From Methanobacteriota archaeon (lineage in GTDB: Archaea; Thermoplasmatota; Thermoplasmata; Methanomassiliicoccales; UBA472): 64,000 nucleotides of DNA. This document shows positions 1 through 64,000 of this stretch, piece after piece. The notes under the pieces are model-generated. The model saw nothing but the letters and a program-made list of their open reading frames with translations, was not told the DNA's origin and searched no databases. The stretch lies in NCBI GenBank assembly GCA_021372335.1, contig JAJFUR010000056.1, positions 693-64,692 of the forward strand, in the 5' to 3' direction. How positions within the stretch are numbered: position 1 is the stretch's first letter; each line of letters starts with the position of its first letter. The position numbers and the translations under genes were made by a program.

Positions 1-1133
1 GCCAGAGCCTGCGCCCCCGCCAGGTCATCGAGGCCATGGACGAGTACTACTGCGCCTTCCCGGCCTGCGGCGGCCGGAGCGTCCACCGCCTGGCCACCGA
101 GGTGTCGGTCCGCATGGACAGGGCGAGGGAGGAGATCGCCGCCTTCGTCGGGGCGAGGGACCCCGAGTGCGTCGTCTTCACCAAGAGCGCCACGGAGTCC
201 CTGAACACAGTGGCCAAGGGGCTGCGCCTCAGGAAGGGGGAGAGGGTGATCACCACGGACATGGAGCACAACAGCAACCATGTGCCCTGGGTGCTCCTGG
301 CGAGGGAGAGGGGCATCCGCCGGGGCATCGTCCCCTTCTCGGCGCTGGAGCAGGGGGACCTGGAGCCCCTGAAGGAGGAGCTGGAGAAGGGCGCCCGGCT
401 GGTGAGCGTGGTCCACACCAACAACGTGGACGGCAGCACCATCCCCCTGGAGGCCGTGGTGGAGCTGGCGCATGACCGGGGGGCGCTGGTCATGGCCGAC
501 GGCTGCCAGACCGCCCCGCACAGCTCCCTGGCCCTGGACAGGACGGACGTCGACCTGTACGCCTGGTCCATGCACAAGATGCTCGGGCCTTCGGGGATGG
601 GGGCATTGTATGGAAAGAGGGAGGTCCTGGAGGGGATAGAGCCCCTGGTCACCGGCGGAGGGGCGGTGGCGATCACCTCCTACGATTCAGCGGAGCTGCT
701 TCCGGTCCCGGAGAGGTTCGAGGCCGGGCTTCAGAACTTCGCCGGCATCATCGGCAGCGGAGCGGCGGTCCGCTACCTCAGGGAGGTCGGGATGGAGGAG
801 ATCGTGGAGCACGAGCATCGGCTGAACGCCCTTGCCACCGAGGGCCTGTCGGCCATCGAAGGACTGAGCATCCTAGGTCCCCCTGACCCCCGCCGGAGGG
901 GCGGGATCCTCTCCTTCAATCTGAGGGGCATGCTCCCGCACGACGTGGCGATGATCCTGGACGAGATCGCCTCCGTCCTCATCCGCTCGGGCATGCACTG
1001 CGTCCATCCCTACTTCGCCGCCCGGGGCATGGAGGGGTGCGCCCGCGCCTCGTTGTACCTTTACAACACCGAGGAGGAGATGCGCCAGTTCGTCGAGGCC
1101 GTGGGGTACATCGCGGAAAGGTTCATGGGCTGA
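1..1133 (+). CDS. Cysteine desulfurase (SufS/NifS-type class V aminotransferase); 5' end lies outside the window
   Basis: Track ORF 36-1133. The frame stays open back to nt 3 (..QVIEAMDEYY..), so the true start is upstream. PLP-lysine motif SMHKMLGPSGMG and catalytic-Cys loop RSGMHCVHP are present. Confidence 0.85.
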   Translation, partial: QSLRPRQVIEAMDEYYCAFPACGGRSVHRLATEVSVRMDRAREEIAAFVGARDPECVVFTKSATESLNTVAKGLRLRKGERVITTDMEHNSNHVPWVLLARERGIRRGIVPFSALEQGDLEPLKEELEKGARLVSVVHTNNVDGSTIPLEAVVELAHDRGALVMADGCQTAPHSSLALDRTDVDLYAWSMHKMLGPSGMGALYGKREVLEGIEPLVTGGGAVAITSYDSAELLPVPERFEAGLQNFAGIIGSGAAVRYLREVGMEEIVEHEHRLNALATEGLSAIEGLSILGPPDPRRRGGILSFNLRGMLPHDVAMILDEIASVLIRSGMHCVHPYFAARGMEGCARASLYLYNTEEEMRQFVEAVGYIAERFMG

Positions 1134-1542
1134 GCGCGACGATGGTCGTTCCCCGGTCCTCGTTGATGACCAGGAATGAATCGGAGGGGGCGAAGGTCAA
1201 GGCCTCGGTCTCCTCCAACGCCCCCGAGGCGGTCTCCATAAGAAGCTGAGCGAAGGGGGCGCTGAACGGTACCTCCATCCCCTCGTCGCAGAGCACCGCG
1301 TACCCCTTCTGAACAAGCAGCGTCGCGGTGCTGGGGAGCATGCCCTCGAGATGCACCGTCCTCTCGAGCCCAGGGCCGGCGGCGACAAGGTCCGCGAACA
1401 GCTCCTCGAAGTCGGCGGCCAGTTCCCTCAGCGCCTCCGACCTGTCCGCATGTGCGGTCGTCTGCACGCCCTGCAGCAGCACGCCCAGGAGGGCGAACGC
1501 CACCAGGAAGGCCCATACCTTGGAAAGGAAGAACTCCATCAT
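1123..1542 (-). CDS. Small membrane-anchored protein, last gene of the pilin-like operon
   Basis: Internal ATG at 1542 gives MMEFFLSKVWAFLVAFALLGVLL (N-terminal TM helix). It shows an ATGA stop/start overlap with the upstream gene. The first 50 aa of the track ORF are an Arg/Gly-rich shadow extension. Confidence 0.5.
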   Translation of the reverse strand: MMEFFLSKVWAFLVAFALLGVLLQGVQTTAHADRSEALRELAADFEELFADLVAAGPGLERTVHLEGMLPSTATLLVQKGYAVLCDEGMEVPFSAPFAQLLMETASGALEETEALTFAPSDSFLVINEDRGTTIVALSP

Positions 1543-1982
1543 AGCTTGGCCACCGTCACCACGCCCCACTGCCCGGGGGGGCATTCCAGGCGCATCTGGT
1601 CGCCGGGGGTGAGCCTCACCGGCGCGTTGTCCCCGGAGAGCACGCATACCTCGCGGAGGTACCGGGCGCCCTCGTCCCCGCCGGCGCTCCAAGCTATCCG
1701 GGCGCTTGCCGCGGTGCCGTTGCCCCCGCCGATGTAGAGCACGACGTTCGGAGGAAGGTCTACCGGAACGTCGACGACGCGCACGTTCCCGGGGCCGGCC
1801 GCGGCCATCCCCTCGACCGTGCGGGCGATGTCCTCGGCCACCTCGGCCGCCTTCCTCTCGGCCATCCCCGCTGTCGTCCCATCAAGGACAGAGAGCATCG
1901 CGGGCAGGGTGAGGGAGATCAGAAGGGCCACTATGAGCAGCCGCAGGGGCAGCCCCTCTATCCCCCTTTCGTCCCGGCGCAA
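1539..1982 (-). CDS. Type IV pilin-like protein (class III signal-peptide-like N-terminus)
   Basis: N-terminus MRRDERGIEGLPLRLLIVALLISLTL has a charged head, a GIEGLPL motif and a hydrophobic helix. The same motif occurs in the adjacent gene. Confidence 0.5.
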   Translation of the reverse strand: MRRDERGIEGLPLRLLIVALLISLTLPAMLSVLDGTTAGMAERKAAEVAEDIARTVEGMAAAGPGNVRVVDVPVDLPPNVVLYIGGGNGTAASARIAWSAGGDEGARYLREVCVLSGDNAPVRLTPGDQMRLECPPGQWGVVTVAKL

Positions 1983-1986
1983 GGGC

Positions 1987-2466
1987 TCACCTGGAGATGA
2001 CCGGGATCTGCAGCGAGGAGTCCGTGCCCATCCCTCCCTTGGCGGCGGTCACGGTTATGAAGCCGATGCCGTTGCCGGAGGACGAGACCGTCAGCCCTGT
2101 GAACGTCGCCTTGCCGTCCGTCCCGGTCGTCCCGTAGACGAGCGCCCCGTCGGCGGTGCGCACGTTGCATCCGTCCAGCACCACGGAGGCGCCCTCGACC
2201 GCATCCCCGTTCTGGTCCCGCACCACGATCGTGATGGTCACGCTCTCGTTCTCGAAGGTGCCGTCGCCGTCCGTGTCCGTCAGCAGGACCTCGGACGGGC
2301 TGGCGCCCACCGATGAGATCGCCTGCGGCGCGGACAGCCCGCCCATCCATCCCACGAGGACGGCCGTGCCCAGTCCGGCTATGATGACCATTATCATCAG
2401 CTGAAGGGGAAGCCCTTCGATGCCGCCCTCCCTGTCCCCACTTATCCGTTTCCTTGAGAACCTCAT
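1987..2466 (-). CDS. Type IV pilin-like protein with a beta-sandwich (Ig/CarboxypepD_reg-like) C-terminal region
   Basis: Internal ATG at 2466 gives MRFSRKRISGDREGGIEGLPLQLMIMVIIAGLG. The C-terminus is rich in T/G/V beta-strand repeats (VTITIVVRDQNGDAVEGASVVLDG..). Upstream track residues fall in the AT-rich promoter region. Confidence 0.5.
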   Translation of the reverse strand: MRFSRKRISGDREGGIEGLPLQLMIMVIIAGLGTAVLVGWMGGLSAPQAISSVGASPSEVLLTDTDGDGTFENESVTITIVVRDQNGDAVEGASVVLDGCNVRTADGALVYGTTGTDGKATFTGLTVSSSGNGIGFITVTAAKGGMGTDSSLQIPVISR

Positions 2467-2568
2467 TGTATCTCCAAAATGAGGAAGGGTGCGGGTCATC
2501 AAGGCCCTCTCCCTTACAATGAGACTACCTTTGAAGGGGCATTCGGCAAGGATAAAAACGATTTTTGG

Positions 2569-2589
2569 CAAGAATAGATTATATTCTTG
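2569..2589. promoter_or_regulatory. Perfect 8-bp inverted repeat (CAAGAATA-gatta-TATTCTTG) in a divergent promoter region
   Basis: Read directly from the sequence. It lies in the ~250-nt AT-rich spacer between the pilin-like operon (minus) and the biotin carboxylase gene (plus). Confidence 0.35.
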
Positions 2590-2717
2590 TCGTAAAACGA
2601 ATATTCCATCCGAAATCAAAAAGAAATCAAGTTTGGGGAGGCGAAATTATTATAAAAAGAAGGTACATTCCCTGCCACGCAGTCGCATGCGCGAGGCCAT
2701 GCGCCTGAGGGCTCGAG

Positions 2718-4109
2718 ATGTTCAAGAAGGTGCTGATAGCGAACAGAGGGGAGATCGCCATTCGGGTGATCAACACCTGCAAGAGGATGGGCGTGCTCAC
2801 CGTGGGCATATACACCCCCTCCGACAAGCATTGCAAGCATGTGTCGCTGGCGGACAAGAGCGTCGAGCTCCGGACCGACGGCAACAGCATCGGATATCTT
2901 GACATCGACGCGATCATCGATGTGGCCAACCGGATGAAGGTGGACGCCATCCATCCAGGGTATGGCTTCCTGTCCGAGAAGCCGGAGTTCTCCGAGCGGT
3001 GCGAGGAGGAGGGGATAGCGTTCCTAGGCCCGTCCCACAGGGCCATGAGGCTGCTGGGGGGAAAGCTGTCCGCCAGGGAGTTCATGTCCAAGGTCGGGGT
3101 CCCCATCATGCCCGGCACCTTGGAGCCTTTGGAGACCCCGGAGGAGGCGATCAGGCAGGCCAACAAGATCGGGTACCCCGTCCTTCTGAAGGCGTCGGGG
3201 GGAGGGGGAGGGCGCGGGATGCGTCTGGTCCACAGCGACGAGGAGATGGAGAACGCCCTGACCTCCGCCAAGAGCGAGGCGGACAAGGCCTTCAAGAACC
3301 CCACCATATACTTGGAGAGGGCGTTGATGAGGGCGAGGCACATCGAGTTCCAGGTCGTCGGCGACTCCCGCGGGAACGCTTACTGCCTGGGGGAGAGGGA
3401 ATGCTCGGTGCAGCGCCGCCACCAGAAGATCATAGAGGAGACGCCGTCCTGCGCCGTCGGCCCCGAGCTGAGGCAGAGGATGTCCGAGCTGTGCGTGGCT
3501 GCGGTCAAGCGCGCGGGCTACACCTCGCTGGGGACGTTCGAGTTCCTCATGTCCGCCGAGGGGGAGCTGTTCTTCCTCGAGGCCAACACCAGGATCCAGG
3601 TCGAGCATCCCATCACCGAGCAGGTGACCGGGTTGGACCTGGTCGAGCTGCAGCTCAAGATCGGCTCCGATATTCCCGTGGAGGACGTCCTGTCCAAGGT
3701 AAGGCCGAAGGGGCATGCCATGGAGTTCAGGATCAACGCGGAGAACCCATTTAACAACTTCTTCCCCGCCCCGGGGAGGATCGAGAAGTATGTGGAACCG
3801 GCCGGGGACCACGTGCGCGTGGACTCCCACGCCTACGAAGGCTATGTCGTTCCTACGGAGTTTGACAACCTGCTCGCCAAGCTCGTGATATCGGGGAAGA
3901 CCAGGAACGAGGTCCTGAGCAGGGCGCAGGAGGCCCTGGACCGCTACACGGTCACCGGGATCAAGACCACGATCCCGTACCACCGCCTGGTGGTCAGGAA
4001 CCCCGACTTCCGCGCGGGCGACTACAGCATCGATTTCGTCAAGGAGCATCCGCCCCAGGACCTGCTGAGAACCACCGAGTTCTCCCTGTTCGAGAGCATC
4101 GGGCGCTAA
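2718..4109 (+). CDS. Biotin carboxylase (subunit A of pyruvate/acetyl-CoA carboxylase)
   Basis: N-terminus MFKKVLIANRGEIAIRVI, ATP-grasp glycine loop KASGGGGGRGMR, and EANTRIQVEHPITE. 463 aa. No carboxyltransferase/BCCP partner is adjacent. Confidence 0.9.
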   Translation: MFKKVLIANRGEIAIRVINTCKRMGVLTVGIYTPSDKHCKHVSLADKSVELRTDGNSIGYLDIDAIIDVANRMKVDAIHPGYGFLSEKPEFSERCEEEGIAFLGPSHRAMRLLGGKLSAREFMSKVGVPIMPGTLEPLETPEEAIRQANKIGYPVLLKASGGGGGRGMRLVHSDEEMENALTSAKSEADKAFKNPTIYLERALMRARHIEFQVVGDSRGNAYCLGERECSVQRRHQKIIEETPSCAVGPELRQRMSELCVAAVKRAGYTSLGTFEFLMSAEGELFFLEANTRIQVEHPITEQVTGLDLVELQLKIGSDIPVEDVLSKVRPKGHAMEFRINAENPFNNFFPAPGRIEKYVEPAGDHVRVDSHAYEGYVVPTEFDNLLAKLVISGKTRNEVLSRAQEALDRYTVTGIKTTIPYHRLVVRNPDFRAGDYSIDFVKEHPPQDLLRTTEFSLFESIGR

Positions 4110-4654
4110 AGAGGGATCTCCAGCAAGTCGGAGTAGATCGGCCCGGAGGGCGTCAGCACGCTCCTCTTCAGCCTTACCCTGTCGACCTGGAACGAACCGA
4201 GGTCCCGTCCCCTGTACATCTCCAGGAACGCATGCAGGTCCGGCCTCTGCCCCTCCCTCACCCGCGCGAGCGTGAGATGGGGGCTGAACGGCCTCCTCTC
4301 CCTTGGGAAGCCCAAGGGCTCGCAGCCCTCCTCCAGCGCGGCAGCCATCTTCGCCAACGGTTCCGCCCCCTCGATGCCTGTCCAGATGACCCTTGGGCTG
4401 TGCGTGCTCGGGAACGCGCCTACGCCGACGAGCCGAAGCGCGAAGGGGCGTACGCCCTCCACGGCCCTGCGCATGGCCGCCCTAATCCCTGGAACGGTGC
4501 CCTCATCGATCTCCCCCAGGAACTTCAGGGTGATGTGGATGTTGGCCGGGAGGACCGGCTTGAGCGCCCGCCCGAACCCCCTGAGCCCTTCGATCGCGCG
4601 CTCCAGCTCCTGGGAGGGGGGCACGTCCACGGCCACGAAGGCGCGGAGGCTCAT
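4106..4654 (-). CDS. thpR: RNA 2',3'-cyclic phosphodiesterase (2H phosphoesterase, LigT/ThpR family)
   Basis: Two HxTx motifs (HITLKF and HLTLAR). 182 aa, the typical size. Confidence 0.85.
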   Translation of the reverse strand: MSLRAFVAVDVPPSQELERAIEGLRGFGRALKPVLPANIHITLKFLGEIDEGTVPGIRAAMRRAVEGVRPFALRLVGVGAFPSTHSPRVIWTGIEGAEPLAKMAAALEEGCEPLGFPRERRPFSPHLTLARVREGQRPDLHAFLEMYRGRDLGSFQVDRVRLKRSVLTPSGPIYSDLLEIPL

Positions 4655-4944
4655 GCCCCCACCAGCGCATCGGAGCGTTCCCAGGCCGCCGATGGAAGCC
4701 CGGCCCTTCGCCCCCTTTCAGCCCTCAGCGCCGCTTCCCTGCCCTCCCGCGCATGGACGGGACGCACCATGTTCACAGTCCTCCATGCAATGGATAGGGC
4801 GATCCCGCCCCTCCTGTCCCGGCCCCCAGCGATGGTCAGCCTCTACACCCCCTCACTTTGGATATTAAGAGCGTTCCCCGCGAATAAAAAGGTTGAGCGG
4901 CCCGGGCCTCGGGACGCCGGGGGCCGGCGCCTTGCCCGGAGGGC

Positions 4945-6507
<1,563 letters not shown>

Positions 6508-6640
6508 TTATGCGTTAGAAGAGACCGATGGCATGGGCCATCAAGGTCCTGAATGCCCCTCCGTCCATGAACGGCCCTCCGATCGGGGCATGCCCTGAGC
6601 ACAGGAGAGCGCAGGGAACGGGACCGCTGGGGGACCATCG

Positions 6641-7843
6641 ATGAATGACAACTGCATAGCCGCCGTGAAGGTGAACCAGGACCTTTGCAGCCGGTGCAAG
6701 GTCTGCTACTCCACCTGTCCGTTCGAGGCGATCCGCCAGCGCCCGGACGACGGGCGGATCGAGATCGACATCCAGAAGTGCCAGGTATGCGGGATATGCT
6801 ATAGCGCCTGCCCGGTCTCGGCCATCGAGATGGCCTACTACGACCACGCCGGCCTCCTGGAGCACGTGCGGGCCGCCTGTCCCGGGGCGGAGACGCTGGT
6901 CATGATGTGCCGGGGCAATTCCCCCAGCAGCGGCGAGGTGGAGGATATCCTGGCGGACCATGGCCTGGACGTCAAGGGGTACGTCCCCATGCGCGTCCCG
7001 TGCGCGGGGCGGGTGCCCACGGACCTCATCTTCAATGCCCTGGCCTCCGGGATCAGGAACATCGTGTCGATCCAATGCCAGGACGGCTTCTGCCGCATGA
7101 AGGAGGGCACCCGGATCGAGACCAGGAGGCTGCTCCTCAGCAAGGCGGTGCTGCGGCAGCTCGGGTACCCGGAGGACGCGGTGCAGGTCGTCAAGTACTC
7201 GAGGAAGGCGGTGTGGACCGGCCACGAGTGCGTCGGCTGCGACAAATGCGTCTTCGTCTGCCCGTACGGGGCCATCGAGGCCGGGGCGATCTCGTCCCCC
7301 CGCATCGATCCGGGGAAGTGCGTGGGGTGCGGGGCGTGCCAGGTTGTCTGCCCGCACAACGCCATCCAGGTGAAGGGGTACGAGTTCTATTCCGTGCTGC
7401 GCTCCTACGAGGAGGCGGCGGAGCGGATGCGCAAGGCCGGGCGGCCATCGGTCCTGGTGTTCAGCTGCCAGTGGTCCGAGTTCACCGCGCTGGACGACCC
7501 TGAGGGGGTGTTGGGGGGAAGGAACGCCATGCTACTGGAGGTCCCCTGCTTCAAGGGGCTGGACCCCGTGCACGTGCTCACCGCCCTCCAGAGCGGGTTC
7601 GATGGGGTGATGGGGGTAGTGTGCGCACCCGAGGACTGCAAGCTGAAGAACGGCAGGGACGCCGCGGAGAGGCAGCTCGAGGTGCTCCTGATCGCCCTCA
7701 AGAGGCTGGGGCTTTCGGAGCGCTTCGAGCTGCATGAGCTATCCCCCCGATGCAAGGGGGAGTTCGCCCAGGCGTTCGACGCCTTCTACGCCCGGGTCTC
7801 GGCCATGCCCCGCGGCGGGGCATGCCGCAGGGAGGGGGACTGA
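6641..7843 (+). CDS. Polyferredoxin with two MvhD/FlpD-like domains (architecture Fd-MvhD-Fd-MvhD)
   Basis: Four CxxCxxCxxxCP motifs in two pairs (CSRCKVCYSTCP/CQVCGICYSACP and CVGCDKCVFVCP/CVGCGACQVVCP). Each pair is followed by an MvhD-like segment (..VPCAGRV..GIRNIVSIQCQDGFC.. and ..VPCFKGL..GFDGVMGVVCAPEDC..). Confidence 0.75.
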   Translation: MNDNCIAAVKVNQDLCSRCKVCYSTCPFEAIRQRPDDGRIEIDIQKCQVCGICYSACPVSAIEMAYYDHAGLLEHVRAACPGAETLVMMCRGNSPSSGEVEDILADHGLDVKGYVPMRVPCAGRVPTDLIFNALASGIRNIVSIQCQDGFCRMKEGTRIETRRLLLSKAVLRQLGYPEDAVQVVKYSRKAVWTGHECVGCDKCVFVCPYGAIEAGAISSPRIDPGKCVGCGACQVVCPHNAIQVKGYEFYSVLRSYEEAAERMRKAGRPSVLVFSCQWSEFTALDDPEGVLGGRNAMLLEVPCFKGLDPVHVLTALQSGFDGVMGVVCAPEDCKLKNGRDAAERQLEVLLIALKRLGLSERFELHELSPRCKGEFAQAFDAFYARVSAMPRGGACRREGD

Positions 7844-8683
7844 ATGTACCGGATAGTGGCAAAGGAGCGTCTGGCGTACAAGCACACCTTGTTCACCGTG
7901 GAGGCCCCCGACATCGCCGCCAAGGCAAGGCCGGGGCAGTTCCTGATCGTGGTACCGAAGGAGGGAGGGGAAAGGGTGCCCCTCAGCCTCTGCGCCTACG
8001 ACCAGGAGGCGGGCACGGTCTCGTTCGCCTTCCACGAGGTCGGGAGGACCACGAAGGAGCTCGGAACGCTCCAGGAGGGGGAGGGGCTGTTCAACGTCAC
8101 CGGCCCCCTTGGCAACCCTTCCGAGGTCCGGAGGTACGGCAGGGTGCTGTGCATCGGCGGGGGCATCATGATCGCCCCCGCCCTGCTGCAGGCCAGGGCG
8201 CTGAAGGAGGCGGGGAACGAGGTCATCACCATCCTCGCCTGCCGCAGCGCGGAGTTCCTGTTCAAGAGGGAGGAGGCCGAGCGCGTCAGCGACCGGGTGC
8301 TCATCGCCTCGGACGACGGGACCGTGGGGGAGAGGGGACTGGACTTCCTGACAGACCTTCTTGCCAAGGACCGGATCGACCGTTGCACCGTGATCGGCCC
8401 GGTGGTCATGATGAAGAGGGTCTGCGAGCTCACCCGCCCGTTCGCCGTCCCCACCATCGTCTCCCTGACCCCGATCATGATCGACGGCATGGGCATGTGC
8501 GGGGCGTGCCGGGTGACCGTCGGGGACAGGATGCTCTTCGGATGCGTGGACGGGCCCGAGTTCGACGGCCATAGGACCAACTTCGACGAGCTGATCAAGC
8601 GGCAGCGCAGCATGCTGCCCGAGGAACGCCTCAGCTCCATGCTCTGGGAGCACAAGGGAGGGTGCGCCTGTGGCCGGAGATGA
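7844..8683 (+). CDS. NfnA/SudB-like subunit (PyrK-type FAD/[2Fe-2S] oxidoreductase)
   Basis: PyrK-like fold signature: RPGQFLIV, GPLGNP, CIGGGIMIAP, and a C-terminal cluster motif DGMGMCGACRV..GCVDGPEF. It starts 1 nt after the upstream stop. Confidence 0.8.
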   Translation: MYRIVAKERLAYKHTLFTVEAPDIAAKARPGQFLIVVPKEGGERVPLSLCAYDQEAGTVSFAFHEVGRTTKELGTLQEGEGLFNVTGPLGNPSEVRRYGRVLCIGGGIMIAPALLQARALKEAGNEVITILACRSAEFLFKREEAERVSDRVLIASDDGTVGERGLDFLTDLLAKDRIDRCTVIGPVVMMKRVCELTRPFAVPTIVSLTPIMIDGMGMCGACRVTVGDRMLFGCVDGPEFDGHRTNFDELIKRQRSMLPEERLSSMLWEHKGGCACGRR

Positions 8684-10106
8684 GCCCTCCCGGCGGAGGA
8701 ACGACAGGGCATTGGACGAGGACGTCCCCATGCCGCGCCAGGACCCCAAGGAGCGGGTCAAGAACTTCAAGGAGGTCGCCCTCGGGTACACCGAGGAGAT
8801 GGCGGTGGCGGAGGCCCGGCGCTGCCTCAAATGCAAGAGCCCGCAGTGTCAGAAGGGGTGCCCGGTGGAGGTGCCCATCCCCCAGTTCATCGACTGCATC
8901 GTCCAGGGGAGGTATGAGGAGGGGATAGCCCTCATCAAGTCCAAGAACGCCCTCCCCGCGGTGTGCGGCCGGGTGTGCCCGCAGGAGCAGCAATGCCAGA
9001 TGAACTGCGTCCGGGGCAAGAGGGGCGACCCGGTCAACATCGGTCGCCTGGAGCGCTTCCTGGCGGACTGGGAGCGGGAGCATGGCGTGCGTGTGCCGGA
9101 ACGCCCCGCGGCCACGGGCAGGAGGGTGGCCATCATCGGGGCCGGGCCCTCCGGGCTTACCGCCGCCTCCGACCTCGCCCGGCTGGGCCATGGGGTCACG
9201 CTGTTCGAGGCGCTTCACGTGGCCGGGGGGGTGCTCATGTACGGCATTCCGGAGTTCCGGCTGCCGAAGGAGATCGTGCAGAGGGAGGTGGAGTACGTCC
9301 AGAGCCTTGGCGTAGACCTCCGCCTCGGGAACGTCATAGGGCGCATCGCCACCATCCCCGAGCTGCTGGAACAGGGGTATGATGCGGTATACATAGCGAG
9401 CGGGGCGGGCCTGCCCCAATGGACGGGGTGCCCGGGAGAGAATCTCGGAGGGATCTATTCGGCCAACGAGTTCCTGATCAGGGCCAACCTGATGAAGGCC
9501 TATCGCTTTCCGGAGACCGACACGCCCCTTCGCATAGGCAAGCATGTGGTGGTGATCGGCGGGGGGAACGTGGCCATGGACTGCGCGCGCATCTCCATGC
9601 GGCTGGGGGCGAAGGTGTGCCTGAACTACCGGCGCTCAAGGAACGAGCTGCCCGCCCGGCGCGAGGAGATCGAGAACGCGGAGGAGGAGGGGCTGACCTG
9701 CAACTTCCTCAACGCCCCGGCGGAGTTCTACGGGGACGAGAAAGGGTGGGTGCGGGCGATGCGCTGCACCTGCATGGAGCTCACCGAACCGGACGAGAGG
9801 GGGAGGACGGGGGTGAGGCCCATCGCCTGCTCGGACTTCGAGATGGAGACGGACACCGTGATCGTGGCGATAGGGCAGACGCCCAATCCCATCATCCAGA
9901 GGACGACCGAGGGGCTCAGGACCAATCCCCGGAACGGGACTATCATCGTGGACGAGGACGGCCGGACGAACCTGGAGGGGGTCTTTGCCGGCGGGGACGT
10001 GGCCACGGGGGCGGCCACGGTCATCAGCGCCATGGGCGCCGGGAAGAGGACCGCCAGGGCTATCCATGAATACCTAACGACCGGACCAAGGGGGGACCGT
10101 ACATAG
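8670..10106 (+). CDS. NfnB/SudA/GltD-like subunit (FAD, NADPH, 2x[4Fe-4S])
   Basis: RCLKCKSPQCQKGCPVEVPIP, NALPAVCGRVCPQEQQC, and dinucleotide folds VAIIGAGPSGL and VVVIGGGNVAMDCA. Alternative start at 8730 (MPRQDPKERVKNF). Confidence 0.85.
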   Translation: MAGDEPSRRRNDRALDEDVPMPRQDPKERVKNFKEVALGYTEEMAVAEARRCLKCKSPQCQKGCPVEVPIPQFIDCIVQGRYEEGIALIKSKNALPAVCGRVCPQEQQCQMNCVRGKRGDPVNIGRLERFLADWEREHGVRVPERPAATGRRVAIIGAGPSGLTAASDLARLGHGVTLFEALHVAGGVLMYGIPEFRLPKEIVQREVEYVQSLGVDLRLGNVIGRIATIPELLEQGYDAVYIASGAGLPQWTGCPGENLGGIYSANEFLIRANLMKAYRFPETDTPLRIGKHVVVIGGGNVAMDCARISMRLGAKVCLNYRRSRNELPARREEIENAEEEGLTCNFLNAPAEFYGDEKGWVRAMRCTCMELTEPDERGRTGVRPIACSDFEMETDTVIVAIGQTPNPIIQRTTEGLRTNPRNGTIIVDEDGRTNLEGVFAGGDVATGAATVISAMGAGKRTARAIHEYLTTGPRGDRT

Positions 10107-10117
10107 AGAAGCTGAAG

Positions 10118-11080
10118 GTGGCGTTCTATTGGGCCGCCAGCTGCGGCGGCTGCGAGATAGCGGTCCTGGACACGAACGAGAAGGTCCTGGAGCTGGCGGA
10201 GCACGCGGACATCGTGTTCTGGCCGGTGGCCATGGACATCAAGTACAAGGACGTCGAGGCGTTCCCCGATGGATACGTGGACGTGACCTTCTTCAATGGC
10301 TCCGTGCGGAACAGCGAGCAGGAGCACATGGCGAAGGTCCTGCGGGCGAAGTCGAAGATCCTGGTCGCATTCGGGGCCTGCGCCAACCAGGGCTCCGTCC
10401 CCGGCCTCGCGAACCTATGGTCCGCGGACGAGCTCCTGGACCACGTGTACCTGGAGGTCAGCGGGGGAAGGCACAATGGCTCGGCCGTCCCCAGGCCCGA
10501 GGCCGAGGTGAGGGAGGGCACGCTCCGCCTCCCGGTCCTCTACGACACCGTCAAGACGCTGGACCAGACCGTGGCGGTGGACTATTATCTTCCCGGATGC
10601 CCTCCGCCGGTGGAGCTGATCAAGCGGGCGATCGATGCCATACTGCAGGGGACACTGCCCCCACGGGGGTCCGTGCTCGCCCCCCTCACCGCCGTGTGCG
10701 CGGAATGCCCGCGCAAGCGGGAGGACAAGCGGATCACGGCCATCCATCGGGTGCACGAGGTCGTGCCCGCCCCGGAGCGCTGCCTTATGGAGCAGGGGAT
10801 AGTCTGCATGGGCATGGCCACCCGGGGAGGGTGCGGGGCGCAGTGCCTGAAGGTGGACATGCCCTGCACCGGCTGCGGAGGGCCCGCCCCGAACCGGCCG
10901 GACATGGGGACGGGCATGCTGACCGCCCTGGCATCCATCCTCCACCTGGACAAGGAGCCGGGCACGTACACGGAGGAGGAGGTCATGGAACTCATGGCCC
11001 AGATCAAGGACCCGGTCGGCCTCTTCTACATGTACAGCCTGCCCGCGTCGATCCTCAAGAGGAAGGTGATGAAGCGATGA
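10118..11080 (+). CDS. mvhG: [NiFe]-hydrogenase small subunit, Mvh (group 3) type
   Basis: GTG start. AFYWAASCGGCEIAVLD proximal-cluster motif, GACANQGSVPG, YLPGCPP, and a C-terminal Cys-rich cluster region. Confidence 0.8.
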   Translation: MAFYWAASCGGCEIAVLDTNEKVLELAEHADIVFWPVAMDIKYKDVEAFPDGYVDVTFFNGSVRNSEQEHMAKVLRAKSKILVAFGACANQGSVPGLANLWSADELLDHVYLEVSGGRHNGSAVPRPEAEVREGTLRLPVLYDTVKTLDQTVAVDYYLPGCPPPVELIKRAIDAILQGTLPPRGSVLAPLTAVCAECPRKREDKRITAIHRVHEVVPAPERCLMEQGIVCMGMATRGGCGAQCLKVDMPCTGCGGPAPNRPDMGTGMLTALASILHLDKEPGTYTEEEVMELMAQIKDPVGLFYMYSLPASILKRKVMKR

Positions 11081-12528
11081 AGGAGATCAACATAGACCCG
11101 ATCACCCGGCTGGAGGGGCATGGCAGCATATCCATCTTCCTCAACGACGAGGGAGAGGTGGAGAACGCCTACCTGAAGATCCCCGAGCTCAGGGGGTTCG
11201 AGGCGTTCTGCGTGGGCCGGCCGGCGGAGCTGATGCCCATCCTGACGACGCGCATCTGCGGCGTCTGCCCGGTCGCCCATCACCTGGCGGCCGTCAAGAC
11301 GTTGGACGCGTGCTTCAACGTCGAACCCCCGCCTGCGGCGAGGAAGCTGCGCGAACTCCAGTACATGGGGTACATCTGCTACGACCACATCCTGCACTTC
11401 TACTACCTCGGCGGGCCGGACTTCATCGTGGGGCCGGACGCGCCCCCGGAGAAGAGGAACATCCTGGGCGTGATCGAGAAGGCTGGGATGGACGTGGCCA
11501 AGGACGTCATCCGGCATCGGGCGTACGGGCAGCGGATCACGGAGATCATCGGGGGGAAGGCCACGCACCCCGTCAGCGGGCTTCCAGGGGGGGTGAGCAA
11601 ACCGCTGGACGAGGAGGGGCGCAGGGCCATACTGGACATGGCCAGGTCCCTTGTGGGCTTCGCCCAGTTCTCCCTCGCTACGTTCCATGAGCTGGTGCTC
11701 GGCAACCCCGGGTACATGGACCTCATCCGCAGCGACATGTTCACCCAGAGGACCTACTACATGGGGATGGTGGACGCCCGGAACAGGGTGAGCTTCTGCG
11801 ATGGGAAGGTCAGGGTCGTGGACCCGGCCGGCTCGGAGTTCGCCAAGTTCGATGCCCAGGACTATAAGGAGCACATCGAGGAGCGGTCGGAGGAATGGAC
11901 CTACTCCAAGTTCCCCTTCCTCAGGAAGGTGGGGTGGAAGGGCTTCACCGACGGGAAGGACAACGGCGCCTACAGGGTCGGCCCGCTCGGCCGGTTGAAC
12001 GCCGCGGAGGGGATGGCCACTCCTCTGGCAAACAAGGAGTACCAGGAGCTGTTCTCCCTTTTAGGTAGGCCGGTGCACAGCACCCTGGCCTTCCATTGGG
12101 CGAGGCTCATCGAGCTGCTGTACGCGGCCGAGAGGGCGGTGGAGCTCGCCAGCGACCCGGAGATCACCTCTCCGGACGTGCGGAATATGCCCGGGGAGCC
12201 TGGGCGCGGGGTCGGAATCGTTGAAGCGGCCCGGGGCACCCTGGTGCATGACTATCAGCTCAACAGCGACGCGCTGGTCGAGCGTGTCAACATGATCGTG
12301 GCGACCACCAACAATTACCCGTCCATCTGCATGAGCGTCCGGGATGCCGCCAAAGGGCTGATCCACGGCGGGAAGGTCGACGAACGGGTGCTGAACAAGG
12401 TGGAGATGGCCTTCCGCGCCTACGACCCCTGCTTCGGCTGCGCCACGCACTTCGCCGTGGGGCAGATGCCCCTGGACGTGAAGGTGTACGACCATCGCAA
12501 AGGGCTGCTATGCCAGCTGGGCCGTTGA
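11077..12528 (+). CDS. mvhA: [NiFe]-hydrogenase large subunit, MvhA-like
   Basis: ATGA overlap with the mvhG stop. N-terminal ITRLEGHG, L1 motif RICGVCPVAHHLAAV, and C-terminal DPCFGCATH followed by a cleavable tail. The track ORF 10129-12528 is this frame with a false 316-aa N-terminal extension. Confidence 0.9.
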   Translation: MKEINIDPITRLEGHGSISIFLNDEGEVENAYLKIPELRGFEAFCVGRPAELMPILTTRICGVCPVAHHLAAVKTLDACFNVEPPPAARKLRELQYMGYICYDHILHFYYLGGPDFIVGPDAPPEKRNILGVIEKAGMDVAKDVIRHRAYGQRITEIIGGKATHPVSGLPGGVSKPLDEEGRRAILDMARSLVGFAQFSLATFHELVLGNPGYMDLIRSDMFTQRTYYMGMVDARNRVSFCDGKVRVVDPAGSEFAKFDAQDYKEHIEERSEEWTYSKFPFLRKVGWKGFTDGKDNGAYRVGPLGRLNAAEGMATPLANKEYQELFSLLGRPVHSTLAFHWARLIELLYAAERAVELASDPEITSPDVRNMPGEPGRGVGIVEAARGTLVHDYQLNSDALVERVNMIVATTNNYPSICMSVRDAAKGLIHGGKVDERVLNKVEMAFRAYDPCFGCATHFAVGQMPLDVKVYDHRKGLLCQLGR

Positions 12529-12566
12529 CCGGGAGGGCCGTTCGCCCTCCGGTCCGATGGTAGGGG

Positions 12567-13064
12567 ATGCGGATGGACGAAGGGAAAGAACTGGAGGGCG
12601 CGCTCAGGGAATGGCTCGCCGGGGCGGGAACGGTGGTTGTGGCCGGGATAGGGAATCCCATCCGCCGGGACGACCACGCAGGGGTGAGGGTCGTCGAGGG
12701 GTTGAGGGGCGCCGTCTCGCCGCGCGTGCACCTTATCGAGTGCGAGACGGTGCCGGAGAGCTTCGTGGATGAGATAGTGGATGTCTCCCCGACGCACGTG
12801 CTCCTTATAGATGCAGCCCTCCTCGGCCTCCCCCCCGGGACCGTGGACCTCTATGACGTGGAGGAGGTCGCGGCCACCGCGGGCATAGCGACGCATGCCC
12901 TTCCCCTGCGCGTGCTCTGTGAGTACGTCACCCTGCTCACCGGGGCGAGGATCGCCCTTCTGTTGATCGAGCCGGAGGACACCGGCTTCGGGGAGGGCAT
13001 GACCCCCGGGCTTGAGGCGGCGACCCGACGCACGGTAGGAATGCTGACGGCTTTGCTACCATGA
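12567..13064 (+). CDS. Hydrogenase maturation endopeptidase (HycI/FrhD family)
   Basis: VVAGIGNPIRRDDHAGVRV motif, with the HALPL region later. 165 aa, immediately downstream of the large subunit. Confidence 0.8.
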   Translation: MRMDEGKELEGALREWLAGAGTVVVAGIGNPIRRDDHAGVRVVEGLRGAVSPRVHLIECETVPESFVDEIVDVSPTHVLLIDAALLGLPPGTVDLYDVEEVAATAGIATHALPLRVLCEYVTLLTGARIALLLIEPEDTGFGEGMTPGLEAATRRTVGMLTALLP

Positions 13065-13143
13065 GAACGGATGGGGGGTGCGCAGGGCGACCCTGAAAAA
13101 CCTGTAGCAAAGAGGTTTGTCCGGTGGAAGGGGCACCGTGCGC

Positions 13144-13311
13144 TTACTTGGAGAGCGCGCTGTTCGGGCACTCGTCCACGCAGGTGCCGCACTCGGTGCA
13201 CTTCACGGCGTCGATGACGGCTATATCGTCAACGGTTATGGCCCCGTTAGGGCATGCATCCTCGCAAAGTCCGCAACCAACACACTCGTCCGCATTAACC
13301 TTTACAGCCAT
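13144..13311 (-). CDS. 2x[4Fe-4S] ferredoxin, 55 aa (absent from ORF track)
   Basis: My own translation of the minus strand: [55 protein letters not shown]. It has two CxxCxxCxxxCP motifs and a TATA-like ATATATAC ~40 nt upstream. The plus-strand ORFs 13117-13791 and 13124-13327 are shadows. Confidence 0.85.
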
Positions 13312-13380
13312 TGTAAAGCACCTATGAGAAGGTGCAAGAAAAGTTGCCGTATATATGCTTTGCCCATTCTGGATAGCAAC

Positions 13381-13809
13381 TCATCTAACGATGAGGACGG
13401 AGACGCTGGCCCTTCTGGAGAGGCCCGAGGCGACGGACCCGACGGGAGGGCCCTTGGCCGCCCCCATGCCCTTGCTCCCGGTGACGATCAGGTTGGGCCG
13501 GAACGTCTCGGCGAACTCCAGGATCCTGGTCACCGGCGGGCCATGGAGGAGGACCGTCGTGGCCGTCACGCCCTCGGAGGCGAGGACATCCAGGGAAGAG
13601 CGCAGGACCTGCCTTCCCCGCTCCTCCATTTCCCCCAGGTCCTCCTCCGCGGTCAGGGTGGCGAATCCGCCGCCCTCGACGACGTACACGACGGCCATCT
13701 CATAGGAGGGGGAGGAGAGGGCGAGCAGGGTTGCCTTCCGGAGCGCCTTCTCCCCGTGGACCGAACCGTCGACCGCCACCAGCACCCTTAGCTCCTTCTC
13801 CATGACCAA
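13381..13809 (-). CDS. Universal stress protein (UspA family)
   Basis: LVAVDGS..., GSKGMGAAKGPPVGSVASGL ATP-binding type motif, 142 aa. Confidence 0.8.
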   Translation of the reverse strand: MVMEKELRVLVAVDGSVHGEKALRKATLLALSSPSYEMAVVYVVEGGGFATLTAEEDLGEMEERGRQVLRSSLDVLASEGVTATTVLLHGPPVTRILEFAETFRPNLIVTGSKGMGAAKGPPVGSVASGLSRRASVSVLIVR

Positions 13810-13941
13810 CCCTGTTCCTCCCAGGCTCTTGGGTCCGTATGCCCATCCTCCGCGCCCCTATTGAGCGTTGCGCTCTGGGCCATCGACAGGTCGGCCTTTA
13901 TCACCATGCGGTTGATATAGCCTCAGGGCGATCGCCCTGGT

Positions 13942-15003
13942 ATGCGGTACCTCTCCGGCCTGGTGCTGGGCCAGAACGGCTTCTTCCCCGGGCACGTGGG
14001 CATCGAGGACGGGATGGTGGCCGAGATCGGGCGCGGGCGGAAGGGGAGCGCCTACGCCCGGGGGCTCATCGTCCCGACGTTCGTGAACGCGCACACCCAC
14101 ATCGCCGACTACATCGTCCCCGTCGATCCGGCCATGACCCTGGAGGAGCTTGTCGCCCCGCCCAAGGGGCTGAAGCATCGGATGCTGGAGCAGGCGAGGC
14201 CGGAGGACCTCATCCGTGGGATGCTCACCATGAAGCGGTTCATGGCCCGGCGGGGGGTCTCCCACTTCCTTGACTTCAGGGAGGGCGGGTACGACGGTTC
14301 CGAATACCTGAGGCGCCTGGACGGCGAGGGGGCTGAGGCGGTCATCATGGGCCGCCCGAAGCTCCTGGAGTTCTGCCGGTCCGGGACAAGGAGGCTGCTG
14401 AAGGTGGCCGACGGCGTGGCCGTCTCCTCCATCACCGATTGGGAGTACTCGGAGCTCGAGAAGCTCTCCGAGGAGGTGCGCGCCCAGGGGAGGCCGTTCG
14501 CCCTCCACGCCTCCGAGAGGGTGCGGGAGGACATCGACAAGGTCCTGGCCCTGAAGCCTTCGCACCTCGTGCACATGACGGAGGCGACGGACGCGGACAT
14601 GCGCGAGGTCGCCGAGGCGGGGATTCCGGTGGTGGTCTGCCCCCGCTCGAACCTGTTCTTCGGAAAGGTGCCCCCGCTGGGAAGGATGCTCGCCGCCGGG
14701 CTCACCGTCGCTCTGGGGACGGACAACGCCATGGTCTGCCTGCCCGATATGCTGGTGGAGATGGAGGTAGCGGCCCGAATCCTCCGGGCGCAGGGCAGGA
14801 ACGGGGCGAAGGACGCGCTGGATATGGCAATGAACGGAAGAAAATTATTAAATCGCCAGGAATCGTTTAGTATAGAACCGGGTGTACGTTGCGAACTGAT
14901 GGTGCTCAGGCACCGGGGAGGGGACCCTGTCTCCGACCTCGTACTGCGCAGCGCTTCGGACGCGCCTGAGCTCGTATGTATAGGGAAGAACTGCTGGAGA
15001 TGA
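13942..15003 (+). CDS. Amidohydrolase-superfamily protein (chlorohydrolase/deaminase-like)
   Basis: HxH metal motif FVNAHTHIAD, a later HASE.. and GTDN motifs. 353 aa. Confidence 0.7.
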   Translation: MRYLSGLVLGQNGFFPGHVGIEDGMVAEIGRGRKGSAYARGLIVPTFVNAHTHIADYIVPVDPAMTLEELVAPPKGLKHRMLEQARPEDLIRGMLTMKRFMARRGVSHFLDFREGGYDGSEYLRRLDGEGAEAVIMGRPKLLEFCRSGTRRLLKVADGVAVSSITDWEYSELEKLSEEVRAQGRPFALHASERVREDIDKVLALKPSHLVHMTEATDADMREVAEAGIPVVVCPRSNLFFGKVPPLGRMLAAGLTVALGTDNAMVCLPDMLVEMEVAARILRAQGRNGAKDALDMAMNGRKLLNRQESFSIEPGVRCELMVLRHRGGDPVSDLVLRSASDAPELVCIGKNCWR

Positions 15004-15007
15004 AAGG

Positions 15008-15451
15008 ATGGTCCTGTTCAAGAAGATATTGATCCCGACCGATGGGAGCGAATATACCAAGGCCGCAGTGAGGATGGGGTTGGAGATCGCCAAGGCGTCG
15101 GAGGCGGAGGTCACCGCCCTGTACGTGGTCGACCAGACGTCCTTCATCAACTTTCCCACCGACTCCACCATCATCAGCGTCTACACCCTCCTGGAGAAGG
15201 AGGGCGAGGAGGCCTTGGAATACGTTAAGCAGGAGGCCGAGAGGCTCGGCGTGAAGGTGACGCCCCGCATAGAGGAGGGTTCCCCGTCCCGCAAGATCGT
15301 GGAACTGTCCTCCGAGCACGACCTGATCGTCATGGGCACCCTTGGCCGCACGGGCTTCTCCAAGCTCCTCTTGGGGAGCGTGGCCGAGCGCGTGGTGCGC
15401 TTCGCCAAGTGCCCCGTCCTTGTAGTGAGGGCCACAGGGGAGGAGCACTAG
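15008..15451 (+). CDS. Universal stress protein (UspA family)
   Basis: KKILIPTDGSEYT and GTLGRTGFSKLLLGSVAERV motifs. Confidence 0.85.
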   Translation: MVLFKKILIPTDGSEYTKAAVRMGLEIAKASEAEVTALYVVDQTSFINFPTDSTIISVYTLLEKEGEEALEYVKQEAERLGVKVTPRIEEGSPSRKIVELSSEHDLIVMGTLGRTGFSKLLLGSVAERVVRFAKCPVLVVRATGEEH

Positions 15452-16300
15452 ATGGCGACCGTCGGGGACGTGATGACGTCCAACCCTATCGTCGCCCAGG
15501 TGCCTGGGTCCCGGCAGGAGGTGCTGAAGATAATGGTCCAGCACAACCTGACCGGAATGCCCGTCGTCCGCAGGAGCGATGGCTCCCTCGCGGGCATGAT
15601 CACCCGCCAGGACATCTTCGACCATCCGGAGGAGGAGCAGGCGGCGATGATCATGCGGCGCGAGCATCCCGTGATATCCCCTTCGGCCTCCGTGGAGGAG
15701 GCGGCGAAGCTGTTGGTGGAGGGCACGATCCGCCATCTGCCTGTGGTGGACGGGAACCGGCTCGTCGGCATTCTGACGCCCACCGACCTGCTCTGCATCG
15801 TGGAGAAGAGGGGCATCGACCTCCCGGTGGAGAAGGTGATCCGCTCGCCCTGCGTGCCGATCTACCAGGAAGCCCCGCTAGCGGTGGCCTCGGTCACCCT
15901 GCGGGTCTCCAGATCGTCCGCCCTGCCGGTGCTGGACGAGCATGGGCGCCTCACCGGCATAATCACGGACCGCGACATATTCAACAAGAGCTACACGGAG
16001 GGGGCCGAGGCGGTCTCCGCCATGGGCCTGAACGAGGAGGAGGGCTGGTCCTGGGAAGGGCTCCGCAACGTCATGAGGCTCTGGTATGAGGTTTCCAAGA
16101 TCGAACTCCCCGGTGTGCCGATCAAGGAGATCATGGTGCGCGACCCGACCACCGTATTCAAGAAGACCGCCATCTCCGAGGCGGCCCGCATAATGCGGAA
16201 GAACGACTTCGGCCAGCTGCCCGTCCGGGACAACAAGGACCGGTTGCTGGCCATGATCTACGATCACGACATCATTTCCGTCCTTGTAAAGGAGCAATGA
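15452..16300 (+). CDS. CBS-domain protein (four CBS repeats)
   Basis: Repeated pattern VGDVMT..P..V......V...M......G.PVV. It abuts the upstream stop and overlaps glyS by 4 nt. Confidence 0.8.
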   Translation: MATVGDVMTSNPIVAQVPGSRQEVLKIMVQHNLTGMPVVRRSDGSLAGMITRQDIFDHPEEEQAAMIMRREHPVISPSASVEEAAKLLVEGTIRHLPVVDGNRLVGILTPTDLLCIVEKRGIDLPVEKVIRSPCVPIYQEAPLAVASVTLRVSRSSALPVLDEHGRLTGIITDRDIFNKSYTEGAEAVSAMGLNEEEGWSWEGLRNVMRLWYEVSKIELPGVPIKEIMVRDPTTVFKKTAISEAARIMRKNDFGQLPVRDNKDRLLAMIYDHDIISVLVKEQ

Positions 16301-17991
16301 ACCAGATGAAGGAGGTCAGCTCCGGGGAGATGCTCTCCCTATGCAAGAGGCGTGGGTTCATCTACCCTGCCTATGAGATCTACGGCGGCATTGCCGGCCT
16401 GTATGATTATGGCCCCCTGGGGACCGCCCTGAAGGGCAACATCGCCGACCTTTGGCGCAGGACCTACGTCCTACAGGAGGGGTTTGTGGAGATCGACGGG
16501 GACACCATCGGGCCCGAGGCGGTGTTCAAGGCCTCCGGGCACGTGGACAACTTCGCCGACCTCTCCGTGACCTGCAAGGCCTGCGGGGAATCGTTCCGGG
16601 CGGACCACCTGGCGAAGGGACTGCACCCCAATCCTGATTCCCTGTCCATCGAGGAACTCCAGGGACTCCTCCGGGCCAATGGCGTCCGGTGCCCGTGCGG
16701 TGGGGAGTTCGCCGATGTGGAGGAGTTCAACCTGATGTTCAAGACAAAGATCGGTCCGGGGGCTGGAAGGACGGGGTACCTTCGGCCGGAGACCGCGCAG
16801 TCCATCTTCGTAAACTACATCAACCTCTATCGGCACTGCCGCGAGAGGCTCCCGTTCGGCTGCATCCAGGTCGGCAGGGGCTATCGCAACGAGATCTCCC
16901 CGAGACAGGGGGTGATCCGGCTCAGGGAGTTCAACATGATGGAGGCCGAGCTGTTCGTGGACCCGGAGGACAAGTCCTGGCCCCGATACGGGAGGATAAA
17001 GGACCGGAAGGTGAGGCTGGTCCCCAACACCGACGGGGTCGAGGTGGAAATGGGCATCGGCGAGGCCGTGGACAGGGGCATAATCGGCAACGAGACCCTC
17101 GCCTACTTCATCTGGGTCACCTATGACTTCCTGACAGCCGTCGGCATCGACCCGGCGAGGCTGCGCTTCCGGCAGCACCTCAAGGCCGAGATGGCCCACT
17201 ATGCGTCCGATTGCTGGGATGCGGAGGCGCTGATCAGCTTCGGGTGGACGGAGATCGTGGGCATCGCCGACCGGGGCTGCTGGGACCTCTCCCAGCACAT
17301 GCGGTTCTCCAAGGCCGACCTGACCGCCTTCAAGCGCTTCGACGAGCCCAAGGAGGTCGAGAGGGACGCCATCAGGCCGAAGTTCGGGGCGATCGGCCCC
17401 CGCTTCAAGGGAGCGGCTGGGGATATCAAGCGGCAGATGGAGGCCATGGACGCCTCCGCCATCCACGACGGCCTGGTGACCGTCATCGTCGACGGGACGC
17501 CTGTGGACCTGGATGCTGATCACTACGACGTGGTCAGGGTGAGGGAGAAGGTGAACGGCGTCCGGGTCGTGCCGCACGTGATCGAACCGTCCCACGGCCT
17601 GGACCGCATCCTGTACAGCTGCCTGGAGCACGCCTATGCGGAGAGGGACGGGTACGTCACCCTGCGGCTGAGGCCGGCGGTCGCCCCCATCAAGGTCGGG
17701 GTCTTCCCGTTGATGGCCAAGGACGGCATGGAGGAGGTGGCCAAGGCCCTGGACCTGGCGCTGCGGGAGGAGGGGATAGCGACCTATTACGACGATTCCG
17801 GCTCCATCGGCCGCCGCTACGCCCGCATGGACGAGGTGGGCACCCCCTGGTGCGTCACCGTTGACTATGACACCCTCGAGAAGGGGGACGTGACGATAAG
17901 GGACAGGGACACCGCGGAGCAGGCCCGGGTGCCGGCCGACGATGTCGTCGCCTGGGTCAAGGACAGGCTCAAGCACGGACTGGTGTGCTGA
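16297..17991 (+). CDS. glyS: Glycine--tRNA ligase (archaeal/eukaryotic class II type)
   Basis: LCKRRGFIYPAYEIYGGIAGLYDYGPLG, YLRPETAQSIF, FRNEISPR motif 2, 564 aa. Confidence 0.9.
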   Translation: MNQMKEVSSGEMLSLCKRRGFIYPAYEIYGGIAGLYDYGPLGTALKGNIADLWRRTYVLQEGFVEIDGDTIGPEAVFKASGHVDNFADLSVTCKACGESFRADHLAKGLHPNPDSLSIEELQGLLRANGVRCPCGGEFADVEEFNLMFKTKIGPGAGRTGYLRPETAQSIFVNYINLYRHCRERLPFGCIQVGRGYRNEISPRQGVIRLREFNMMEAELFVDPEDKSWPRYGRIKDRKVRLVPNTDGVEVEMGIGEAVDRGIIGNETLAYFIWVTYDFLTAVGIDPARLRFRQHLKAEMAHYASDCWDAEALISFGWTEIVGIADRGCWDLSQHMRFSKADLTAFKRFDEPKEVERDAIRPKFGAIGPRFKGAAGDIKRQMEAMDASAIHDGLVTVIVDGTPVDLDADHYDVVRVREKVNGVRVVPHVIEPSHGLDRILYSCLEHAYAERDGYVTLRLRPAVAPIKVGVFPLMAKDGMEEVAKALDLALREEGIATYYDDSGSIGRRYARMDEVGTPWCVTVDYDTLEKGDVTIRDRDTAEQARVPADDVVAWVKDRLKHGLVC

Positions 17992-18014
17992 CCCAAATCC
18001 TTTAGACGAGGAAG

Positions 18015-19217
18015 GTGAGCAGAATGGTAGGAGAAAGCATCGAGGGATTGAAAAGGAAGGAGCTGCTGAGGTCCCAGATCGACGCCAACAAGGTCGGCGA
18101 CCTGATGAGGACGAAGTTCGAGACGGTAGGCCCGGAGACGCCCCTCTCCGACGTGGTGGCCAAGATGAACTCGTCCGACCTGCACGAGATCCCGGTCGTG
18201 GATGGCAAGAAGCTGCTGGGGGTCATCAGCTACCAGACGATCATCCGGAGGAAGAACCTGGTCCTGGGCACCAAGGCCAAGACCATGGTCGAGCCCACCC
18301 CCGAGATCACATTGGACACGCCGTTGACCGAGGTGGCCGAGCACTTCCTCTCCTCGGGCTTCAGGAACCTGCCGGTGACGAAGGGGAGGGTCGTTCAAGG
18401 CATTATCACCCGGACGGCGGTCATCTCCGTCCTCCCCCCGCTGAAGGAGATCAAGGCCATGAAGGTGGGCGACGTCATGACCACGGAGCCCCACGCGGTG
18501 CACGAGAAGGACAAGATCAAGGACGCCATGGGCCTGATGCGGAAGCTGGACGTGCGCACGGTCCCGGTGGTCGACGCCAACGGGAAGCTGGTGGGCATCA
18601 TTGGGATTAGAGACTTGGTGCAATACTCCTGGTCTGGCCCGGGGATCAAGACCCAGGGGCCGGGGGACATGGCCGGGAACAAGGACCCGATCGAGCTCGA
18701 GGTCCGTTCGCTGATGCATGAAAGCCCGATCACCCTGACGGCGGAGGACCCCCTGCCCAAGGCCATCCAGACCATGGTGGACCGGAACATCTCCACCATC
18801 CCTGTCGTGGACGAGGGGCGCATGGTCGGGATCATCACCGCATACGACGTGCTGGAGCTGGTGGCGTCCGTCCGCCAGCGGGATATGGTATATACCCAGA
18901 TATCCGGGCTGGAGGAGGAGGACCGCTTCTCCCTGGACTCCATGGAGAAGGAGGTGCAGGCCGGGCTGGCCAAGATTGCGAAGATCACCCGACCGCTGCT
19001 CTTCACCATCCACGTGAGCAAGTACAACAACACGGGCAACTCCGCCAAGTACTCCCTGACCGGCCGCCTGAACACCGAGAACTCACACTACATGGCCAAG
19101 GCGGTCGATTGGTCGCTGCCCCGGGCGACGGAGGAGCTGATGGACACCCTGGAACGGCTCGTCAAGGAGAGGAAGGAGCATGCCCTGGACGTGAGGATGA
19201 AGAGGGGGAGGCGGTGA
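18015..19217 (+). CDS. Four-CBS-domain protein with an HPF/RaiA-like C-terminal domain
   Basis: Four CBS repeats (aa ~25-285), then a ~110-aa tail with a beta-alpha-beta-beta-beta-alpha residue pattern (VYTQISGLE..MEKEVQAGLAKIAKI..LLFTIHVSKY..YSLTGRLNT..YMAKAVDW..ATEELMDTLERLVKERKE). Confidence 0.7.
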   Translation: MSRMVGESIEGLKRKELLRSQIDANKVGDLMRTKFETVGPETPLSDVVAKMNSSDLHEIPVVDGKKLLGVISYQTIIRRKNLVLGTKAKTMVEPTPEITLDTPLTEVAEHFLSSGFRNLPVTKGRVVQGIITRTAVISVLPPLKEIKAMKVGDVMTTEPHAVHEKDKIKDAMGLMRKLDVRTVPVVDANGKLVGIIGIRDLVQYSWSGPGIKTQGPGDMAGNKDPIELEVRSLMHESPITLTAEDPLPKAIQTMVDRNISTIPVVDEGRMVGIITAYDVLELVASVRQRDMVYTQISGLEEEDRFSLDSMEKEVQAGLAKIAKITRPLLFTIHVSKYNNTGNSAKYSLTGRLNTENSHYMAKAVDWSLPRATEELMDTLERLVKERKEHALDVRMKRGRR

Positions 19218-19270
19218 GGGAGCCCCTCAGCAACCTTTTTTAGAACCACCCCCCATTCCCCCTCCACTCC

Positions 19271-21889
19271 ATGGCACAATATGAAGCGATCCCTACCGAG
19301 AGGAAGTGGCAGAGGCAGTGGAAGGACTGGGAATTATACAGGTTCGACCCGGAGTCCCCCGCCCCCGTCTATTCCATCGACAATCCGCCCCGGTACGCCT
19401 CCGGCGCCCTGCATCTGGGGCACGCCACCGGCTATTCCCTGATCGATTTCGCTGCAAGGTATCACAGGCAGCGTGGCTACAACGTGATGTTCCCGCTGTG
19501 CTTCGATGTGAACGGGACGCCGGTGGAGGTCCGCGTGGAGAGGAAGTACGGGATCAACAAGTACTCCGTCCCGCGCCAGAGGTACATCGAGCTGTGCGAG
19601 GAGTATGCCAACTCCTTCATCGAGTCCATGACCCACCAGTTCGAGATCCTGGGGGAGAGCATGGACCCCTCGCTCTACTATCAGACGGACGCGCCCTATT
19701 ACCGCCGCATCACCCAGATATCCTTCCTCAGGATGCTGGAGAAGGGACTGGCCTACAAGGGCGAATACCCTGTCAACTGGTGCCCCCGCTGCATCACGGC
19801 GCTCGCGGACGCAGAGGTAGAGTACGACCAGAACATGACCAAGCTGAACTACGTTAAGTTCTTCCTCGCCGACGGAACGGGGCACATCATCGTCGCCACC
19901 ACCCGTCCGGAGCTCATCTGCACCTGCCAGACCATCGCGGTCCACCCGAACGACGAGCGGTACAGGGACCTGGTCGGTAAGGACATCATCACCCCGATCT
20001 TCGGGAAGAAGGTAAGGGTCATCGCCGACGAGAAGGTCGACCCCGCCTTCGGCTCCGGGATCGTCATGATATGCACCATCGGGGATAAGACCGACCTCGA
20101 GTGGGTGATGAAGTACAAGCTGCCGTTGGAGAAGGGGCTGGACGAGGAGGGGCGCATGACCGCCCTCGCCGGCCCGTACGAGGGGATGCCGGTGAAGGAG
20201 GCCCGGGCCAAGGTCATCGAGGACCTGCTCGCCTCGGGGATGATAACGAAGCAGGAGGACCAGCTGCAGAACCGCTCCATATGCTGGCGATGCCACACGC
20301 CCATCGAGTTCCTCCAGGTCAAGCAGTGGTTCATTAAGATAATGGACTTCAAGAAGGAGGTGCTGGCGAAGGCCGACGAGGTCCAGTGGTTCCCGGAGTT
20401 CATGAAGGTGCGGTTGAAGGACTGGGTCGACTCCCTGCAATGGGACTGGGTCGTCTCCCGCCAGCGCTACTTCGCCACCCCCATCCCGGTATGGGAGTGC
20501 CAGAACTGCGATTTCGTGCTGCCTGTGAGGGAGGAGGACTGCTACATCGACCCGACCATCGCCAAGCCGTACCTGGATAGATGCCCGAGGTGCGGGGGCG
20601 AGCTGAAGGGATGCCCGGACGTGTTCGATACCTGGATGGACTCCTCGGTCTCCCCGTTATACAACACCTTCTGGCAGAGGGACGAGGAGCGGTTCAGGCG
20701 GTTGTATCCAATGTCCCTCCGGCCCCAGTCCCATGACATCATCCGGACGTGGGCGTTCTACACGCTCCTGAGGGGGTACCATCTGACCGGGGAGCGGCCG
20801 TGGGACCACATCATGATCCATGGGTTCATCATGGCGCCCGACGGTACCCCGATGCACACCTCCCTGGGCAACGTCATAGACCCGATGCCGTTGCTGGAGA
20901 CCTACGGGGCGGACGCGCTGCGCTATTACGCCTGCACGTGCTCCCTCGGCGAGGACCATGCGTTCCGGGAGCGGGACGTGGTGCACGGCAGGAAGCTTTG
21001 CACCAAGGTCTGGAACCTCGGCAAGCTGATCGAGATGACCGTGAGGGAGAGGCCCGAGCGGGGAGAGCTCAGGCCCATCGACCGGTGGATCCTGAGCCGC
21101 TTCACCAGGACGCTGAGGGCGGTCACCGATCACCTGGACCATTATGACTTCGACAAGGCGATGCGGGAGGTCGAGGGCTTCGCCTGGAAGGAGTTCGCCG
21201 ATCATTACGTGGAGATGACCAAGCACCGGACGAGGGGAGGGGACGCGTCCGTGCGCTATACGCTGTACACCGTCTACCTGGGAATACTGAAGATGATGGC
21301 CCCCATGCTGCCGCACGTCACCGAGGACGCGTACCAGCCCTTCGCCCGGATGGACGGGGCCAGATCGGTGCATGTGAGCAAGTGGCCGGAGCCGGTGCTC
21401 ATCGACGAGGAGGCGGAGCGGAGAGGGGACCTCACCAAGGAGGTCATCGCGTCCATCCGCACCTGGAAGGCGGAGAAGAAGTATCCCCTGAACAAGGAGC
21501 TTGCCAGGGTGGAGGTCGTGGGCGAACGCGCGATCGACCTAGAGGGCTACGAGGACGACATCGCCCAGACCGTCCGGGCGGGCGCGGTGGAGCTGCTGCA
21601 CGTCGCGGACCTGGAGAAGACCGCTGTCGCGGTCAGGCCGGTGCACGCCCGCCTGGGCCCAATGTTCAAGGACCGGGCCAAGGAGATTGTGGAGGGGCTC
21701 ATGGCAATGGACCCCGAGGAGGCACTGCACCAGCTGAGCGCAGATGGCGCCCTCGAGCTTGCGCTCAAGGACGGGGAAAGGGTGAGGGTCACCAGCGACC
21801 TGGTCGATGTCGTCTACGAGCTGCGCTACCAGGGCAAGGCCGTGGACACCATCCAGGTCGGGGACCTTCTCGTTGTGGTCCAGGTCTGA
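19271..21889 (+). CDS. valS: Valine--tRNA ligase
   Basis: HIGH motif ALHLGH. ValRS-type editing domain TTRPELICTCQTIAVHPNDERY..IADEKVDPAFGSGIVMICTIGDKTD. 872 aa. The KMSKS position reads PMHTS. Confidence 0.8.
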   Translation: MAQYEAIPTERKWQRQWKDWELYRFDPESPAPVYSIDNPPRYASGALHLGHATGYSLIDFAARYHRQRGYNVMFPLCFDVNGTPVEVRVERKYGINKYSVPRQRYIELCEEYANSFIESMTHQFEILGESMDPSLYYQTDAPYYRRITQISFLRMLEKGLAYKGEYPVNWCPRCITALADAEVEYDQNMTKLNYVKFFLADGTGHIIVATTRPELICTCQTIAVHPNDERYRDLVGKDIITPIFGKKVRVIADEKVDPAFGSGIVMICTIGDKTDLEWVMKYKLPLEKGLDEEGRMTALAGPYEGMPVKEARAKVIEDLLASGMITKQEDQLQNRSICWRCHTPIEFLQVKQWFIKIMDFKKEVLAKADEVQWFPEFMKVRLKDWVDSLQWDWVVSRQRYFATPIPVWECQNCDFVLPVREEDCYIDPTIAKPYLDRCPRCGGELKGCPDVFDTWMDSSVSPLYNTFWQRDEERFRRLYPMSLRPQSHDIIRTWAFYTLLRGYHLTGERPWDHIMIHGFIMAPDGTPMHTSLGNVIDPMPLLETYGADALRYYACTCSLGEDHAFRERDVVHGRKLCTKVWNLGKLIEMTVRERPERGELRPIDRWILSRFTRTLRAVTDHLDHYDFDKAMREVEGFAWKEFADHYVEMTKHRTRGGDASVRYTLYTVYLGILKMMAPMLPHVTEDAYQPFARMDGARSVHVSKWPEPVLIDEEAERRGDLTKEVIASIRTWKAEKKYPLNKELARVEVVGERAIDLEGYEDDIAQTVRAGAVELLHVADLEKTAVAVRPVHARLGPMFKDRAKEIVEGLMAMDPEEALHQLSADGALELALKDGERVRVTSDLVDVVYELRYQGKAVDTIQVGDLLVVVQV

Positions 21890-22047
21890 GGCGGGGGAGG
21901 ATGGACCGAACTTGGGAATGTAGGATTGCCCGATCCGGGACGACATGCTCGATGGGACGATGGCGCTTTTGGACGCGCCTTCCTTTCGCTAGAGCGCGGG
22001 CGTTCCTAGCGCATGCCTGAATGGGCCATATGGCCGTGTGGGCAACC

Positions 22048-22054
22048 TTTAAAT
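22048..22054 (+). promoter_or_regulatory. TATA-like box (TTTAAAT) upstream of tRNA-Gly
   Basis: A/T element centred ~31 nt upstream of the mature tRNA 5' end, in otherwise GC-rich sequence. Confidence 0.4.
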
Positions 22055-22081
22055 CCGATTAGACAATACCGACAAAAGCAC

Positions 22082-22157
22082 GCGGGCGTAGTGTAGCTGG
22101 TTATCACTTGAGCTTGCCAAGCTCATAACTCGGGTTCAAATCCCGACGCCCGCACCA
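22082..22157 (+). tRNA. tRNA-Gly (anticodon GCC), CCA encoded
   Basis: Folded by hand. Acceptor GCGGGCG/CGCCCGC, anticodon stem TGAGC/GCTCA with loop TTGCCAA, T-arm TCGGG-TTCAAAT-CCCGA, discriminator A plus CCA. 76 nt. Confidence 0.9.
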
Positions 22158-22451
22158 TGCTTCCTTCTCGCTCCGCATCTTCCGTCCTAGGAAAGCGTTC
22201 CCGAAGGCCTTGCCGGAGACACCGTCCCATGCCGATCCGACAGTCGCTATGAGGCTTTGAACGGTACGGATGGTTCAGGCACCATGCCCGTCCCCTCTTC
22301 CATTAAGCCCTCAGGTCCCTATTGAAAGCGCCCGCGTATCAAGGAAGATCGATGGGCGATGCCGGGACGATGTCCCAGAACGGCATTGCCGATCAGAAAG
22401 GGAAGAGGACCGGCCAGGCCTGATCGGGCGAATCTCTGGCCTGAAGGCCCT

Positions 22452-22655
22452 TCAGGCCCGCCAGAGCTCCTCTTCGATGATGGGCTTGGCGTCGTCCAAA
22501 CGGACGATGTCGACGAAGACGTACTTGCCCGACGGGATCCCGAGCGTCTTCAGCCTTCGCATGACCTCCCGCTTGGAGTCCTCGTTCCCGTCGCACTCGA
22601 TGACGTCCTTGAAGGTCTGCCCGGCCCAGTTGATGACGTATTCGTACTTGAACAT
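22452..22655 (-). CDS. Hypothetical small protein (67 aa)
   Basis: ATG at 22655 (MFKYEYVINWAGQTFKDVIECDG...). Composition is protein-like. No family recognised. Confidence 0.5.
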   Translation of the reverse strand: MFKYEYVINWAGQTFKDVIECDGNEDSKREVMRRLKTLGIPSGKYVFVDIVRLDDAKPIIEEELWRA

Positions 22656-22707
22656 AGAACCCAACTCAATCGCTCATTGCTTTTGGCCGAGGGTATTCGC
22701 TTCCCTG

Positions 22708-22723
22708 GGATATAGCTATATCC
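22708..22723. promoter_or_regulatory. Perfect 16-nt palindrome GGATATAGCTATATCC upstream of the 67-aa gene
   Basis: Read directly. It lies 53-68 nt upstream of ATG 22655 and contains TATA-like halves. Confidence 0.35.
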
Positions 22724-23103
22724 ATCCCTTTGCACCTCATCGTTCCGAATTGCGGGGCTGGTAGTAATATAATATTAAAAAATATAGAAAATAAAAAAGC
22801 TATTGCAGCCTCCTTCGCCTTGTCAACCTTATTCTCGAGGGGGATGTCGACCGCTCAAGCCGTTTGCTCCAGCAGCGCCTTGCGTGGCAAGAGGACCGTA
22901 GGCACTGCCTAGGCCCCGGCTGGGCCGTGATTTCACGATGCATCTGGGACCTGGTCGGGGCGAAAGGGCCTGTCTCGAAGAGATTATGGCTCAGGAGACG
23001 GCCCGCCATCACCCTGAAAGCGGGGAATGGTGCATTCAGGATAGCCCTTGAGGCCGTCGAGGAGCACCTCCCCTTCGGAATGACGTCCCGCGGACCAAGC
23101 GGC

Positions 23104-23544
23104 CTACGCCCGCTTACACTTGGTGACCAGCACCGGGCACCTCGCCTCGCGGACCACCCTCTCGGCGACGCTGCCGATCAGGAGATGCGGGAGCCCGGTG
23201 CGCCCCTGGGTGCCCATCACGATGAGGTCGTAATTGCCCGACATCTCGATTATGTCCGCGGCCGGCCGTCCTATCTTGACGAGGGCCTTGACCTTCACCC
23301 CGGCCTTGATGGCCATGTCCGCGGCCTCCTTGACGGCCGCTTCGGCCACATCGCCCTGGATGGAGGCGTTGTAGGGCCCGGGCGACACCCCCTGAAGGGT
23401 GGAGGTGACATCGCTCACATCGATCACGCTCAGCACGGTGACCTCCGCGTCGTGGACCTTGGCCAGTTCCAGGCCGTGGGCTATGGCCGCCTTGCTGTGC
23501 ACGCTGCCGTCGGTGGGCATCAGGATGTTCTTGTAGAGTGCCAT
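23104..23544 (-). CDS. Universal stress protein (UspA family)
   Basis: KNILMPTDGSVHS and GTQGRTGLPHLLIGSVAERV motifs. Confidence 0.85.
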   Translation of the reverse strand: MALYKNILMPTDGSVHSKAAIAHGLELAKVHDAEVTVLSVIDVSDVTSTLQGVSPGPYNASIQGDVAEAAVKEAADMAIKAGVKVKALVKIGRPAADIIEMSGNYDLIVMGTQGRTGLPHLLIGSVAERVVREARCPVLVTKCKRA

Positions 23545-23559
23545 TTGTATCGCCTTTCC

Positions 23560-25281
<1,722 letters not shown>

Positions 25282-25529
25282 TTATCGACAGGCACCGACC
25301 CCATCCCATGGGCCGATGCACCGACGATCAGAGGTACAATGTGCTGTCGAACGCTCCGTCCGACCATTAGGGTCGATGAGCACCCCCTATTTATTATTTA
25401 TTATTTTACAGAGTCGCATCATAATCATCAAATGCTGTCTGGGATGCTATTTAGAATGGGCAAACCAGAGGTGGGGAACGACCAGCTATGCCCTGAGTTT
25501 TCAAAACGATTCCTATTGGCTATGTAGAT

Positions 25530-25904
25530 TCAATGTCTGGATGTCTCGGCATCGATGGTCGCGATCAATCTTCGCAGCCGCTCCCCCTTCTCCCTGACCT
25601 CTTCCGCGCCCAGAGAGCCAGCCTCAGGGCAGAGGGCGTCGATGACCACGATGCCGTCCTCGGTCAGATTGACCGGATAGAGGGCGCAGCCAAGAGGGCG
25701 CGACCGATACTCCTTGCACCTCCGTCCATCGGGATCGAAGAGCACGCAGTGACCGTTCACGTTGATCAGGCGGGGGATGCCGTCCTCACCCCTCGAATAG
25801 AAGGTGCCGTCGGCATAGCCCCTTCTGATGAGCCGGGCTATGTCCGCTCTGCAGAGCTCCATCCGGGTCTCCTGACAGCATTTGGAGCAGTGAGTGCAGC
25901 GCAT
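25530..25904 (-). CDS. YkgJ-family cysteine-cluster protein (UPF0153)
   Basis: MRCTHCSKCCQET (CxxCxxCC) from ATG 25904, later C..C pairs. The upstream 17 aa in the track are doubtful. Confidence 0.6.
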   Translation of the reverse strand: MRCTHCSKCCQETRMELCRADIARLIRRGYADGTFYSRGEDGIPRLINVNGHCVLFDPDGRRCKEYRSRPLGCALYPVNLTEDGIVVIDALCPEAGSLGAEEVREKGERLRRLIATIDAETSRH

Positions 25905-26277
25905 CGGATGGAAGATGGCCGAGCGGCGATATAATCGTGAGGGCGCACAACGCATCCACAGATCGAGTTCGTGCCTAGCACGGAAGGGGGCGCATAGCAG
26001 TCAGCTACGGCCCGTTCAACCGTACAACGAAGGAGCGCGCCCTTCCTGGAAAACTGCCATCGAATGGAGCGGCCCCTACCATCCACCCGTACGCGGCCCT
26101 CATCATCCATCTCCTGATGGAAAGCGGGAGGTACGATCACGCAGCCATCATGGACGATCCCAGGGACCTTGACCGCCCAAGCGCGTTGAGGGGCGAGTAT
26201 TTGGACCGCTCCATAGAGCTGAGGAACGAGTTCGTGACGATGATGGGCTGGCAGTTCAAGGGCCTCGTCTGACCCCT

Positions 26278-26751
26278 TTAAAGCTCCTTCAGCATGTTGA
26301 GGCTCTTCACCTCATAGCCCAGGGACCCATACAGATGCCTTGCCACGCTGTTATAGGCGAACACATGCAGGGCCAGGGAGCACAGCTTCATGCGCCTGGC
26401 TTTGCCCTCAAGGGCCAGCATCATCGCCCTGCCGTAGCCCTTCCCGCGCATCCCCTCTTCGATATAGACATCGAAGATGAAGCCCCGCCGCTCCTTGCCA
26501 GGCTCCACACGCATCCAGATGTGCCCGACGGCCACATCGGTCTCTGTGTCCACCGCCGTATAGAAGTGGTGCCCCTCGGAACGAAGTCCGTCCGGGAGCA
26601 GCAGATCGTGCTGCTGTTGCGACCGCAGCAACGCGCCGTCGGGGTTCCAATATCCGACCTTGACGTTCTCCTCGGCGTACCTCCTCACGCTGGCCTCCAG
26701 CATGGCCTCGAACTCATCCCTGCCCATCGGGACCAAGCGCACCTCGACCAT
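26278..26751 (-). CDS. GNAT-family N-acetyltransferase
   Basis: Acetyl-CoA motif A region IEEGMRGKGYGRAMM. 157 aa. Confidence 0.8.
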   Translation of the reverse strand: MVEVRLVPMGRDEFEAMLEASVRRYAEENVKVGYWNPDGALLRSQQQHDLLLPDGLRSEGHHFYTAVDTETDVAVGHIWMRVEPGKERRGFIFDVYIEEGMRGKGYGRAMMLALEGKARRMKLCSLALHVFAYNSVARHLYGSLGYEVKSLNMLKEL

Positions 26752-26812
26752 ATAGCTCGCCTAGATCGGAGGACGATCGCAGAAATGTTATTTCAAATGG
26801 ACGCTATGAAAT

Positions 26813-26845
26813 GGAAAAGAAAAAAAATGTTCGGCCGAAGGCCGA
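26813..26845 (-). terminator. Hairpin plus oligo-U terminator after small-protein copy A
   Basis: On the mRNA strand, directly after the stop: UCGGCC-UUC-GGCCGA, then ACAUUUUUUUUCUUUUCC. Confidence 0.6.
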
Positions 26846-27055
26846 TCAGCCTGGGAAGCAGCGGTAGACCCAGTACTCCTTGCCATCGACCATTATCTTC
26901 TCGGGCTTCGCCCTCGGGTCTCCGACGGAGTAGTACGGCGGGAAGGCCGGGTTGGCCTTGGTGACACGCAGGATGTCCTTCTCGTCTGGGAACTTCTTCT
27001 TCACTTCGTCGGCGACCTTGTCGGGCACACCGAACGTCAGTTCGACGGTTACCAT
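26846..27055 (-). CDS. Conserved 69-aa hypothetical protein, tandem copy A
   Basis: ATG 27055: MVTVELTFGVPDKVADEVKKKFPDEKDILRVTKANPAFPPYYSVGDPRAKPEKIMVDGKEYWVYRCFPG. An AGGAGGA SD lies 7 nt upstream. It has 4 aa differences from copy B. Confidence 0.75.
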   Translation of the reverse strand: MVTVELTFGVPDKVADEVKKKFPDEKDILRVTKANPAFPPYYSVGDPRAKPEKIMVDGKEYWVYRCFPG

Positions 27056-27073
27056 ATGATTTTCCTCCTTTGC

Positions 27074-27089
27074 AGCGGCTTTCACCGCT
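27074..27089 (-). promoter_or_regulatory. 5'-UTR hairpin (AGCGG-UGAAAG-CCGCU) just 5' of the SD of copy A
   Basis: Read directly. Same stem core as the hairpin upstream of copy B, with a different loop. Confidence 0.45.
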
Positions 27090-27268
27090 AGACCATATTA
27101 ACACCCAATAGCCTATAAGGCTTTGTTACATGCTGGTGAAACCCGTTGTATTCCGATGATACCTGTTCCGAGGGAACGCAACGACCGTAGAAGGGACGAA
27201 CCGTCGAGGACAAAAGGACAAAGGGCAAATGAGATAAATGGAATGGGTTTGGGCGAAGGACGGGGGCC

Positions 27269-27478
27269 TCAGCCTGGGAAGCAGCGATAGACCCAGTACT
27301 CCTTGCCATCGACCTTGATCTTCTCGGGCTTCGCCCTCGGGTCTCCGACGGAGTAGTACGGCGGGAAGGCCGGGTTGGCCTTGGTGACGCGCAGGATGTC
27401 CTTCTCGCCCTTGAACTTCTTCTTCACCTCATCGGCGACCTTGTCAGGCACACCGAAGGTCAGTTCGACTGTTACCAT
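27269..27478 (-). CDS. Conserved 69-aa hypothetical protein, tandem copy B
   Basis: Track ORF. Near-identical to copy A at nucleotide and protein level. An AGGAGGA SD lies upstream. Confidence 0.8.
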   Translation of the reverse strand: MVTVELTFGVPDKVADEVKKKFKGEKDILRVTKANPAFPPYYSVGDPRAKPEKIKVDGKEYWVYRCFPG

Positions 27479-27493
27479 TCGTTTTCCTCCTGG

Positions 27494-27513
27494 GTAGCGG
27501 CGCGGACCGCTAC
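27494..27513 (-). promoter_or_regulatory. 5'-UTR hairpin (GUAGCGG-UCCGCG-CCGCUAC) just 5' of the SD of copy B
   Basis: Read directly. 7-bp stem, 6-nt loop, ending 2 nt before AGGAGGA. Confidence 0.45.
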
Positions 27514-27612
27514 CAACATTTTAGTGAATCCGTTAATACATTATAAACACTTGTTACGTTGGCGCGTAACCAGTCACCATATCATGTAACCGTCCTGGGA
27601 TGGGGTGGGGCA

Positions 27613-27912
27613 TCATGGGCCGGCGGACACCGTTTGGGTGATGAGGTCGATGTTGATCGATCTGGCCGCAAGCCGGTATACGATCTCCTTGCTGTCCTCC
27701 CTGTAGGTCTTCACGAGGAAGTTTGACTTGTACAGGACCTCCAGCTCCCTATAGATGGTGGCCCTTTCCCGACGGTCGCTGAACCGTTCGTTGTACTTCT
27801 TGAAGACGCTGACAGCGGACGCCTCACCCTCGGCCAGTAGCCTTATTATCTTAAGGCGGGTATCCGACGAAAGCGCCTTGGCCACCTCCTCGATCTCCAT
27901 AGTCCCGAGCAT
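27613..27912 (-). CDS. ArsR-family winged-helix transcriptional regulator
   Basis: VAKALSSDTRLKIIRLLAEGEASAVSV.. HTH pattern. 99 aa (alternative start at 27900). Confidence 0.7.
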   Translation of the reverse strand: MLGTMEIEEVAKALSSDTRLKIIRLLAEGEASAVSVFKKYNERFSDRRERATIYRELEVLYKSNFLVKTYREDSKEIVYRLAARSINIDLITQTVSAGP

Positions 27913-28022
27913 CGCCTTCCGGCCTATTTAGTTTTGATTCGTCCCTGCGCCCTTGAGCAGGGCGGCGAAGCGTTGATTAGGGGACATCCCGTTCCTTGCA
28001 AGAAGGTGATTGTCTGGGCCGG

Positions 28023-28856
28023 ATGACGATGCTCTACGTTCGCGCCATCAAGGGCGGGTTTGGCCACCGCTTCGCATTGGCCAGGCTGACCAGGTGGCCG
28101 CTCCTGGGGCGGGCCGTGGACAGGGCGCTCTTCGACGGGGACGAGATCTACGTCCTTCCGAAGGGGTCCTCCGTCACGCTTAGGGAGATTCCCCTGGACA
28201 TTCCAGTGCCAGACCGGGAGGACGTTGTCCTCCCGTCGGAGATCGTTCGATACTTCATCGAGCGCTCCAAGCACCACTTCATTATGGACCGCTGCATCTG
28301 CCGCACATCGGCGCACTGCCGGGACTACCCGCACGAGCTGGGATGCATCTTCCTGGGCAAGGCGGTGCTTGCCATCGATCCCCGGCTGGGGCGATTGGTG
28401 AGCAAGGAGGAGGCACTGGCCCATCTTGACCGATGCGAGGAAGCAGGCTTGGTGCATATCATAGGGCGCAACAAGCTGGACAGTATATGGACGGCGGGAA
28501 GGCCCAAGGAGGACCTGATGACCGTTTGCAATTGCTGTCCCTGCTGCTGCCTTTGGAAGATGCTTCCGCAGTTGGATGAGGGCATCTCGAGCAAGATGAA
28601 ACGTCTTCCGGGCGTCCATCTGACAGTGGACGCGGCCAGGTGCACCGGTTGCGGGACATGCGTGGACGGATGCTACGTGCGCGCCATCTCCATGAGGGAA
28701 GGGCGGGCCGTTATAGACCAGGCCATGTGCAAGGGCTGCGCCCGATGCGCCCATGCCTGCCCGGAGAAGGCCATCACCCTCCACATCGAGGACGGAAGCT
28801 ATTCGATGCATGCGGTGGAACGGATCGCCCCCTTGGTGGACGTGACGAAGGACTGA
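28023..28856 (+). CDS. Cys-rich Fe-S protein with a C-terminal 2x[4Fe-4S] ferredoxin domain
   Basis: CTGCGTCVDGC and CKGCARCAHACP motifs, plus an unusual CNCCPCCC cluster and CICRTSAHC. ATG 28023 is preferred to GTG 27996. Confidence 0.65.
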   Translation: MTMLYVRAIKGGFGHRFALARLTRWPLLGRAVDRALFDGDEIYVLPKGSSVTLREIPLDIPVPDREDVVLPSEIVRYFIERSKHHFIMDRCICRTSAHCRDYPHELGCIFLGKAVLAIDPRLGRLVSKEEALAHLDRCEEAGLVHIIGRNKLDSIWTAGRPKEDLMTVCNCCPCCCLWKMLPQLDEGISSKMKRLPGVHLTVDAARCTGCGTCVDGCYVRAISMREGRAVIDQAMCKGCARCAHACPEKAITLHIEDGSYSMHAVERIAPLVDVTKD

Positions 28857-29122
28857 GGGCCCGCATGAGGATTTATAGTCCCTTCCGAGAATGGTGATAG
28901 CATGAGCGCTCGGGTGGAGATGAAAGGACCCGTGCTCGCCGCTTCTGCCCCGGCCATCGGCAGAAAGGTCTTCGAGCCTGTTCGGGGGGAAGGGGCGATG
29001 GGGGGCGGAGGTAGGAGCGGCCCCCTTGGAGGGCGCGTTCCCCAGGCCCATTGCGGTTTCGGGCCGTCCTCTCCGGGCGTTGCCGACCGTCGGCATGGCT
29101 GGCCATGGCGGAGGGGGTTGGC

Positions 29123-29728
29123 ATGGTGAGCAGCGTGCCATACGAAGTGGTTAGGCATCTGGGGGATGCTGAGCTACGGCGCTATGGCACCTGGCTGCTG
29201 GCGACGGTCTATGATCTGGATGAGGACGAGGCCTTTCAAATGCTCTTCCGATATATAGACGGGGACAACGCCCTCGGGACGAGGTTCCCGATCGTGGTCC
29301 CGGTGCTGGCCCGCGCGGGGGAGCCTACCGATCCCGAGTCGGAAGGGCAGATGTCCTTCGTGCTGCCCTATGGCCTTGATCTCGTGGACGTAGCGAGGCC
29401 GAACGATCCCAGGATCGTGCTTGAGACGGAGGAAGGCGGACTTTTCGCGGTCATGCGGTTCCATGGAATGGCCGAGGGGGCGGACCTGCTGGGGAGGACG
29501 AGCGATCTGCTGACAGAGCTCAAGGAGGCCGATTTTGAGATGGATGGGCGCCCTTTCCTGATGCGGTACAATTCGCCGTTAACGCCGGCGTTCATGCGCC
29601 ACAGCGAGGTGGCCGTGCGCGTGATCCCGGGATCGATTGGGACCGAGTGCCGCCGTTCAAACGAGCAGGGTAGGGGCGCGGCGGCCAATTTTCCCGATGG
29701 AGGCGTTGGCGACCGGGAGTGCCCCTGA
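29123..29728 (+). CDS. SOUL heme-binding-family protein
   Basis: PYEVVRHLGDAELRRY...FAVMRFHG...PFLMRYNSPLTPAFMRHSEV pattern is typical of SOUL/HEBP. Alternative start at 29105; track residues before that are implausible. Confidence 0.65.
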   Translation: MVSSVPYEVVRHLGDAELRRYGTWLLATVYDLDEDEAFQMLFRYIDGDNALGTRFPIVVPVLARAGEPTDPESEGQMSFVLPYGLDLVDVARPNDPRIVLETEEGGLFAVMRFHGMAEGADLLGRTSDLLTELKEADFEMDGRPFLMRYNSPLTPAFMRHSEVAVRVIPGSIGTECRRSNEQGRGAAANFPDGGVGDRECP

Positions 29729-29770
29729 GGCCCACTTTTTGCCCTGTCAAGGAGGCCCGCGCCCATATGG

Positions 29771-30076
29771 GCCACCCTGGCTGGAACCGAGGTCTCATTG
29801 AAAGGGGGATGGGCGTGCGACAGTGGCGATGGTGCTGTCCCCCTGAAATGGAGCGAACGGCGAAAGGATATCGCAGATGGTTGAAAGCTAAACCCCGGGA
29901 CCGTCAGCTCCTTCCATGGCGGGGCCGCGGGTTGGCCCTAATGGAAAGGGGCGGGAGCGGAGGCCGCAGCCGGTATGGGAGCGATGCCGGGGGTACGGCA
30001 ACAGGCGGCCGAAGCATCCGCACGGGTCTGGGAGCAATGGAGATAAACATGGCCGACCATATAGCCGCGGGGTGGC
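29771..30076 (+). ncRNA. Candidate ~306-nt structured RNA (independent ncRNA or msrB leader), class unknown
   Basis: Non-coding-looking 350-nt gap. Terminal helix 29771-77:30070-76 (GCCACCC:GGGUGGC) plus 29779-82:30063-66. Second closing helix 29793-800:30035-43. Five or more nested hairpins and five GAAA motifs. Confidence 0.45.
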
Positions 30077-30077
30077 G

Positions 30078-30470
30078 ATGGGGCGCAAGGTCGAGAGGAC
30101 CGAGGAGGAGTGGAGGCGAGAGCTGGACCCCGAGCAGTATCGAGTCCTCAGGAGGAAGGGCACCGAGGCTCCCTTCACCGGGAGGTACTACCGTACGAAG
30201 GATAAAGGGACATACCTGTGCGCGGGGTGCGGCAGGGAGCTGTTCGCCTCCGAGGACAAGTTTGACCATGGATGCGGCTGGCCAAGCTTCAGCAGGCCGA
30301 TGGGGGACCTAGATGAGCGGAGGGACCTAAGCCATGGAAGGGCGCGGACGGAGGTGCTCTGCCCCGATTGCGGCGGTCATCTCGGGCACGTCTTCGATGA
30401 CGGCCCAGCGCCCACGGGCCAGCGCTACTGCATCAACTCCGCCTCGTTGCGGTTCAGGCCGAGGGAGTGA
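30078..30470 (+). CDS. msrB: Peptide-methionine (R)-S-oxide reductase
   Basis: ATG 30078: [25 protein letters not shown].., two CxxC zinc pairs, and the catalytic RYCINS motif. The 54 upstream aa in the track are Arg/Gly-rich shadow. Confidence 0.9.
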
Positions 30471-30475
30471 GGACC

Positions 30476-31567
30476 ATGGAGATCGCCGGCAGCCGGTCCA
30501 TGCGCAGGCATGCGAACAAGAAGGTGGGGATGCCCCCCGGCTCGATGATCTATGTGGGGGATGGCAGTCCCTCCCCCACCACCGTGTCCCTCATGGACTA
30601 CACGGAGACGGAGGTCATGGAGAAGACGGGGGTGACCCTGGAGGAGTGCATGCCCCTGCGGGACAGTCCCTCCGTCACCTGGCTGAACTTCTCCGGGCTG
30701 GCGGACGTGGAGACGATCAAGCGGCTGGGGGAGGTCTTCGGGCTGCACCCCCTCGTCCTGGAGGACATCCTGCACATCGGGCAAAGGCCCAAGCTTGAGC
30801 AGTATGATAGATACGTGTACCTTGTCGTCAAGATGCTCTACCGGGGGGACAACGGGGAGGACAACGGCAAGGAGGTCACGTACGAGCAGCTCTCCATCGT
30901 CCTAGGCAAGAACTATGTGCTGACCTTCCAGGAGAGGGAGGGTGACGTGTTCACCAACATCCGGGAGCGAATCCGGAACAACAAGGGCCGCCTCCGGAGG
31001 TCGGGGCCGGACTATCTCGTCTATTCCATCCTGGACATGGTCGTGGACAACTACTTTCCAGCCTTGGAGCGGGTGGGGGATAGGGTCGAGGACATCGAGG
31101 AGCGGATGTCCGACGACCCGGAACCGGAGGTCCTTAGCGACATCTACCGCTTGAAACGGGAGGTCCTCTTCCTGAGAAAGTCCATTTGGCCCGCGCGGGA
31201 GGTGGTGGGGGCCATGATGCGCCAGGACATCGAGCTGGTCGCACCGAGCACGACCACCTACCTCCGCGACGTCTATGATCACTCCATCCAAGTGATGGAC
31301 GTCGTGGAGACGTACACCGACATGCTCTCCGAGCTGACGGATGTCTACATGTCAATGGTCAGCAATCGAATGAATGAGATCATGAAGACGCTGACCATAA
31401 TCGCCACCATCTTCATTCCGCTGACCTTCATCGTCGGCCTCTACGGGATGAACTTTACGTACATGCCCGAGCTCACCAGCAGATACGCGTACCCTGCGGT
31501 CCTCCTGGGCATGACGACCATAGCGATGGTGATGCTCCTTTACTTCAGGCGCAAGGGCTGGTTGTGA
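30476..31567 (+). CDS. corA: CorA-family Mg2+/Co2+ transporter
   Basis: C-terminal two TM helices with the YGMNF signature. Alternative GTG start at 30467. Confidence 0.85.
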   Translation: MEIAGSRSMRRHANKKVGMPPGSMIYVGDGSPSPTTVSLMDYTETEVMEKTGVTLEECMPLRDSPSVTWLNFSGLADVETIKRLGEVFGLHPLVLEDILHIGQRPKLEQYDRYVYLVVKMLYRGDNGEDNGKEVTYEQLSIVLGKNYVLTFQEREGDVFTNIRERIRNNKGRLRRSGPDYLVYSILDMVVDNYFPALERVGDRVEDIEERMSDDPEPEVLSDIYRLKREVLFLRKSIWPAREVVGAMMRQDIELVAPSTTTYLRDVYDHSIQVMDVVETYTDMLSELTDVYMSMVSNRMNEIMKTLTIIATIFIPLTFIVGLYGMNFTYMPELTSRYAYPAVLLGMTTIAMVMLLYFRRKGWL

Positions 31568-31568
31568 G

Positions 31569-32603
31569 GTGCCGATGGATGCCTCGTCCGTTCTTGCCGT
31601 GGGGGGCATCGTCCTTTCCCTGACCTTCGCTTTCACCAATGGCTACAACGACGTGGGGGCGGACGTGGCCACCATGGTGGCCTCCGGCGCCGCCTCGGTG
31701 AAGGGGGCGCTGCTCACGGCCTCCCTCGCCAACTTCATCGGCGCCATGGTGGGGGGGAGCGCGGTCGTCCTGACCGTTCAGGGCATCCTGACGGCCGACC
31801 TCGCCGGGTCCCTGGGCCTGGGGATGTTCTGCGCCGTCCTTGCCGCCACCGCCTGGAACGGCATCTCCTGGTACTACGGGATCCCATCCTCCTCCACCCA
31901 CGCCTTGATAGGGGGATTGGTGGGGGTGGGGGTGGCCCTCCAGGGCATGGCGGGCGTGAACTGGGGAACGGAAGAGCTGCTGGCCGGACAGCTCGTTGGG
32001 GTGGTGAAGGTCATCGCATTCCTACTGGTCTCCGTCCTGGTAGGCTTCGGGGGCTCCTTCCTCCTGATGAAGCTCGCCCGGATAGCCCTCAGGAGGGCGA
32101 AGGTGGGCCTGAACGCCCACCTGCGGCGCCTGCAGTGGCTCACCACGGGGTTCCAGACCCTCGCCCACGGGGCCAACGACGCCCAGAAGCAGATGGCGCT
32201 GATCGCCCTGGCGCTAATGACCTTCGGGAATGCCCCGGCGACCGTGCCCCTCTGGGCCCGGGTGGCCTGCGCCACGGCCATCGGCCTGGGCAGCCTGGGC
32301 GGGGGGTACCGGATCATGCGCACGGTGGGAAGGAGGATATTCAAGCTCCGGCCGGTGCATGCCCTTGTGGTCCAGGCGAACACCTCGCTGACGGTCGCCC
32401 TCTCCACAGCCGTGGGGGCCCCGGTCTCCTCCACACAGGTGGTCACGGCCGGGGTGATGGGGGTGGGGTCGGCGGAGAACAGGAAGCTGGTGCATTGGCA
32501 GATAGGAAAGGACCTTATCGCATCGTGGTTCCTTACCATACCGGCGACCGCGGGCATCGCCGCCGTGGCCGTGGTGGCCCTGAGGGCGATCATGGGAGGA
32601 TGA
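31569..32603 (+). CDS. Inorganic phosphate transporter, PiT family
   Basis: FTNGYNDVGADVATMV and HGANDAQKQM PiT signature repeats. Multi-TM protein. Confidence 0.85.
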   Translation: MPMDASSVLAVGGIVLSLTFAFTNGYNDVGADVATMVASGAASVKGALLTASLANFIGAMVGGSAVVLTVQGILTADLAGSLGLGMFCAVLAATAWNGISWYYGIPSSSTHALIGGLVGVGVALQGMAGVNWGTEELLAGQLVGVVKVIAFLLVSVLVGFGGSFLLMKLARIALRRAKVGLNAHLRRLQWLTTGFQTLAHGANDAQKQMALIALALMTFGNAPATVPLWARVACATAIGLGSLGGGYRIMRTVGRRIFKLRPVHALVVQANTSLTVALSTAVGAPVSSTQVVTAGVMGVGSAENRKLVHWQIGKDLIASWFLTIPATAGIAAVAVVALRAIMGG

Positions 32604-32604
32604 G

Positions 32605-33228
32605 ATGAAAGAGCGGAAGGGGCTACTGGACGGGCTGTTCCCGCCCAAGTATGATTTCCAGGGGATGCTGGTCGAGCAAGCGGAGGCCACCCTCCAAGGC
32701 ATGGAGCTGTTGCTTGAGGCCATGAAGGGGTGCGCGGACGACCATCTGCGCTCGCTGACCGAGCTGGAGGTCCGCACGGACGACCTCAGGCATGACATGG
32801 AGCGCAAGCTGGAGGTGGCCTTCACCACCCCCTTCGACCGACAGGACATCTACAGCGTGTCCAGGCAGATGAAGGCTGTCATGAGCTTCGCCCGCACCAC
32901 GCTATTGGAGATGGACGCCTTCGGCGTGGAGCCGGACCGCCCCATGCTGGACATGGCAGGGCATTTGCTGATAGGGATGCGCGAGGTGGTGGACGCGCTG
33001 CGGACCTTGGGAAATGACGACCGGACCGATCGGCTCATCGATCGGATGCGGGAGGAGGAGGGGCGCATCGAGGAGACCTACATATCGGGGATGAAGGGCG
33101 TCTTCCTGCTGCCGGACCACATGATGGTGCTGAAGAAGAGGGAGATATACCATCACCTGAAGGACGCGGGAAGGGCGTTGAGCGCGACGGCGGACATCCT
33201 GCACCGGACAGCCTTCGGGATCGACTAG
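32605..33228 (+). CDS. DUF47/PhoU-like Pit accessory protein
   Basis: Helical 207-aa protein starting 2 nt after the PiT stop. The pattern ..FTTPFDRQDIY..L.. is typical of the TIGR00153/DUF47 family. Confidence 0.7.
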   Translation: MKERKGLLDGLFPPKYDFQGMLVEQAEATLQGMELLLEAMKGCADDHLRSLTELEVRTDDLRHDMERKLEVAFTTPFDRQDIYSVSRQMKAVMSFARTTLLEMDAFGVEPDRPMLDMAGHLLIGMREVVDALRTLGNDDRTDRLIDRMREEEGRIEETYISGMKGVFLLPDHMMVLKKREIYHHLKDAGRALSATADILHRTAFGID

Positions 33229-34172
33229 AGGTCCATCGTGCCCACGATGCGGAGCTTGCCGCCTTCCAGGTAGTGCAGGACCGCCCTCGAGCCTGGGGAG
33301 TAGATCAAGGGCCTCTCCAGGCTCAGCATGACCTGGGGGGAGCGGGGCTCCCCTGAGACCGCGGTCACCCTGCAGGGCAGGAACTGCATCCAATGTCCTA
33401 GATGCAGCACCATGCCCTCCTTGATGGGGGCCTGCCAGTATTTGACGAGGTCCAGCCTGGCCTCGAGCTCCGATACGCACCTCACCTCGGGGTCGTTGGT
33501 CAGCACGTATCCCCGGTCCAGCTCCTCCGCCTCAATGCCCTTCAGGGCGAACCCCACCCGGTCCCCCTCGTAGGCGACCTCAAAGTCGTCATCATGCTTC
33601 TGGATGGACCTGACCAACGCGGTGCGGTCCGTGGGGAGCACCCTCAAAGTGTCATGCCGGTTCACCGAGCCCTTGGCCACGAGGCCGAGGATGACCGTGC
33701 CCACGCCCTTGACGTTGAAATGGTGGTCTATGGGGACCACCCCCCTCCCCTCTCCGTGCGCCTTCACCTTCGCTGCCTCGTCCAGGAGGAGTTCGCGCAC
33801 CTGGATGGGATCGTCCGGGAGGTGGGTGTAGTTGGCGAGGACGGTGCCCTTGATTAGGGGGGCGATGCGGTCCGGGGTCACGTAGTTGCGAAGGATGAGG
33901 ATGCCCCGGTCGACCTGGGCGCAGTCCAGCATGAGGATGGTCTCCCCGAGGGCGGCGTTCACCTCGTCGACCACCACCAGGGCCATGTCCGCCAGGTTCA
34001 CGCAGAAGTACAGCGAGCTGATCCGTTCCGGGTACTTGGAAGGCTCCAGGATGCTGACGGTATCGTGGCCCTTCTTGATGTCGTAGACCGTGATATCGCT
34101 GACGGTGCCCTTCTTGCCCAGCTCCTTGGCGAACCCCAAGGCCCCCACCGCCGCCACGTTCAGATTGCCCAT
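33225..34172 (-). CDS. EF-Tu-like protein with a degenerate G domain (EF-Tu domain 2/3 retained)
   Basis: Domain-2 beta-barrel signature HHFNVKGVGTVILGLVAKGSV..D.L..LP. The N-terminal region lacks GxxxxGK[ST], DxxG and NKxD. ATG 34172 (alternative 34199). Confidence 0.6.
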   Translation of the reverse strand: MGNLNVAAVGALGFAKELGKKGTVSDITVYDIKKGHDTVSILEPSKYPERISSLYFCVNLADMALVVVDEVNAALGETILMLDCAQVDRGILILRNYVTPDRIAPLIKGTVLANYTHLPDDPIQVRELLLDEAAKVKAHGEGRGVVPIDHHFNVKGVGTVILGLVAKGSVNRHDTLRVLPTDRTALVRSIQKHDDDFEVAYEGDRVGFALKGIEAEELDRGYVLTNDPEVRCVSELEARLDLVKYWQAPIKEGMVLHLGHWMQFLPCRVTAVSGEPRSPQVMLSLERPLIYSPGSRAVLHYLEGGKLRIVGTMDL

Positions 34173-34251
34173 GTACGCAGGCAAGCTCTGGGGGAACATA
34201 TGCCTTTCGCCGAGCCAAGCGTTATCTATCCTGCCAGGCCATTACCATCGG

Positions 34252-35733
34252 ATGCTCGAGCATGTGGACCCGGGCAAGCGCCTGGACCAGAAAGGGTACG
34301 ACAAGGCCGCCCCTGGCCTCAAGGAGCGCTTGGGGGAACTCCAGAGGCGTGCCCGGGACGCCGGCATGCCGATCATCGTGATCTTTGAGGGCTGGGACAC
34401 CGTAGGCATGAGCGAGATCGTGAACCGGTTCATCCTCCCTCTGGACCCCCGCGGGTTCCTGGTGCATCCGATCACCGCCCCCAGTCCCGAGGAGAGGGCG
34501 AGGCCCTTCCTGTGGAGGTTCATGGTCCGCATCCCGGCCCGTGGAAGGATCGCCGTGTTCGACCGCTCCTGGTACTTCAGGTCCCTGGCCAGGGCAGTGG
34601 AGCGGAAGGAGGAGGACGCCCGAGCGGTCTGGAGGGAGATCGCGGACTTCGAGGAGATGCTCTCCAACGACGGCTACCTCATAATGAAGTTCTTTCTGCA
34701 TATCGGGAAGAAGGAGCACAGGAAGCGATTGGAGAGGTATCGCGGGTCCGATATGGACATGTGCGCCATCAGCATGGCCGAGGTGGAGCTATTCAAAAAG
34801 TATGATCGGATGCTGCCGCTCATCGAGGAGATGCTCGAGGCCACGGACCGAGAGCATGCGCCCTGGACGATCGTGGAGGCCGAGGACCAGCGGTTCGCCT
34901 CCGTCAAGGTCCTCGCCTCCTCGGTCCAAATGGTGGAGCGCGGCCTCGCCTTGCGGGAGGGGCGGTCCCAGGCCTCCATGGATGGCCTGGCTAGGGATGA
35001 CCGCCAGTTCAGCTCCTTGCGCGCGAAGGCCGACCTTGCCGTAAGCATTCCCCAGGAAGAGTACAGGGCCAGGCTGGAAGAGCTTCAGGGCAGGGTCGCG
35101 GAGCTGCAGTGCGCGCTCAACCGCCAGAAGGTCCCGACGGTCATCGTCTTCGAGGGCTGGGACGCGGCCGGGAAGGGCGGGGCGATCCAGCGGCTGACGG
35201 CCGAACTCAATCCCAGGGGATACGAGGTCGTGCCCGTTGGGGCACCGACCGAGGACGAGAGGGCGCATCATTATCTATGGCGGTTCTACCGGAAGCTCCC
35301 TCCAGCCGGGCACATGCGCATCTTCGACCGCTCGTGGTACGGAAGGGTGCTGGTGGAGAGGGTGGAGGGACTGTGCCCCCCTGCGGAATGGAGGAGGGCG
35401 TATCAGGAGATCAATTCCTTCGAGAGGATGCTGGTGGAGGAGGGGGCAGTGCTGGTCAAGGTCTGGATGGAGATCGACAGGGAGACGCAGCTCAGGCGCT
35501 TCCAGGAGAGGGCGGCCGACCCCCGGAAGCAATGGAAGATCACCGAGGAGGACTGGCGGAACAGGGAGAAGTGGGACCTCTACGAGAGGGCGGTGGACGA
35601 GATGCTGTTCCGGACGAGCACGGCCCACGCCCCCTGGACCATCGTGGAGAGCAATGACAAGTACCATTCCAGGGTCAAGACCCTGGAGACGGTGGTGCGC
35701 GCCATGGAGACGGCGGGAAAGGGCTCCAAATGA
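34252..35733 (+). CDS. Two-domain polyphosphate kinase 2 (PPK2; PAP-like polyphosphate:AMP/NMP phosphotransferase)
   Basis: Two PPK2 repeats. The N-terminal repeat has FEGWDTVGMS (no P-loop Lys); the C-terminal repeat has the canonical FEGWDAAGKGG. FDRSWY occurs in both. The start is ATG 34252; earlier track residues overlap the divergent gene. Confidence 0.8.
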   Translation: MLEHVDPGKRLDQKGYDKAAPGLKERLGELQRRARDAGMPIIVIFEGWDTVGMSEIVNRFILPLDPRGFLVHPITAPSPEERARPFLWRFMVRIPARGRIAVFDRSWYFRSLARAVERKEEDARAVWREIADFEEMLSNDGYLIMKFFLHIGKKEHRKRLERYRGSDMDMCAISMAEVELFKKYDRMLPLIEEMLEATDREHAPWTIVEAEDQRFASVKVLASSVQMVERGLALREGRSQASMDGLARDDRQFSSLRAKADLAVSIPQEEYRARLEELQGRVAELQCALNRQKVPTVIVFEGWDAAGKGGAIQRLTAELNPRGYEVVPVGAPTEDERAHHYLWRFYRKLPPAGHMRIFDRSWYGRVLVERVEGLCPPAEWRRAYQEINSFERMLVEEGAVLVKVWMEIDRETQLRRFQERAADPRKQWKITEEDWRNREKWDLYERAVDEMLFRTSTAHAPWTIVESNDKYHSRVKTLETVVRAMETAGKGSK

Positions 35734-35770
35734 TAAATATCCCCAGGGCTATGCCCATGCAATACGAGTG

Positions 35771-37204
35771 ATGCACATGGCTAGTTTCCAAGACTTCGGC
35801 CTTCGGGAGGAAATAATGAAGGCCATCGAACGGATGGGCTTTGTGGAGCCGACCCCGGTGCAGGTGGAGACGATCCCTCTGATCATGAAGGGGAAGGACG
35901 TCATCGCCCAGGCCCAGACCGGGACGGGGAAGACGGCGGCCTTCGGCATTCCCATCCTGGAGGCCCTCACGAAGGGCGTGAAGCCGTTCTCCCTCATCCT
36001 TGTTCCGACGCGGGAGCTGGGGGCGCAGGTGTCCGACGAGCTCAAGAAGCTTTCCCATTTCATGGATGACGTCCGGGTGCTGCCCGTGTACGGGGGCAGG
36101 TCCATAGACGATCAGATGGACGCGCTCCGCAAGGGCGTGGACATCGTGGTCGGCACGCCGGGGAGGATCATCGACCATCTGCGCCGGGGGACCCTTTCCC
36201 TGAGTGAGATCGAGATGCTCGTCCTTGACGAGGCGGACCGCATGCTGGACATGGGGTTCATCGAGGACATCGAATACATCTTGGCCAGGACCAAGACCCC
36301 GAGGCAGACGCTCCTGTTCTCGGCCACCATCCCCCAAGCGGTGCGGGAGATAGCCTCCCGGCACATGGTCGACCCCGTCACCGTGCTCATAGGGGAGGAG
36401 CAACTCGTCCTTCCGACCACCAAGCAGATCTACTTCAACATCGAGCGCAAGAACAAGATCTGGGCCCTGTGCCGCGTCCTTGACGCCTACCACCCCAAGG
36501 CCATGGTCTTCGTGCAGACGAAGGCGATGGTGGACATCGTCACCAAGAGGCTGGTGTCCTACGGCTACCGCGCGGCGGCGCTGCACGGGGACCTGACGCA
36601 GGCCAAGCGGGAGAAGGTGCTCGAGGACTTCCGCGAAGGGAAGACCGCGGTGCTGGTTGCCACCGATGTCGCCGCCCGGGGCTTGGACATCGAGGGCGTG
36701 ACGCACGTCATCAACTATGACATCCCCGAGGACCCGGAGATCTACGTCCACCGCATAGGCCGCACCGGGAGGGCGGGGAAGGAAGGGATCGCGATCACGT
36801 TCATCACCTCCAAGGAGGTCCACCTGCTCAGGAAGATCAACGAGTTCGGGGTCACGGAGATAACCAAGGAGGAGGTGCCGGAGAGCGGGCAGAAGGACGT
36901 GGTCCGCAGGGTGATGGACTTTGAGGACCAGGCCGACATGTTCGGAATGGTGCTCTTCAAGGTGGTCGCCGGGGACGGGGAACCGGTGGAGCGCGGGACG
37001 CTGCTGGAACTGCTCCATCGCAAGCTCCGCATCCCCGAGATCGCCGTGGGCAACATCAACGTGCTCAAGGACCGCACGGAGTTCGAGGTGCACAAGGACT
37101 CGGCCAAGAAGGTCCTCATGGAGCTGAAGGGGCTGCGCGCGGGCGACAAGAGGCTGAGGGTCGAGCTCGTCCACCGCGAGCTCCCGCCGATCTCCATGCA
37201 GTGA
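35771..37204 (+). CDS. DEAD-box ATP-dependent RNA helicase with a DbpA-like C-terminal RNA-binding domain
   Basis: Q motif/GFVEPTPVQ, AQTGTGKT, DEAD (VLDEADRM), SAT, HRIGRTGRAG. ATG 35771 or 35777. The track ORF starts 178 codons too early. Confidence 0.9.
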   Translation: MHMASFQDFGLREEIMKAIERMGFVEPTPVQVETIPLIMKGKDVIAQAQTGTGKTAAFGIPILEALTKGVKPFSLILVPTRELGAQVSDELKKLSHFMDDVRVLPVYGGRSIDDQMDALRKGVDIVVGTPGRIIDHLRRGTLSLSEIEMLVLDEADRMLDMGFIEDIEYILARTKTPRQTLLFSATIPQAVREIASRHMVDPVTVLIGEEQLVLPTTKQIYFNIERKNKIWALCRVLDAYHPKAMVFVQTKAMVDIVTKRLVSYGYRAAALHGDLTQAKREKVLEDFREGKTAVLVATDVAARGLDIEGVTHVINYDIPEDPEIYVHRIGRTGRAGKEGIAITFITSKEVHLLRKINEFGVTEITKEEVPESGQKDVVRRVMDFEDQADMFGMVLFKVVAGDGEPVERGTLLELLHRKLRIPEIAVGNINVLKDRTEFEVHKDSAKKVLMELKGLRAGDKRLRVELVHRELPPISMQ

Positions 37205-37255
37205 GGCGCTTTCATGTGCGGGGAACGCGCCCATCATCGGGCTTGACCATTATGA

Positions 37256-37528
37256 ATGGGCGGGGGAACCTTGGATGACGATGTAAAACTGGCGCTGGCC
37301 TGGTTCATCTCGGTCATCCTGATCATGCTCGGTGTCGTCATCATCGCATTCCCTCCGACGGGCGGCATCGTGTTGATGACATCCCTGGTCGCCGGCCTCG
37401 TGATCGCCGGGATCGCCCTTCTTTCCGGAAGGGGGACATGGATGATAGCTGGATACAATACGGCATTCTCCGAGGAGAGGGGGGCGTTCGATGAGAGGGA
37501 ACTCTGTAGGGGAGTGGGGCGATCATGA
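37256..37528 (+). CDS. DUF3784-like membrane protein, N-terminal part (two TM helices plus the AGYNT loop)
   Basis: ..LLSGRGTWMIAGYNTAFSEERGAFDERELCR.. resembles the DUF3784 core. It ends in an ATGA overlap with the next small ORF. Confidence 0.55.
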   Translation: MGGGTLDDDVKLALAWFISVILIMLGVVIIAFPPTGGIVLMTSLVAGLVIAGIALLSGRGTWMIAGYNTAFSEERGAFDERELCRGVGRS

Positions 37529-37689
37529 TCGTCCTTTCGGGTCTCTTGGCGTTGCTGGAAATCAATCTGACCTTGTGGTCGTCCGCCCTGCCGACATCCG
37601 TCCTGGTCGTCCTGATGCTGGGGACGCTGGGGGCATCGATCGTCTATCTGAACACGGCGCGGCGTTTCAGGAAAGCAGGAAGGAGCTGA
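37525..37689 (+). CDS. DUF3784-like C-terminal part (54 aa, two TM helices; absent from ORF track)
   Basis: My own translation: MIVLSGLLALLEINLTLWSSALPTSVLVVLMLGTLGASIVYLNTARRFRKAGRS. Its frame is open from 37510. Confidence 0.5.
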   Translation: MIVLSGLLALLEINLTLWSSALPTSVLVVLMLGTLGASIVYLNTARRFRKAGRS

Positions 37690-37927
37690 ACGGCCACATC
37701 ATCGCGTATCGCTGTTGCTGAGATCGCGGCCATCGCAGATCCGAACGGAGGGCCGTCGGGAACGCGTCCGGACATTGCCCTGTATCCCATGGACCGCGAG
37801 TCGCGGACCGCCCACTTTGGTGATCGGAATTCGCCATGCGACCCCTCAGGAACGGACGTCCCCGTCGCTGCGGTTCGATGAAAGGAGGAACGAAGGAAAC
37901 GGTTTGGAACGCTTGACGGCATCCGGC

Positions 37928-39229
37928 TCACTTGCGCTTGAGGACGAACCTCCGTATCATGCTCCCCAGGGGGGACCTGCCCTTCTCCTCCGATCTGGCC
38001 ACCTTGCCCGTGAGCAGGATGTCCTTCTTGAACAGCGTCACCGCCACGAGCATTGCGATGATGGCCACGACCGAGGTGTAGGCTATGCCCGAGAGCACCA
38101 GCGCATAGTTGTCGAACATCAGGGAGCGCATGGCTATCATTGGGTGGGAGAACGGGATGGCGAACACAAGCACCTTGGCCACCGTCGGCAGCGTGTCGAA
38201 GTCGGTGAACATCGTCACGAACATCGGGATCATGGCCAGGAAGGTCACCGGCAGGGTCATGGTCTGGGCGGCCTTGTAGTTCTTGGTGAATATGCCCAGT
38301 ATCATACACAGCGCCAGTGCGAACACCAGCGAGGCGAAGAGCGAGATCCCGACCAGGACGTAGTCGCCGACCCCGAGGGTCAGCCCGTACTCTCCCAGGT
38401 CGATCGACGCGGAACCCACCAACGAGTCGAAGTAATAGCCCATGCCGAACATGTAGATGATCGCCATGAGGAGCCCCACCAATGCCGCCCCGACGAGCTT
38501 CCCAAAGACGATGGAGGTGCGGCTGATGGGCATGGTGAGCAGGGTCTCCAGGGTCTTGTTCTCCTTCTCGGAGCCCATAGAGGAGATGACTATGCTGCCC
38601 GCGTAGATGATCACCATCATCACGATGAGCGGCATCACGAAGGATTGGGAGGACATAACGCCGGCTATCGCCCCAGGAGAGATGCCGTCCATCACCTTGT
38701 CCTTGAATATGGTCGTCTCCACGAGCTGGGTCGGCTGCAGGACGAGGGAGGCGTTCTCGGTCATCCCCATGGTTATCATATAGGCGGAGATGGCCTGGTC
38801 CACACTGGTGAGCAGGGAGGCGGCCACTTCGCTGGGCAGGGAGTCCATTAGCCCCGCCCCGTACATAACCCAGACGGCCTCGATCGTCCCCGTCCTGTTG
38901 TCCATTATATTGGACGTGAAGTTGCTGGGGATCACGAACAGGGACGAACCGCCGGCATCCTCCAGGGTGCCGAGCGCCTCCTTGACGTCGTCCCCGTTGT
39001 AGACGATCTCAGCGCTCGAGTTGAGCACCGCGAACGCCACCTGGCCAAGCTCACCGTTGTCCTCTATGACCACGGCGATCTTCTGGGGCTCGCTCATGGA
39101 CTCCTCCACGCCCCCGAACACCCCGCCCAGGGAGCCGAAGATCACCGCGATGATGATGACCGGGATCAGGGTGGCAGGGGTCAGCAGCTCCTTGACCTCC
39201 TTCTTGATGATCTTTGAAAGGTTGCTCAT
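37928..39229 (-). CDS. ABC-2-type transporter permease
   Basis: N-terminal TM, a large extracytoplasmic loop, then 5 TM helices. It overlaps the upstream ATPase gene by 4 nt. Confidence 0.75.
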   Translation of the reverse strand: MSNLSKIIKKEVKELLTPATLIPVIIIAVIFGSLGGVFGGVEESMSEPQKIAVVIEDNGELGQVAFAVLNSSAEIVYNGDDVKEALGTLEDAGGSSLFVIPSNFTSNIMDNRTGTIEAVWVMYGAGLMDSLPSEVAASLLTSVDQAISAYMITMGMTENASLVLQPTQLVETTIFKDKVMDGISPGAIAGVMSSQSFVMPLIVMMVIIYAGSIVISSMGSEKENKTLETLLTMPISRTSIVFGKLVGAALVGLLMAIIYMFGMGYYFDSLVGSASIDLGEYGLTLGVGDYVLVGISLFASLVFALALCMILGIFTKNYKAAQTMTLPVTFLAMIPMFVTMFTDFDTLPTVAKVLVFAIPFSHPMIAMRSLMFDNYALVLSGIAYTSVVAIIAMLVAVTLFKKDILLTGKVARSEEKGRSPLGSMIRRFVLKRK

Positions 39230-39945
39230 CCGCTCACCACCTTTACGAAGACGTCCTCGATGTTCTGCGCGTCGTACCTCTGCTTGAGGTCCGCGGGCGT
39301 TCCCTCCGCCACGATCAGGCCGTCGTTGATGAGGGCGATGCGGTCACAGAGCATCTCCACCTCCAGCATGTTGTGGGAGGACAGCAGCATCGTGGTGCCC
39401 TGGGCCGCGTAGGCCTTGACCGTCCGCCTGATCTCCCGGGCGTTGAGGACGTCCAGGCCCGAGGTCAGCTCGTCGAGGATGGCCAGCTTTGGCCTTATCA
39501 TCAGGGCGCGGGCCACGAGCAGGCGCCGGGCCATGCCCTTGCTGTAGGTGTCCACCTTGTCGTCTATCCTCTCCCCGAGGTTGGCGATCTCCATCCCCCG
39601 GGCGACGAGTTCGTCGGCCTTCTCGCCCTCGGCGAAGAACTCAGCGATGAACCTTAGGTACTCCCGCCCCCTTAGGTGCTTATAGGCCCCAGCGTCCTCC
39701 GGGAGGTAGCTGATGACCTTCCTCACCTCATCGGGCCTTTCCCTAAGGTCTATCCCGTGGACCATGACGCTCCCGCTGGTGATCTCCAGCAGGGTGGACA
39801 GGACGCGGAGGGTAGTGGTCTTCCCGGCCCCGTTGGGGCCGATGAGGCCGTAGACCTCCCCCTCCCTGACATCGAACGAGATGCCCCTCACTGCTTGGAA
39901 TCGTCCATAGCTCTTGACCAGGCCCTTTACCTCCACCGCGTTCAT
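39226..39945 (-). CDS. ABC transporter ATP-binding protein
   Basis: Walker A GPNGAGKTT, signature LSKGMARR-like YSKGMARRL, Walker B ILDELTSGLD. ATG 39945 is preferred. Confidence 0.9.
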   Translation of the reverse strand: MNAVEVKGLVKSYGRFQAVRGISFDVREGEVYGLIGPNGAGKTTTLRVLSTLLEITSGSVMVHGIDLRERPDEVRKVISYLPEDAGAYKHLRGREYLRFIAEFFAEGEKADELVARGMEIANLGERIDDKVDTYSKGMARRLLVARALMIRPKLAILDELTSGLDVLNAREIRRTVKAYAAQGTTMLLSSHNMLEVEMLCDRIALINDGLIVAEGTPADLKQRYDAQNIEDVFVKVVSG

Positions 39946-40143
39946 GGATTTCCCGAGGGAGGGGAAGCGATGAACCCTAATATAATTTATCATGATTCTA
40001 TAAAAAATCAGCCTTGGACGGAGGACCTATGCGAATGACCAGCGGTGCGCCCCGGAAGCGGCGGGACCTTGGCCGAGGGACGCGTGGTTCCAGAGCCTTT
40101 TGCCCTTCCGGGGATATGCCGGGAAGGGTCGCCTCGCCCAGGC

Positions 40144-41217
40144 TCATTCCCGATACCGGTAGCTGATGTTGCAGCTCCCCTCCCGGCTGACCATGCACGG
40201 GCCCATCGGCCTCTTGGGGGAGCACCCCTTCCCGAACGCGGGGCATTCCTCGGAGCGGATGATGCCCCTCAGGACCTCCCCGCACCGGCATCCGCCCATA
40301 TCCTCCTTGACGACAGGCGCGCCCTTCAAGACGTTCTCGTAGACCAGCCGGGCGTTGTGCTCCGCCAGATCCTCCGAGACCTCCAGGGCGCTGAGCGGCA
40401 GTACCGGGAAGCCCCGCCAGGCCCTGTCCACGGGCGTGAACGCCCTTTCGAGCAGCTCCCTGGCTCTGGGATTTCCCTCCGGCCGCACCACCCTCCGATA
40501 CTCGTTCTCCACCTCGCTCCGCCCTTCCTTGACCTGCTTGGCCAGCATGTAGACGCCCATCAGCAGGTCCAGGGGCTCGAAGCCGGTGACGACCTGAGGC
40601 ACCCCGTTGGGACCGGCGAACTCGGAGAACACATCCAGCCCGGTGATGGTGGCCACGTGCCCCGGTTGGATCAGGCCGTCGATGCGCACCTCACCCATCG
40701 CGAACAGCGCCCTGAGCGCCGGGGGCAGAAGCCTGTGGCAGCTCAGCACGCTGAAGTTCTTCGGGGGGTCGTTGAGCAGCGCATACGCCGTGGACGGGCT
40801 GGTCGTCTCGAAGCCGATGGCCATGAACACCATCCGGTCCACCTCATGGCTGAGCCTGAGGGCGTCCTCCACCGAATACACGACCCGCACGTCCGCCCCC
40901 TCGGCCTTGATGTCCGCAAGGGAGCCTATCGGGGTCGGGACGGCCATCATGTCCCCGAAGACCGTGATGGTCACCCCGGCCCTGGCCAAAGTTATGGCCT
41001 CCACGACCTCCTTCGTGGTGGTCACGCAGACCGGGCAGCCAGGCCCCTGCCCGATGGTGATCCCCGCCTCGGCGAGCATCCTTTCCAGGCCGAACCTCAC
41101 CAGGGTGTCCTGGTGCGTCCCGCAGACGTGCATGAAGCGCAGCCGCAGGTCCATCTCCCTCAGCCTGGCCAGGATCTTTTTGGCCATGGCCTCGTCCCGA
41201 TATCTCAGGTCCTTCAT
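40144..41217 (-). CDS. hypD: Hydrogenase maturation factor HypD
   Basis: FMHVCGTHQD, GPGCPVCV, GFETT, PxHVS-like PGHVATI, and C-terminal Cys motifs. ATG 41217 overlaps the hypA stop (ATGA). Confidence 0.9.
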   Translation of the reverse strand: MKDLRYRDEAMAKKILARLREMDLRLRFMHVCGTHQDTLVRFGLERMLAEAGITIGQGPGCPVCVTTTKEVVEAITLARAGVTITVFGDMMAVPTPIGSLADIKAEGADVRVVYSVEDALRLSHEVDRMVFMAIGFETTSPSTAYALLNDPPKNFSVLSCHRLLPPALRALFAMGEVRIDGLIQPGHVATITGLDVFSEFAGPNGVPQVVTGFEPLDLLMGVYMLAKQVKEGRSEVENEYRRVVRPEGNPRARELLERAFTPVDRAWRGFPVLPLSALEVSEDLAEHNARLVYENVLKGAPVVKEDMGGCRCGEVLRGIIRSEECPAFGKGCSPKRPMGPCMVSREGSCNISYRYRE

Positions 41218-41585
41218 TCCTGCACCACCTTCAATGACGTGACCCTGCACGATTGTCCCTTGAGCACCCGGACCTTTCCATGGCATCTCGGGCAGGCCAA
41301 CGAGGGCATGGCCATGTGGAACTCTTCCCCCACCATTTCCGCCTTCCCCCGGTACCCGCATGCCAGGCACTCTAGCTCGGTCCCCTCCGGCACTATCACG
41401 AGCCTGGAGCCCTCAAGGGGCGTTCCCCTGGTGATCACCTCGTAGGCGAACCGCAGCTGCTCCTCGCCCAGGAAGGTCAGCTCCCCCAGGACGAGCTGGA
41501 CCTCCTCCACGCGGAGAAAATCGTGCCTTTCCAGCTCCTTGAGCACGCTCTCCACGATGCCCGACATCACCGAGACCTCATGCAT
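41214..41585 (-). CDS. hypA: Hydrogenase nickel-insertion protein HypA
   Basis: MHEVSVM N-terminus (MHE nickel site). Zinc motifs CLACG ... CPRCHG. Confidence 0.9.
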   Translation of the reverse strand: MHEVSVMSGIVESVLKELERHDFLRVEEVQLVLGELTFLGEEQLRFAYEVITRGTPLEGSRLVIVPEGTELECLACGYRGKAEMVGEEFHMAMPSLACPRCHGKVRVLKGQSCRVTSLKVVQE

Positions 41586-41706
41586 CCTTTACGCCAATCC
41601 CTGAACCATTATTAATTGGATCCCCCGGCAAGGGCGGGGCGAACGAAGGACCGCTGGCCCGAAGCAACCTAGATATAGCCCCAGGGGAATACGAAAGCCG
41701 TTTCCC

Positions 41707-41985
41707 ATGCCAGAGGAAAGACCGCATGATGCCATGGAGTCCATCATCGAGGGCAAGAAGATGGAGGCCTACGCGGAGCACCGCACCAAGGACATGCACG
41801 TCTGCGCCCTGTGCGGGGCCATCGGCTACAGGAAGCGCCCCATGCGGCCCGTCGGCCAAAAGTGGGTCTGCATCGACTGCCTTAGGGCCCTGAAGGAGAT
41901 GCTTGAGGGGCTGGACCAGTGGGAGGCGGAGATCCAGCTGGAGAAGGAGATGGCCAAGAAGATCGATGAGACCATGCGCGCCTGA
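41707..41985 (+). CDS. Hypothetical zinc-ribbon protein
   Basis: CALCG ... CIDC pair followed by a charged helical tail. Start uncertain (41707 or 41734). Confidence 0.45.
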   Translation: MPEERPHDAMESIIEGKKMEAYAEHRTKDMHVCALCGAIGYRKRPMRPVGQKWVCIDCLRALKEMLEGLDQWEAEIQLEKEMAKKIDETMRA

Positions 41986-41990
41986 GCCCC

Positions 41991-42632
41991 TCATCCCTTC
42001 CTTTTATAGAACGCGCACACGTCCTTAACGGGACACAGTCCGCACTTGGGATTTCTGGGCAGGCACACCTTCTGCCCGAAGCGGACCATGGTCCCGTTGA
42101 TCTCGCACCAGAGGGCCCGGGGGAAGAGCCTCCTGAGGGCCATCTCTGTCCCTTCCGGCGTGGCGCAGGTGACCAGCCCAAGCCGGTTGCTGATGCGGTG
42201 CACGTGCGTGTCCACGCATATCGCCGGCTCCTTGAACGCGTAGGCCAGGACGCAGTTGGCGGTCTTTCGGCCGACCATGGGCCATTCCATCAGCCTGTCT
42301 ATGTCCTTAGGGACCCCTCCGTTCTCCACCACCAGACGTGCGATCTCCTTGATAGCCTTGGCCTTAGCCCGATGGAACCCGACCGGACGCACCAGGGCCT
42401 CCAGCTCGGCTAGGTCCGCGGCGGCCATCGCCTCCGGGGTGTTGAACCGCCTGAACAGCTCCGAGGAGGCCCGGGAGGTGTTCAGGTCCCGGGTCCGTTG
42501 CGAGAGCACGGTGGCCACCAGCACGTGGAAGGGGTCCTTCTCCCACCAGGGGTCCTCCTCGTCGATCAGGCCCGGGAAGGCCGTCCCCTTCACCGCGCCC
42601 TGCATGGAGCGCAGCAGCCATCTAAGGTCCAT
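41991..42632 (-). CDS. nth: Endonuclease III (HhH-GPD DNA glycosylase with [4Fe-4S])
   Basis: HhH-GPD region VGRKTANCVL..VDTHV and C-terminal cluster CLPRNPKCGLCPVKDVC. Confidence 0.9.
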   Translation of the reverse strand: MDLRWLLRSMQGAVKGTAFPGLIDEEDPWWEKDPFHVLVATVLSQRTRDLNTSRASSELFRRFNTPEAMAAADLAELEALVRPVGFHRAKAKAIKEIARLVVENGGVPKDIDRLMEWPMVGRKTANCVLAYAFKEPAICVDTHVHRISNRLGLVTCATPEGTEMALRRLFPRALWCEINGTMVRFGQKVCLPRNPKCGLCPVKDVCAFYKRKG

Positions 42633-43908
42633 GTCGGCCCTCCAAGTGCTGCATCGCTTCGCCGATAGTATAGAGCGAGCCGCTGACCATAAGGAATCCG
42701 TCCCTGCCGGCGATCCCCTCCGCGACGTCGATGGCCGCCCCCACGCCCTCCACTGCCTGGCAGCTTCGCGCGTAGGGGGCGGCGGCAGCCAACATCCCCT
42801 GGGCGCTCAGCGCCCTCGGGGAGGCGGAATTGGTGCACACCACGTGGTCGAACAGGGGCGCGAGCTGTGCCATCGTCCCCCGGGCGTCCTTGTCCCTGAG
42901 CATGCCGATGACCAGCACCCTCGGCCTGCCGGGGAAGACGTCGAGTTCGGCGGCCACCGTCCTCGCCCCATCCGGGGTGTGCGTCACATCAAGGACGGTC
43001 AGGGGAGAACGGCGCACCACGTCCAGGCGCCCTGGCCATCGGGCCCTGGAGAGGCCCTCGATGATGCTCTCCCTCGGGACCTCGGTCCATCTGCCGACCT
43101 CCAACGCCACCTCGGCGGCCACCGCGGCGTTCTGGCATTGGTAGCCTCCTACCATTGCCAGCCTTACGTCGGCGTCGATGGAACTGAGGCGGACGGTCGC
43201 TCCGTCCATTGCGCGGGCGACGCACTCGCCGGCGAAGTCCCTTCCGTAGGCCCTCAGAGGCGCGCCCCTGACCTTGGCCATCCATGAGATGGTGCGCGCT
43301 ACGGAGGAAGGCTGGAGCGATGAGATGACCGGCACTCCCTCCTTGATCACCGAGGCCTTTTCATAGGCGATCTTTGGGAGCGTGTCCCCGAGGACCGTTG
43401 TGTGCTCCAGGCTTATCGGGGTGACCGCGCAGCATCTGGGCCGGACGACGTTCGTGGCGTCCAGGCGCCCCCCCATGCCCACCTCGATGACCGCCTCCTC
43501 CACGCCGCTGGAGGCGAAGTGCAGGAAGGCCAGGGCGGTCGTGATCTCAAAGAACGTCAGCGGCCTCGGGAACGTTCCCGATTCGACGGTCTCCCGCATC
43601 TCGGAGACCGCCCTCCCGAGGCGCGCCTCGCCCATCTCCTGTCCGTCCACCGTCATGCGCTCCGCGAAGCGCACGAGGTGGGGGGAGGTGTAGAGCCCGG
43701 TCCTATGCCCGGCCGCCCGTAGGACCGAGGCGGTCATGCATGCCACCGAGCCCTTGCCGTTGGAACCCGCCACGTGGACGACCCCGAAGCGCTCCTGAGG
43801 GTCCCCCAGCATCCTCAGGAGGGCCCGGACGTTGGAGAGGCCGAGCTTGATGCCCGCGTTCTCGAGCGAATAGAGCCACTGCAGGTCCTCCTCGAGGGTC
43901 GTGCTCAT
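42622..43908 (-). CDS. folC: Folylpolyglutamate synthase/dihydrofolate synthase (Mur-ligase family)
   Basis: P-loop VAGSNGKGS. The N-terminus and overall length match FolC. Confidence 0.8.
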   Translation of the reverse strand: MSTTLEEDLQWLYSLENAGIKLGLSNVRALLRMLGDPQERFGVVHVAGSNGKGSVACMTASVLRAAGHRTGLYTSPHLVRFAERMTVDGQEMGEARLGRAVSEMRETVESGTFPRPLTFFEITTALAFLHFASSGVEEAVIEVGMGGRLDATNVVRPRCCAVTPISLEHTTVLGDTLPKIAYEKASVIKEGVPVISSLQPSSVARTISWMAKVRGAPLRAYGRDFAGECVARAMDGATVRLSSIDADVRLAMVGGYQCQNAAVAAEVALEVGRWTEVPRESIIEGLSRARWPGRLDVVRRSPLTVLDVTHTPDGARTVAAELDVFPGRPRVLVIGMLRDKDARGTMAQLAPLFDHVVCTNSASPRALSAQGMLAAAAPYARSCQAVEGVGAAIDVAEGIAGRDGFLMVSGSLYTIGEAMQHLEGRHGP

Positions 43909-44708
43909 TCATTCACCTCCCGGGTCCATCTACCGAGCGGCATTCCCGCGGCCGAGGCCATGCGCTTCATGGCCCTCATCGTCCCCGAGCCGTACTGGGC
44001 CGCCTTCTTGGGGGCGCGGGCCACGCTCAGTCCGAGCCCTAATGCCAAATCGCGCAGGGGCCCCTTATTTCCCAGCTCCCCCCTGAGCGCGGTCGGCGGG
44101 ACCGCCTCGGCCGCCTTGATAGTCTCAGGGCTGAGGTAAGGGCAGACCAGCCTCTTGCCGAACAGCGTCGCCAGGCGCTCCTCTCGAGGAAGGCCCTCCG
44201 CGAGCAGCGCGCGCAGATCCTCCTTCATAGATCTGCCCCGTTCTCCATCGGTCATATGCGCGTACCGAGCGTACCCTCCGAACAGCTCGTCCGCGCCTTG
44301 GCCGCTCAGGAGGACGCCCTCGGGAACGGTCGCGCAGACGATGTAGAGAGGAAGCTCGAACGAGATGACGACCGGGTCGCTCAGGCCCAGACGCTCTCGG
44401 AGGAAGATCACCGCTGCCCGGAGCGCATCATCGTCCAGAACGATCCCCTTCCAGGGAAGCCCGAGCTCCCCGGCGGCCCTCTCCCCTGCCTTCAGATCGT
44501 GGGAGCCCGGGTAGCCGACGGTGTACAGGCGCATGTCGGCGCACTGGCGGGCGAGCGCGACGAGAAGGACACTGTCCAGGCCGCCTGAGAAGAGGACGGC
44601 CGTCGGGCCGGTCAGCTCCCGTCGCAGGGTGGCGGTCAAAGCTCCCTGTAGCCCGTTTCCAATGTCGTCCTGCAGCGCGGGAAGCCCCATGATGGTCCTC
44701 CCGGTCAT
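43905..44708 (-). CDS. Asparagine-synthase-domain PP-loop ATP pyrophosphatase (no glutaminase domain)
   Basis: PP-loop AVLFSGGLDS. LSGQGADELFGGY is typical of the AsnB C-terminal domain. Confidence 0.65.
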   Translation of the reverse strand: MTGRTIMGLPALQDDIGNGLQGALTATLRRELTGPTAVLFSGGLDSVLLVALARQCADMRLYTVGYPGSHDLKAGERAAGELGLPWKGIVLDDDALRAAVIFLRERLGLSDPVVISFELPLYIVCATVPEGVLLSGQGADELFGGYARYAHMTDGERGRSMKEDLRALLAEGLPREERLATLFGKRLVCPYLSPETIKAAEAVPPTALRGELGNKGPLRDLALGLGLSVARAPKKAAQYGSGTMRAMKRMASAAGMPLGRWTREVNE

Positions 44709-44755
44709 CGCTGAATAGCATTAATAATCATTAGGATAATACCACAGCAGAGCAC

Positions 44756-45205
44756 ATGGACAATGTCACTAGGATCGGCGTCTCCCTGGAACCGGAGCTG
44801 CTGGAGGACTTCGACAAGCTCATTGACCGCAAGGGCTACATCACACGTTCTGAGGCCATAAGGGACCTTATCCGGAGCGCGCTGGCCAAGGAGATCATCA
44901 AGGAGGATGAGAACGCGGCCGTCTTCGGGACAATCACCCTCTTCTATAACCACAACAAGAGCGGGGTCAAGGAGCGGCTCATGGAGATCCAGCATGAGCA
45001 CCATCAGCACATCCTCTCGTCCATCCATGTGCATCTGGACATCGAGCAGTGCCTGGAGGTCCTCATCGTCAATGGCACTGTCAAGGAGGTCAAGCAGTTG
45101 TCCGATGAGCTGGGTAGCGTCAAGGGAGTCATCCACCGGACGCTGCATCGCACCCCGGTCAGCTTGGGCGAGGAGTCCGCTCACGCTCATCTCCATGAGC
45201 ATTGA
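44756..45205 (+). CDS. nikR: Nickel-responsive regulator NikR
   Basis: Ribbon-helix-helix N-terminus (TRIGVSLEPELLEDFD), then an ACT-like domain with His-rich sites (HEHHQHILSSIHVH) and a His-rich C-terminus. Confidence 0.85.
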   Translation: MDNVTRIGVSLEPELLEDFDKLIDRKGYITRSEAIRDLIRSALAKEIIKEDENAAVFGTITLFYNHNKSGVKERLMEIQHEHHQHILSSIHVHLDIEQCLEVLIVNGTVKEVKQLSDELGSVKGVIHRTLHRTPVSLGEESAHAHLHEH

Positions 45206-45260
45206 TCCGCAAGGATGGGGCAGATAACCTTTTTAACTGTTGATTCTTGATGCCCTCCCG

Positions 45261-47705
45261 ATGAAGAGACTGGTCATCTCGGAGAAGTCCAACGCCGCGG
45301 CGCGCATCGCCACCATCCTCTCGGACGGAGGGGCGAACCGGCGGAGCGCACGCGGGGTCCAGGTGTTCAATTTCGAAAGGGATGGGGACGAGTGCTATGT
45401 CGTAGGCCTGAGGGGCCATATCGTTGAGCTCGACTACCCCCCTGAGTTCAACGACTGGTCGAAGGTTGATCCCATCGACCTGGTGAAGGCCAGTCCTGCC
45501 AAGCGGGTCACCGCCCTGAACATCCTGCACACGCTCAGCGAGCTTGCGGCGGAGTGCGACGAGGTCATCATCGCCACCGACTATGACCGGGAAGGGGAAC
45601 TGATAGGCCTAGAAACGGTGACGCTGCTGGAAAGGCCCCCGCGCTCCGTGCGCCGGGCCCGCTTCAGCGCCTTGACGAAGTACGAGATAGAGAGGGCGTT
45701 CAAGGAACTCACCGATCCCGACCACCGTCTGGCCGAATCGGCCGAGACCAGGCAGATAATCGATCTGGCTTGGGGCGCGGCACTCACCCGCTTCCTTTCC
45801 CTCGCCAGCGGCCAGATGGGTAACAACTTTCTATCGGTGGGGAGGGTGCAGAGCCCTACCCTAACCCTGATCGTGGACCGCCACAGGGAGATCACCGAGT
45901 TCGTGCCCGAGCCCTATTGGACCGTTTCGGCCAAGATGCGCAAGGGGGAGGATTTCATTGGAGAGCATGCCGCCAACCCCTTCAAGGACGAGGCCCTGGC
46001 CGAGGCCTGCCGTACGCGCGCGGACAAGGGCTCCGGCACGGTCGTACGCATGGAACGGAAGGAGAGGGATGAGTATCCACCGGCGCCCTTCAACACCACC
46101 ACCATGCTCAGCGAGGCCAACAAGCTCGGCCTCTCGCCGTCCATGGCCATGAAGGTGGCGGAGGACCTGTACACCGCCGGGTACATATCATACCCCAGGA
46201 CGGACAACACGGTCTACCCGAGGTCCCTGGGGCTCAGGACCATCCTTGAGAAGCTGAGGAGGTCCGACCTGGGCAAGGAGGCGGAGGAGGTATTGGCCCA
46301 GGAGACCATCCGCCCGTCCCGGGGCAAGGTGGAGACCACCGACCATCCCCCCATCTATCCGACGGAGGCGGCCACCAAGAAGGAGCTTAAGGGGGCCAAG
46401 TGGACCGTCTACGAGCTGGTGACCAGGCGTTTCCTGGCGACGCTGGCCCCCCCGGCCCGCTCCGAAACGGCGAGATGCGAGCTGGACCTGGGAGGGGAGC
46501 CTTTCCACGCGGACGGGTACCGCATCCTGTCCCCGGGCTGGCGCAGGTACTATCCATATTGGCGGGTGAACGAGGTCCTTCTGCCCGATCTCAAGGCCGG
46601 GGACCAGGTGGAGGTCCTGGAGGTCAGGAACGAGCGGAAGGAAACGCGCCCGCCCTCGAGATATTCCCAGGGTTCGCTCCTCCAGGAGATGGAGCGCCTG
46701 GGACTGGGGACCAAGTCCACCAGGCATGAGATCGTCCAGAAGCTCTACGACCGCAAGTACGTGAACGGGAACGACCTGGTGCCCACGCTCAGCGGGATAG
46801 CGGTCGTCAACGCCTTGGAGAAGCACGCGAAGATAGTCACGGAGAGCAGGATGACCGCGCAGCTCGAGAAGGACATGGACGCCATCGCCAGGGGGGAGTC
46901 CTCCCTGGCCGAGGTTGTCCAGGAATCCCAGGCGATGCTGCTGGACGTGATCAGGGTGATGAGCGAGCATAGGATGGAGATCGGGGAGGAGATCCGGAGC
47001 GCCCTTCAGGAGCAGCGCTTCATCGGCACCTGCCCCAAGTGCGGCAAGGACCTCAGGCTCATCCGGTCCAGGAAGGGGTCCGAGTTCATCGGCTGCTCCG
47101 GCTACCCGGAATGCGACGTCACCTATCCCAAGCCAGGAGGAGCGCTTGTGCAGCCGACGGACGAACGATGCGCGACCTGCGGCCTGCCGGTCGTCAAGGT
47201 GATCCGCCGGGGTTCCCCGGTCAGAATGCAGTGCATCGATCCGGACTGTGCGAGCAACCAGGGCAGGGAGGCGGTCGGGGCGTGCCCTGAGTGCGGCAAG
47301 GAGCTCCGGGTGCTCTACTCCAGGGCGGGGAAGCGCTTCATAGGATGCTCTGGCTATCCGGAGTGCAAGCGCACCTATCCCCTGCCCCAGTTCGGGACGC
47401 TCGAGTTCCTCGGGGAGGTGTGCCCTGAGTGCGGGGCCCCGGTCCTAAGGGTCAAGGGAAGGGGCGGCTGGCGCTTCTGCGCGAACATGGAATGCCCGAC
47501 AAGCAAGAAGGCGGGGTCCGGACAGGGGGCCAAAGCGAAGGGGGAAGGTAAGAAGCCCCCCGCCAAGAGGTCCGCGCCGAAGAGGCCGGTCAAGAAGGCG
47601 GACGAGGACGTTGGGACCGAGGGGGCGGGGAAGAAGGCCTCCGGAAAGGCCAAGGGGCCTGCTGTCAAGAAGGCGGCCAAGACCGCGGTCAGCCCAAGCG
47701 AATGA
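45261..47705 (+). CDS. topA: DNA topoisomerase I (type IA) with multiple C-terminal zinc ribbons and a Lys/Ala/Gly-rich tail
   Basis: Toprim MKRLVISEKSNAA...DYDREGE, catalytic YISYPRTD, four CxxC..CxxC ribbons, and a basic tail. ATG 45261 is preferred to TTG 45240. Confidence 0.9.
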   Translation: MKRLVISEKSNAAARIATILSDGGANRRSARGVQVFNFERDGDECYVVGLRGHIVELDYPPEFNDWSKVDPIDLVKASPAKRVTALNILHTLSELAAECDEVIIATDYDREGELIGLETVTLLERPPRSVRRARFSALTKYEIERAFKELTDPDHRLAESAETRQIIDLAWGAALTRFLSLASGQMGNNFLSVGRVQSPTLTLIVDRHREITEFVPEPYWTVSAKMRKGEDFIGEHAANPFKDEALAEACRTRADKGSGTVVRMERKERDEYPPAPFNTTTMLSEANKLGLSPSMAMKVAEDLYTAGYISYPRTDNTVYPRSLGLRTILEKLRRSDLGKEAEEVLAQETIRPSRGKVETTDHPPIYPTEAATKKELKGAKWTVYELVTRRFLATLAPPARSETARCELDLGGEPFHADGYRILSPGWRRYYPYWRVNEVLLPDLKAGDQVEVLEVRNERKETRPPSRYSQGSLLQEMERLGLGTKSTRHEIVQKLYDRKYVNGNDLVPTLSGIAVVNALEKHAKIVTESRMTAQLEKDMDAIARGESSLAEVVQESQAMLLDVIRVMSEHRMEIGEEIRSALQEQRFIGTCPKCGKDLRLIRSRKGSEFIGCSGYPECDVTYPKPGGALVQPTDERCATCGLPVVKVIRRGSPVRMQCIDPDCASNQGREAVGACPECGKELRVLYSRAGKRFIGCSGYPECKRTYPLPQFGTLEFLGEVCPECGAPVLRVKGRGGWRFCANMECPTSKKAGSGQGAKAKGEGKKPPAKRSAPKRPVKKADEDVGTEGAGKKASGKAKGPAVKKAAKTAVSPSE

Positions 47706-48102
47706 GGGCTTCCTGCTCGACCTCCAGGTCCTCTATGGTCATCGTTTCCAGGCCAGGGAAGCTGCGGGCGGCGCAGGTCGCCACGATGCGCGCGAGTTCT
47801 CTCTTCGCAAGCCCATACTGCAGGACGTTCACGATCACGTCCATCTCCGCCCTGGGGGTCTCGAACCTACCCCGGCAGCGCACCCGGGCATCGTGGTCGG
47901 TGACGCTGCAGGCGATGACCTCCTCGCCGCCCTCCACCATGCTCTTTATATGCCCGATCAGCCGGGTCCCCGCCTCCAGGCAGTCCATCGCCACCCCGCC
48001 AAGGAAGCTCTCCAGCATTGCCTGCAATCTGTTGGCCTCGACCGGGGCGGGAAACCTTAGGCGAATGCGGGCGGCGTAGGCGGCAAAGTCCTCGGTTATC
48101 AT
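47689..48102 (-). CDS. CobW C-terminal-domain-like protein (separate 137-aa ORF)
   Basis: ATG 48102 in an ATGA overlap with the upstream GTPase stop. The pattern ..RLRFPAPVEANRLQAML..LIGHIKSMV.. resembles the CobW_C domain. The rest of track ORF 47689-48510 is shadow. Confidence 0.55.
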   Translation of the reverse strand: MITEDFAAYAARIRLRFPAPVEANRLQAMLESFLGGVAMDCLEAGTRLIGHIKSMVEGGEEVIACSVTDHDARVRCRGRFETPRAEMDVIVNVLQYGLAKRELARIVATCAARSFPGLETMTIEDLEVEQEALIRLG

Positions 48103-48698
48103 TGCCCCACTAATCTTCCGACGAATACATCCAAATTGCTCCTCGTAGCATTGGACACAGGGATCACCGGCTTGGTGCCGACAACATTCCTCGCGAACGC
48201 CTCCACCTCCTTCAGGCGGGAATCGTCCACCTCGTCGGCCTTGCTCATCAGCACCATGTCCGCTGCGTGCAGCTGCCTCTCGAGGGGCACGCGCATCGCC
48301 TGTGCGAGCACGGGGAAGCGCGCGGCATCGATGAGCACGACCGTGGTGATGCGGCCTAACGGCCTGCCGTGGTAATGCTCCATCGTGGCCAATATGCTGT
48401 CTGGGTCCGCTATGCCGGAAGGCTCCACGAGGACGAGGTCCGGGTCGTACCTGTCCTGCACCATGCGCACGGTCTCCAGGAAATTGGGGCCCAGCGTGCA
48501 GCATATGCATCCGCGGGGAAGCTCCTGCACCTTGAGGCCATATTTCTCCATGACCTTGCCATCGATGCCTATGTTCCCGAAATCGTTGACGATGACCGCG
48601 ATCCTCTTGCCGGTCCGTTCGGAGATCCTGTCCACTGTGTTTAGGATGAGCGTCGTCTTCCCGCTGCCCAGGAAGCCGGCGATGATGACCATGTCCAT
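48099..48698 (-). CDS. G3E-family GTPase (COG0523/CobW-HypB-UreG-like), GTPase domain only
   Basis: Walker A GFLGSGKTTL, metal motif GCICC, Walker B LVLVEPSG, SKAD (NKxD-like). Confidence 0.8.
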   Translation of the reverse strand: MDMVIIAGFLGSGKTTLILNTVDRISERTGKRIAVIVNDFGNIGIDGKVMEKYGLKVQELPRGCICCTLGPNFLETVRMVQDRYDPDLVLVEPSGIADPDSILATMEHYHGRPLGRITTVVLIDAARFPVLAQAMRVPLERQLHAADMVLMSKADEVDDSRLKEVEAFARNVVGTKPVIPVSNATRSNLDVFVGRLVGQ

Positions 48699-48727
48699 CT
48701 TCTTACCTCGGGCTGGACAGAATCAAT

Positions 48728-49081
48728 TCAGGGCGATGTATAAGAACCTTGGCCGCCAGGAGTGGCGCTGCCGGGAGCATCCCCCTCCCTGTCCAGCCCA
48801 TAGAACTCATTGTCGAGGTCCTCCCTCTCCAGGGCCACCCTCCTGTTCCGGCACCGATGGCATTCCACGGGCTTTCCAAGCGCCCGGCGCCGGAGCACTG
48901 TGGCCTCATCCAGATGGACCAGGGACCCGCAGGCGCAGAGGACCACGGCGCCCTTCCATTCCCCGAACAGGGAGCGCGAGCGCGTCTGCCCTTCGTCGAC
49001 GAGCGAGGGAAGCGTCGGCGCCTTGTCTTGCAGGCGCACCTCCAAGGTGGGCTCGATCTCCTCGCCTTCGGACCTGAGCAT
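48728..49081 (-). CDS. Hypothetical acidic zinc-ribbon-like protein
   Basis: CACG ... CHRC pairs. It ends 29 nt upstream of the G3E GTPase gene on the same strand. Start uncertain (49081 or 49123). Confidence 0.4.
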   Translation of the reverse strand: MLRSEGEEIEPTLEVRLQDKAPTLPSLVDEGQTRSRSLFGEWKGAVVLCACGSLVHLDEATVLRRRALGKPVECHRCRNRRVALEREDLDNEFYGLDREGDAPGSATPGGQGSYTSP

Positions 49082-49357
49082 AGCTTGCGCTAATTGATGG
49101 TTAAGCAATAAACCCCTTCCCATTCAGAGCATGCTGCCCCCTCAACCAGCAGCCCACAAGTTACTGGAAGGAAGACTCGACCCCCGCAATATTCTGAACA
49201 AAAATGCCTAACGCCTTGGGATATTTTAAAGATTTCCTTAACGTCCTATATAGGTTTTTATGTCATCCAGCATATAATGGGGAATGCTGATTTTCATATA
49301 AGAACGAGGGCGACCGCTACTCAGAAACATGAAGGTACCCCCGATTCCGTTAACGGG

Positions 49358-49798
49358 TCACTCATCCTTCACCGTGGAGAAGCAGGTGCAGGTGAGCGTC
49401 CGTCCCACCCCGTCCATCTGCCTCAGCTTGTCTATGACCAGGTCGCCGATGCGCTCCATGGACTCGCCCCTCACCTTGAGAAGGATGTCGTGCTCCCCGG
49501 AGATGAGATGCACCGCGTGGACGCCCTCCAGGCGACCGATCTTCTCGGCCAGCTCCCTCTGCGAGATATGGTTGTTCGGCAGGAAGGACACCAGGATGAA
49601 CGCGGTGACCGGCTCCCCCAGCTTTCCGAAGTCCGGGACCACGGTGAAGCCCTTGATCACTCCGCGCTCCATCATGCGCCGGATACGCTCGTGGACGGTA
49701 GCCCGGGGGATGTTGAGGTCCTTGGCGATGGCCTTGGTGCTGCGCCGGGAGTCCTTCTCCAGAGCGCTCAGGATCGCCCGGTCCTTGTCATCGAGCAT
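49358..49798 (-). CDS. Lrp/AsnC-family transcriptional regulator
   Basis: MLDDKDRAILSALEKDSRRSTKAIAKDLNIPRATVHERI HTH, followed by a RAM domain. Confidence 0.9.
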   Translation of the reverse strand: MLDDKDRAILSALEKDSRRSTKAIAKDLNIPRATVHERIRRMMERGVIKGFTVVPDFGKLGEPVTAFILVSFLPNNHISQRELAEKIGRLEGVHAVHLISGEHDILLKVRGESMERIGDLVIDKLRQMDGVGRTLTCTCFSTVKDE

Positions 49799-49825
49799 GG
49801 GAAAGATGAACGCCCTTCCGCTAGA

Positions 49826-50263
49826 TTACCTTTGCTCATTTTTTAGGGGTTCCACCGACACTTGGACATCGATGCCCTCGCGGACAGCGGCGGTCACCAC
49901 GCAGAAGTCCTCGAAAAGGGGGAGGCACCGTTCGAGCTTGGCCGGGTCCTCCACCTCGGGGAAGATCGTTACCTGCATGCCCTGCACCCGCAGCCGGCCC
50001 CGCTCGTTCCTGCCCAGGACGGTGCGCACCCTCGCCCTGATGGCCATCGGTTCGGAGTGGGCCTTTCTCAGGCAGAGCGCCAGCGAGGCGCACAGGCAGT
50101 TGCCCACGGCCGCGGAGAGATAGTGGATGGCGCTTGGATATTCCCCCTTGCCCACCGGCGCCGGCTCGTCGGAACGGATGTCCGCCAGGCCCTCCTCGTC
50201 GAAGCTGATCCTGAACTGGTAGTCGTGCAGCAGCTCCAGCTCGGTAAGGAATCCCTCCTGCAT
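49826..50263 (-). CDS. OsmC/Ohr-family protein
   Basis: Size and the paired-Cys region (GNCLCASL ... FCVV) fit the OsmC fold. Confidence 0.65.
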   Translation of the reverse strand: MQEGFLTELELLHDYQFRISFDEEGLADIRSDEPAPVGKGEYPSAIHYLSAAVGNCLCASLALCLRKAHSEPMAIRARVRTVLGRNERGRLRVQGMQVTIFPEVEDPAKLERCLPLFEDFCVVTAAVREGIDVQVSVEPLKNEQR

Positions 50264-50272
50264 CCTCGCACC

Positions 50273-51457
50273 TCAGAGGGCAGCCCGCCCCATTTGCCTG
50301 AGCACCCGGCGCCGGATCTCCTCCGCCGGCTCCTCGGGCACCAGGCGCTTCCCCTTCTCGATCACCTTGACCTCGGCCCACCGCATCTCCTCGCCACAGG
50401 AGCACTTGGGCGGATCGTCGCGGCGTAGGGAGACCTCGTACTCCAGGCAGTCCGGGCATTTGAACACGTACTTGCGCCCGGCGAACTTCCCTCGTTTGGC
50501 GATCGGCTTCCCGGCCTTCTCCACTATGTCCATGGCGAAGTCGATGGTGGGGGCGTTGCTAATGGACGTCCCCACTCCGAACCCGCTGGCCCCCGCTGCG
50601 GCCAGTTCCTTGATCTTGACCTCGTCGAGGCCGCCGGAGACGAACACGCCCACGTTGGTATAGCCGCGCAGGTCAAGCTCCCAGCGGACCTCACGGACGA
50701 TATCGGCCATGTTCCCACGCCGGGAGCCCGGGGTGTCCAGCCTGACGGAGCGCAGCCCGGGCATCGCCTCCGCGGCCATGAGGGCCTCGGCCTTCTCATC
50801 GAAGAACGTGTCCGTCAGCGCCACCCTCGGGACCGTCGGGTCGATTATCTCGCCGAAGGCCTTGAACGCCTCCCGCTGGTCGCCCATCATTATGACCAGC
50901 GAATGGGGCATGGTCCCGCTCGCCGCCTTGCCGACCAGCTCTGCACCCTTGAGCGATGACACGCCATCGCATCCCCCTATGAAGGAGGAACGGTCGATGA
51001 CCGGCGCCATGGCGGGGTGCATCCGCCTCACCCCGAACGAGATGACGGGAAGGCTGCCGGCGGCCAGCTTGCACCGGGCGGCCATTGTGGCGACCCCGCT
51101 GGCATAGCATATGAAGCCCAAGGCAGGGGTCTCCAGGGAGCAGTATTGACCATAGGGACCGTCGATGGAGGCCACGGGCAGCTTCACCCCCCTCCGGGTG
51201 CGCGGGGTGAACAATGAGCCCTCCGGAAGGGCGTAGAGGTCCACCTCCCTCCCCTCCAAGATCCGCACCACCTCCTCGGTCCCGCAGAGCACCGCCCAAG
51301 GCCACGCATCTGGAAGGTCGGCCACCGTCACCTCGGACCTGGTATGGACGTCCAGAAGCCCCTTGGCCTTCAGGATCGCCTCGGTGCGCTGGAAGTAGAC
51401 GTCGGTCGTCAAGCCCTTTTGGATGTCATCATGCTCAGCGGAGAAGAACCTGCCCAT
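50273..51457 (-). CDS. pncB: Nicotinate phosphoribosyltransferase (archaeal short type) with a C-terminal zinc ribbon
   Basis: TTDVYFQRT N-terminal region, TIM-barrel motifs GVFVSGGLD, and C-terminal CPDC..CSCG. ATG 51457 is preceded by a GGGTGAT SD; alternative GTG 51484. Confidence 0.75.
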   Translation of the reverse strand: MGRFFSAEHDDIQKGLTTDVYFQRTEAILKAKGLLDVHTRSEVTVADLPDAWPWAVLCGTEEVVRILEGREVDLYALPEGSLFTPRTRRGVKLPVASIDGPYGQYCSLETPALGFICYASGVATMAARCKLAAGSLPVISFGVRRMHPAMAPVIDRSSFIGGCDGVSSLKGAELVGKAASGTMPHSLVIMMGDQREAFKAFGEIIDPTVPRVALTDTFFDEKAEALMAAEAMPGLRSVRLDTPGSRRGNMADIVREVRWELDLRGYTNVGVFVSGGLDEVKIKELAAAGASGFGVGTSISNAPTIDFAMDIVEKAGKPIAKRGKFAGRKYVFKCPDCLEYEVSLRRDDPPKCSCGEEMRWAEVKVIEKGKRLVPEEPAEEIRRRVLRQMGRAAL

Positions 51458-51506
51458 CGCATCACCCGAATATGCGCTAATCACCGTTTTCCATGATTAA
51501 CCTTCT

Positions 51507-52778
51507 TCAAAGGAAGGCCGCGCGGCCCTTGAAGACGGCTTTTCCCCCAAGCCCCTCCTCTATGCGCAGCAGCCTGTTGTACTTGGCCGTGCGCTCCGCC
51601 CGCGCCGGCGCCCCGCTCTTGATCTGACCGCACTCGAGGGCGACCGCGATGTCGGCGATCGTGGTGTCCTCCGATTCCCCGGAGCGATGGCTTACCATCA
51701 CGTTGTAGCCGTGGTCGAAGCACATCGCCGCCGCCCGCATGGCATCGGACACCGTCCCGATCTGGTTCACCTTCAGCAGCATCGCGTTCCCCGCCTTGGC
51801 CTCGATCCCCCTCCGCAGCCGATCGACATTGGTGACGAACAGGTCGTCCCCCACGAGCTGCAGCCTTGTCCCAACCTTGCGGGTCAGTTCGGCCATGTCG
51901 AGGAACCCCTCCTCATGCACCGGGTCCTCCAGGCTGATGAGCGGGTATTCCTTGCTCAGGTCGATGTAGAAGTCCACGATCTCCCCGGGGGCCATCCGCC
52001 TGCCGTCCACCTCATAGACGCCGTTGGAATAGAACTCGCTGGCGGCGGCGTCCATGGCCAGGGACACCTCCTTTCCAGGGGCGTACCCTGCGGCCTCGAT
52101 CGCCCTGAGCAGGGCGTCCAAGGCCTGGCGGCTCGTATCGAACGGCGGGGCGAACCCGCCCTCATCCCCCACGTTGATGGCCGATGGCCCCATCCCCTTC
52201 CTCAGGACCTGTCTCAGGGCATGATAGACCTCGGTGCCTGCCCTCAGCGCCTCGGAGAAGCTGGGGGCCCCGCAGGGAACGACCATGAACTCCTGGACCC
52301 TCAGGTTGCCTCCGGCATGCTTTCCGCCGTTGATGACGTTCATGCATGGGACCGGCAGTACCTTGCTGCCCTGTCCGAGATGCTCGTGCAGCTCCACGCC
52401 CTTCAGGACCGCCCCGGCCTTGGCCGCGGCGTAGGAGACGGCGGTGGTGGCGTTGCCGCCCAGCCTGCCCATGTTGTCCGTCCCGTCAAGCTCCCTCATG
52501 GCCTCGTCCACCGCCTTGAGGTCCGTGACGTCCATGCCCTTGAGCCTGGGCGAGATGAGCTCCCGGACGTTCCTAACGGCCTTGAGCACGCCCTTTCCCG
52601 AGTATCTGTTCCCTCCGTCACGAAGCTCGAGGGCCTCGAAGGTCCCGGTGGACGCCCCCGAAGGGGCTATGGCGGTCACGGTCACCTTTCCGGCCTCCAC
52701 CTGCGCCTCCACGGTGGGGTTGCCCCTGGAGTCCAGCACCTCTCTGCTCCAAACCCTGGTTATCGTTACGTCAGCCAT
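51507..52778 (-). CDS. eno: Enolase
   Basis: REVLDSRGNPTVE, SHRSGETED-like SHRSGESEDT, KxNQIGT-like LLKVNQIGT. Confidence 0.95.
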   Translation of the reverse strand: MADVTITRVWSREVLDSRGNPTVEAQVEAGKVTVTAIAPSGASTGTFEALELRDGGNRYSGKGVLKAVRNVRELISPRLKGMDVTDLKAVDEAMRELDGTDNMGRLGGNATTAVSYAAAKAGAVLKGVELHEHLGQGSKVLPVPCMNVINGGKHAGGNLRVQEFMVVPCGAPSFSEALRAGTEVYHALRQVLRKGMGPSAINVGDEGGFAPPFDTSRQALDALLRAIEAAGYAPGKEVSLAMDAAASEFYSNGVYEVDGRRMAPGEIVDFYIDLSKEYPLISLEDPVHEEGFLDMAELTRKVGTRLQLVGDDLFVTNVDRLRRGIEAKAGNAMLLKVNQIGTVSDAMRAAAMCFDHGYNVMVSHRSGESEDTTIADIAVALECGQIKSGAPARAERTAKYNRLLRIEEGLGGKAVFKGRAAFL

Positions 52779-52796
52779 ACTGTGCAGCTCCGTTGC

Positions 52797-53756
52797 TCAT
52801 TGATGCGGGCGGGCCTCTTCCGCCTCGATGATCTCCATGTTCCTTTCCAGGAGCGCAAGCTCCCTGGTCTCGAGGGTCCGGGGGTCCACGGATATGATGA
52901 GCCGGGAACGGTTCTCCATGACGGCCTCGGTGACATGATGGACCATCCTCAGCACCTTGTCGAAATCGTTGTTGACTATGAGGAACTCCACGCCGTCTAT
53001 GAGGACGATGCTGTCGCCGCTCTTCTCGACGAAGCGGATGATGGTGTCGCTCAGGATCCCGATGTTGGTGGGGTTCACGTACACCTTCCCCAACTGGTTG
53101 CTGAGCCATATTATCGGGGTCTTCTCGAGCCCCCACTGATTGCGGATGATCGTAGGGTGCTGCCGGGTGACGCATAGACCAGGGATGTTGTGGGTCACCT
53201 GGTCCACGAATATCTCGAAGGACCTGTGCGGCTTGGTTTCTTTCACCAGATAGCTGAACCCCCGGTGCAGCTCGAACATCTTGGCGCTGGTGCGCGCTTC
53301 CTCCACGCCTCCCTTCTCGTCCCTCTTCCGAAGGAGGGAGCGCAGCCCCTTGCGCTCGCTTTCGAGGACCGGCGCCTCCCTGCCCTCGGGCTGGTCCCCA
53401 AGCGCCTTCCTGACCTTCTGGGAGAGTTCATCGTTGGTGAACGGCTTGCGGATGTACCCGGTCACCACGTCCTGCAGCCCGAAGATGTCGGCGCCGATCT
53501 CGGTCGTGGCCGTGAGCATCATTATCTTCATGCCCTCGGTCAGCCCTTTCTCCTTCAAGGTGCGCAGGACCGCCCAGCCATCCATGTCCGGCATGTTTAT
53601 GTCCAGGAGCATCAGGTCCGGCCTCTCCGACTGGACCTTGGCCAGGCATTCCCGGCCGCCGATGGCCGTGAGAGGCTGATAGCCCGCATTGGAGATCAGT
53701 TCGGTGACGATCTCCAGGATGGCGGCATTATCGTCCACGACCAAAACCTTCTTGAT
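52797..53756 (-). CDS. Response-regulator receiver domain fused to a DUF835 domain; start codon unresolved
   Basis: IKKVLVVDDNAAILE..LLDINMPDMDG..KPF receiver motifs, then a DUF835-like C-terminal half. There is no in-frame ATG or GTG between the L40e stop (53870) and the receiver beta-1 strand. Candidates are ATC 53756 and TTG 53744. Confidence 0.7.
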   Translation of the reverse strand: MKKVLVVDDNAAILEIVTELISNAGYQPLTAIGGRECLAKVQSERPDLMLLDINMPDMDGWAVLRTLKEKGLTEGMKIMMLTATTEIGADIFGLQDVVTGYIRKPFTNDELSQKVRKALGDQPEGREAPVLESERKGLRSLLRKRDEKGGVEEARTSAKMFELHRGFSYLVKETKPHRSFEIFVDQVTHNIPGLCVTRQHPTIIRNQWGLEKTPIIWLSNQLGKVYVNPTNIGILSDTIIRFVEKSGDSIVLIDGVEFLIVNNDFDKVLRMVHHVTEAVMENRSRLIISVDPRTLETRELALLERNMEIIEAEEARPHQ

Positions 53757-53869
53757 TCGAATTCCCCCAGTGCCTAGAGCAATGAGGCATGCACTCCCCT
53801 GATTAAAAATCCTATCCCATGGAATCAGCTTGGGAGAATGGTGCGGAGGAAGGAGTTTGCGGCCCTTGC

Positions 53870-54019
53870 TTAGGCCTTGCGGCTCTCCTTGGCCTTCATA
53901 CGCAACGAGGTGTATCCGCACTTGCGGCACCTGGTGGCCTTGACGGCGTTACGGGCATAGCAGCTGAGGCAGACCTTCTTGTTCAGCAGCCTTTCGTCAG
54001 CTTCTTTGAAGCGTGCCAT
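53870..54019 (-). CDS. rpl40e: Ribosomal protein L40e (49 aa; absent from ORF track)
   Basis: My own translation: [49 protein letters not shown]. It has a C4 zinc ribbon, with a TTTATATC box and a GAGAGGGG SD upstream. Confidence 0.9.
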
Positions 54020-54071
54020 TTTTCCCCTCTCGCCTTGAAATAGGGAGCCGATATAAATACGTTGCCGGTCC

Positions 54072-55025
54072 CTAGTCCCTTTCCATCAGCGCGAGGTACG
54101 CCAGCAGGGATTCCAGCTGGATGCGTTCATTGCTCCCTTCCACGATGCGGAACTCTATCTCCCCCGTGCGATCGATCAGCCTGATCTTCTCCCTGTCAGG
54201 CATGTCCAGGTCGTAGAACGACCGGTGGATCTGCTTTATTATGTCCTCCCCGCTCAGTCCATAGGTGACCATCATCTCGTCCAGCTTTGCCCTTGCGCCT
54301 GAGAAGTCCCCAGCCAGGGCGGTGTTCACCATGTCCACCACCTCGTCCGGCCGGGCGTTCCCCGTTGCCCGATAGACGACATCGATGGTGACATCCCCTC
54401 CCATCGTGGCGGCCACCTGCAGGGAGTTGATGGATTTGCGCATGTCGCCCTCGCCCACGTGTACGATGGCGTCCAGGGCGTCGTCGTCGATCTTGATTCC
54501 CTCCTTCTGGGCGATGGCCTGGAGATAGCGTTTGATGTCCTCGGCCCTTAGGGGACGGAACCGGAATACGGCGCAGCGGGATTGGATGGGCTCGATTATC
54601 TTGGAGGAATAGTTGCAGGAGAGCACGAAACGGCAGTTCCGGCTGTAGCGCTCCATGGTCCTCCGCAGCGCGGCCTGCGCATCCTGGGTGAGCGCATCGG
54701 CCTCGTCGAGGAATATTATCTTGAAGGAGGCCCCGCCTATGGGCGCGGTGCGGGCGAACTCCTTGATCTTTCCACGGACGACGTCGATGCCACGCTCGTC
54801 CGAAGCGTTCAGTTCGATGAAGTTTTCGCGCCACGCCTCCCCGTACATCTCCTTTGCCATAGCCAGGGCGGATGTCGTCTTGCCTGTGCCCGCGGGTCCG
54901 GCGAACATCAGATGGGGCAGATTGCCGGAGCGCACGTATGAGGAAAGCCTCTCCACGATCTCCTTCTGGCCAACGATGTCCGACAGCCTGCGTGGGCGGT
55001 ACTTCTCAGTCCAAATCTCCTGCAT
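54072..55025 (-). CDS. rfcS: Replication factor C small subunit
   Basis: [16 protein letters not shown], Walker [14 protein letters not shown]-like [11 protein letters not shown] motif QSRCAVFRF. Start at ATG 55025 (alternative 55040). Confidence 0.9.
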
Positions 55026-55127
55026 GATCTCCAGCCACATCAAAGATGTAACTAAGTTAAAAGGTTATCTGGGGACGATCGGACGTATTCCCGAACATTT
55101 AATACCCCGGCCGGCGTGAACGGAGCG

Positions 55128-56039
55128 ATGCGCTGCTCCAAGTGCTCCGCCCCCGCGGTGACCTACATCCGCTACAATGGGTCCCATCTATGCCCCGCGC
55201 ATCTCCTCGAGTACGTGGAGAGGAGGGTCAAGAAGGAGGTGCGCTCCCAGCTCAGATTGGAGGGAGAGACGCACATCGCCGTGGGCGCTTCCGGAGGAAA
55301 GGATAGCCAGACGGCGCTCTTCCTATTAACGGAGATCCTCGGCCGTCGGAGGAACGTGCGCGTGACCGCCATCACCGTGGACGAAGGGATAGCGGGCTAC
55401 CGCCCCGAGACGGTCCCCAAGGTCCGCGAACTCTGCCGCGAACTGGGGGTGGAGCATGTGGTGGTGTCGTTCGAAGAGGTGGCAGGCCTGAGCTTGGATA
55501 CGATGGTCGCCCGGACCGACGCCCGGGAGGCGTGCACCTACTGCGGTGTCTTTCGAAGGCGATGCCTCAACATAACGGCAAGGGAGCTGGGCGTGGACGT
55601 TCTGGCATTGGGGCACAACCTGGACGATATGGCCCAGTCGGTTCTTATGAACATCACCCGGGGCGACGTGGAACGGTTGGCCCGCCTGGGGCCGCATGCC
55701 CACGCCCAGCCAGGCCTGGTGCCCAGGATCATGCCCTTGCGCACCGTCCCGGAGAAGGAGACGTACCTTTATGCCCTGCTCTCGGGCCTTCCCTTCTCGG
55801 ATGCCGAGTGCCCTTATGCGGTGCACGCCCTGCGCAACGAGTACCGGCAGATAATAGACGGGATGGAGCACAGGCACCCCGGCACCAGACATGCCATCCT
55901 GGGGAGCTACGACCGCCTCAGGCCTTTGATGCGGGAGGGATTCCCCCAGGCCAAGCTCCGGGAGTGCGCCTGCGGGGAACCGACCCTGAACGAGAGGTGC
56001 ATGGCCTGTGAGATGCTGGAAAGGCTGAAGAAAGGTTGA
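55128..56039 (+). CDS. tRNA 2-thiolation PP-loop ATPase (TtuA/NcsA/Ctu1 family)
   Basis: N-terminal zinc finger CSKC..CPAH, PP-loop VGASGGKDS, central CTYCGVFRR, C-terminal CACG..CMAC. Confidence 0.75.
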   Translation: MRCSKCSAPAVTYIRYNGSHLCPAHLLEYVERRVKKEVRSQLRLEGETHIAVGASGGKDSQTALFLLTEILGRRRNVRVTAITVDEGIAGYRPETVPKVRELCRELGVEHVVVSFEEVAGLSLDTMVARTDAREACTYCGVFRRRCLNITARELGVDVLALGHNLDDMAQSVLMNITRGDVERLARLGPHAHAQPGLVPRIMPLRTVPEKETYLYALLSGLPFSDAECPYAVHALRNEYRQIIDGMEHRHPGTRHAILGSYDRLRPLMREGFPQAKLRECACGEPTLNERCMACEMLERLKKG

Positions 56040-56066
56040 GGGGGGTTTGGAAAGGGGCCTGAGAGG

Positions 56067-57344
56067 TCATACCAGCTTGTGGTAGGCGTATGCTTCCTCG
56101 CCCTCATGCAGGCAGTAGCGCACCTTGGTGAAGGAGCGCTTCAGGGCGATGACGTCCTTCTTGACCACCTCCGGGTTCTCCTTCTTGACCACGACCCGGT
56201 GGATAAGAGAGGCCACCTCCTTCATCTCGCCTTCCCTCATGCCCACCCTGGTGAGCTCCTGGGCGCCGAGGCGTATGCCGGACGGTTTCACGGAGGATTT
56301 GTCCCCCGGGAGCATGTTCTTGTTGGCGATGATGTTGGCCTTCTCCATGAGGTTGGCCGCCTCGGCGCCGCCGCCGTGCGCAGCGACGTTGACGGCGATG
56401 GTATGGCTCTCGGTGAAGCCCTTGTGGGCGCAGAGCACGTCCATGCCCAGCTCGTTCAACGCCTGGCCCAGGGCCTTGGCGTTCTTGCATACCTGGGCGG
56501 CGTACCCCTCGCCGTAGATCTCCCATTCCGCCAAGGTCACCGCGAGCGCGGCCATGGCATGCAGGTGGTGGCTCGAGGTCACCCCGGGGAACACCGCAGA
56601 ACTGAGCCTCTTGCCCAGGTCCTCGGTGAGATCGTTCCCAAGTACGATGCCGTGGTTGGGCCCCGGGAACGTCTTGTGGGTCGAGGCGGTCATGACGTTC
56701 GCCCCTTCGTGCAACGGGTCCTGGAACTTGCCCCCGGCTATTAGACCGAGAACGTGGGCGCCATCGTACCATATTGGGGCGTTGACCTCCGCCGCCACAT
56801 CCTTCAGCTCCCTTATGGGAGCTGGGAACAGGAACACGGAGAGGCCGAACTGCACGACCTTGGGCTTGGTCTCCCGGATCATCTTGGCCGCCCCGTCCAC
56901 GTCGATGACCATGTCGTGTATGTCGAACGGGTAGGTCACGGTGTTCACCCCGCGGAAGCCCACCGCCCCGAACTTGGCGGTGGAGATGTGCGCCCCGTGG
57001 TCCAGGGAGGTGCATGTGATCGTATCCCCCGGCTCGGTGAGCGCCATCAGGGCTGCCATGTTGGCCACCGTTCCGGAGATCGGCCGCACGTCGGCGAACT
57101 GACATTTGAATATGCGCTTCGCCAGCTCAAGGCATCGCATCTCGACCTGGTCCACGTAGATGTTACCGTTGTAATAGCGCTTCCCTGGCAGTCCCTCGGC
57201 ATAGCGATCGTGGAAGTCGGAGATCATCATCTCCTTGGCCAACGGGCTCATGAGGTTCTCGGAGGCTATCATCGGCAGCGACTCCTCGAACCATTTGTTA
57301 TGCTTCTGCACCTGGTCCCGGATCCAGTAGGCGTCCTCTTTCAT
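56067..57344 (-). CDS. glyA: Serine hydroxymethyltransferase
   Basis: MIASENLMSP, and PLP-lysine region TASTHKTFPGP. ATG 57344 has an upstream GAGGGTG SD. Confidence 0.9.
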   Translation of the reverse strand: MKEDAYWIRDQVQKHNKWFEESLPMIASENLMSPLAKEMMISDFHDRYAEGLPGKRYYNGNIYVDQVEMRCLELAKRIFKCQFADVRPISGTVANMAALMALTEPGDTITCTSLDHGAHISTAKFGAVGFRGVNTVTYPFDIHDMVIDVDGAAKMIRETKPKVVQFGLSVFLFPAPIRELKDVAAEVNAPIWYDGAHVLGLIAGGKFQDPLHEGANVMTASTHKTFPGPNHGIVLGNDLTEDLGKRLSSAVFPGVTSSHHLHAMAALAVTLAEWEIYGEGYAAQVCKNAKALGQALNELGMDVLCAHKGFTESHTIAVNVAAHGGGAEAANLMEKANIIANKNMLPGDKSSVKPSGIRLGAQELTRVGMREGEMKEVASLIHRVVVKKENPEVVKKDVIALKRSFTKVRYCLHEGEEAYAYHKLV

Positions 57345-57457
57345 AAGGTCACTTGCACCCTCATAAAAGGAGGGGATTAAATAGGTTGGCCTCTGCCCTG
57401 AAGGACCGCAGGTCAAATGATTTATTAGCTGGCAACCCTTGCCTTTGCCGGAGAGGA

Positions 57458-60400
57458 ATGAGCGAGGCAGAGCGATTGGTCTCCGATAGGGCCGAGGTGT
57501 GGAAGGGCAGGTTGTTGGACGTTTCCAACCGCAATCCTCTCATCAGGTTCCGCCGGTTAAAGGGCTCGGTGCTGAGCGTTGTCCTCCCCGACGCCGCCAC
57601 CCTGTTCAGCGAGCTGAGGCAGGGACGGCAGTACACCGTGGTGCATTCCCCTGAGCCTCTGGAGGAGGCCGGGACCGGCCGGCTCATGGTCGCCGCCCAG
57701 GTCCCCGAGCAGCCCGTGGACAAGGTCCTCTACACCCTCCGCAGTAGGGCGCGCATCTACCGCAATGACCATGGGGTGAACATATTGTACGTGGCGTTCG
57801 GCTCGCTCCTTTGGAACGATGCCAGTTCTGGAGAGACCAACGAATCCCCGCTCTTCCTGGTGCCCGTGGCCCTTGAGCGGCAGAACTCCTTCACCCCCTA
57901 TCGCTTGCAGCCACTGGACGAGGACACGGTCCTCAACCCGAGCCTGCGGAAGCGGCTGGAGCTGGACCACCGGATCCGGCTTCCGGAGATCGAGCTGGAG
58001 AACGGGCTCGACCTGCCGAAAGCCATGGGGATGGTGGCGGCCGCGATCCCGCCGGCGTCCGGATGGAGGGTAGAGGGCTCCTGCCACCTGGCCCTTTTCC
58101 ATTTCTCCAAGCTCCTCATGTACTCGGACCTTGAGCAGGGGGCCGGAACGCTGTCCTCGCATCCGGTCATAAGGGCATTGGCAGGGGACCCTGCGGCCCT
58201 TCCGCCCGAGCCTTCCGGCCTCCCGCGTCCGGAGGAGTACGACTCCAAGCTCAGGCCGGAGGATTCCTTTCATGTCCTGGACTCGGACTCGAGCCAGCTC
58301 GAGGCGGTGCAGGCAGCCCTGGCCGGCGTCAGCTTCGTCCTGCAAGGCCCGCCCGGCACTGGAAAGAGCCAGACGATCACCAACATGATCTCGGAGCTCA
58401 TCGCCCATGGGAAGCGTGTGCTCTTCGTCTCGCAGAAGATGGCCGCCCTGGACGTGGTGCGGGGGAACCTCGAGCGGTGCGGGCTAGGCGACATGTGCCT
58501 GGAGCTGCATGACCCCAAGAGGAGCAGGGCGGAGATCATCAAGGAGATAGCGACCGGCCTGGAAGATGCTGGACGATCGGGCGGCGCGGCCGTCGACGCC
58601 CAAGAGCTCGTCGAGGTCCGCCGGGAACTCGATGGGTACGTCAGGGCGTTGCATATGCCCCGAGGGAGGCTTGGCACCAGCGTGTACAGGATGATCGGCC
58701 AATACGCTGAGCTCACCGGGACGCCGGACCTATGCTTTGATCTGCCTGGCGCGCTGGAGGTGGACGAAGAACGGGCGAGGCGTATGGAGGGGACGGTCCT
58801 CCGCCTATCCCAGATGGCCTCGGCCTTCAGGGAACCCACCCATCCATGGGCGGGCGCCCTGGTCACCGAGTGGAGCGACCGGCTGCAGGCCAAGGTGCAG
58901 GAGGAGCTCTCCGCATTGATGGCCGCCCACGGGCGGCTCTGCACGGCGCTCCCGGCATTGACGATCCCCTTCGGTCTGCCCGAGCCGGTGTCCCTCCCGG
59001 AAGTGCGCCGGCTCCGCCAGCTGTTCAAAGACATGGCCGAGCGACCAAGGGTCCGCCGGGAATGGCTCGAGGGGGACCTCGACCTGCTGATGACCATGGT
59101 AAGGGATGGGCTCGCCTCCTTCCAGGACCTCTTGGGGAAAGAGGGCAGGCTGTCGGGGATGGGGGCCCGGGACATCCTCGACCTGGACGGACGTGGTCTG
59201 CGCCATAGGTTTGACGGAGAGCACACCGGCCCGTTCCGGGCGCTGAAGGGGCGCTATCGACAGGACATGCGGACGCTGCGGACGGCCTCCGGGCGTCGCC
59301 TCAGCTTTGAGGAGGCCCGGTTCCTGGTCCGTGCGGTGGACGACTACCAACAGGCGTTGGCGGCCTGGAAGGTGCGCCGGGACGCCCTTATGACCGCCCT
59401 GCGGGGAGAGTTCTTAGGGGACGGCCAGGAGCTGGAGGCGCTGTCCGAGCGACTGGAATGGACCAAGGCATTCCGTTCCAAGCACGCCCTTTTGATGAGC
59501 GAGCGGGTGATCGACGCGGTCACGGCCGAAGAGATACCACGGGAGGTCGGGCAGGGGGCGATGGAACTGGAGCTGCGCATGGACGACCTAGACGCCGCCT
59601 TGAGCGCCTTCGCGGCCCGCTTCACCGCGGACCTTCGCCTCAATGGACGGCCCCTCCAGGATGCGGCGCTCAAGGACCTTGAGGAATGGACGGAGAGGGC
59701 CTGGGCCTGCCGCCACAGGTACCAGGAATGGCTGGACCTCTCCTCCCTCCTTTTGGCCATGCGGGCCCTGGGGCTCGAAGGGCTGCTCAAGGAGCTGCGG
59801 GAGGGCTCCCTACCTCCCGAGGACTTTGTGAAGGGCTTCCAACGGCGGTTCTACAGGCTATGGACCGAGGAGGCCCTGGCCTCCGATCCTACGCTTACAG
59901 GTTTCCGTCGGGACCGCCAGATGGGGCTGATAGCGCGCTTCGACGAGCTTGACCGGAAGTACGTGGAGGGGAGCAGGGCGCGCGTGCGAGCCCGCGCGGA
60001 GGCCAACCTGAGGAGGGAGATGGAGGGCCCGGCCCACTCCATGCTCCTCAAGCAGGAGATGGAGATCGCCCGCCTGTCCAAGCTGAAGCGGCAGCGGAAG
60101 GCCATCAAGGCAATGCTGGCCGAGTGCTGGGACCTCGTTGGGCTGCTCAAGCCTTGCATGCTCATGAGCCCGCTCTCCGTGGCCCAGTTCCTGGACAGGG
60201 AAAGGACGCGCTTTGACGTTATCATCTTCGATGAGGCGTCCCAGATCTGCCCCGAGGATGCCATAGGCTCGATCGTCAGGGGGAGGCAGCTCATCGTGGT
60301 GGGGGACAGCAAGCAGCTGCCCCCCACCTCGTTCTTCGCCCTCGCGGCCGAGGACGAGGACGCCGAACCGGACCTTGAGAGCATCCTCGACGAGTGCGAG

Positions 60401-61435
60401 ACCTGTGGGATGCCTCGGCGTATGTTGATGTGGCACTATCGCTCCAAGGACGAGTCGCTGATCGCATTCTCCAATCATCAGTTCTATGGCGGAAGGCTGA
60501 ACACCTTCCCGAGCCCCCTCTTCGGGCGGGAGGGCTACGGTGTCCATCATGTCCTCGTTCCCAACGGGACCTTCGACCGGGGAAGGACCAGAACCAACAG
60601 GGAGGAGGCGAGGGCGGTCGCGGGAATGGTCCGCGACCATTACGCCCTGAAGGACGGGAGGAGCCTCGGGGTGATCGCCTTCTCGGAGGCGCAGATGGAG
60701 GCCATCGACCAGGCGTTGGACGAGCTGAGAAGTGGGGACGAGAAGCTGGACGCGGCGCTGTCCTCGGAGGAGGGGGAGCCGTTCCTGCTGTATAACCTCG
60801 AGAACGTGCAGGGGCATGAGCGGGACCGCATCATCCTGAGCGTCGGCTACGGAAGGGATGAGAACGGCAGATTCCCGTTGAACCTGGGGCCGCTGAACAG
60901 GGAGGGAGGGGAAAGGAGGCTGAACGTCGCGATCACCAGGGCGCGGCTCTGTTTGGACGTGGTCTCCTCCGTCCGGTCCGAGGAGATCGACCTAGGGGGC
61001 TCGAGCAGCGCCGGGGCCCGGCTGCTCAAGCAGTACCTGGCCTTTGCAGAGGCCGGAGGGGACCGCCGGGCGCTGCCGGTCCAATCGGATAGGCTCCGGG
61101 AGGACCCGTCCCCGTTCGTGGAACATCTGGCCAAGGCCTTGCAGGCCAGGGGGCACCGGGTGCGAACGAATGTGGGGACGTCCGACTACCGCGTGGACCT
61201 GGCCATCGAGGACCCTGCCGAGGAGGGGAGATATATATTGGGCATCGAGTGCGACGGCGCCCATTACCTTTCCGGAAGGACTGTTCGGGATAGGGACCGC
61301 ACCCGCCAGGGGCAGCTTAGGAGGCTTGGCTGGACGCTGCACCGTGTCTGGAGCGTCGAATGGTTCCGGGATCCGGAGGGGGAGATGGAGAGGATAGAGG
61401 AGGCGCTGCGCGCTAGGGGGCGATGCGCCCCTTGA
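57458..61435 (+). CDS. Large SF1 (Upf1/DNA2-like) helicase with a DUF4011-type N-terminus and a C-terminal PD-(D/E)xK (DUF559/Vsr-like) nuclease fold
   Basis: N-terminus LLDVSNRNPLIRF. Walker A GPPGTGKSQT, motif II IIFDEASQI, VVGDSKQLPP, WHYRSKDESL, VQGHERDRIILS, LNVAITRAR. C-terminal YRVDLAI..ILGIECDGAHY..RDRDRTRQGQLRRLGW. 1325 aa from ATG 57458 (GGAGAGGA SD). Confidence 0.8.
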   Translation: MSEAERLVSDRAEVWKGRLLDVSNRNPLIRFRRLKGSVLSVVLPDAATLFSELRQGRQYTVVHSPEPLEEAGTGRLMVAAQVPEQPVDKVLYTLRSRARIYRNDHGVNILYVAFGSLLWNDASSGETNESPLFLVPVALERQNSFTPYRLQPLDEDTVLNPSLRKRLELDHRIRLPEIELENGLDLPKAMGMVAAAIPPASGWRVEGSCHLALFHFSKLLMYSDLEQGAGTLSSHPVIRALAGDPAALPPEPSGLPRPEEYDSKLRPEDSFHVLDSDSSQLEAVQAALAGVSFVLQGPPGTGKSQTITNMISELIAHGKRVLFVSQKMAALDVVRGNLERCGLGDMCLELHDPKRSRAEIIKEIATGLEDAGRSGGAAVDAQELVEVRRELDGYVRALHMPRGRLGTSVYRMIGQYAELTGTPDLCFDLPGALEVDEERARRMEGTVLRLSQMASAFREPTHPWAGALVTEWSDRLQAKVQEELSALMAAHGRLCTALPALTIPFGLPEPVSLPEVRRLRQLFKDMAERPRVRREWLEGDLDLLMTMVRDGLASFQDLLGKEGRLSGMGARDILDLDGRGLRHRFDGEHTGPFRALKGRYRQDMRTLRTASGRRLSFEEARFLVRAVDDYQQALAAWKVRRDALMTALRGEFLGDGQELEALSERLEWTKAFRSKHALLMSERVIDAVTAEEIPREVGQGAMELELRMDDLDAALSAFAARFTADLRLNGRPLQDAALKDLEEWTERAWACRHRYQEWLDLSSLLLAMRALGLEGLLKELREGSLPPEDFVKGFQRRFYRLWTEEALASDPTLTGFRRDRQMGLIARFDELDRKYVEGSRARVRARAEANLRREMEGPAHSMLLKQEMEIARLSKLKRQRKAIKAMLAECWDLVGLLKPCMLMSPLSVAQFLDRERTRFDVIIFDEASQICPEDAIGSIVRGRQLIVVGDSKQLPPTSFFALAAEDEDAEPDLESILDECETCGMPRRMLMWHYRSKDESLIAFSNHQFYGGRLNTFPSPLFGREGYGVHHVLVPNGTFDRGRTRTNREEARAVAGMVRDHYALKDGRSLGVIAFSEAQMEAIDQALDELRSGDEKLDAALSSEEGEPFLLYNLENVQGHERDRIILSVGYGRDENGRFPLNLGPLNREGGERRLNVAITRARLCLDVVSSVRSEEIDLGGSSSAGARLLKQYLAFAEAGGDRRALPVQSDRLREDPSPFVEHLAKALQARGHRVRTNVGTSDYRVDLAIEDPAEEGRYILGIECDGAHYLSGRTVRDRDRTRQGQLRRLGWTLHRVWSVEWFRDPEGEMERIEEALRARGRCAP

Positions 61436-62453
61436 ACTCCGTGATGGAGGCTACGGGGGCGGGGTCCACCCCCCTTATGATTGCCAGGTAGTAGCTCGCC
61501 ATGTCCCCGAGCGCGACCCCGTGGAGGACGTTCTCCAGCAGGCTCTCCCCAGGCAACGTCACGAGCACCGGGTCCAGGCCTCGCTCGTTGAGCATCTGCA
61601 GCGTCACCTCCGACATGCGGCGGACGGTCGGCCCCATGTCGGAGGGCATGAGCAGCAGGGGGCGGCACGGGCAGCCCTTCCCGCCCTCCAGCCATCCGAC
61701 CAACTGGTTGTGGTCCATCTCCGGAACCTCGCCGCTGAAGGCCACCGCCTTGGCGTTCTCGTTGAGCTGGTTCTGCCATCGCAGGGCAACGGACCGGACC
61801 TGGCGCGGGGCGTACACAACCACCACGCCCCCGGCCATGGCCTTGGCCAGCCGCTTGGCCTGGTTCATGCCATAGGGCACGTCCGGAGCGATGGATGCGA
61901 TATAGGAGCGGAGGTCTGGGACGGCCCTCAGGAGCTCGTCGTGCAGTTGCCCGAGCCCGGCCCTCTGAAAGACGAGCGCAAGGGCGCTGAGCAGGTACCC
62001 GAGCGAGGCCCGCGGCTGGTTGCCTGCGGGTACTTTGATGAGGGGGATGGAATCGGCGATCGCGAACTCCTCGAGCTTTCCGCCGGAGGTGACCACCGCG
62101 ACACGGCATCCCCGCCGCAGGGCGTCGCTATACTGCTCCAGGCTCTCCGCGGTATTGCCTGAGTAGCTCACCACCACGGCCAGGGTTCCCTTCCCTGCGA
62201 AGCCCGGAAGGACAACGTTCCGGGACACGATGACCGGAACGGGGATGGATGGGGAAAGCAGGTCGATGATGACGTCCCCCGCTATGGCCGAGCCCCCGAC
62301 GCCGCATATCACGACATTGTCCACGCCCGGGAGTTCGGGGAACGTTACCTCCTTTGACCATTCGATCTGGCGCGGGAAGGAGGTGAGCTGAGAGAGCAGG
62401 TCTGAGGGGTCCGTAGCCTTCATTCCGGGCAGATCATCCAGCGGTTCGAGCAT
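61413..62453 (-). CDS. Bifunctional phosphoglucose/phosphomannose isomerase (archaeal SIS-domain PGI/PMI)
   Basis: SIS motifs VVICGVGGSAIAGD and VVSYSGNTAE. 346 aa. Confidence 0.7.
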   Translation of the reverse strand: MLEPLDDLPGMKATDPSDLLSQLTSFPRQIEWSKEVTFPELPGVDNVVICGVGGSAIAGDVIIDLLSPSIPVPVIVSRNVVLPGFAGKGTLAVVVSYSGNTAESLEQYSDALRRGCRVAVVTSGGKLEEFAIADSIPLIKVPAGNQPRASLGYLLSALALVFQRAGLGQLHDELLRAVPDLRSYIASIAPDVPYGMNQAKRLAKAMAGGVVVVYAPRQVRSVALRWQNQLNENAKAVAFSGEVPEMDHNQLVGWLEGGKGCPCRPLLLMPSDMGPTVRRMSEVTLQMLNERGLDPVLVTLPGESLLENVLHGVALGDMASYYLAIIRGVDPAPVASITEFKGRIAP

Positions 62454-62554
62454 CAGGGAGCATACGCGATGGCCTCTATTTTATTTTGCCCTGCGGGCCC
62501 TGGCCCGTTCTCATTACCATTTGAATTGTAGTAACGCAAGGAATATACTAGTAC

Positions 62555-62570
62555 CTCCCTGTTGAGGGAG
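62555..62570 (+). promoter_or_regulatory. Hairpin CUCCCU-GUUG-AGGGAG covering the ribB Shine-Dalgarno region
   Basis: Read directly. The 3' arm AGGGAG ends 5 nt before ATG 62576. Confidence 0.35.
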
Positions 62571-62575
62571 CCATC

Positions 62576-63282
62576 ATGAGCGACGAGATGATCGAGAGAG
62601 CGTTGGAGGACATACGCAAGGGAAGGATGGTCATGATCTTCGATGCGGACGACCGGGAGAGGGAGACGGACATGGTCATCGCCTCCCAGTTCATCACCCC
62701 CGCGTCCATACGGGAGATGCGCAAGAACGCCGGGGGGCTGATATGCACGACCGCCCATAATGACATCTGCCGCAAGCTGGACCTGCCGTTCCTTGCGGAT
62801 GTGCTTGCATGCAATCACGACAGGCACCCTGTGCTGAAGGGGCTGGCGCCGAACGACATCCCGTACGACACGAAGTCCGCCTTCTCCATCACCATCAACC
62901 ACCGCCGGACCTTCACCGGGATCACGGACAAGGACAGGGCTCTCACCGTCTCCGAGTTCGCCAGGCTTGCCAAGGACTCCTATTCCTTGGACGAGGCGGA
63001 GGCCCAGGCCGCCTTCGGAAAGGCGTTCCGGGCCCCCGGGCACATCCATCTGCTCAATTCCACGCCCCATCTATTGAGTGAGCGCAAGGGGCATACGGAG
63101 CTGGCCACCGCCATGATGGTCATGGCGGGGGTGACCCCGACGGCGACCATCTGCGAGATGATGGGGGACGACGGGGACGCCCTCAGCAAGGAAAAGGCTA
63201 AAAGGTATGCGGCGCGCTTTGACCTTTGCTTCCTGGAGGGAAAGGACATAATCGACTTCTGGAAGAGAGGCGGGAACGGGAA

Positions 63283-63286
<4 letters not shown>
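62576..63286 (+). CDS. ribB: 3,4-dihydroxy-2-butanone 4-phosphate synthase
   Basis: MVMIFDADDRERETDMVIASQ, GLICT, PGHIHLL motifs. Confidence 0.8.

Positions 63287-64000
<714 letters not shown>

What the first reader, a model, noticed from the sequence alone, without database searches (positions are those of the whole stretch)
6641..13311. Mvh-type [NiFe]-hydrogenase operon fused to an NfnAB/SudAB-like module instead of Hdr: a possible new H2:NADP+/ferredoxin (bi/con)furcating complex
Six same-strand genes are packed with gaps of 0, -14, +11, -4 and +38 nt. They are: a polyferredoxin with two MvhD-like domains; a PyrK/NfnA-like FAD-[2Fe-2S] subunit; a GltD/NfnB-like FAD/NADPH subunit; an MvhG-like small subunit; an MvhA-like large subunit (RICGVCPVAHHLAAV ... 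DPCFGCATH); and a maturation endopeptidase. A 55-aa 2x[4Fe-4S] ferredoxin gene converges on the operon's 3' end. In characterised systems, group 3c Mvh passes electrons via MvhD to the bifurcating FAD of HdrA, while NfnAB is a free-standing transhydrogenase. No hdrABC occurs anywhere in this 64-kb window. The gene order therefore suggests that MvhD-like/polyferredoxin modules wire the hydrogenase to the bifurcating flavin of an Nfn-like pair. Such a complex would couple H2 to NADP+ and ferredoxin. I am not aware of a biochemically characterised complex with this subunit set.
Basis: partly seen in the sequence, partly recalled or inferred. Interest (0 to 1): 0.85.

Follow-up and report, generated by a model that had tools for sequence, protein, structure and literature searches.

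The report
Hydrogenase operon wired to Nfn-like flavoprotein
A six-gene operon conserved in uncultured relatives of gut and sediment methanogens joins a hydrogen-splitting enzyme, through a dedicated iron-sulfur connector protein, to an NADPH-handling flavoprotein pair of the electron-splitting "Nfn" type; I found no description of this combination, and it may let these archaea exchange electrons between trace hydrogen, ferredoxin and NADPH.

Summary
Window 6641-13064 carries six tightly packed same-strand genes: a 400-aa connector built as 2 x (two-[4Fe-4S] ferredoxin domain + MvhD-like domain), NfnA-like, NfnB-like, MvhG-like, MvhA-like, and a HycI-type protease. A 55-aa ferredoxin gene converges on the 3' end.

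The hydrogenase is Mvh/Vhu type (group 3c), not 3b. The Nfn-like pair is 44-57% identical to crystallised NfnAB and keeps every cluster, FAD and NADPH ligand. The exception is the NfnA-like subunit, where a bulky Met/Trp always replaces a glycine of the NAD-site motif.

The six-gene order holds in all 21 Methanomassiliicoccales species-level genomes with enough contig, despite differing flanks. The conserved core is the connector-NfnA-NfnB trio, found in 258 species genomes (the 80 inspected are mostly Bathyarchaeia and Methanomassiliicoccales). In other lineages the trio sits beside hdrC-hdrB, an hdrA::mvhD fusion, hyp genes or NADPH-thioredoxin reductase. "Instead of Hdr" is therefore overstated: the connector looks like a hub.

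Best reading (about 0.4): hydrogenase replaces NAD(H) in an Nfn-type reaction, H2 + reduced ferredoxin + 2 NADP+ <-> 2 NADPH. The rivals are a non-bifurcating H2:NADP+ enzyme and an Hdr-containing supercomplex. I found no published description. This is a new variant of a known kind.

The parts
6641..7843 (+). Connector 'polyferredoxin' (400 aa). It is a tandem duplication of [2x[4Fe-4S] ferredoxin domain + MvhD-like [2Fe-2S] domain]. Predicted cofactors: 4 [4Fe-4S] and 2 [2Fe-2S].
   Evidence: Pfam finds Fer4 x4 and FlpD x2. Residues 194-389 match the C-terminal ferredoxin+MvhD part of HdrA2 (NF040770 positions 576-771, E 2.6e-45). Twenty-four Cys are invariant in 86 family members: four CxxCxxCxxxC motifs plus C90/C121/C146/C151 and C276/C303/C328/C333. 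The two halves are 27% identical, E 3e-12. The AF2 model has pLDDT 69, and its best Foldseek hit is MvhD 5odc_D with TM 0.75.
7844..8683 (+). NfnA/NfnS-like subunit (279 aa). FAD and the [2Fe-2S] cluster are retained; the NAD-site glycine motif is altered.
   Evidence: 254 bits to P. furiosus NfnI-S 5jca_S and 234 bits to T. maritima NfnA 4ylf_A, 44% identity to each. The ERxPL(S/T) FAD motif and the D-x3-C-x2-C...C [2Fe-2S] motif are conserved. The NAD-site motif reads GG(S/G)(I/V)M-IAP where NfnA has GGGVG(V/I)A. Asn218 of NfnI-S is an invariant Thr here.
8670..10106 (+). NfnB/NfnL-like subunit (478 aa; alternative start ATG 8730). Two [4Fe-4S] clusters, FAD and an NADPH site.
   Evidence: 529 bits and 57% identity to T. 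maritima NfnB 4ylf_B. The eight cluster Cys, Glu128 (GRLERF), GxGxxG, GGGNxAMD and YRR are conserved in at least 99% of 75 sequences, most of them in all. The Arg333 equivalent (ELPAR) and a long N-terminus are present, and nfnA lies upstream.
10118..11080 (+). MvhG-type [NiFe]-hydrogenase small subunit (320 aa, three [4Fe-4S]).
   Evidence: VhuG 204 bits. 5odc_E MvhG 225 bits over the full length, against 65-75 bits for HydS, SH1-delta and HoxY. Twelve Cys are invariant.
11077..12528 (+). MvhA-type [NiFe]-hydrogenase large subunit (483 aa), with a C-terminal extension that the protease removes.
   Evidence: VhuA 407 bits, ShyA 171, HydA 124. PDB scores: 7t2r_D 374, 9sfi_g 365, 5odc_F 354, 5xf9_D 334, SH1 alpha about 96-103. 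Ligand Cys 61, 64, 452 and 455 are invariant. The L1 and L2 motifs match those listed for MvhA in PMC6085437.
12567..13064 (+). HycI-type hydrogenase maturation endopeptidase.
   Evidence: PF01750 and TIGR00072. It follows mvhA in all 21 complete Methanomassiliicoccales operons. In Bathyarchaeia it also follows nfnB or hdrB where mvhGA is absent.
13144..13311 (-). 55-aa 2x[4Fe-4S] ferredoxin, convergent on the operon. It is a candidate low-potential partner; whether it belongs to the system is uncertain.
   Evidence: Pfam Fer4 x2. It lies convergent downstream in 8 close relatives and upstream on the same strand in 3 others, and is absent near the operon in the remaining Methanomassiliicoccales loci.

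Best explanation
The operon encodes one soluble complex. An Mvh-type (group 3c) [NiFe]-hydrogenase dimer, MvhA/MvhG, is matured by the HycI protease. It docks on a dedicated connector protein, which carries two copies of the ferredoxin-domain + MvhD unit that forms the hydrogenase entry port of HdrA/MvhD. This Fe-S wire runs into an NfnAB (NfnSL)-type flavoprotein pair.

NfnB-like binds NADP(H) at a flavin that keeps the sequence marks of the bifurcating L-FAD, with two [4Fe-4S] clusters leading out to ferredoxin. NfnA-like keeps its FAD and [2Fe-2S] but has lost the glycine of its NAD(H) pocket. The connector and hydrogenase therefore take the place of NAD+/NADH as the 'high-potential branch' partner.

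The net reaction is reversible: H2 + reduced ferredoxin + 2 NADP+ <-> 2 NADPH + oxidised ferredoxin. In cells living at a few Pa of H2, the likely direction is NADPH formation.

Shown here: gene content, ligands, conserved synteny, 3c type, altered NAD motif. Inferred: physical complex, docking site, ferredoxin as third substrate, direction.
For: 1. Tight operon, conserved in 21 of 21 Methanomassiliicoccales species loci with different flanks. No separate mvhD gene is present, so the connector is the only MvhD-type partner encoded with MvhAG.

2. The connector-nfnA-nfnB trio is adjacent, with gaps of roughly 0-40 nt in most, in every inspected locus that has room and intact reading frames, across three subfamilies down to 44% identity.

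3. NfnB-like is 57% identical to T. maritima NfnB. Its cluster, FAD and NADPH ligands are conserved in at least 99% of the family. It also shows the three features that PMC12221290 uses to separate bifurcating NfnB from plain Fnor: a long N-terminus, Arg333, and nfnA upstream.

4. NfnA-like has an invariant Met (Trp in some B-type members) where NfnA and NfnI-S have Gly in GGGVGxA, and Thr for Asn218 above the S-FAD. NfnII, which cannot use NAD(H), also has a degenerate motif.

5. NADPH-consuming enzymes are neighbours in two lineages. NADP-specific GDH lies divergently upstream in the window and at the same relative position in 14 related loci. A canonical thioredoxin reductase lies directly upstream in 59 of 83 loci.

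6. Thermodynamics, from established values and my own arithmetic: H2 at 10 Pa is about -296 mV, close to cellular NAD+/NADH (about -280 mV). H2 + Fdred (about -500 mV) averages about -400 mV, enough to reduce NADP+ at about -370 mV. H2 alone is not enough.
Against: - There is no biochemical, structural or transcript evidence. I could not model the multimer, and the connector model is of only moderate confidence (pLDDT 69).
- The NAD-motif argument rests on three reference structures.
- P. furiosus NfnII shows that an Nfn pair with a blocked NAD site can be simply non-bifurcating.
- The trio often lacks adjacent mvhGA, and elsewhere pairs with hdrCB or an MTHFR-type partner. MvhD-like domains therefore do not always imply a hydrogenase.
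- The small ferredoxin lies beside the operon in only 11 loci of about 26.
- HdrBC encoded elsewhere in this genome could be part of the complex and would change the reaction.
Confidence: 0.4

Rival explanations
1. Same complex, but non-bifurcating. Electrons from H2 pass MvhAG -> connector -> the [4Fe-4S] clusters of NfnB-like -> FAD -> NADP+, or the reverse. The NfnA-like subunit is structural or vestigial, as in P. furiosus NfnII. The enzyme would then be a functional analogue of group 3b/3d NAD(P)-linked hydrogenases built on a 3c hydrogenase.
For: - NfnII has a blocked NAD site and is a monofunctional Fd:NADP+ oxidoreductase. The NAD motif here is likewise altered.
- The connector is itself a polyferredoxin and could occupy the ferredoxin site of NfnB-like.
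- NADPH consumers are neighbours.
- The small ferredoxin gene is not consistently linked.
Against: - NfnB-like keeps Arg333, the long N-terminus and an upstream nfnA. All three are absent from plain Fnor enzymes.
- NfnA-like keeps its FAD and [2Fe-2S] ligands under strong conservation across more than 79 sequences. That is unexpected for a vestige.
- At environmental H2 of 1-10 Pa, H2 alone cannot reduce NADP+ at cellular ratios (my arithmetic from standard potentials).
Confidence: 0.2
2. The operon is only part of a larger Mvh-Hdr-type machine. HdrB/HdrC, encoded elsewhere in this genome, also plug into the connector, so connector + NfnAB stand where HdrA + MvhD stand in cultured Methanomassiliicoccales. 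Two reactions are possible: NADPH-dependent (bifurcating) reduction of a heterodisulfide plus ferredoxin or H+; or H2-driven reduction of heterodisulfide coupled to NADP+ reduction.
For: - In cultured relatives the gene order is hdrA-mvhD-mvhG-mvhA, with hdrBC apart. Here connector-nfnA-nfnB occupies exactly that slot.
- The order connector-nfnA-nfnB-hdrC-hdrB(-hycI) occurs in a complete Ca. Bathyarchaeum genome and in 20 of 20 related contigs with room.
- One contig reads connector-hdrC-hdrB-mvhG.
- hdrC-hdrB-mvhG-mvhA, with no mvhD or hdrA nearby, lies in the same MAG that carries the trio on another contig.
- The connector's second half matches the HdrA2 C-terminus.
Against: - No hdr gene lies in the 64-kb window or within 10 kb of the operon in any Methanomassiliicoccales locus.
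- hdrA::mvhD genes coexist with the trio in nine bathyarchaeal loci, so the trio is not a general HdrA substitute.
- The L-FAD of NfnB has only two Fe-S neighbours plus the NADP(H) site. It therefore cannot copy HdrA's three-way junction for H2-derived electrons (inference from published Nfn structures).
- A gap of about 150 nt separates nfnB and hdrC in L093.
Confidence: 0.25
3. The trio works without the hydrogenase, for example as a ferredoxin/NADPH oxidoreductase with a built-in polyferredoxin, or with another donor acting through the MvhD-like domains. Its position next to mvhGA in Methanomassiliicoccales would then reflect co-regulation or operon shuffling.
For: - The trio stands alone, with unrelated flanks, in L095 and L098. 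It lacks adjacent mvhGA in 56 of the 57 loci inspected outside Methanomassiliicoccales.
- MvhD modules serve non-hydrogenase complexes: MetFV-HdrABC-MvhD and HdrA2.
- A third connector subfamily is coupled to an MTHFR-type gene.
Against: - An 11-nt gap and 4-nt overlaps link nfnB-mvhG-mvhA in 21 species.
- MvhAG has no other MvhD-type partner in the operon.
- Even where mvhGA is absent, the trio is flanked by hycI or hypFCABD in many loci.
Confidence: 0.1

Closest known systems
MvhADG-HdrABC (H2:heterodisulfide/ferredoxin bifurcating complex of methanogens; PDB 5ODC)
   Same: - The hydrogenase dimer is of the same type: MvhG 225 bits and MvhA 354 bits.
- It uses the same MvhD fold (Foldseek TM 0.75).
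- The ferredoxin domain next to MvhD resembles HdrA's C-terminal ferredoxin domain.
- The operon occupies the position of hdrA-mvhD-mvhG-mvhA in cultured Methanomassiliicoccales.
   Different: - There is no HdrA (no thioredoxin-reductase-like FAD domain) and no HdrBC in the operon or the window.
- MvhD is not free-standing. It is duplicated and fused into a 400-aa connector.
- The flavoprotein is an NfnAB pair with an NADPH site.
[quoted passage not shown]
   Same: - 44-57% identity.
- nfnA lies upstream of nfnB with a 14-nt overlap.
- All Fe-S, FAD and NADPH ligands are present, as are Arg333 and the long N-terminus.
   Different: - The NAD-site glycine motif of the small subunit carries Met or Trp, and Asn218 is Thr.
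- The pair was never free-standing in the loci inspected: a connector gene lay directly upstream in every one, though those loci were themselves found through the connector or HdrB.
- In this lineage it is co-operonic with a hydrogenase.
P. furiosus NfnII (XfnAB; PDB 5VJ7)
   Same: An Nfn paralogue whose small subunit cannot use NAD(H) and has a degenerate glycine motif.
   Different: - NfnII blocks the site with an extra loop and an Arg, and was shown to be non-bifurcating.
- It has no connector or hydrogenase partner.
- It is much less similar to the window protein: 180 bits, against 254 for NfnI-S.
[quoted passage not shown]
   Same: It combines an NfnB-like NAD(P)H module with Mvh/Hdr-type bifurcation parts in archaea, including Bathyarchaeia.
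   Different: - There the NfnB-like domain is inserted into HdrA and no NfnA is involved.
- Here NfnA and NfnB are separate subunits with a separate connector, and HdrA is absent from the operon.
Group 3b sulfhydrogenase (SH I, HydABGD) and group 3d Hox: NAD(P)-linked [NiFe]-hydrogenases
   Same: - All are soluble hydrogenases linked to a pyridine nucleotide.
- SH I gamma is also a PyrK-like FAD/[2Fe-2S] protein, distantly related to NfnA-like (46 bits).
   Different: - The large and small subunits here are far from 3b (about 96-124 and 68 bits).
- The small subunit has three clusters, unlike HoxY and HydS.
- There is no AsrA-like beta subunit and no NuoEFG-like diaphorase.
MetFV-HdrABC-MvhD and FlxABCD-HdrABC (MvhD-containing non-hydrogenase bifurcating complexes)
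   Same: - MvhD-type modules act as Fe-S connectors between a flavoprotein core and exchangeable partners.
- A third connector subfamily is followed by an MTHFR-type gene.
   Different: Those complexes use HdrA as the bifurcating flavoprotein and a single MvhD or FlxD.

Membership tests
Group 3c [NiFe]-hydrogenase (Mvh/Vhu) | Large-subunit L1/L2 motifs (xRICGxCxxxH ... DPCxxCxxH) and best match to MvhA/VhuA models | tested here: met
   RICGVCPVAHH and DPCFGCATH are present and match the motifs listed in PMC6085437. VhuA is the best NCBIfam model at 407 bits, although that is below its 800-bit equivalog cut-off. PDB scores alone do not separate 3c from 3d or HydL: 335-374 bits to each.
Group 3c [NiFe]-hydrogenase (Mvh/Vhu) | MvhG-type small subunit with three [4Fe-4S] clusters | tested here: met
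   320 aa with 12 invariant Cys. 225 bits to MvhG 5odc_E over the full length, against 65-75 bits to the one-cluster HydS and HoxY and to SH1 delta.
Group 3c [NiFe]-hydrogenase (Mvh/Vhu) | MvhD [2Fe-2S] subunit as electron exit | tested here: inconclusive
   There is no free-standing mvhD. Two MvhD-like domains, each with four invariant Cys, are fused into the connector. Docking to MvhG was not testable here.
Group 3c [NiFe]-hydrogenase (Mvh/Vhu) | Functional partner HdrABC | tested here: inconclusive
   No hdr gene lies in the window or within 10 kb in any Methanomassiliicoccales locus. In Bathyarchaeia, hdrCB lies next to orthologous mvhGA or next to the trio.
NfnAB / NfnSL transhydrogenase | NfnB: two [4Fe-4S] (7 Cys + Glu type ligation), bifurcating FAD, NADPH site, Arg333, long N-terminus, nfnA directly upstream | tested here: met
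   Eight Cys, Glu128, GxGxxG, GGGNxAMD, YRR and ELPAR are conserved in at least 99% of the family, most of them in all. There are 47-53 residues before the first Cys. nfnA overlaps nfnB by 14 nt.
NfnAB / NfnSL transhydrogenase | NfnA: FAD and Asp/Cys3 [2Fe-2S] | tested here: met
   ERxPL(S/T), EVGKTT and IDGxGMCGxCRV...C motifs are conserved in 79 sequences.
NfnAB / NfnSL transhydrogenase | NfnA: NAD(H) binding site (glycine-rich GGGxGxA turn) and NAD(H) as third substrate | tested here: not met
   The motif reads GG(S/G)(I/V)M-IAP in all A-type members and M or W in B-type members, against GGGVG(V/I)A in 4ylf_A and 5jca_S. The consequence for binding is inferred. I therefore do not file this as a canonical NADH-dependent Nfn.
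NfnAB / NfnSL transhydrogenase | Free-standing heterodimer | tested here: not met
   A connector gene lies directly upstream in every locus inspected, although these loci were retrieved with the connector or with HdrB as bait.
Group 3b sulfhydrogenase | 3b-type alpha/delta subunits plus AsrA-like beta and PyrK-like gamma | tested here: not met
   ShyA scores 171 and HydA 124 bits, against VhuA 407. SH1 alpha scores about 96-103 bits and SH1 delta 68 bits. There is no AsrA-like beta subunit.
Group 3d Hox / NiFe-HydABCSL (Bfu type) | One-cluster small subunit and NuoE/F/G-like diaphorase subunits | tested here: not met
   The small subunit has three clusters and is MvhG-like. No NuoEFG-like gene is present in the operon.
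HdrA | Thioredoxin-reductase-like FAD domain with N-terminal and inserted ferredoxin domains | tested here: not met
   The connector matches only the C-terminal ferredoxin + MvhD part of HdrA2 (profile positions 576-771 of 777). No FAD domain is found.

The most novel reading that the evidence does not exclude
The connector-NfnAB trio is a previously unrecognised, widespread flavin-based bifurcation core of Bathyarchaeia and Methanomassiliicoccales. In it, the NAD(H) site of Nfn has been replaced by an Fe-S 'socket', the double ferredoxin-MvhD connector, which accepts exchangeable redox modules. With the Mvh hydrogenase plugged in, as in this window, it would be the first NfnSL-type bifurcating enzyme wired directly to a hydrogenase: an 'H2-dependent Nfn' that makes NADPH from trace H2 plus reduced ferredoxin. 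With HdrBC plugged in, as in the Bathyarchaeum type, it would be an NADPH-dependent heterodisulfide/ferredoxin reductase.
Probability: 0.35. Interest if true: 0.85.

Novelty: new variant of a known kind. Interest (0 to 1): 0.72.

Why it matters
Only a handful of flavin-based electron-bifurcating enzyme classes are known, and each new wiring has changed how the energy budgets of anaerobes are drawn. Until now, MvhADG has been shown to work only with HdrABC (PMC6085437), and NfnAB only as a free transhydrogenase.

A conserved complex joining the two would give Bathyarchaeia and uncultured Methanomassiliicoccales a direct link between H2, ferredoxin and NADPH. Bathyarchaeia are among the most abundant sediment archaea, and Methanomassiliicoccales are methane producers in guts, wetlands and digesters. 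Such a link would explain how these organisms make biosynthetic NADPH at H2 pressures where H2 alone cannot reduce NADP+.

It would also show that the bifurcating Nfn core is modular, with a hydrogenase or HdrBC standing in for NAD. The prediction is directly testable by expressing five structural genes.

Tried and rejected
- Group 3d / Bfu-type NiFe-HydABCSL: the large subunit scores slightly higher to A. mobile HydL (374 bits) than to MvhA. The small subunit is clearly MvhG-like, however, and no NuoEFG genes are present. Rejected.
- Canonical NADH-dependent Nfn: rejected, because the NAD-site motif is not met.
- 'The trio replaces HdrA everywhere': rejected, because hdrA::mvhD genes lie beside the trio in nine bathyarchaeal loci.
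- Literature: ten full-text searches found no description of this subunit set. The terms covered MvhD/NfnAB/hydrogenase, Methanomassiliicoccales/Nfn, MvhAG/NfnAB, group 3c/NADP, Bathyarchae/Nfn/Mvh, sulfide dehydrogenase/F420-non-reducing hydrogenase, MvhD/GltD, NfnII and Bathyarchaeum. The nearest hits are the HdrA-NfnB fusions. The 2017 NfnII JBC paper is not held.
- Structure: the connector alone gave only pLDDT 69. The tools return no coordinates and no multimer mode, so cofactor distances and the docking site could not be examined.
- The promoter/terminator scan was not run, because the tool does not cover archaeal signals. The only note is an A/T-rich TTAAATAATAA at 6493-6503 in the divergent intergenic region.

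Full report
**1. What is there**

The genes are 6641-7843, 7844-8683, 8670-10106, 10118-11080, 11077-12528 and 12567-13064, all on the + strand. The gaps are 0, -14, +11, -4 and +38 nt. A 55-aa gene on the - strand lies at 13144-13311. GC content is like the surroundings, 0.64-0.67.

Pfam and NCBIfam assign the products as follows:
- Gene 1: four Fer4 stretches plus two FlpD/MvhD stretches.
- Gene 2: the sulfide/dihydroorotate-dehydrogenase-like FAD protein NF004862, 335 bits.
- Gene 3: TIGR01316, 595 bits.
- Gene 4: VhuG, 204 bits.
- Gene 5: VhuA, 407 bits.
- Gene 6: HycI.

The source is an uncultured Methanomassiliicoccales-type archaeon. An identical operon lies on a 118-kb JGI contig. The 20 largest other ORFs of the window are housekeeping genes. 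Neither Pfam nor tblastn with bathyarchaeal HdrB and HdrC finds Hdr or Mcr in the window.

**2. The hydrogenase is Mvh type, not 3b**

The small subunit decides this. It scores 225 bits over its full length to MvhG of the crystallised Mvh-Hdr complex. It scores only 65-75 bits to the one-cluster HydS and HoxY and to SH1 delta. It has 12 invariant Cys, enough for three clusters.

The large subunit scores 335-365 bits to Mvh/Vhu A, 374 to the A. mobile NiFe-HydABCSL large subunit, and 334 to HoxH. It scores only about 96-103 to SH1 alpha. The ShyA and HydA models reach 171 and 124 bits against 407 for VhuA.

The 3c assignment rests on three things: the small subunit, the MvhD-type partner and the VhuA model. 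The large-subunit PDB scores alone do not separate 3c from 3d. The four Ni-Fe Cys are invariant, and a C-terminal extension after DPCFGCATH fits the adjacent protease.

**3. The Nfn-like pair is a close relative of real NfnAB, with one systematic change**

NfnB-like is 57% identical to T. maritima NfnB (529 bits). NfnA-like is 44% identical to both P. furiosus NfnI-S and T. maritima NfnA.

In 75 family members of NfnB-like, the following are conserved in at least 99% of sequences, most of them in all:
- the eight cluster Cys;
- Glu128 in GRLERF;
- the FAD GxGxxG;
- the NADPH motifs GGGNxAMD and YRR.

A 2025 study separates bifurcating NfnB from plain ferredoxin:NADP+ reductases by three features: a long N-terminus, Arg333 and an upstream nfnA (PMC12221290). 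All three are present here. There are 47-53 residues before the first Cys, ELPAR is invariant, and nfnA overlaps nfnB by 14 nt.

NfnA-like keeps the FAD motifs and the Asp/Cys3 [2Fe-2S] motif. Its glycine-rich turn differs, however. It reads GG(S/G)(I/V)M-IAP in all 79 A-type sequences, and carries M or W in more distant members. T. maritima NfnA and P. furiosus NfnI-S have GGGVG(V/I)A. Asn218, which lies over the S-FAD in NfnI, is an invariant Thr.

P. furiosus NfnII cannot use NAD(H), and it also has a degenerate turn, IGAYTGIVE. Kinetic work has shown it to be non-bifurcating (PMC12506544). I infer that the Met/Trp blocks NAD(H). This rests on three reference structures and is not shown.

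**4. The connector**

Gene 1 has 24 invariant Cys. Four CxxCxxCxxxC motifs account for sixteen, and two four-Cys sets in the MvhD-like domains account for the other eight. Its two halves are 27% identical (E 3e-12), which indicates an old tandem duplication.

The second half matches the C-terminal ferredoxin domain plus fused MvhD of HdrA2, profile positions 576-771. PDB hits include the C-terminal ferredoxin domain of HdrA, and MvhD. An AF2 model of moderate quality (pLDDT 69) finds MvhD as its best fold match, TM 0.75.

The protein is therefore two copies of the unit through which MvhAG feeds HdrA.

**5. Conservation and context**

The connector family has more than 1,500 clusters at 90% identity with E <= 1e-10. 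It occurs in 258 species-representative genomes. The best 80 are all MAGs, nearly all labelled Methanomassiliicoccales or Bathyarchaeia.

tblastn of the window proteins against these loci gave the following:
- Connector-nfnA-nfnB are adjacent wherever the contig allows and the reading frames are intact.
- mvhG-mvhA-hycI follow directly in 21 of 21 Methanomassiliicoccales loci with room.
- They follow in only one of the 57 other loci, which are nearly all labelled Bathyarchaeia. That locus is L076, where mvhGA lies 3 kb away behind an ADP-forming acetyl-CoA synthetase gene.

In Bathyarchaeia the trio has other conserved neighbours:
- A canonical NADPH thioredoxin reductase lies directly upstream in 59 of 83 loci. 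It has the CGxC and HRRDxFRA motifs and scores above the TIGR01292 cut-off.
- hypF, hypC and hypD lie downstream in about 30 loci.

In the window the divergent upstream gene is an NADP-specific glutamate dehydrogenase (770 bits). A conserved ~444-aa homologue, confirmed as ELFV-type GDH in L001 and L006, holds that position in 14 related loci. Two different NADPH consumers thus sit next to the module in two lineages.

**6.

- The closest bathyarchaeal large subunit (76% identical) lies in hdrC-hdrB-mvhG-mvhA-hycI, with overlapping genes and no mvhD. The same MAG (DYS_6) carries the trio on another contig.
- A more distant connector subfamily (44% identical) in a complete Ca. Bathyarchaeum genome reads hyp genes | connector-nfnA-nfnB-hdrC-hdrB-x-hycI.
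- A metagenome scan with HdrB found the same order in 20 of 20 related contigs with room. A second HdrB group reads (hdrA)-hdrC-hdrB-mvhG-mvhA-hycI.
- One contig reads connector-hdrC-hdrB-mvhG, with no nfnAB between.
- Other loci read hdrA::mvhD-trxR-connector-nfnA-nfnB-hycI, or carry a divergent hdrA::mvhD 2-5 kb away.
- Two loci have the trio alone.
- A third connector subfamily is followed, with a 4-nt overlap, by a DUF5981+MTHFR protein and has no nfnAB.

Connector-NfnAB, HdrCB and MvhGA are thus pairwise neighbours in different lineages. The connector behaves as a hub.

In cultured Methanomassiliicoccales the order is hdrA-mvhD-mvhG-mvhA, with hdrBC elsewhere (PMC4153887). In the window lineage, connector-nfnA-nfnB occupies the hdrA-mvhD slot.

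**7. Mechanism**

My best reading is that MvhAG docks on an MvhD-like domain of the connector. The connector's Fe-S chain then enters the Nfn-like pair at the former NAD(H) side of the small subunit.

NADP(H) reacts at the L-FAD of NfnB-like. The two [4Fe-4S] clusters of NfnB-like serve ferredoxin, possibly the neighbouring 55-aa protein. That gene lies beside the operon in 11 loci, in two different positions.

The net reaction is H2 + Fdred + 2 NADP+ <-> 2 NADPH + Fdox.

The thermodynamic logic rests on standard values and my own arithmetic:
- H2 at 10 Pa is about -296 mV, close to cellular NADH (about -280 mV).
- Together with Fdred at about -500 mV, it can drive NADP+ reduction at about -370 mV.
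- H2 alone cannot do this.

Shown: parts, ligands, synteny, the altered motif. Inferred: the complex itself, the docking side, ferredoxin involvement, and direction. I give this reading 0.4.

The rivals are:
- The same complex but non-bifurcating, NfnII-like (0.2).
- A larger machine that also contains HdrBC, with connector + NfnAB in the place of HdrA + MvhD (0.25).
- A trio that works independently of the hydrogenase (0.1).

**8. Known or new**

Ten full-text searches found no description of this subunit set.
- Nfn reviews list no hydrogenase-linked [NiFe] context.
- Bathyarchaeal MAG papers annotate 'sud/nfn', mvh and hdr separately.
- The nearest published ideas are HdrA proteins with an inserted NfnB/GltD domain, in ANME-1 and next to mvhADG in Bathyarchaeota. 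Both are predictions.

I therefore rate this a new variant of a known kind: known modules in an undescribed, widely conserved wiring. Every inference about function awaits a genome census, a multimer model and enzyme assays.

Noticed in passing
window 4945-6387 (-): An NADP-specific glutamate dehydrogenase (NF006929, 770 bits) is transcribed divergently from the operon. A conserved ~444-aa homologue, confirmed as GDH by Pfam in two of them, occupies the same position in 14 related loci. It is an NADPH consumer next to a putative NADPH-forming enzyme.
   Followed up: partly
L059 3064-4002, and the equivalent position in 59 of 83 loci (e.g. L012 6966-7898): In Bathyarchaeia a canonical NADPH-type thioredoxin-disulfide reductase lies directly upstream of the connector on the same strand. 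It has the CGxC, GGGNSA and HRRDxFRA motifs and scores 348 bits to TIGR01292. A 33%-identical TrxR-like gene lies divergently upstream in 5-6 Methanomassiliicoccales loci.
   Followed up: partly
L094 8001-10834: A third connector subfamily, about 39% identical to the window's, is followed with a 4-nt overlap by a 539-aa DUF5981+MTHFR protein, and no nfnAB is present. The double ferredoxin-MvhD protein may be a general connector, as in MetFV-HdrABC-MvhD.
   Followed up: partly
L093 8001-14618 (CP070820, Ca. Bathyarchaeum sp.), and L099-L122: The order connector-nfnA-nfnB-hdrC-hdrB-(hycI) occurs without mvhGA. The hydrogenase protease directly follows hdrB in many contigs, as if mvhGA had been excised from an ancestral eight-gene cluster.
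   Followed up: partly
L176 26-3572: An A-type connector, cut at the contig start, is followed by hdrC-hdrB-mvhG with no nfnAB between them. This is the only such case seen.
   Followed up: no
L003 3264-7224 (-): A 3b-like hydrogenase with a fused beta-gamma subunit (638 aa: Fer4_22 + FAD_binding_6 + NAD_binding_1 + DHODB_Fe-S_bind) lies divergently next to hdrC-hdrB-mvhG-mvhA in a bathyarchaeal MAG.
   Followed up: no
PMC4153887 Table 6 (M. luminyensis B10): The table lists hdrB2 as WP_019176125, hdrC2 as WP_019176126 and mvhD3 as WP_019176130. The run of accession numbers suggests a connector-nfnAB-hdrCB cluster in a cultured strain.
   Followed up: no
window 57353-61435 (+): A 1360-aa protein carries DUF4011, AAA_11/AAA_12 helicase and REase_MTES_1575 nuclease domains. 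It is possibly a defence or repair helicase-nuclease.
   Followed up: no
window 52797-53930 (-): A response-regulator receiver domain is fused to DUF835. A DUF835 protein also lies near the operon in L008.
   Followed up: no
window 8670 vs 8730: The nfnB start is ambiguous: GTG at 8670 (14-nt overlap with nfnA) or an in-frame ATG 60 nt downstream. Gene callers chose differently in relatives, giving products of 453 to 486 aa.
   Followed up: partly
window vs JGI contig Ga0228535_1000433 (L001): The coordinate offsets imply that the 64-kb window runs past the end of the 118-kb JGI contig that carries the identical operon. The window therefore comes from another assembly of the same or a near-identical organism.
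   Followed up: no

Follow-up and report, generated by a model that had tools for sequence, protein, structure and literature searches.

The 400-residue protein described here is best read, from its sequence, as a soluble iron–sulfur electron-transfer subunit built of two tandem modules, each an HdrA-type C-terminal 2x[4Fe-4S] ferredoxin domain followed by an MvhD [2Fe-2S] domain. Its gene is the first of an operon in a 64-kb window (the whole stretch of DNA analysed, 64,000 nucleotides). The protein, here called the adaptor, is probably a stand-alone, duplicated 'HdrA C-terminal ferredoxin + MvhD' conduit joining an Mvh-type [NiFe] hydrogenase to NfnAB rather than to HdrABC, and it would couple H2 to NADP(H). 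It is predicted to carry six clusters, four [4Fe-4S] and two [2Fe-2S].

Domain architecture and internal duplication

Domain profiles, self-alignment, an AF2 model and a fold match define the gene and its four domains:

6641..7843, + strand: doubled Fd-MvhD adaptor gene, whole ORF with ATG start, 400 aa
6665..6838, + strand: ferredoxin domain 1, aa 9-66, with two CxxCxxCxxxC motifs, C16/19/22/26 and C47/50/53/57 (Fer4 matches, invariant Cys)
6878..7207, + strand: MvhD-like domain 1, aa 80-189, putative [2Fe-2S] ligands C90, C121, C146 and C151 (FlpD; MvhD 7bkb_F, E 3e-4; alignment; invariant Cys)
7208..7381, + strand: ferredoxin domain 2, aa 190-247, C197/200/203/207 and C227/230/233/237 (Fer4 and PDB matches, invariant Cys)
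7430..7816, + strand: MvhD-like domain 2, aa 264-392, full length, putative [2Fe-2S] ligands C276, C303, C328 and C333 (FlpD; MvhD 5odc_D, E 8e-8)

The Fd-MvhD-Fd-MvhD order and the internal duplication proposed in the initial annotation were both borne out. A Pfam scan of the whole protein found FlpD (PF02662) in two stretches (E 1.7e-33, 115.6 bits against a cutoff of 22.3) and Fer4 in four. Each repeat also passed FlpD separately: repeat 1 (aa 66-194) with E 2e-11 and 44.4 bits against the same cutoff, over profile positions 30-102 only, and repeat 2 (aa 247-400) with E 2.3e-21 and 76.5 bits, over positions 1-122. The two halves self-aligned with 27% identity over 174 aa (E 3e-12). MvhD-like domain 1 has a diverged N-terminus with an 11-aa insertion and lacks the C-terminal helix of MvhD. 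The top PDB fold match of the AF2 model (pLDDT 79.7, pTM 0.74), found with Foldseek, was MvhD 5ODH_D (E 1.6e-7, TM on target 0.77, rmsd 2.9 Å).

Both ferredoxin domains matched the C-terminal ferredoxin domain of HdrA in the PDB (for domain 1, 8rvu_a residues 586-652, E 1.6e-10). There is also a likeness to HdrA-MvhD fusions (HdrA2 or type Ia HdrA) (Methanosarcina acetivorans HdrA2B2C2, PMC5296606; classification in PMC12054007), whose tails matched both adaptor units with E 1e-20 to 1e-22. Each unit is colinear with the C-terminal Fd + MvhD tail of HdrA2 (NF040770 positions 576-771/777, E 2.6e-45, two stretches). This tail was all of the HdrA2 model that matched, at 154.8 bits against a cutoff of 1100, which places the adaptor outside type Ia HdrA. 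Unlike HdrA2, it lacks the thioredoxin-reductase-like FAD core, the N-terminal cluster domain and the inserted ferredoxin domain; the tail stands alone and occurs in two copies. Nor is the adaptor an MvhB/VhuB polyferredoxin (VhuB model, E 3.4e-14, 52 bits against a cutoff of 600): those consist of many 2x[4Fe-4S] domains and nothing else, whereas the adaptor has two ferredoxin domains interleaved with MvhD domains.

The operon and its conservation

The gene order is adaptor-nfnA-nfnB-mvhG-mvhA-hycI, with a small ferredoxin gene convergent to its end:

7844..8683, + strand: NfnA-like small subunit (FAD, [2Fe-2S]); PRK06222 E 3e-100, P. furiosus NfnI small subunit 5jca_S E 1.9e-74
8670..10106, + strand: NfnB-like large subunit (bifurcating FAD, two [4Fe-4S], NADPH site); TIGR01316 E 8e-179, T. 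maritima NfnB 4ylf_B E 1e-157
10118..11080, + strand: MvhG-type [NiFe]-hydrogenase small subunit; MvhG 5odc_E E 1.7e-65, full length; VhuG E 2.6e-60
11077..12528, + strand: MvhA-type [NiFe]-hydrogenase large subunit; VhuA E 2e-121, 7t2r_D 1e-110, 9sfi_g 1e-107, 5odc_F 3e-104
12567..13064, + strand: HycI-type hydrogenase maturation endopeptidase; TIGR00072 E 3e-28
13144..13311, - strand: 2x[4Fe-4S] ferredoxin, 55 aa (ORF)

The ATG of nfnA directly adjoins the TGA stop of the adaptor, and the true start of mvhA (MKEINID, at 11077) overlaps the mvhG stop. The adjacent NfnA and NfnB homologues are complete in their cofactor motifs: the D/C/C/C cluster motif is kept in the NfnA-like subunit (against 5jca_S), and all cluster Cys/Glu residues of 4ylf_B are aligned in the NfnB-like subunit. 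For the hydrogenase subunits the top NCBIfam matches were VhuA and VhuG, and group 3b/3d small subunits aligned with the N-terminal part only of the MvhG-type subunit. The hydrogenase thus falls in group 3c (Mvh-type) by the sequences of its MvhA and long MvhG-type subunits, but the heterodisulfide-reductase linkage expected of that group is absent here, with nfnAB in place of hdrABC. Neither the operon nor the rest of the 64-kb window contains an hdr gene, and no HdrA core was found anywhere in the window. Membership of the group 3b sulfhydrogenases was rejected, as the HydG, HydD and HydA models scored far below the Mvh/Vhu and Nfn models.

The initial annotation allowed that the protein might turn out to be a common, already named subunit. 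Common it is, with the architecture found in at least 176 species-level genomes, but the database names of its relatives are generic ('hydrogenase iron-sulfur subunit', 'F420-non-reducing hydrogenase subunit D') and we found no characterised complex to which it belongs. Neither the doubled protein nor an Mvh-Nfn operon was found in literature on MvhD, Nfn (including an Nfn review), group 3c, Bathyarchaeia and Methanomassiliicoccales; such absence is not proof. The doubled adaptor is common, and the enzyme combination is widespread in Methanomassiliicoccales and Bathyarchaeia, but both are apparently undescribed.

A GTDB survey covered 80 of the 176 loci and was biased toward the Nfn-linked subfamily, as it was queried with eight closer sequences. 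The adaptor, NfnA and NfnB genes were adjacent in every one of the 80 loci with enough sequence, across two phyla-level lineages. MvhG-MvhA(-HycI) came directly next in 21/21 Methanomassiliicoccales-type loci with enough downstream sequence, and the same six-gene operon surrounds a 40%-identical relative. Most Bathyarchaeia loci have no adjacent mvhGA, a point against the hydrogenase link; in three (L070, L081 and L091) it lies 3 kb downstream, and hypF-hypC-hypD occur within a few kb in 31. As an independent replicate, a sister subfamily of the doubled protein adjoins MetV/MetF, and one of its loci (L088) has MetVF-MvhG-MvhA beside it, so the pairing of an Mvh hydrogenase with a flavoenzyme recurs around the adaptor. 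These clusters resemble MetVF systems in which an MvhD-type connector leads to other redox modules, but contain a doubled Fd-MvhD protein (with MvhGA in L088) and no HdrABC; the protein in the window is Nfn-linked. Among possible Rosetta-stone fusions, the extensions of longer relatives (P0130, P0133, P0135 and others) held no Nfn, MetF or hydrogenase domains.

Is the adaptor instead primarily a partner of NfnAB? It would then link NfnAB to any available MvhD-binding partner (HdrABC-type, FdhAB-like or MvhAG), with NADPH as donor or acceptor for Hdr-type bifurcation, the hydrogenase facultative, and the two MvhD-like domains docking different partners. NfnAB is the only universally adjacent partner, and in Bathyarchaeia the trio belongs to redox islands that also contain several HdrA-MvhD fusions along with HdrBC/HdrD-like genes. 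Counting against the hydrogenase-to-NfnAB reading, the orthologous mvhGA, wherever it was traced in Bathyarchaeia, precedes hdrA(MvhD-fused)-hdrC-hdrB; in these genomes Hdr may be the main partner of the hydrogenase, or the adaptor may connect Nfn with Hdr. There is also a precedent for a change of partner, since VhuD is known to bind Vhu or, alternatively, Fdh (Costa et al. 2013, cited by PMC6085437). However, the six-gene operon, in Methanomassiliicoccales and in the 40%-identical lineage alike, contains the hydrogenase and its protease and no hdr gene, HdrA cores are absent across the 64-kb window, and both repeats lack Cys16, a residue of the HdrA flavin interface considered below. We regard this alternative as unlikely, and favour the hydrogenase-to-NfnAB conduit.

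Cysteines of the MvhD-like domains

The cysteines were compared with those of five solved MvhD-family chains (5ODC_D, 9SW2_D, 7BKB_F, 8RVU_F and 9SFI_K), which comprise MvhD, ElpC and VhuD, the [2Fe-2S] connectors of MvhAGD-HdrABC and related complexes. All motifs quoted in the initial annotation are present: VMMCRGN at aa 87-93 and VPCAGR..QCQDGFC at aa 119-151 in repeat 1, and VFSCQWS at aa 273-279 and VPCFKG..VCAPEDC at aa 301-333 in repeat 2. The canonical CCxxC start is, as stated there, missing from both, but it is not universal in the family (M. hungatei MvhD has ICNWC, VhuD VCYQ(X)). Cys12, absent from both repeats, is absent too from bona fide M. hungatei MvhD and from VhuD. C90/C121/C146/C151 and C276/C303/C328/C333 align with C13, C42/44, C67/68 and C72/73, the cysteines common to all the solved chains. 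The HMMER alignment of repeat 1 with MvhD covered the core only, and the position of its N-terminal Cys comes from aligning repeat 1 with repeat 2 and from MAFFT.

Among 137 relatives, down to 29% identity, 24 Cys are invariant, namely four CxxCxxCxxxC motifs and four Cys per MvhD domain. The doubt over [2Fe-2S] ligation that had been drawn from the altered N-terminal motifs was therefore not sustained: with the four common Cys kept in both repeats and invariant, loss of the ligands was rejected. Which residues bind the cluster we infer by elimination rather than from coordinates. As C12 is variable and C16 was called 'additional' (PMC13580544), the remaining four are the putative ligands.

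The losses fall elsewhere. Cys16 of MvhD is an additional, non-ligand Cys facing the HdrA flavin, and, like His68/Asp71, it was attributed to the interface between MvhD and the HdrA flavin, where these residues face the Cys pair and FAD of HdrA (PMC13580544). In the adaptor, Cys16 is replaced by Asn in repeat 1 and Ser in repeat 2, and His68 by Gln or Ala; Asp71 is Phe in repeat 1 and kept in repeat 2. The CxxC is kept in the HdrA-fused MvhD domain of a Bathyarchaeia genome that also carries the adaptor.

Repeat 1 might alternatively be a degenerate, cluster-free scaffold, leaving repeat 2 as the sole functional MvhD and giving a shorter wire with a structural spacer. This would fit its lower FlpD score over the core only (positions 30-102), an N-terminal segment that HMMER left unaligned to MvhD, and the missing C-terminal helix. 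It is nonetheless highly improbable, as its four Cys are invariant in 137/137 relatives, the MetVF-linked subfamily included, and occupy the same secondary-structure positions as those of repeat 2 in the AF2 model. Mean identity across subfamilies is also as high for unit 1 (38%) as for unit 2 (35.8%).

The adaptor shares with MvhD, VhuD and ElpC its fold and family (PF02662 in both repeats) and the four common Cys; like MvhD it is encoded with mvhG-mvhA, and presumably links the hydrogenase small subunit to a flavoenzyme. Unlike MvhD, it is duplicated and ferredoxin-fused, with 400 aa compared to about 140 aa and a single domain for stand-alone MvhD (134-141 aa in the solved chains, in agreement with the initial annotation), it largely lacks the His68/Asp71 pair as well as Cys16, and its partner genes are nfnAB, not hdrABC. 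That it is a plain MvhD subunit of an ordinary MvhAGD-HdrABC, with nfnAB adjacent by accident, would suit its database names, the presence of mvhG-mvhA in the same operon and the position of mvhD upstream of mvhGA in classical methanogens (PMC13580544), but is the least credible reading of all given the doubled, ferredoxin-fused protein without Cys16, the operon without hdr genes and the nfnAB adjacency in every locus long enough to judge, in two phyla-level lineages.

Proposed electron path and related enzymes

In MvhAGD-HdrABC, electrons pass from H2 to MvhG, MvhD, the HdrA C-terminal ferredoxin domain and then the flavin. We propose that this Fd-MvhD conduit was detached from HdrA, duplicated and set beside NfnAB. 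One MvhD-like domain would most likely dock on MvhG, and the six clusters would form a wire whose far end plugs into NfnAB. The docking point there is a guess, probably the distal [4Fe-4S] of NfnB, the normal site of free ferredoxin. A small 2x[4Fe-4S] ferredoxin gene is kept beside the operon in nine related loci, in two different arrangements; it fits better if the NfnB ferredoxin site stayed free, and counts against docking at that site. The 55-aa ferredoxin might act as a soluble redox partner. The proposed complex would tie the oxidation or evolution of H2 to NADP(H), and NAD(H) and/or ferredoxin could serve as third substrate via the Nfn bifurcating FAD. We infer the adaptor-NfnAB-MvhAG complex from synteny alone, and its docking sites, stoichiometry, reaction, direction and bifurcation are put forward as parts of the same proposal. 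The initial suggestion of a long wire or two-partner adaptor would fit the conserved operon of NfnAB and MvhGA.

Canonical Nfn is a two-subunit NADH-dependent ferredoxin:NADP+ oxidoreductase that uses free ferredoxin. The next two gene products are close homologues of NfnAB (T. maritima 4YLF, P. furiosus NfnI 5JCA), and the operon-level enzyme presumably works on the same NADPH-linked bifurcating FAD. In contrast to canonical Nfn, nfnAB here invariably follows the doubled adaptor and, in the Methanomassiliicoccales-type lineage, is followed by the [NiFe] hydrogenase; the presence of these additional conserved subunits points to a modified enzyme. By our own estimate from standard potentials, H2-driven NADP+ reduction alone would be thermodynamically weak at the low H2 pressures typical of these habitats, which counts against the proposal.

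A bolder and distinctly tentative extension is that MvhAG-(Fd-MvhD)2-NfnAB constitutes a third, unrecognised type of electron-bifurcating/confurcating hydrogenase beside the HydABC/Bfu-type and MvhAGD-HdrABC, in which H2 would be linked, through the bifurcating FAD of Nfn, to NADP(H) together with ferredoxin and/or NAD(H). Members of the doubled adaptor family would then act as a general plug through which Mvh-type hydrogenases drive flavoenzymes such as NfnAB and MetVF, in Bathyarchaeia, Methanomassiliicoccales and other archaea with a Wood-Ljungdahl pathway.

The routine annotation of group 3c (Mvh-type) hydrogenases is "heterodisulfide-reductase-linked". The data suggest a conserved alternative partner for them, an Nfn-type NADP(H) module reached via a dedicated duplicated Fd-MvhD connector. 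If this is correct, Bathyarchaeia and Methanomassiliicoccales would have a direct H2/NADPH link. To our knowledge, Methanomassiliicoccales lack the usual F420-based route to NADPH, so such a link would be useful to them. In non-methanogenic Bathyarchaeia the role of group 3c hydrogenases has been called unclear (PMC9534799). The MetVF-linked sister subfamily suggests an H2-linked methylene-tetrahydropterin reductase on the same connector, which bears on the electron supply of archaeal Wood-Ljungdahl pathways without Mer.

Functional analogues are the NADP-reducing group 3b sulfhydrogenase (P. furiosus SHI) and the electron-bifurcating NiFe-HydABCSL (7T2R), soluble [NiFe] hydrogenases that work with NAD(P)(H) via Fe-S/flavin subunits. 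The MvhA-type subunit resembles 7T2R_D about as closely as it does Mvh/Vhu. The diaphorase modules differ, being AsrAB-like in SHI, NuoEF-like in HydABCSL and NfnAB here; SHI and HydABCSL have no MvhD-type connector, while the small subunit here is of the long MvhG type. In keeping with a link to NADP(H), genes for NADPH-consuming enzymes flank the operon: in Methanomassiliicoccales the enzyme is GDH, in Bathyarchaeia thioredoxin reductase.

Domain composition and cluster ligands of the adaptor

The adaptor (6641-7843, + strand; a 400-aa ORF with an ATG start) had the Fd-MvhD-Fd-MvhD architecture proposed in the initial annotation. Pfam placed PF02662 (FlpD/MvhD; E 1.7e-33) in two separate stretches and Fer4 in four. 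Scanned singly, both MvhD-like segments surpassed the curated PF02662 cutoff of 22.3 bits (segment 1, 44.4 bits, E 2e-11, profile positions 30-102; segment 2, 76.5 bits, E 2.3e-21, positions 1-122). Self-alignment of the halves bore out the two tandem repeats, with 27% identity over 174 residues and an E value (3e-12) that argues against a chance effect. In the PDB, an AlphaFold2 model (64 homologues as input; pLDDT 79.7, pTM 0.74) was best matched by 5ODH_D, the MvhD chain in the crystal structure of Mvh-Hdr (TM on target 0.77, rmsd 2.9 Å).

The best NCBIfam match, however, was not MvhD but the C-terminal tail of the HdrA-MvhD fusion protein HdrA2 (positions 576-771 of 777, two stretches, E 2.6e-45). 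Both ferredoxin domains matched the HdrA C-terminal ferredoxin domain (8rvu_a 586-652, 5odc_A 578-644, 7bkb_A 598-653), database HdrA-MvhD fusions matched units 1 and 2 at 28-32% identity over ~190 aa, and the tail of a Bathyarchaeia fusion matched both units equally well (E 1e-20 to 1e-22). By these matches, each unit is a copy of the HdrA-tail/MvhD conduit. Compared with the HdrA-MvhD fusion, the adaptor has this conduit twice and lacks the HdrA flavin core. An unrelated MvhD architecture was seen in a 435-aa protein (P0174), which has a [2Fe-2S] Fer2_4 domain at its N-terminus, followed by an Fe-S region of the NuoG/HydA type, ferredoxin domains and then FlpD; this indicates that MvhD modules have also been joined to other wires that resemble hydrogenase or NuoG.

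Every cysteine motif quoted in the initial annotation was found in its place. To assess the ligands, both repeats were aligned with five solved chains: MvhD from M. thermolithotrophicus, M. marburgensis and M. hungatei, ElpC and VhuD. Cys12, which opens the "CCxxC" motif, is no general ligand, since M. hungatei MvhD has Ile and VhuD has Val at this position. The four Cys shared by every solved chain (C13, C42/44, C67/68 and C72/73) are kept in repeat 1 (C90/C121/C146/C151) and repeat 2 (C276/C303/C328/C333), and the model places those of either repeat at equivalent positions, at strand ends and in loops. The N-terminal motifs are thus altered as described, but the alignment gives no loss of [2Fe-2S] ligands; what is missing is the HdrA-facing Cys16. 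His68 and Asp71 of MvhD are located at the same interface toward HdrA as Cys16 (PMC13580544). In one Bathyarchaeia genome with both proteins, the HdrA-fused MvhD domain reads SCSEC, retaining CxxC, and the adaptor repeats lack CxxC.

When 137 family members were aligned, 17 of them distant representatives (29-59% identity), these 8 MvhD-domain Cys and the 16 ferredoxin Cys proved invariant; the remaining Cys vary. This set predicts four [4Fe-4S] and two [2Fe-2S] clusters in the adaptor, the [2Fe-2S] ligands being putative, as they were assigned by elimination and conservation, not from coordinates.

The operon and its flanking genes

The genes around the adaptor are listed below.

Genes adjoining the adaptor gene in the window
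4945-6492, - strand: glutamate dehydrogenase (GDH), divergent, upstream of the operon
7844-8683, + strand: NfnA homologue (5jca_S, E 1.9e-74), D/C/C/C [2Fe-2S] motif retained
8670-10106, + strand: NfnB homologue (4ylf_B, E 1e-157), cluster residues all aligned
10118-11080, + strand: MvhG-type small subunit (5odc_E matched full-length, 1.7e-65)
11077-12528, + strand: MvhA-type large subunit (VhuA 2e-121; PDB 7t2r_D 1e-110, Vhu/Mvh 1e-107/3e-104)
12567-13064, + strand: HycI-type maturation protease
13144-13311, - strand: 55-aa clostridial-type 2x[4Fe-4S] ferredoxin, convergent, 80 bp after hycI

At 7841-7846 the nfnA ATG comes directly after the adaptor TGA stop and has a GGAGGGGGA stretch a short way 5' of it, and at 11077-11080 the mvhG stop and the mvhA ATG overlap by 4 nt. 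Junctions this tight would fit an operon whose genes are translationally coupled. No HdrA core was found within the 64-kb window. GDH lies upstream of the adaptor in 13/23 Methanomassiliicoccales-type loci; its 515-aa ORF in the window probably has an over-extended N-terminus, as the homologue at locus L003 has 444 aa. The 55-aa ferredoxin gene occupies the same position in six other loci (L004, L005, L007, L008, L009, L011; 76-89% identity) and lies upstream of the adaptor gene in three (L035, L038, L039; 67% identity).

Distribution and synteny of adaptor relatives

The NCBI record of the adaptor is MCE5261397.1, "hydrogenase iron-sulfur subunit [Euryarchaeota archaeon]". A 90%-cluster database gave 1519 matches, >120 of them full-length ~400-aa relatives (61-98% identity); these come from MAGs of Methanomassiliicoccales and Bathyarchaeia and are all generically named. 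Exhaustive search of 50%-identity representatives gave 43 clusters at E <= 1e-30, ~17 of which are full-length doubled proteins (identity down to 29%). Among species-representative genomes, a relative is encoded in 176 stretches. The architecture is therefore common, but it carries generic names only, and no described complex was found to include it.

Synteny was surveyed by tblastn in 80 of the 176 stretches, with the window's proteins as queries. The adaptor, NfnA and NfnB were adjacent and co-oriented in every surveyed locus with downstream sequence. MvhG-MvhA(-HycI) directly followed this trio in 21/21 Methanomassiliicoccales-type loci with sufficient downstream sequence. In another lineage, a relative with 40% identity lies in an identical six-gene operon.

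The 57 Bathyarchaeia-labelled loci had a different context. In nearly all, a thioredoxin reductase (TrxR) lies 5' of the trio on the same strand (L001 4885-5820; bona fide by TIGR01292, E 7e-102, and a CGVCDG motif), and in 31 an acyl-CoA ligase and then hypF-hypC-hypD follow it (L001 11602-16961). Only in L070 and L081 did the survey place MvhGA 3 kb downstream. When traced, Bathyarchaeia MvhA orthologues sat in mvhG-mvhA-hdrA(MvhD-fused)-hdrC-hdrB clusters. Locus L091 carries TrxR-adaptor-NfnA-NfnB-acyl-CoA synthetase-MvhG-MvhA-HdrA/MvhD-HdrC-HdrB on one strand, and in a second genome the Nfn-adaptor and Mvh-Hdr modules are ~11 kb apart. The hydrogenase there thus has no free mvhD, and has an Nfn-adaptor module and an Hdr module on either side. 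The Bathyarchaeia redox island of L091 (1-21458) and L090 also encodes two HdrA-MvhD fusions (~790-800 aa) and an HdrD-like Fer4+CCG protein beside the TrxR-to-HdrB run and, farther downstream, GcvH, a 572-aa NfnB-like+ferredoxin fusion, a 247-aa FlpD protein and a 1011-aa HdrA-like protein.

More distant doubled relatives (31-41% identity; L084, L086, L087, L088, L089) adjoin MetF and MetV-like (DUF5981) genes, not nfnAB. The L088 order is FTR-adaptor-MetV/MetF fusion-MvhG-MvhA, with cdh genes alongside, and the context of this sister subfamily suggests an H2-linked methylene-tetrahydropterin reductase. Unit 1 shares on average 38% identity with unit 1 of any other protein but 25.6% (at most 32.2%) with unit 2, so the duplication predates the split of the Nfn-linked and MetVF-linked subfamilies. 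The pairing of an Mvh hydrogenase with a flavoenzyme is thus seen repeatedly around one connector, and this recurrence is the strongest comparative argument for a hydrogenase-to-flavoenzyme wire.

A proposed hydrogenase-to-NfnAB wire

Judged by sequence, the adaptor is a conserved Fe-S protein with six predicted clusters in two HdrA-tail/MvhD conduits and a complete NfnAB always encoded alongside; in the Methanomassiliicoccales lineage an Mvh-type hydrogenase and its protease join the operon. We propose that the adaptor, NfnA, NfnB, MvhG and MvhA form one soluble complex, in which one MvhD-like domain would dock on MvhG in the manner of MvhD, and the far end of the wire would lie at NfnAB. The most accessible entry would be the ferredoxin site, at the distal [4Fe-4S] of NfnB, giving H2 (+ NADH) <-> 2 NADPH chemistry or plain H2:NADP+ exchange. 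Alternatively, electrons could enter at NfnA, with H2 in place of NADH; this would leave the ferredoxin site free and so would fit the conserved small ferredoxin gene, whose product may act with the complex as a soluble partner. The NADPH consumers encoded alongside, GDH and TrxR, are a weak hint that the physiological role is to supply NADPH.

The adaptor may instead link NfnAB to Hdr or Fdh modules, in place of or besides the hydrogenase, as the Bathyarchaeia context favours; against this, the window operon is Hdr-free and Cys16 is lost from the repeats. That it may be an ordinary MvhD is contradicted by the doubled architecture and the invariant nfnAB linkage, and the four invariant Cys of repeat 1 contradict its being a cluster-free spacer.

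The component parts (MvhD, the HdrA ferredoxin domain, NfnAB and MvhAG) are all known already. Full-text searches and the Nfn and FBEB reviews gave no description of the duplicated connector as a free-standing protein, of its invariant association with NfnAB or of an Mvh-Nfn operon. One paper calls it unclear what group 3c hydrogenases do in Bathyarchaeia (PMC9534799). The adaptor is common in nature and has no name of its own.

Elsewhere in the window, a 286-aa protein (27996-28856, + strand) with a CNCCPCCC Cys run and a C-terminal 2x[4Fe-4S] ferredoxin domain was a secondary match of HdrA-like queries, and a 1360-aa ORF (57353-61435, + strand) has a gene-like codon composition.
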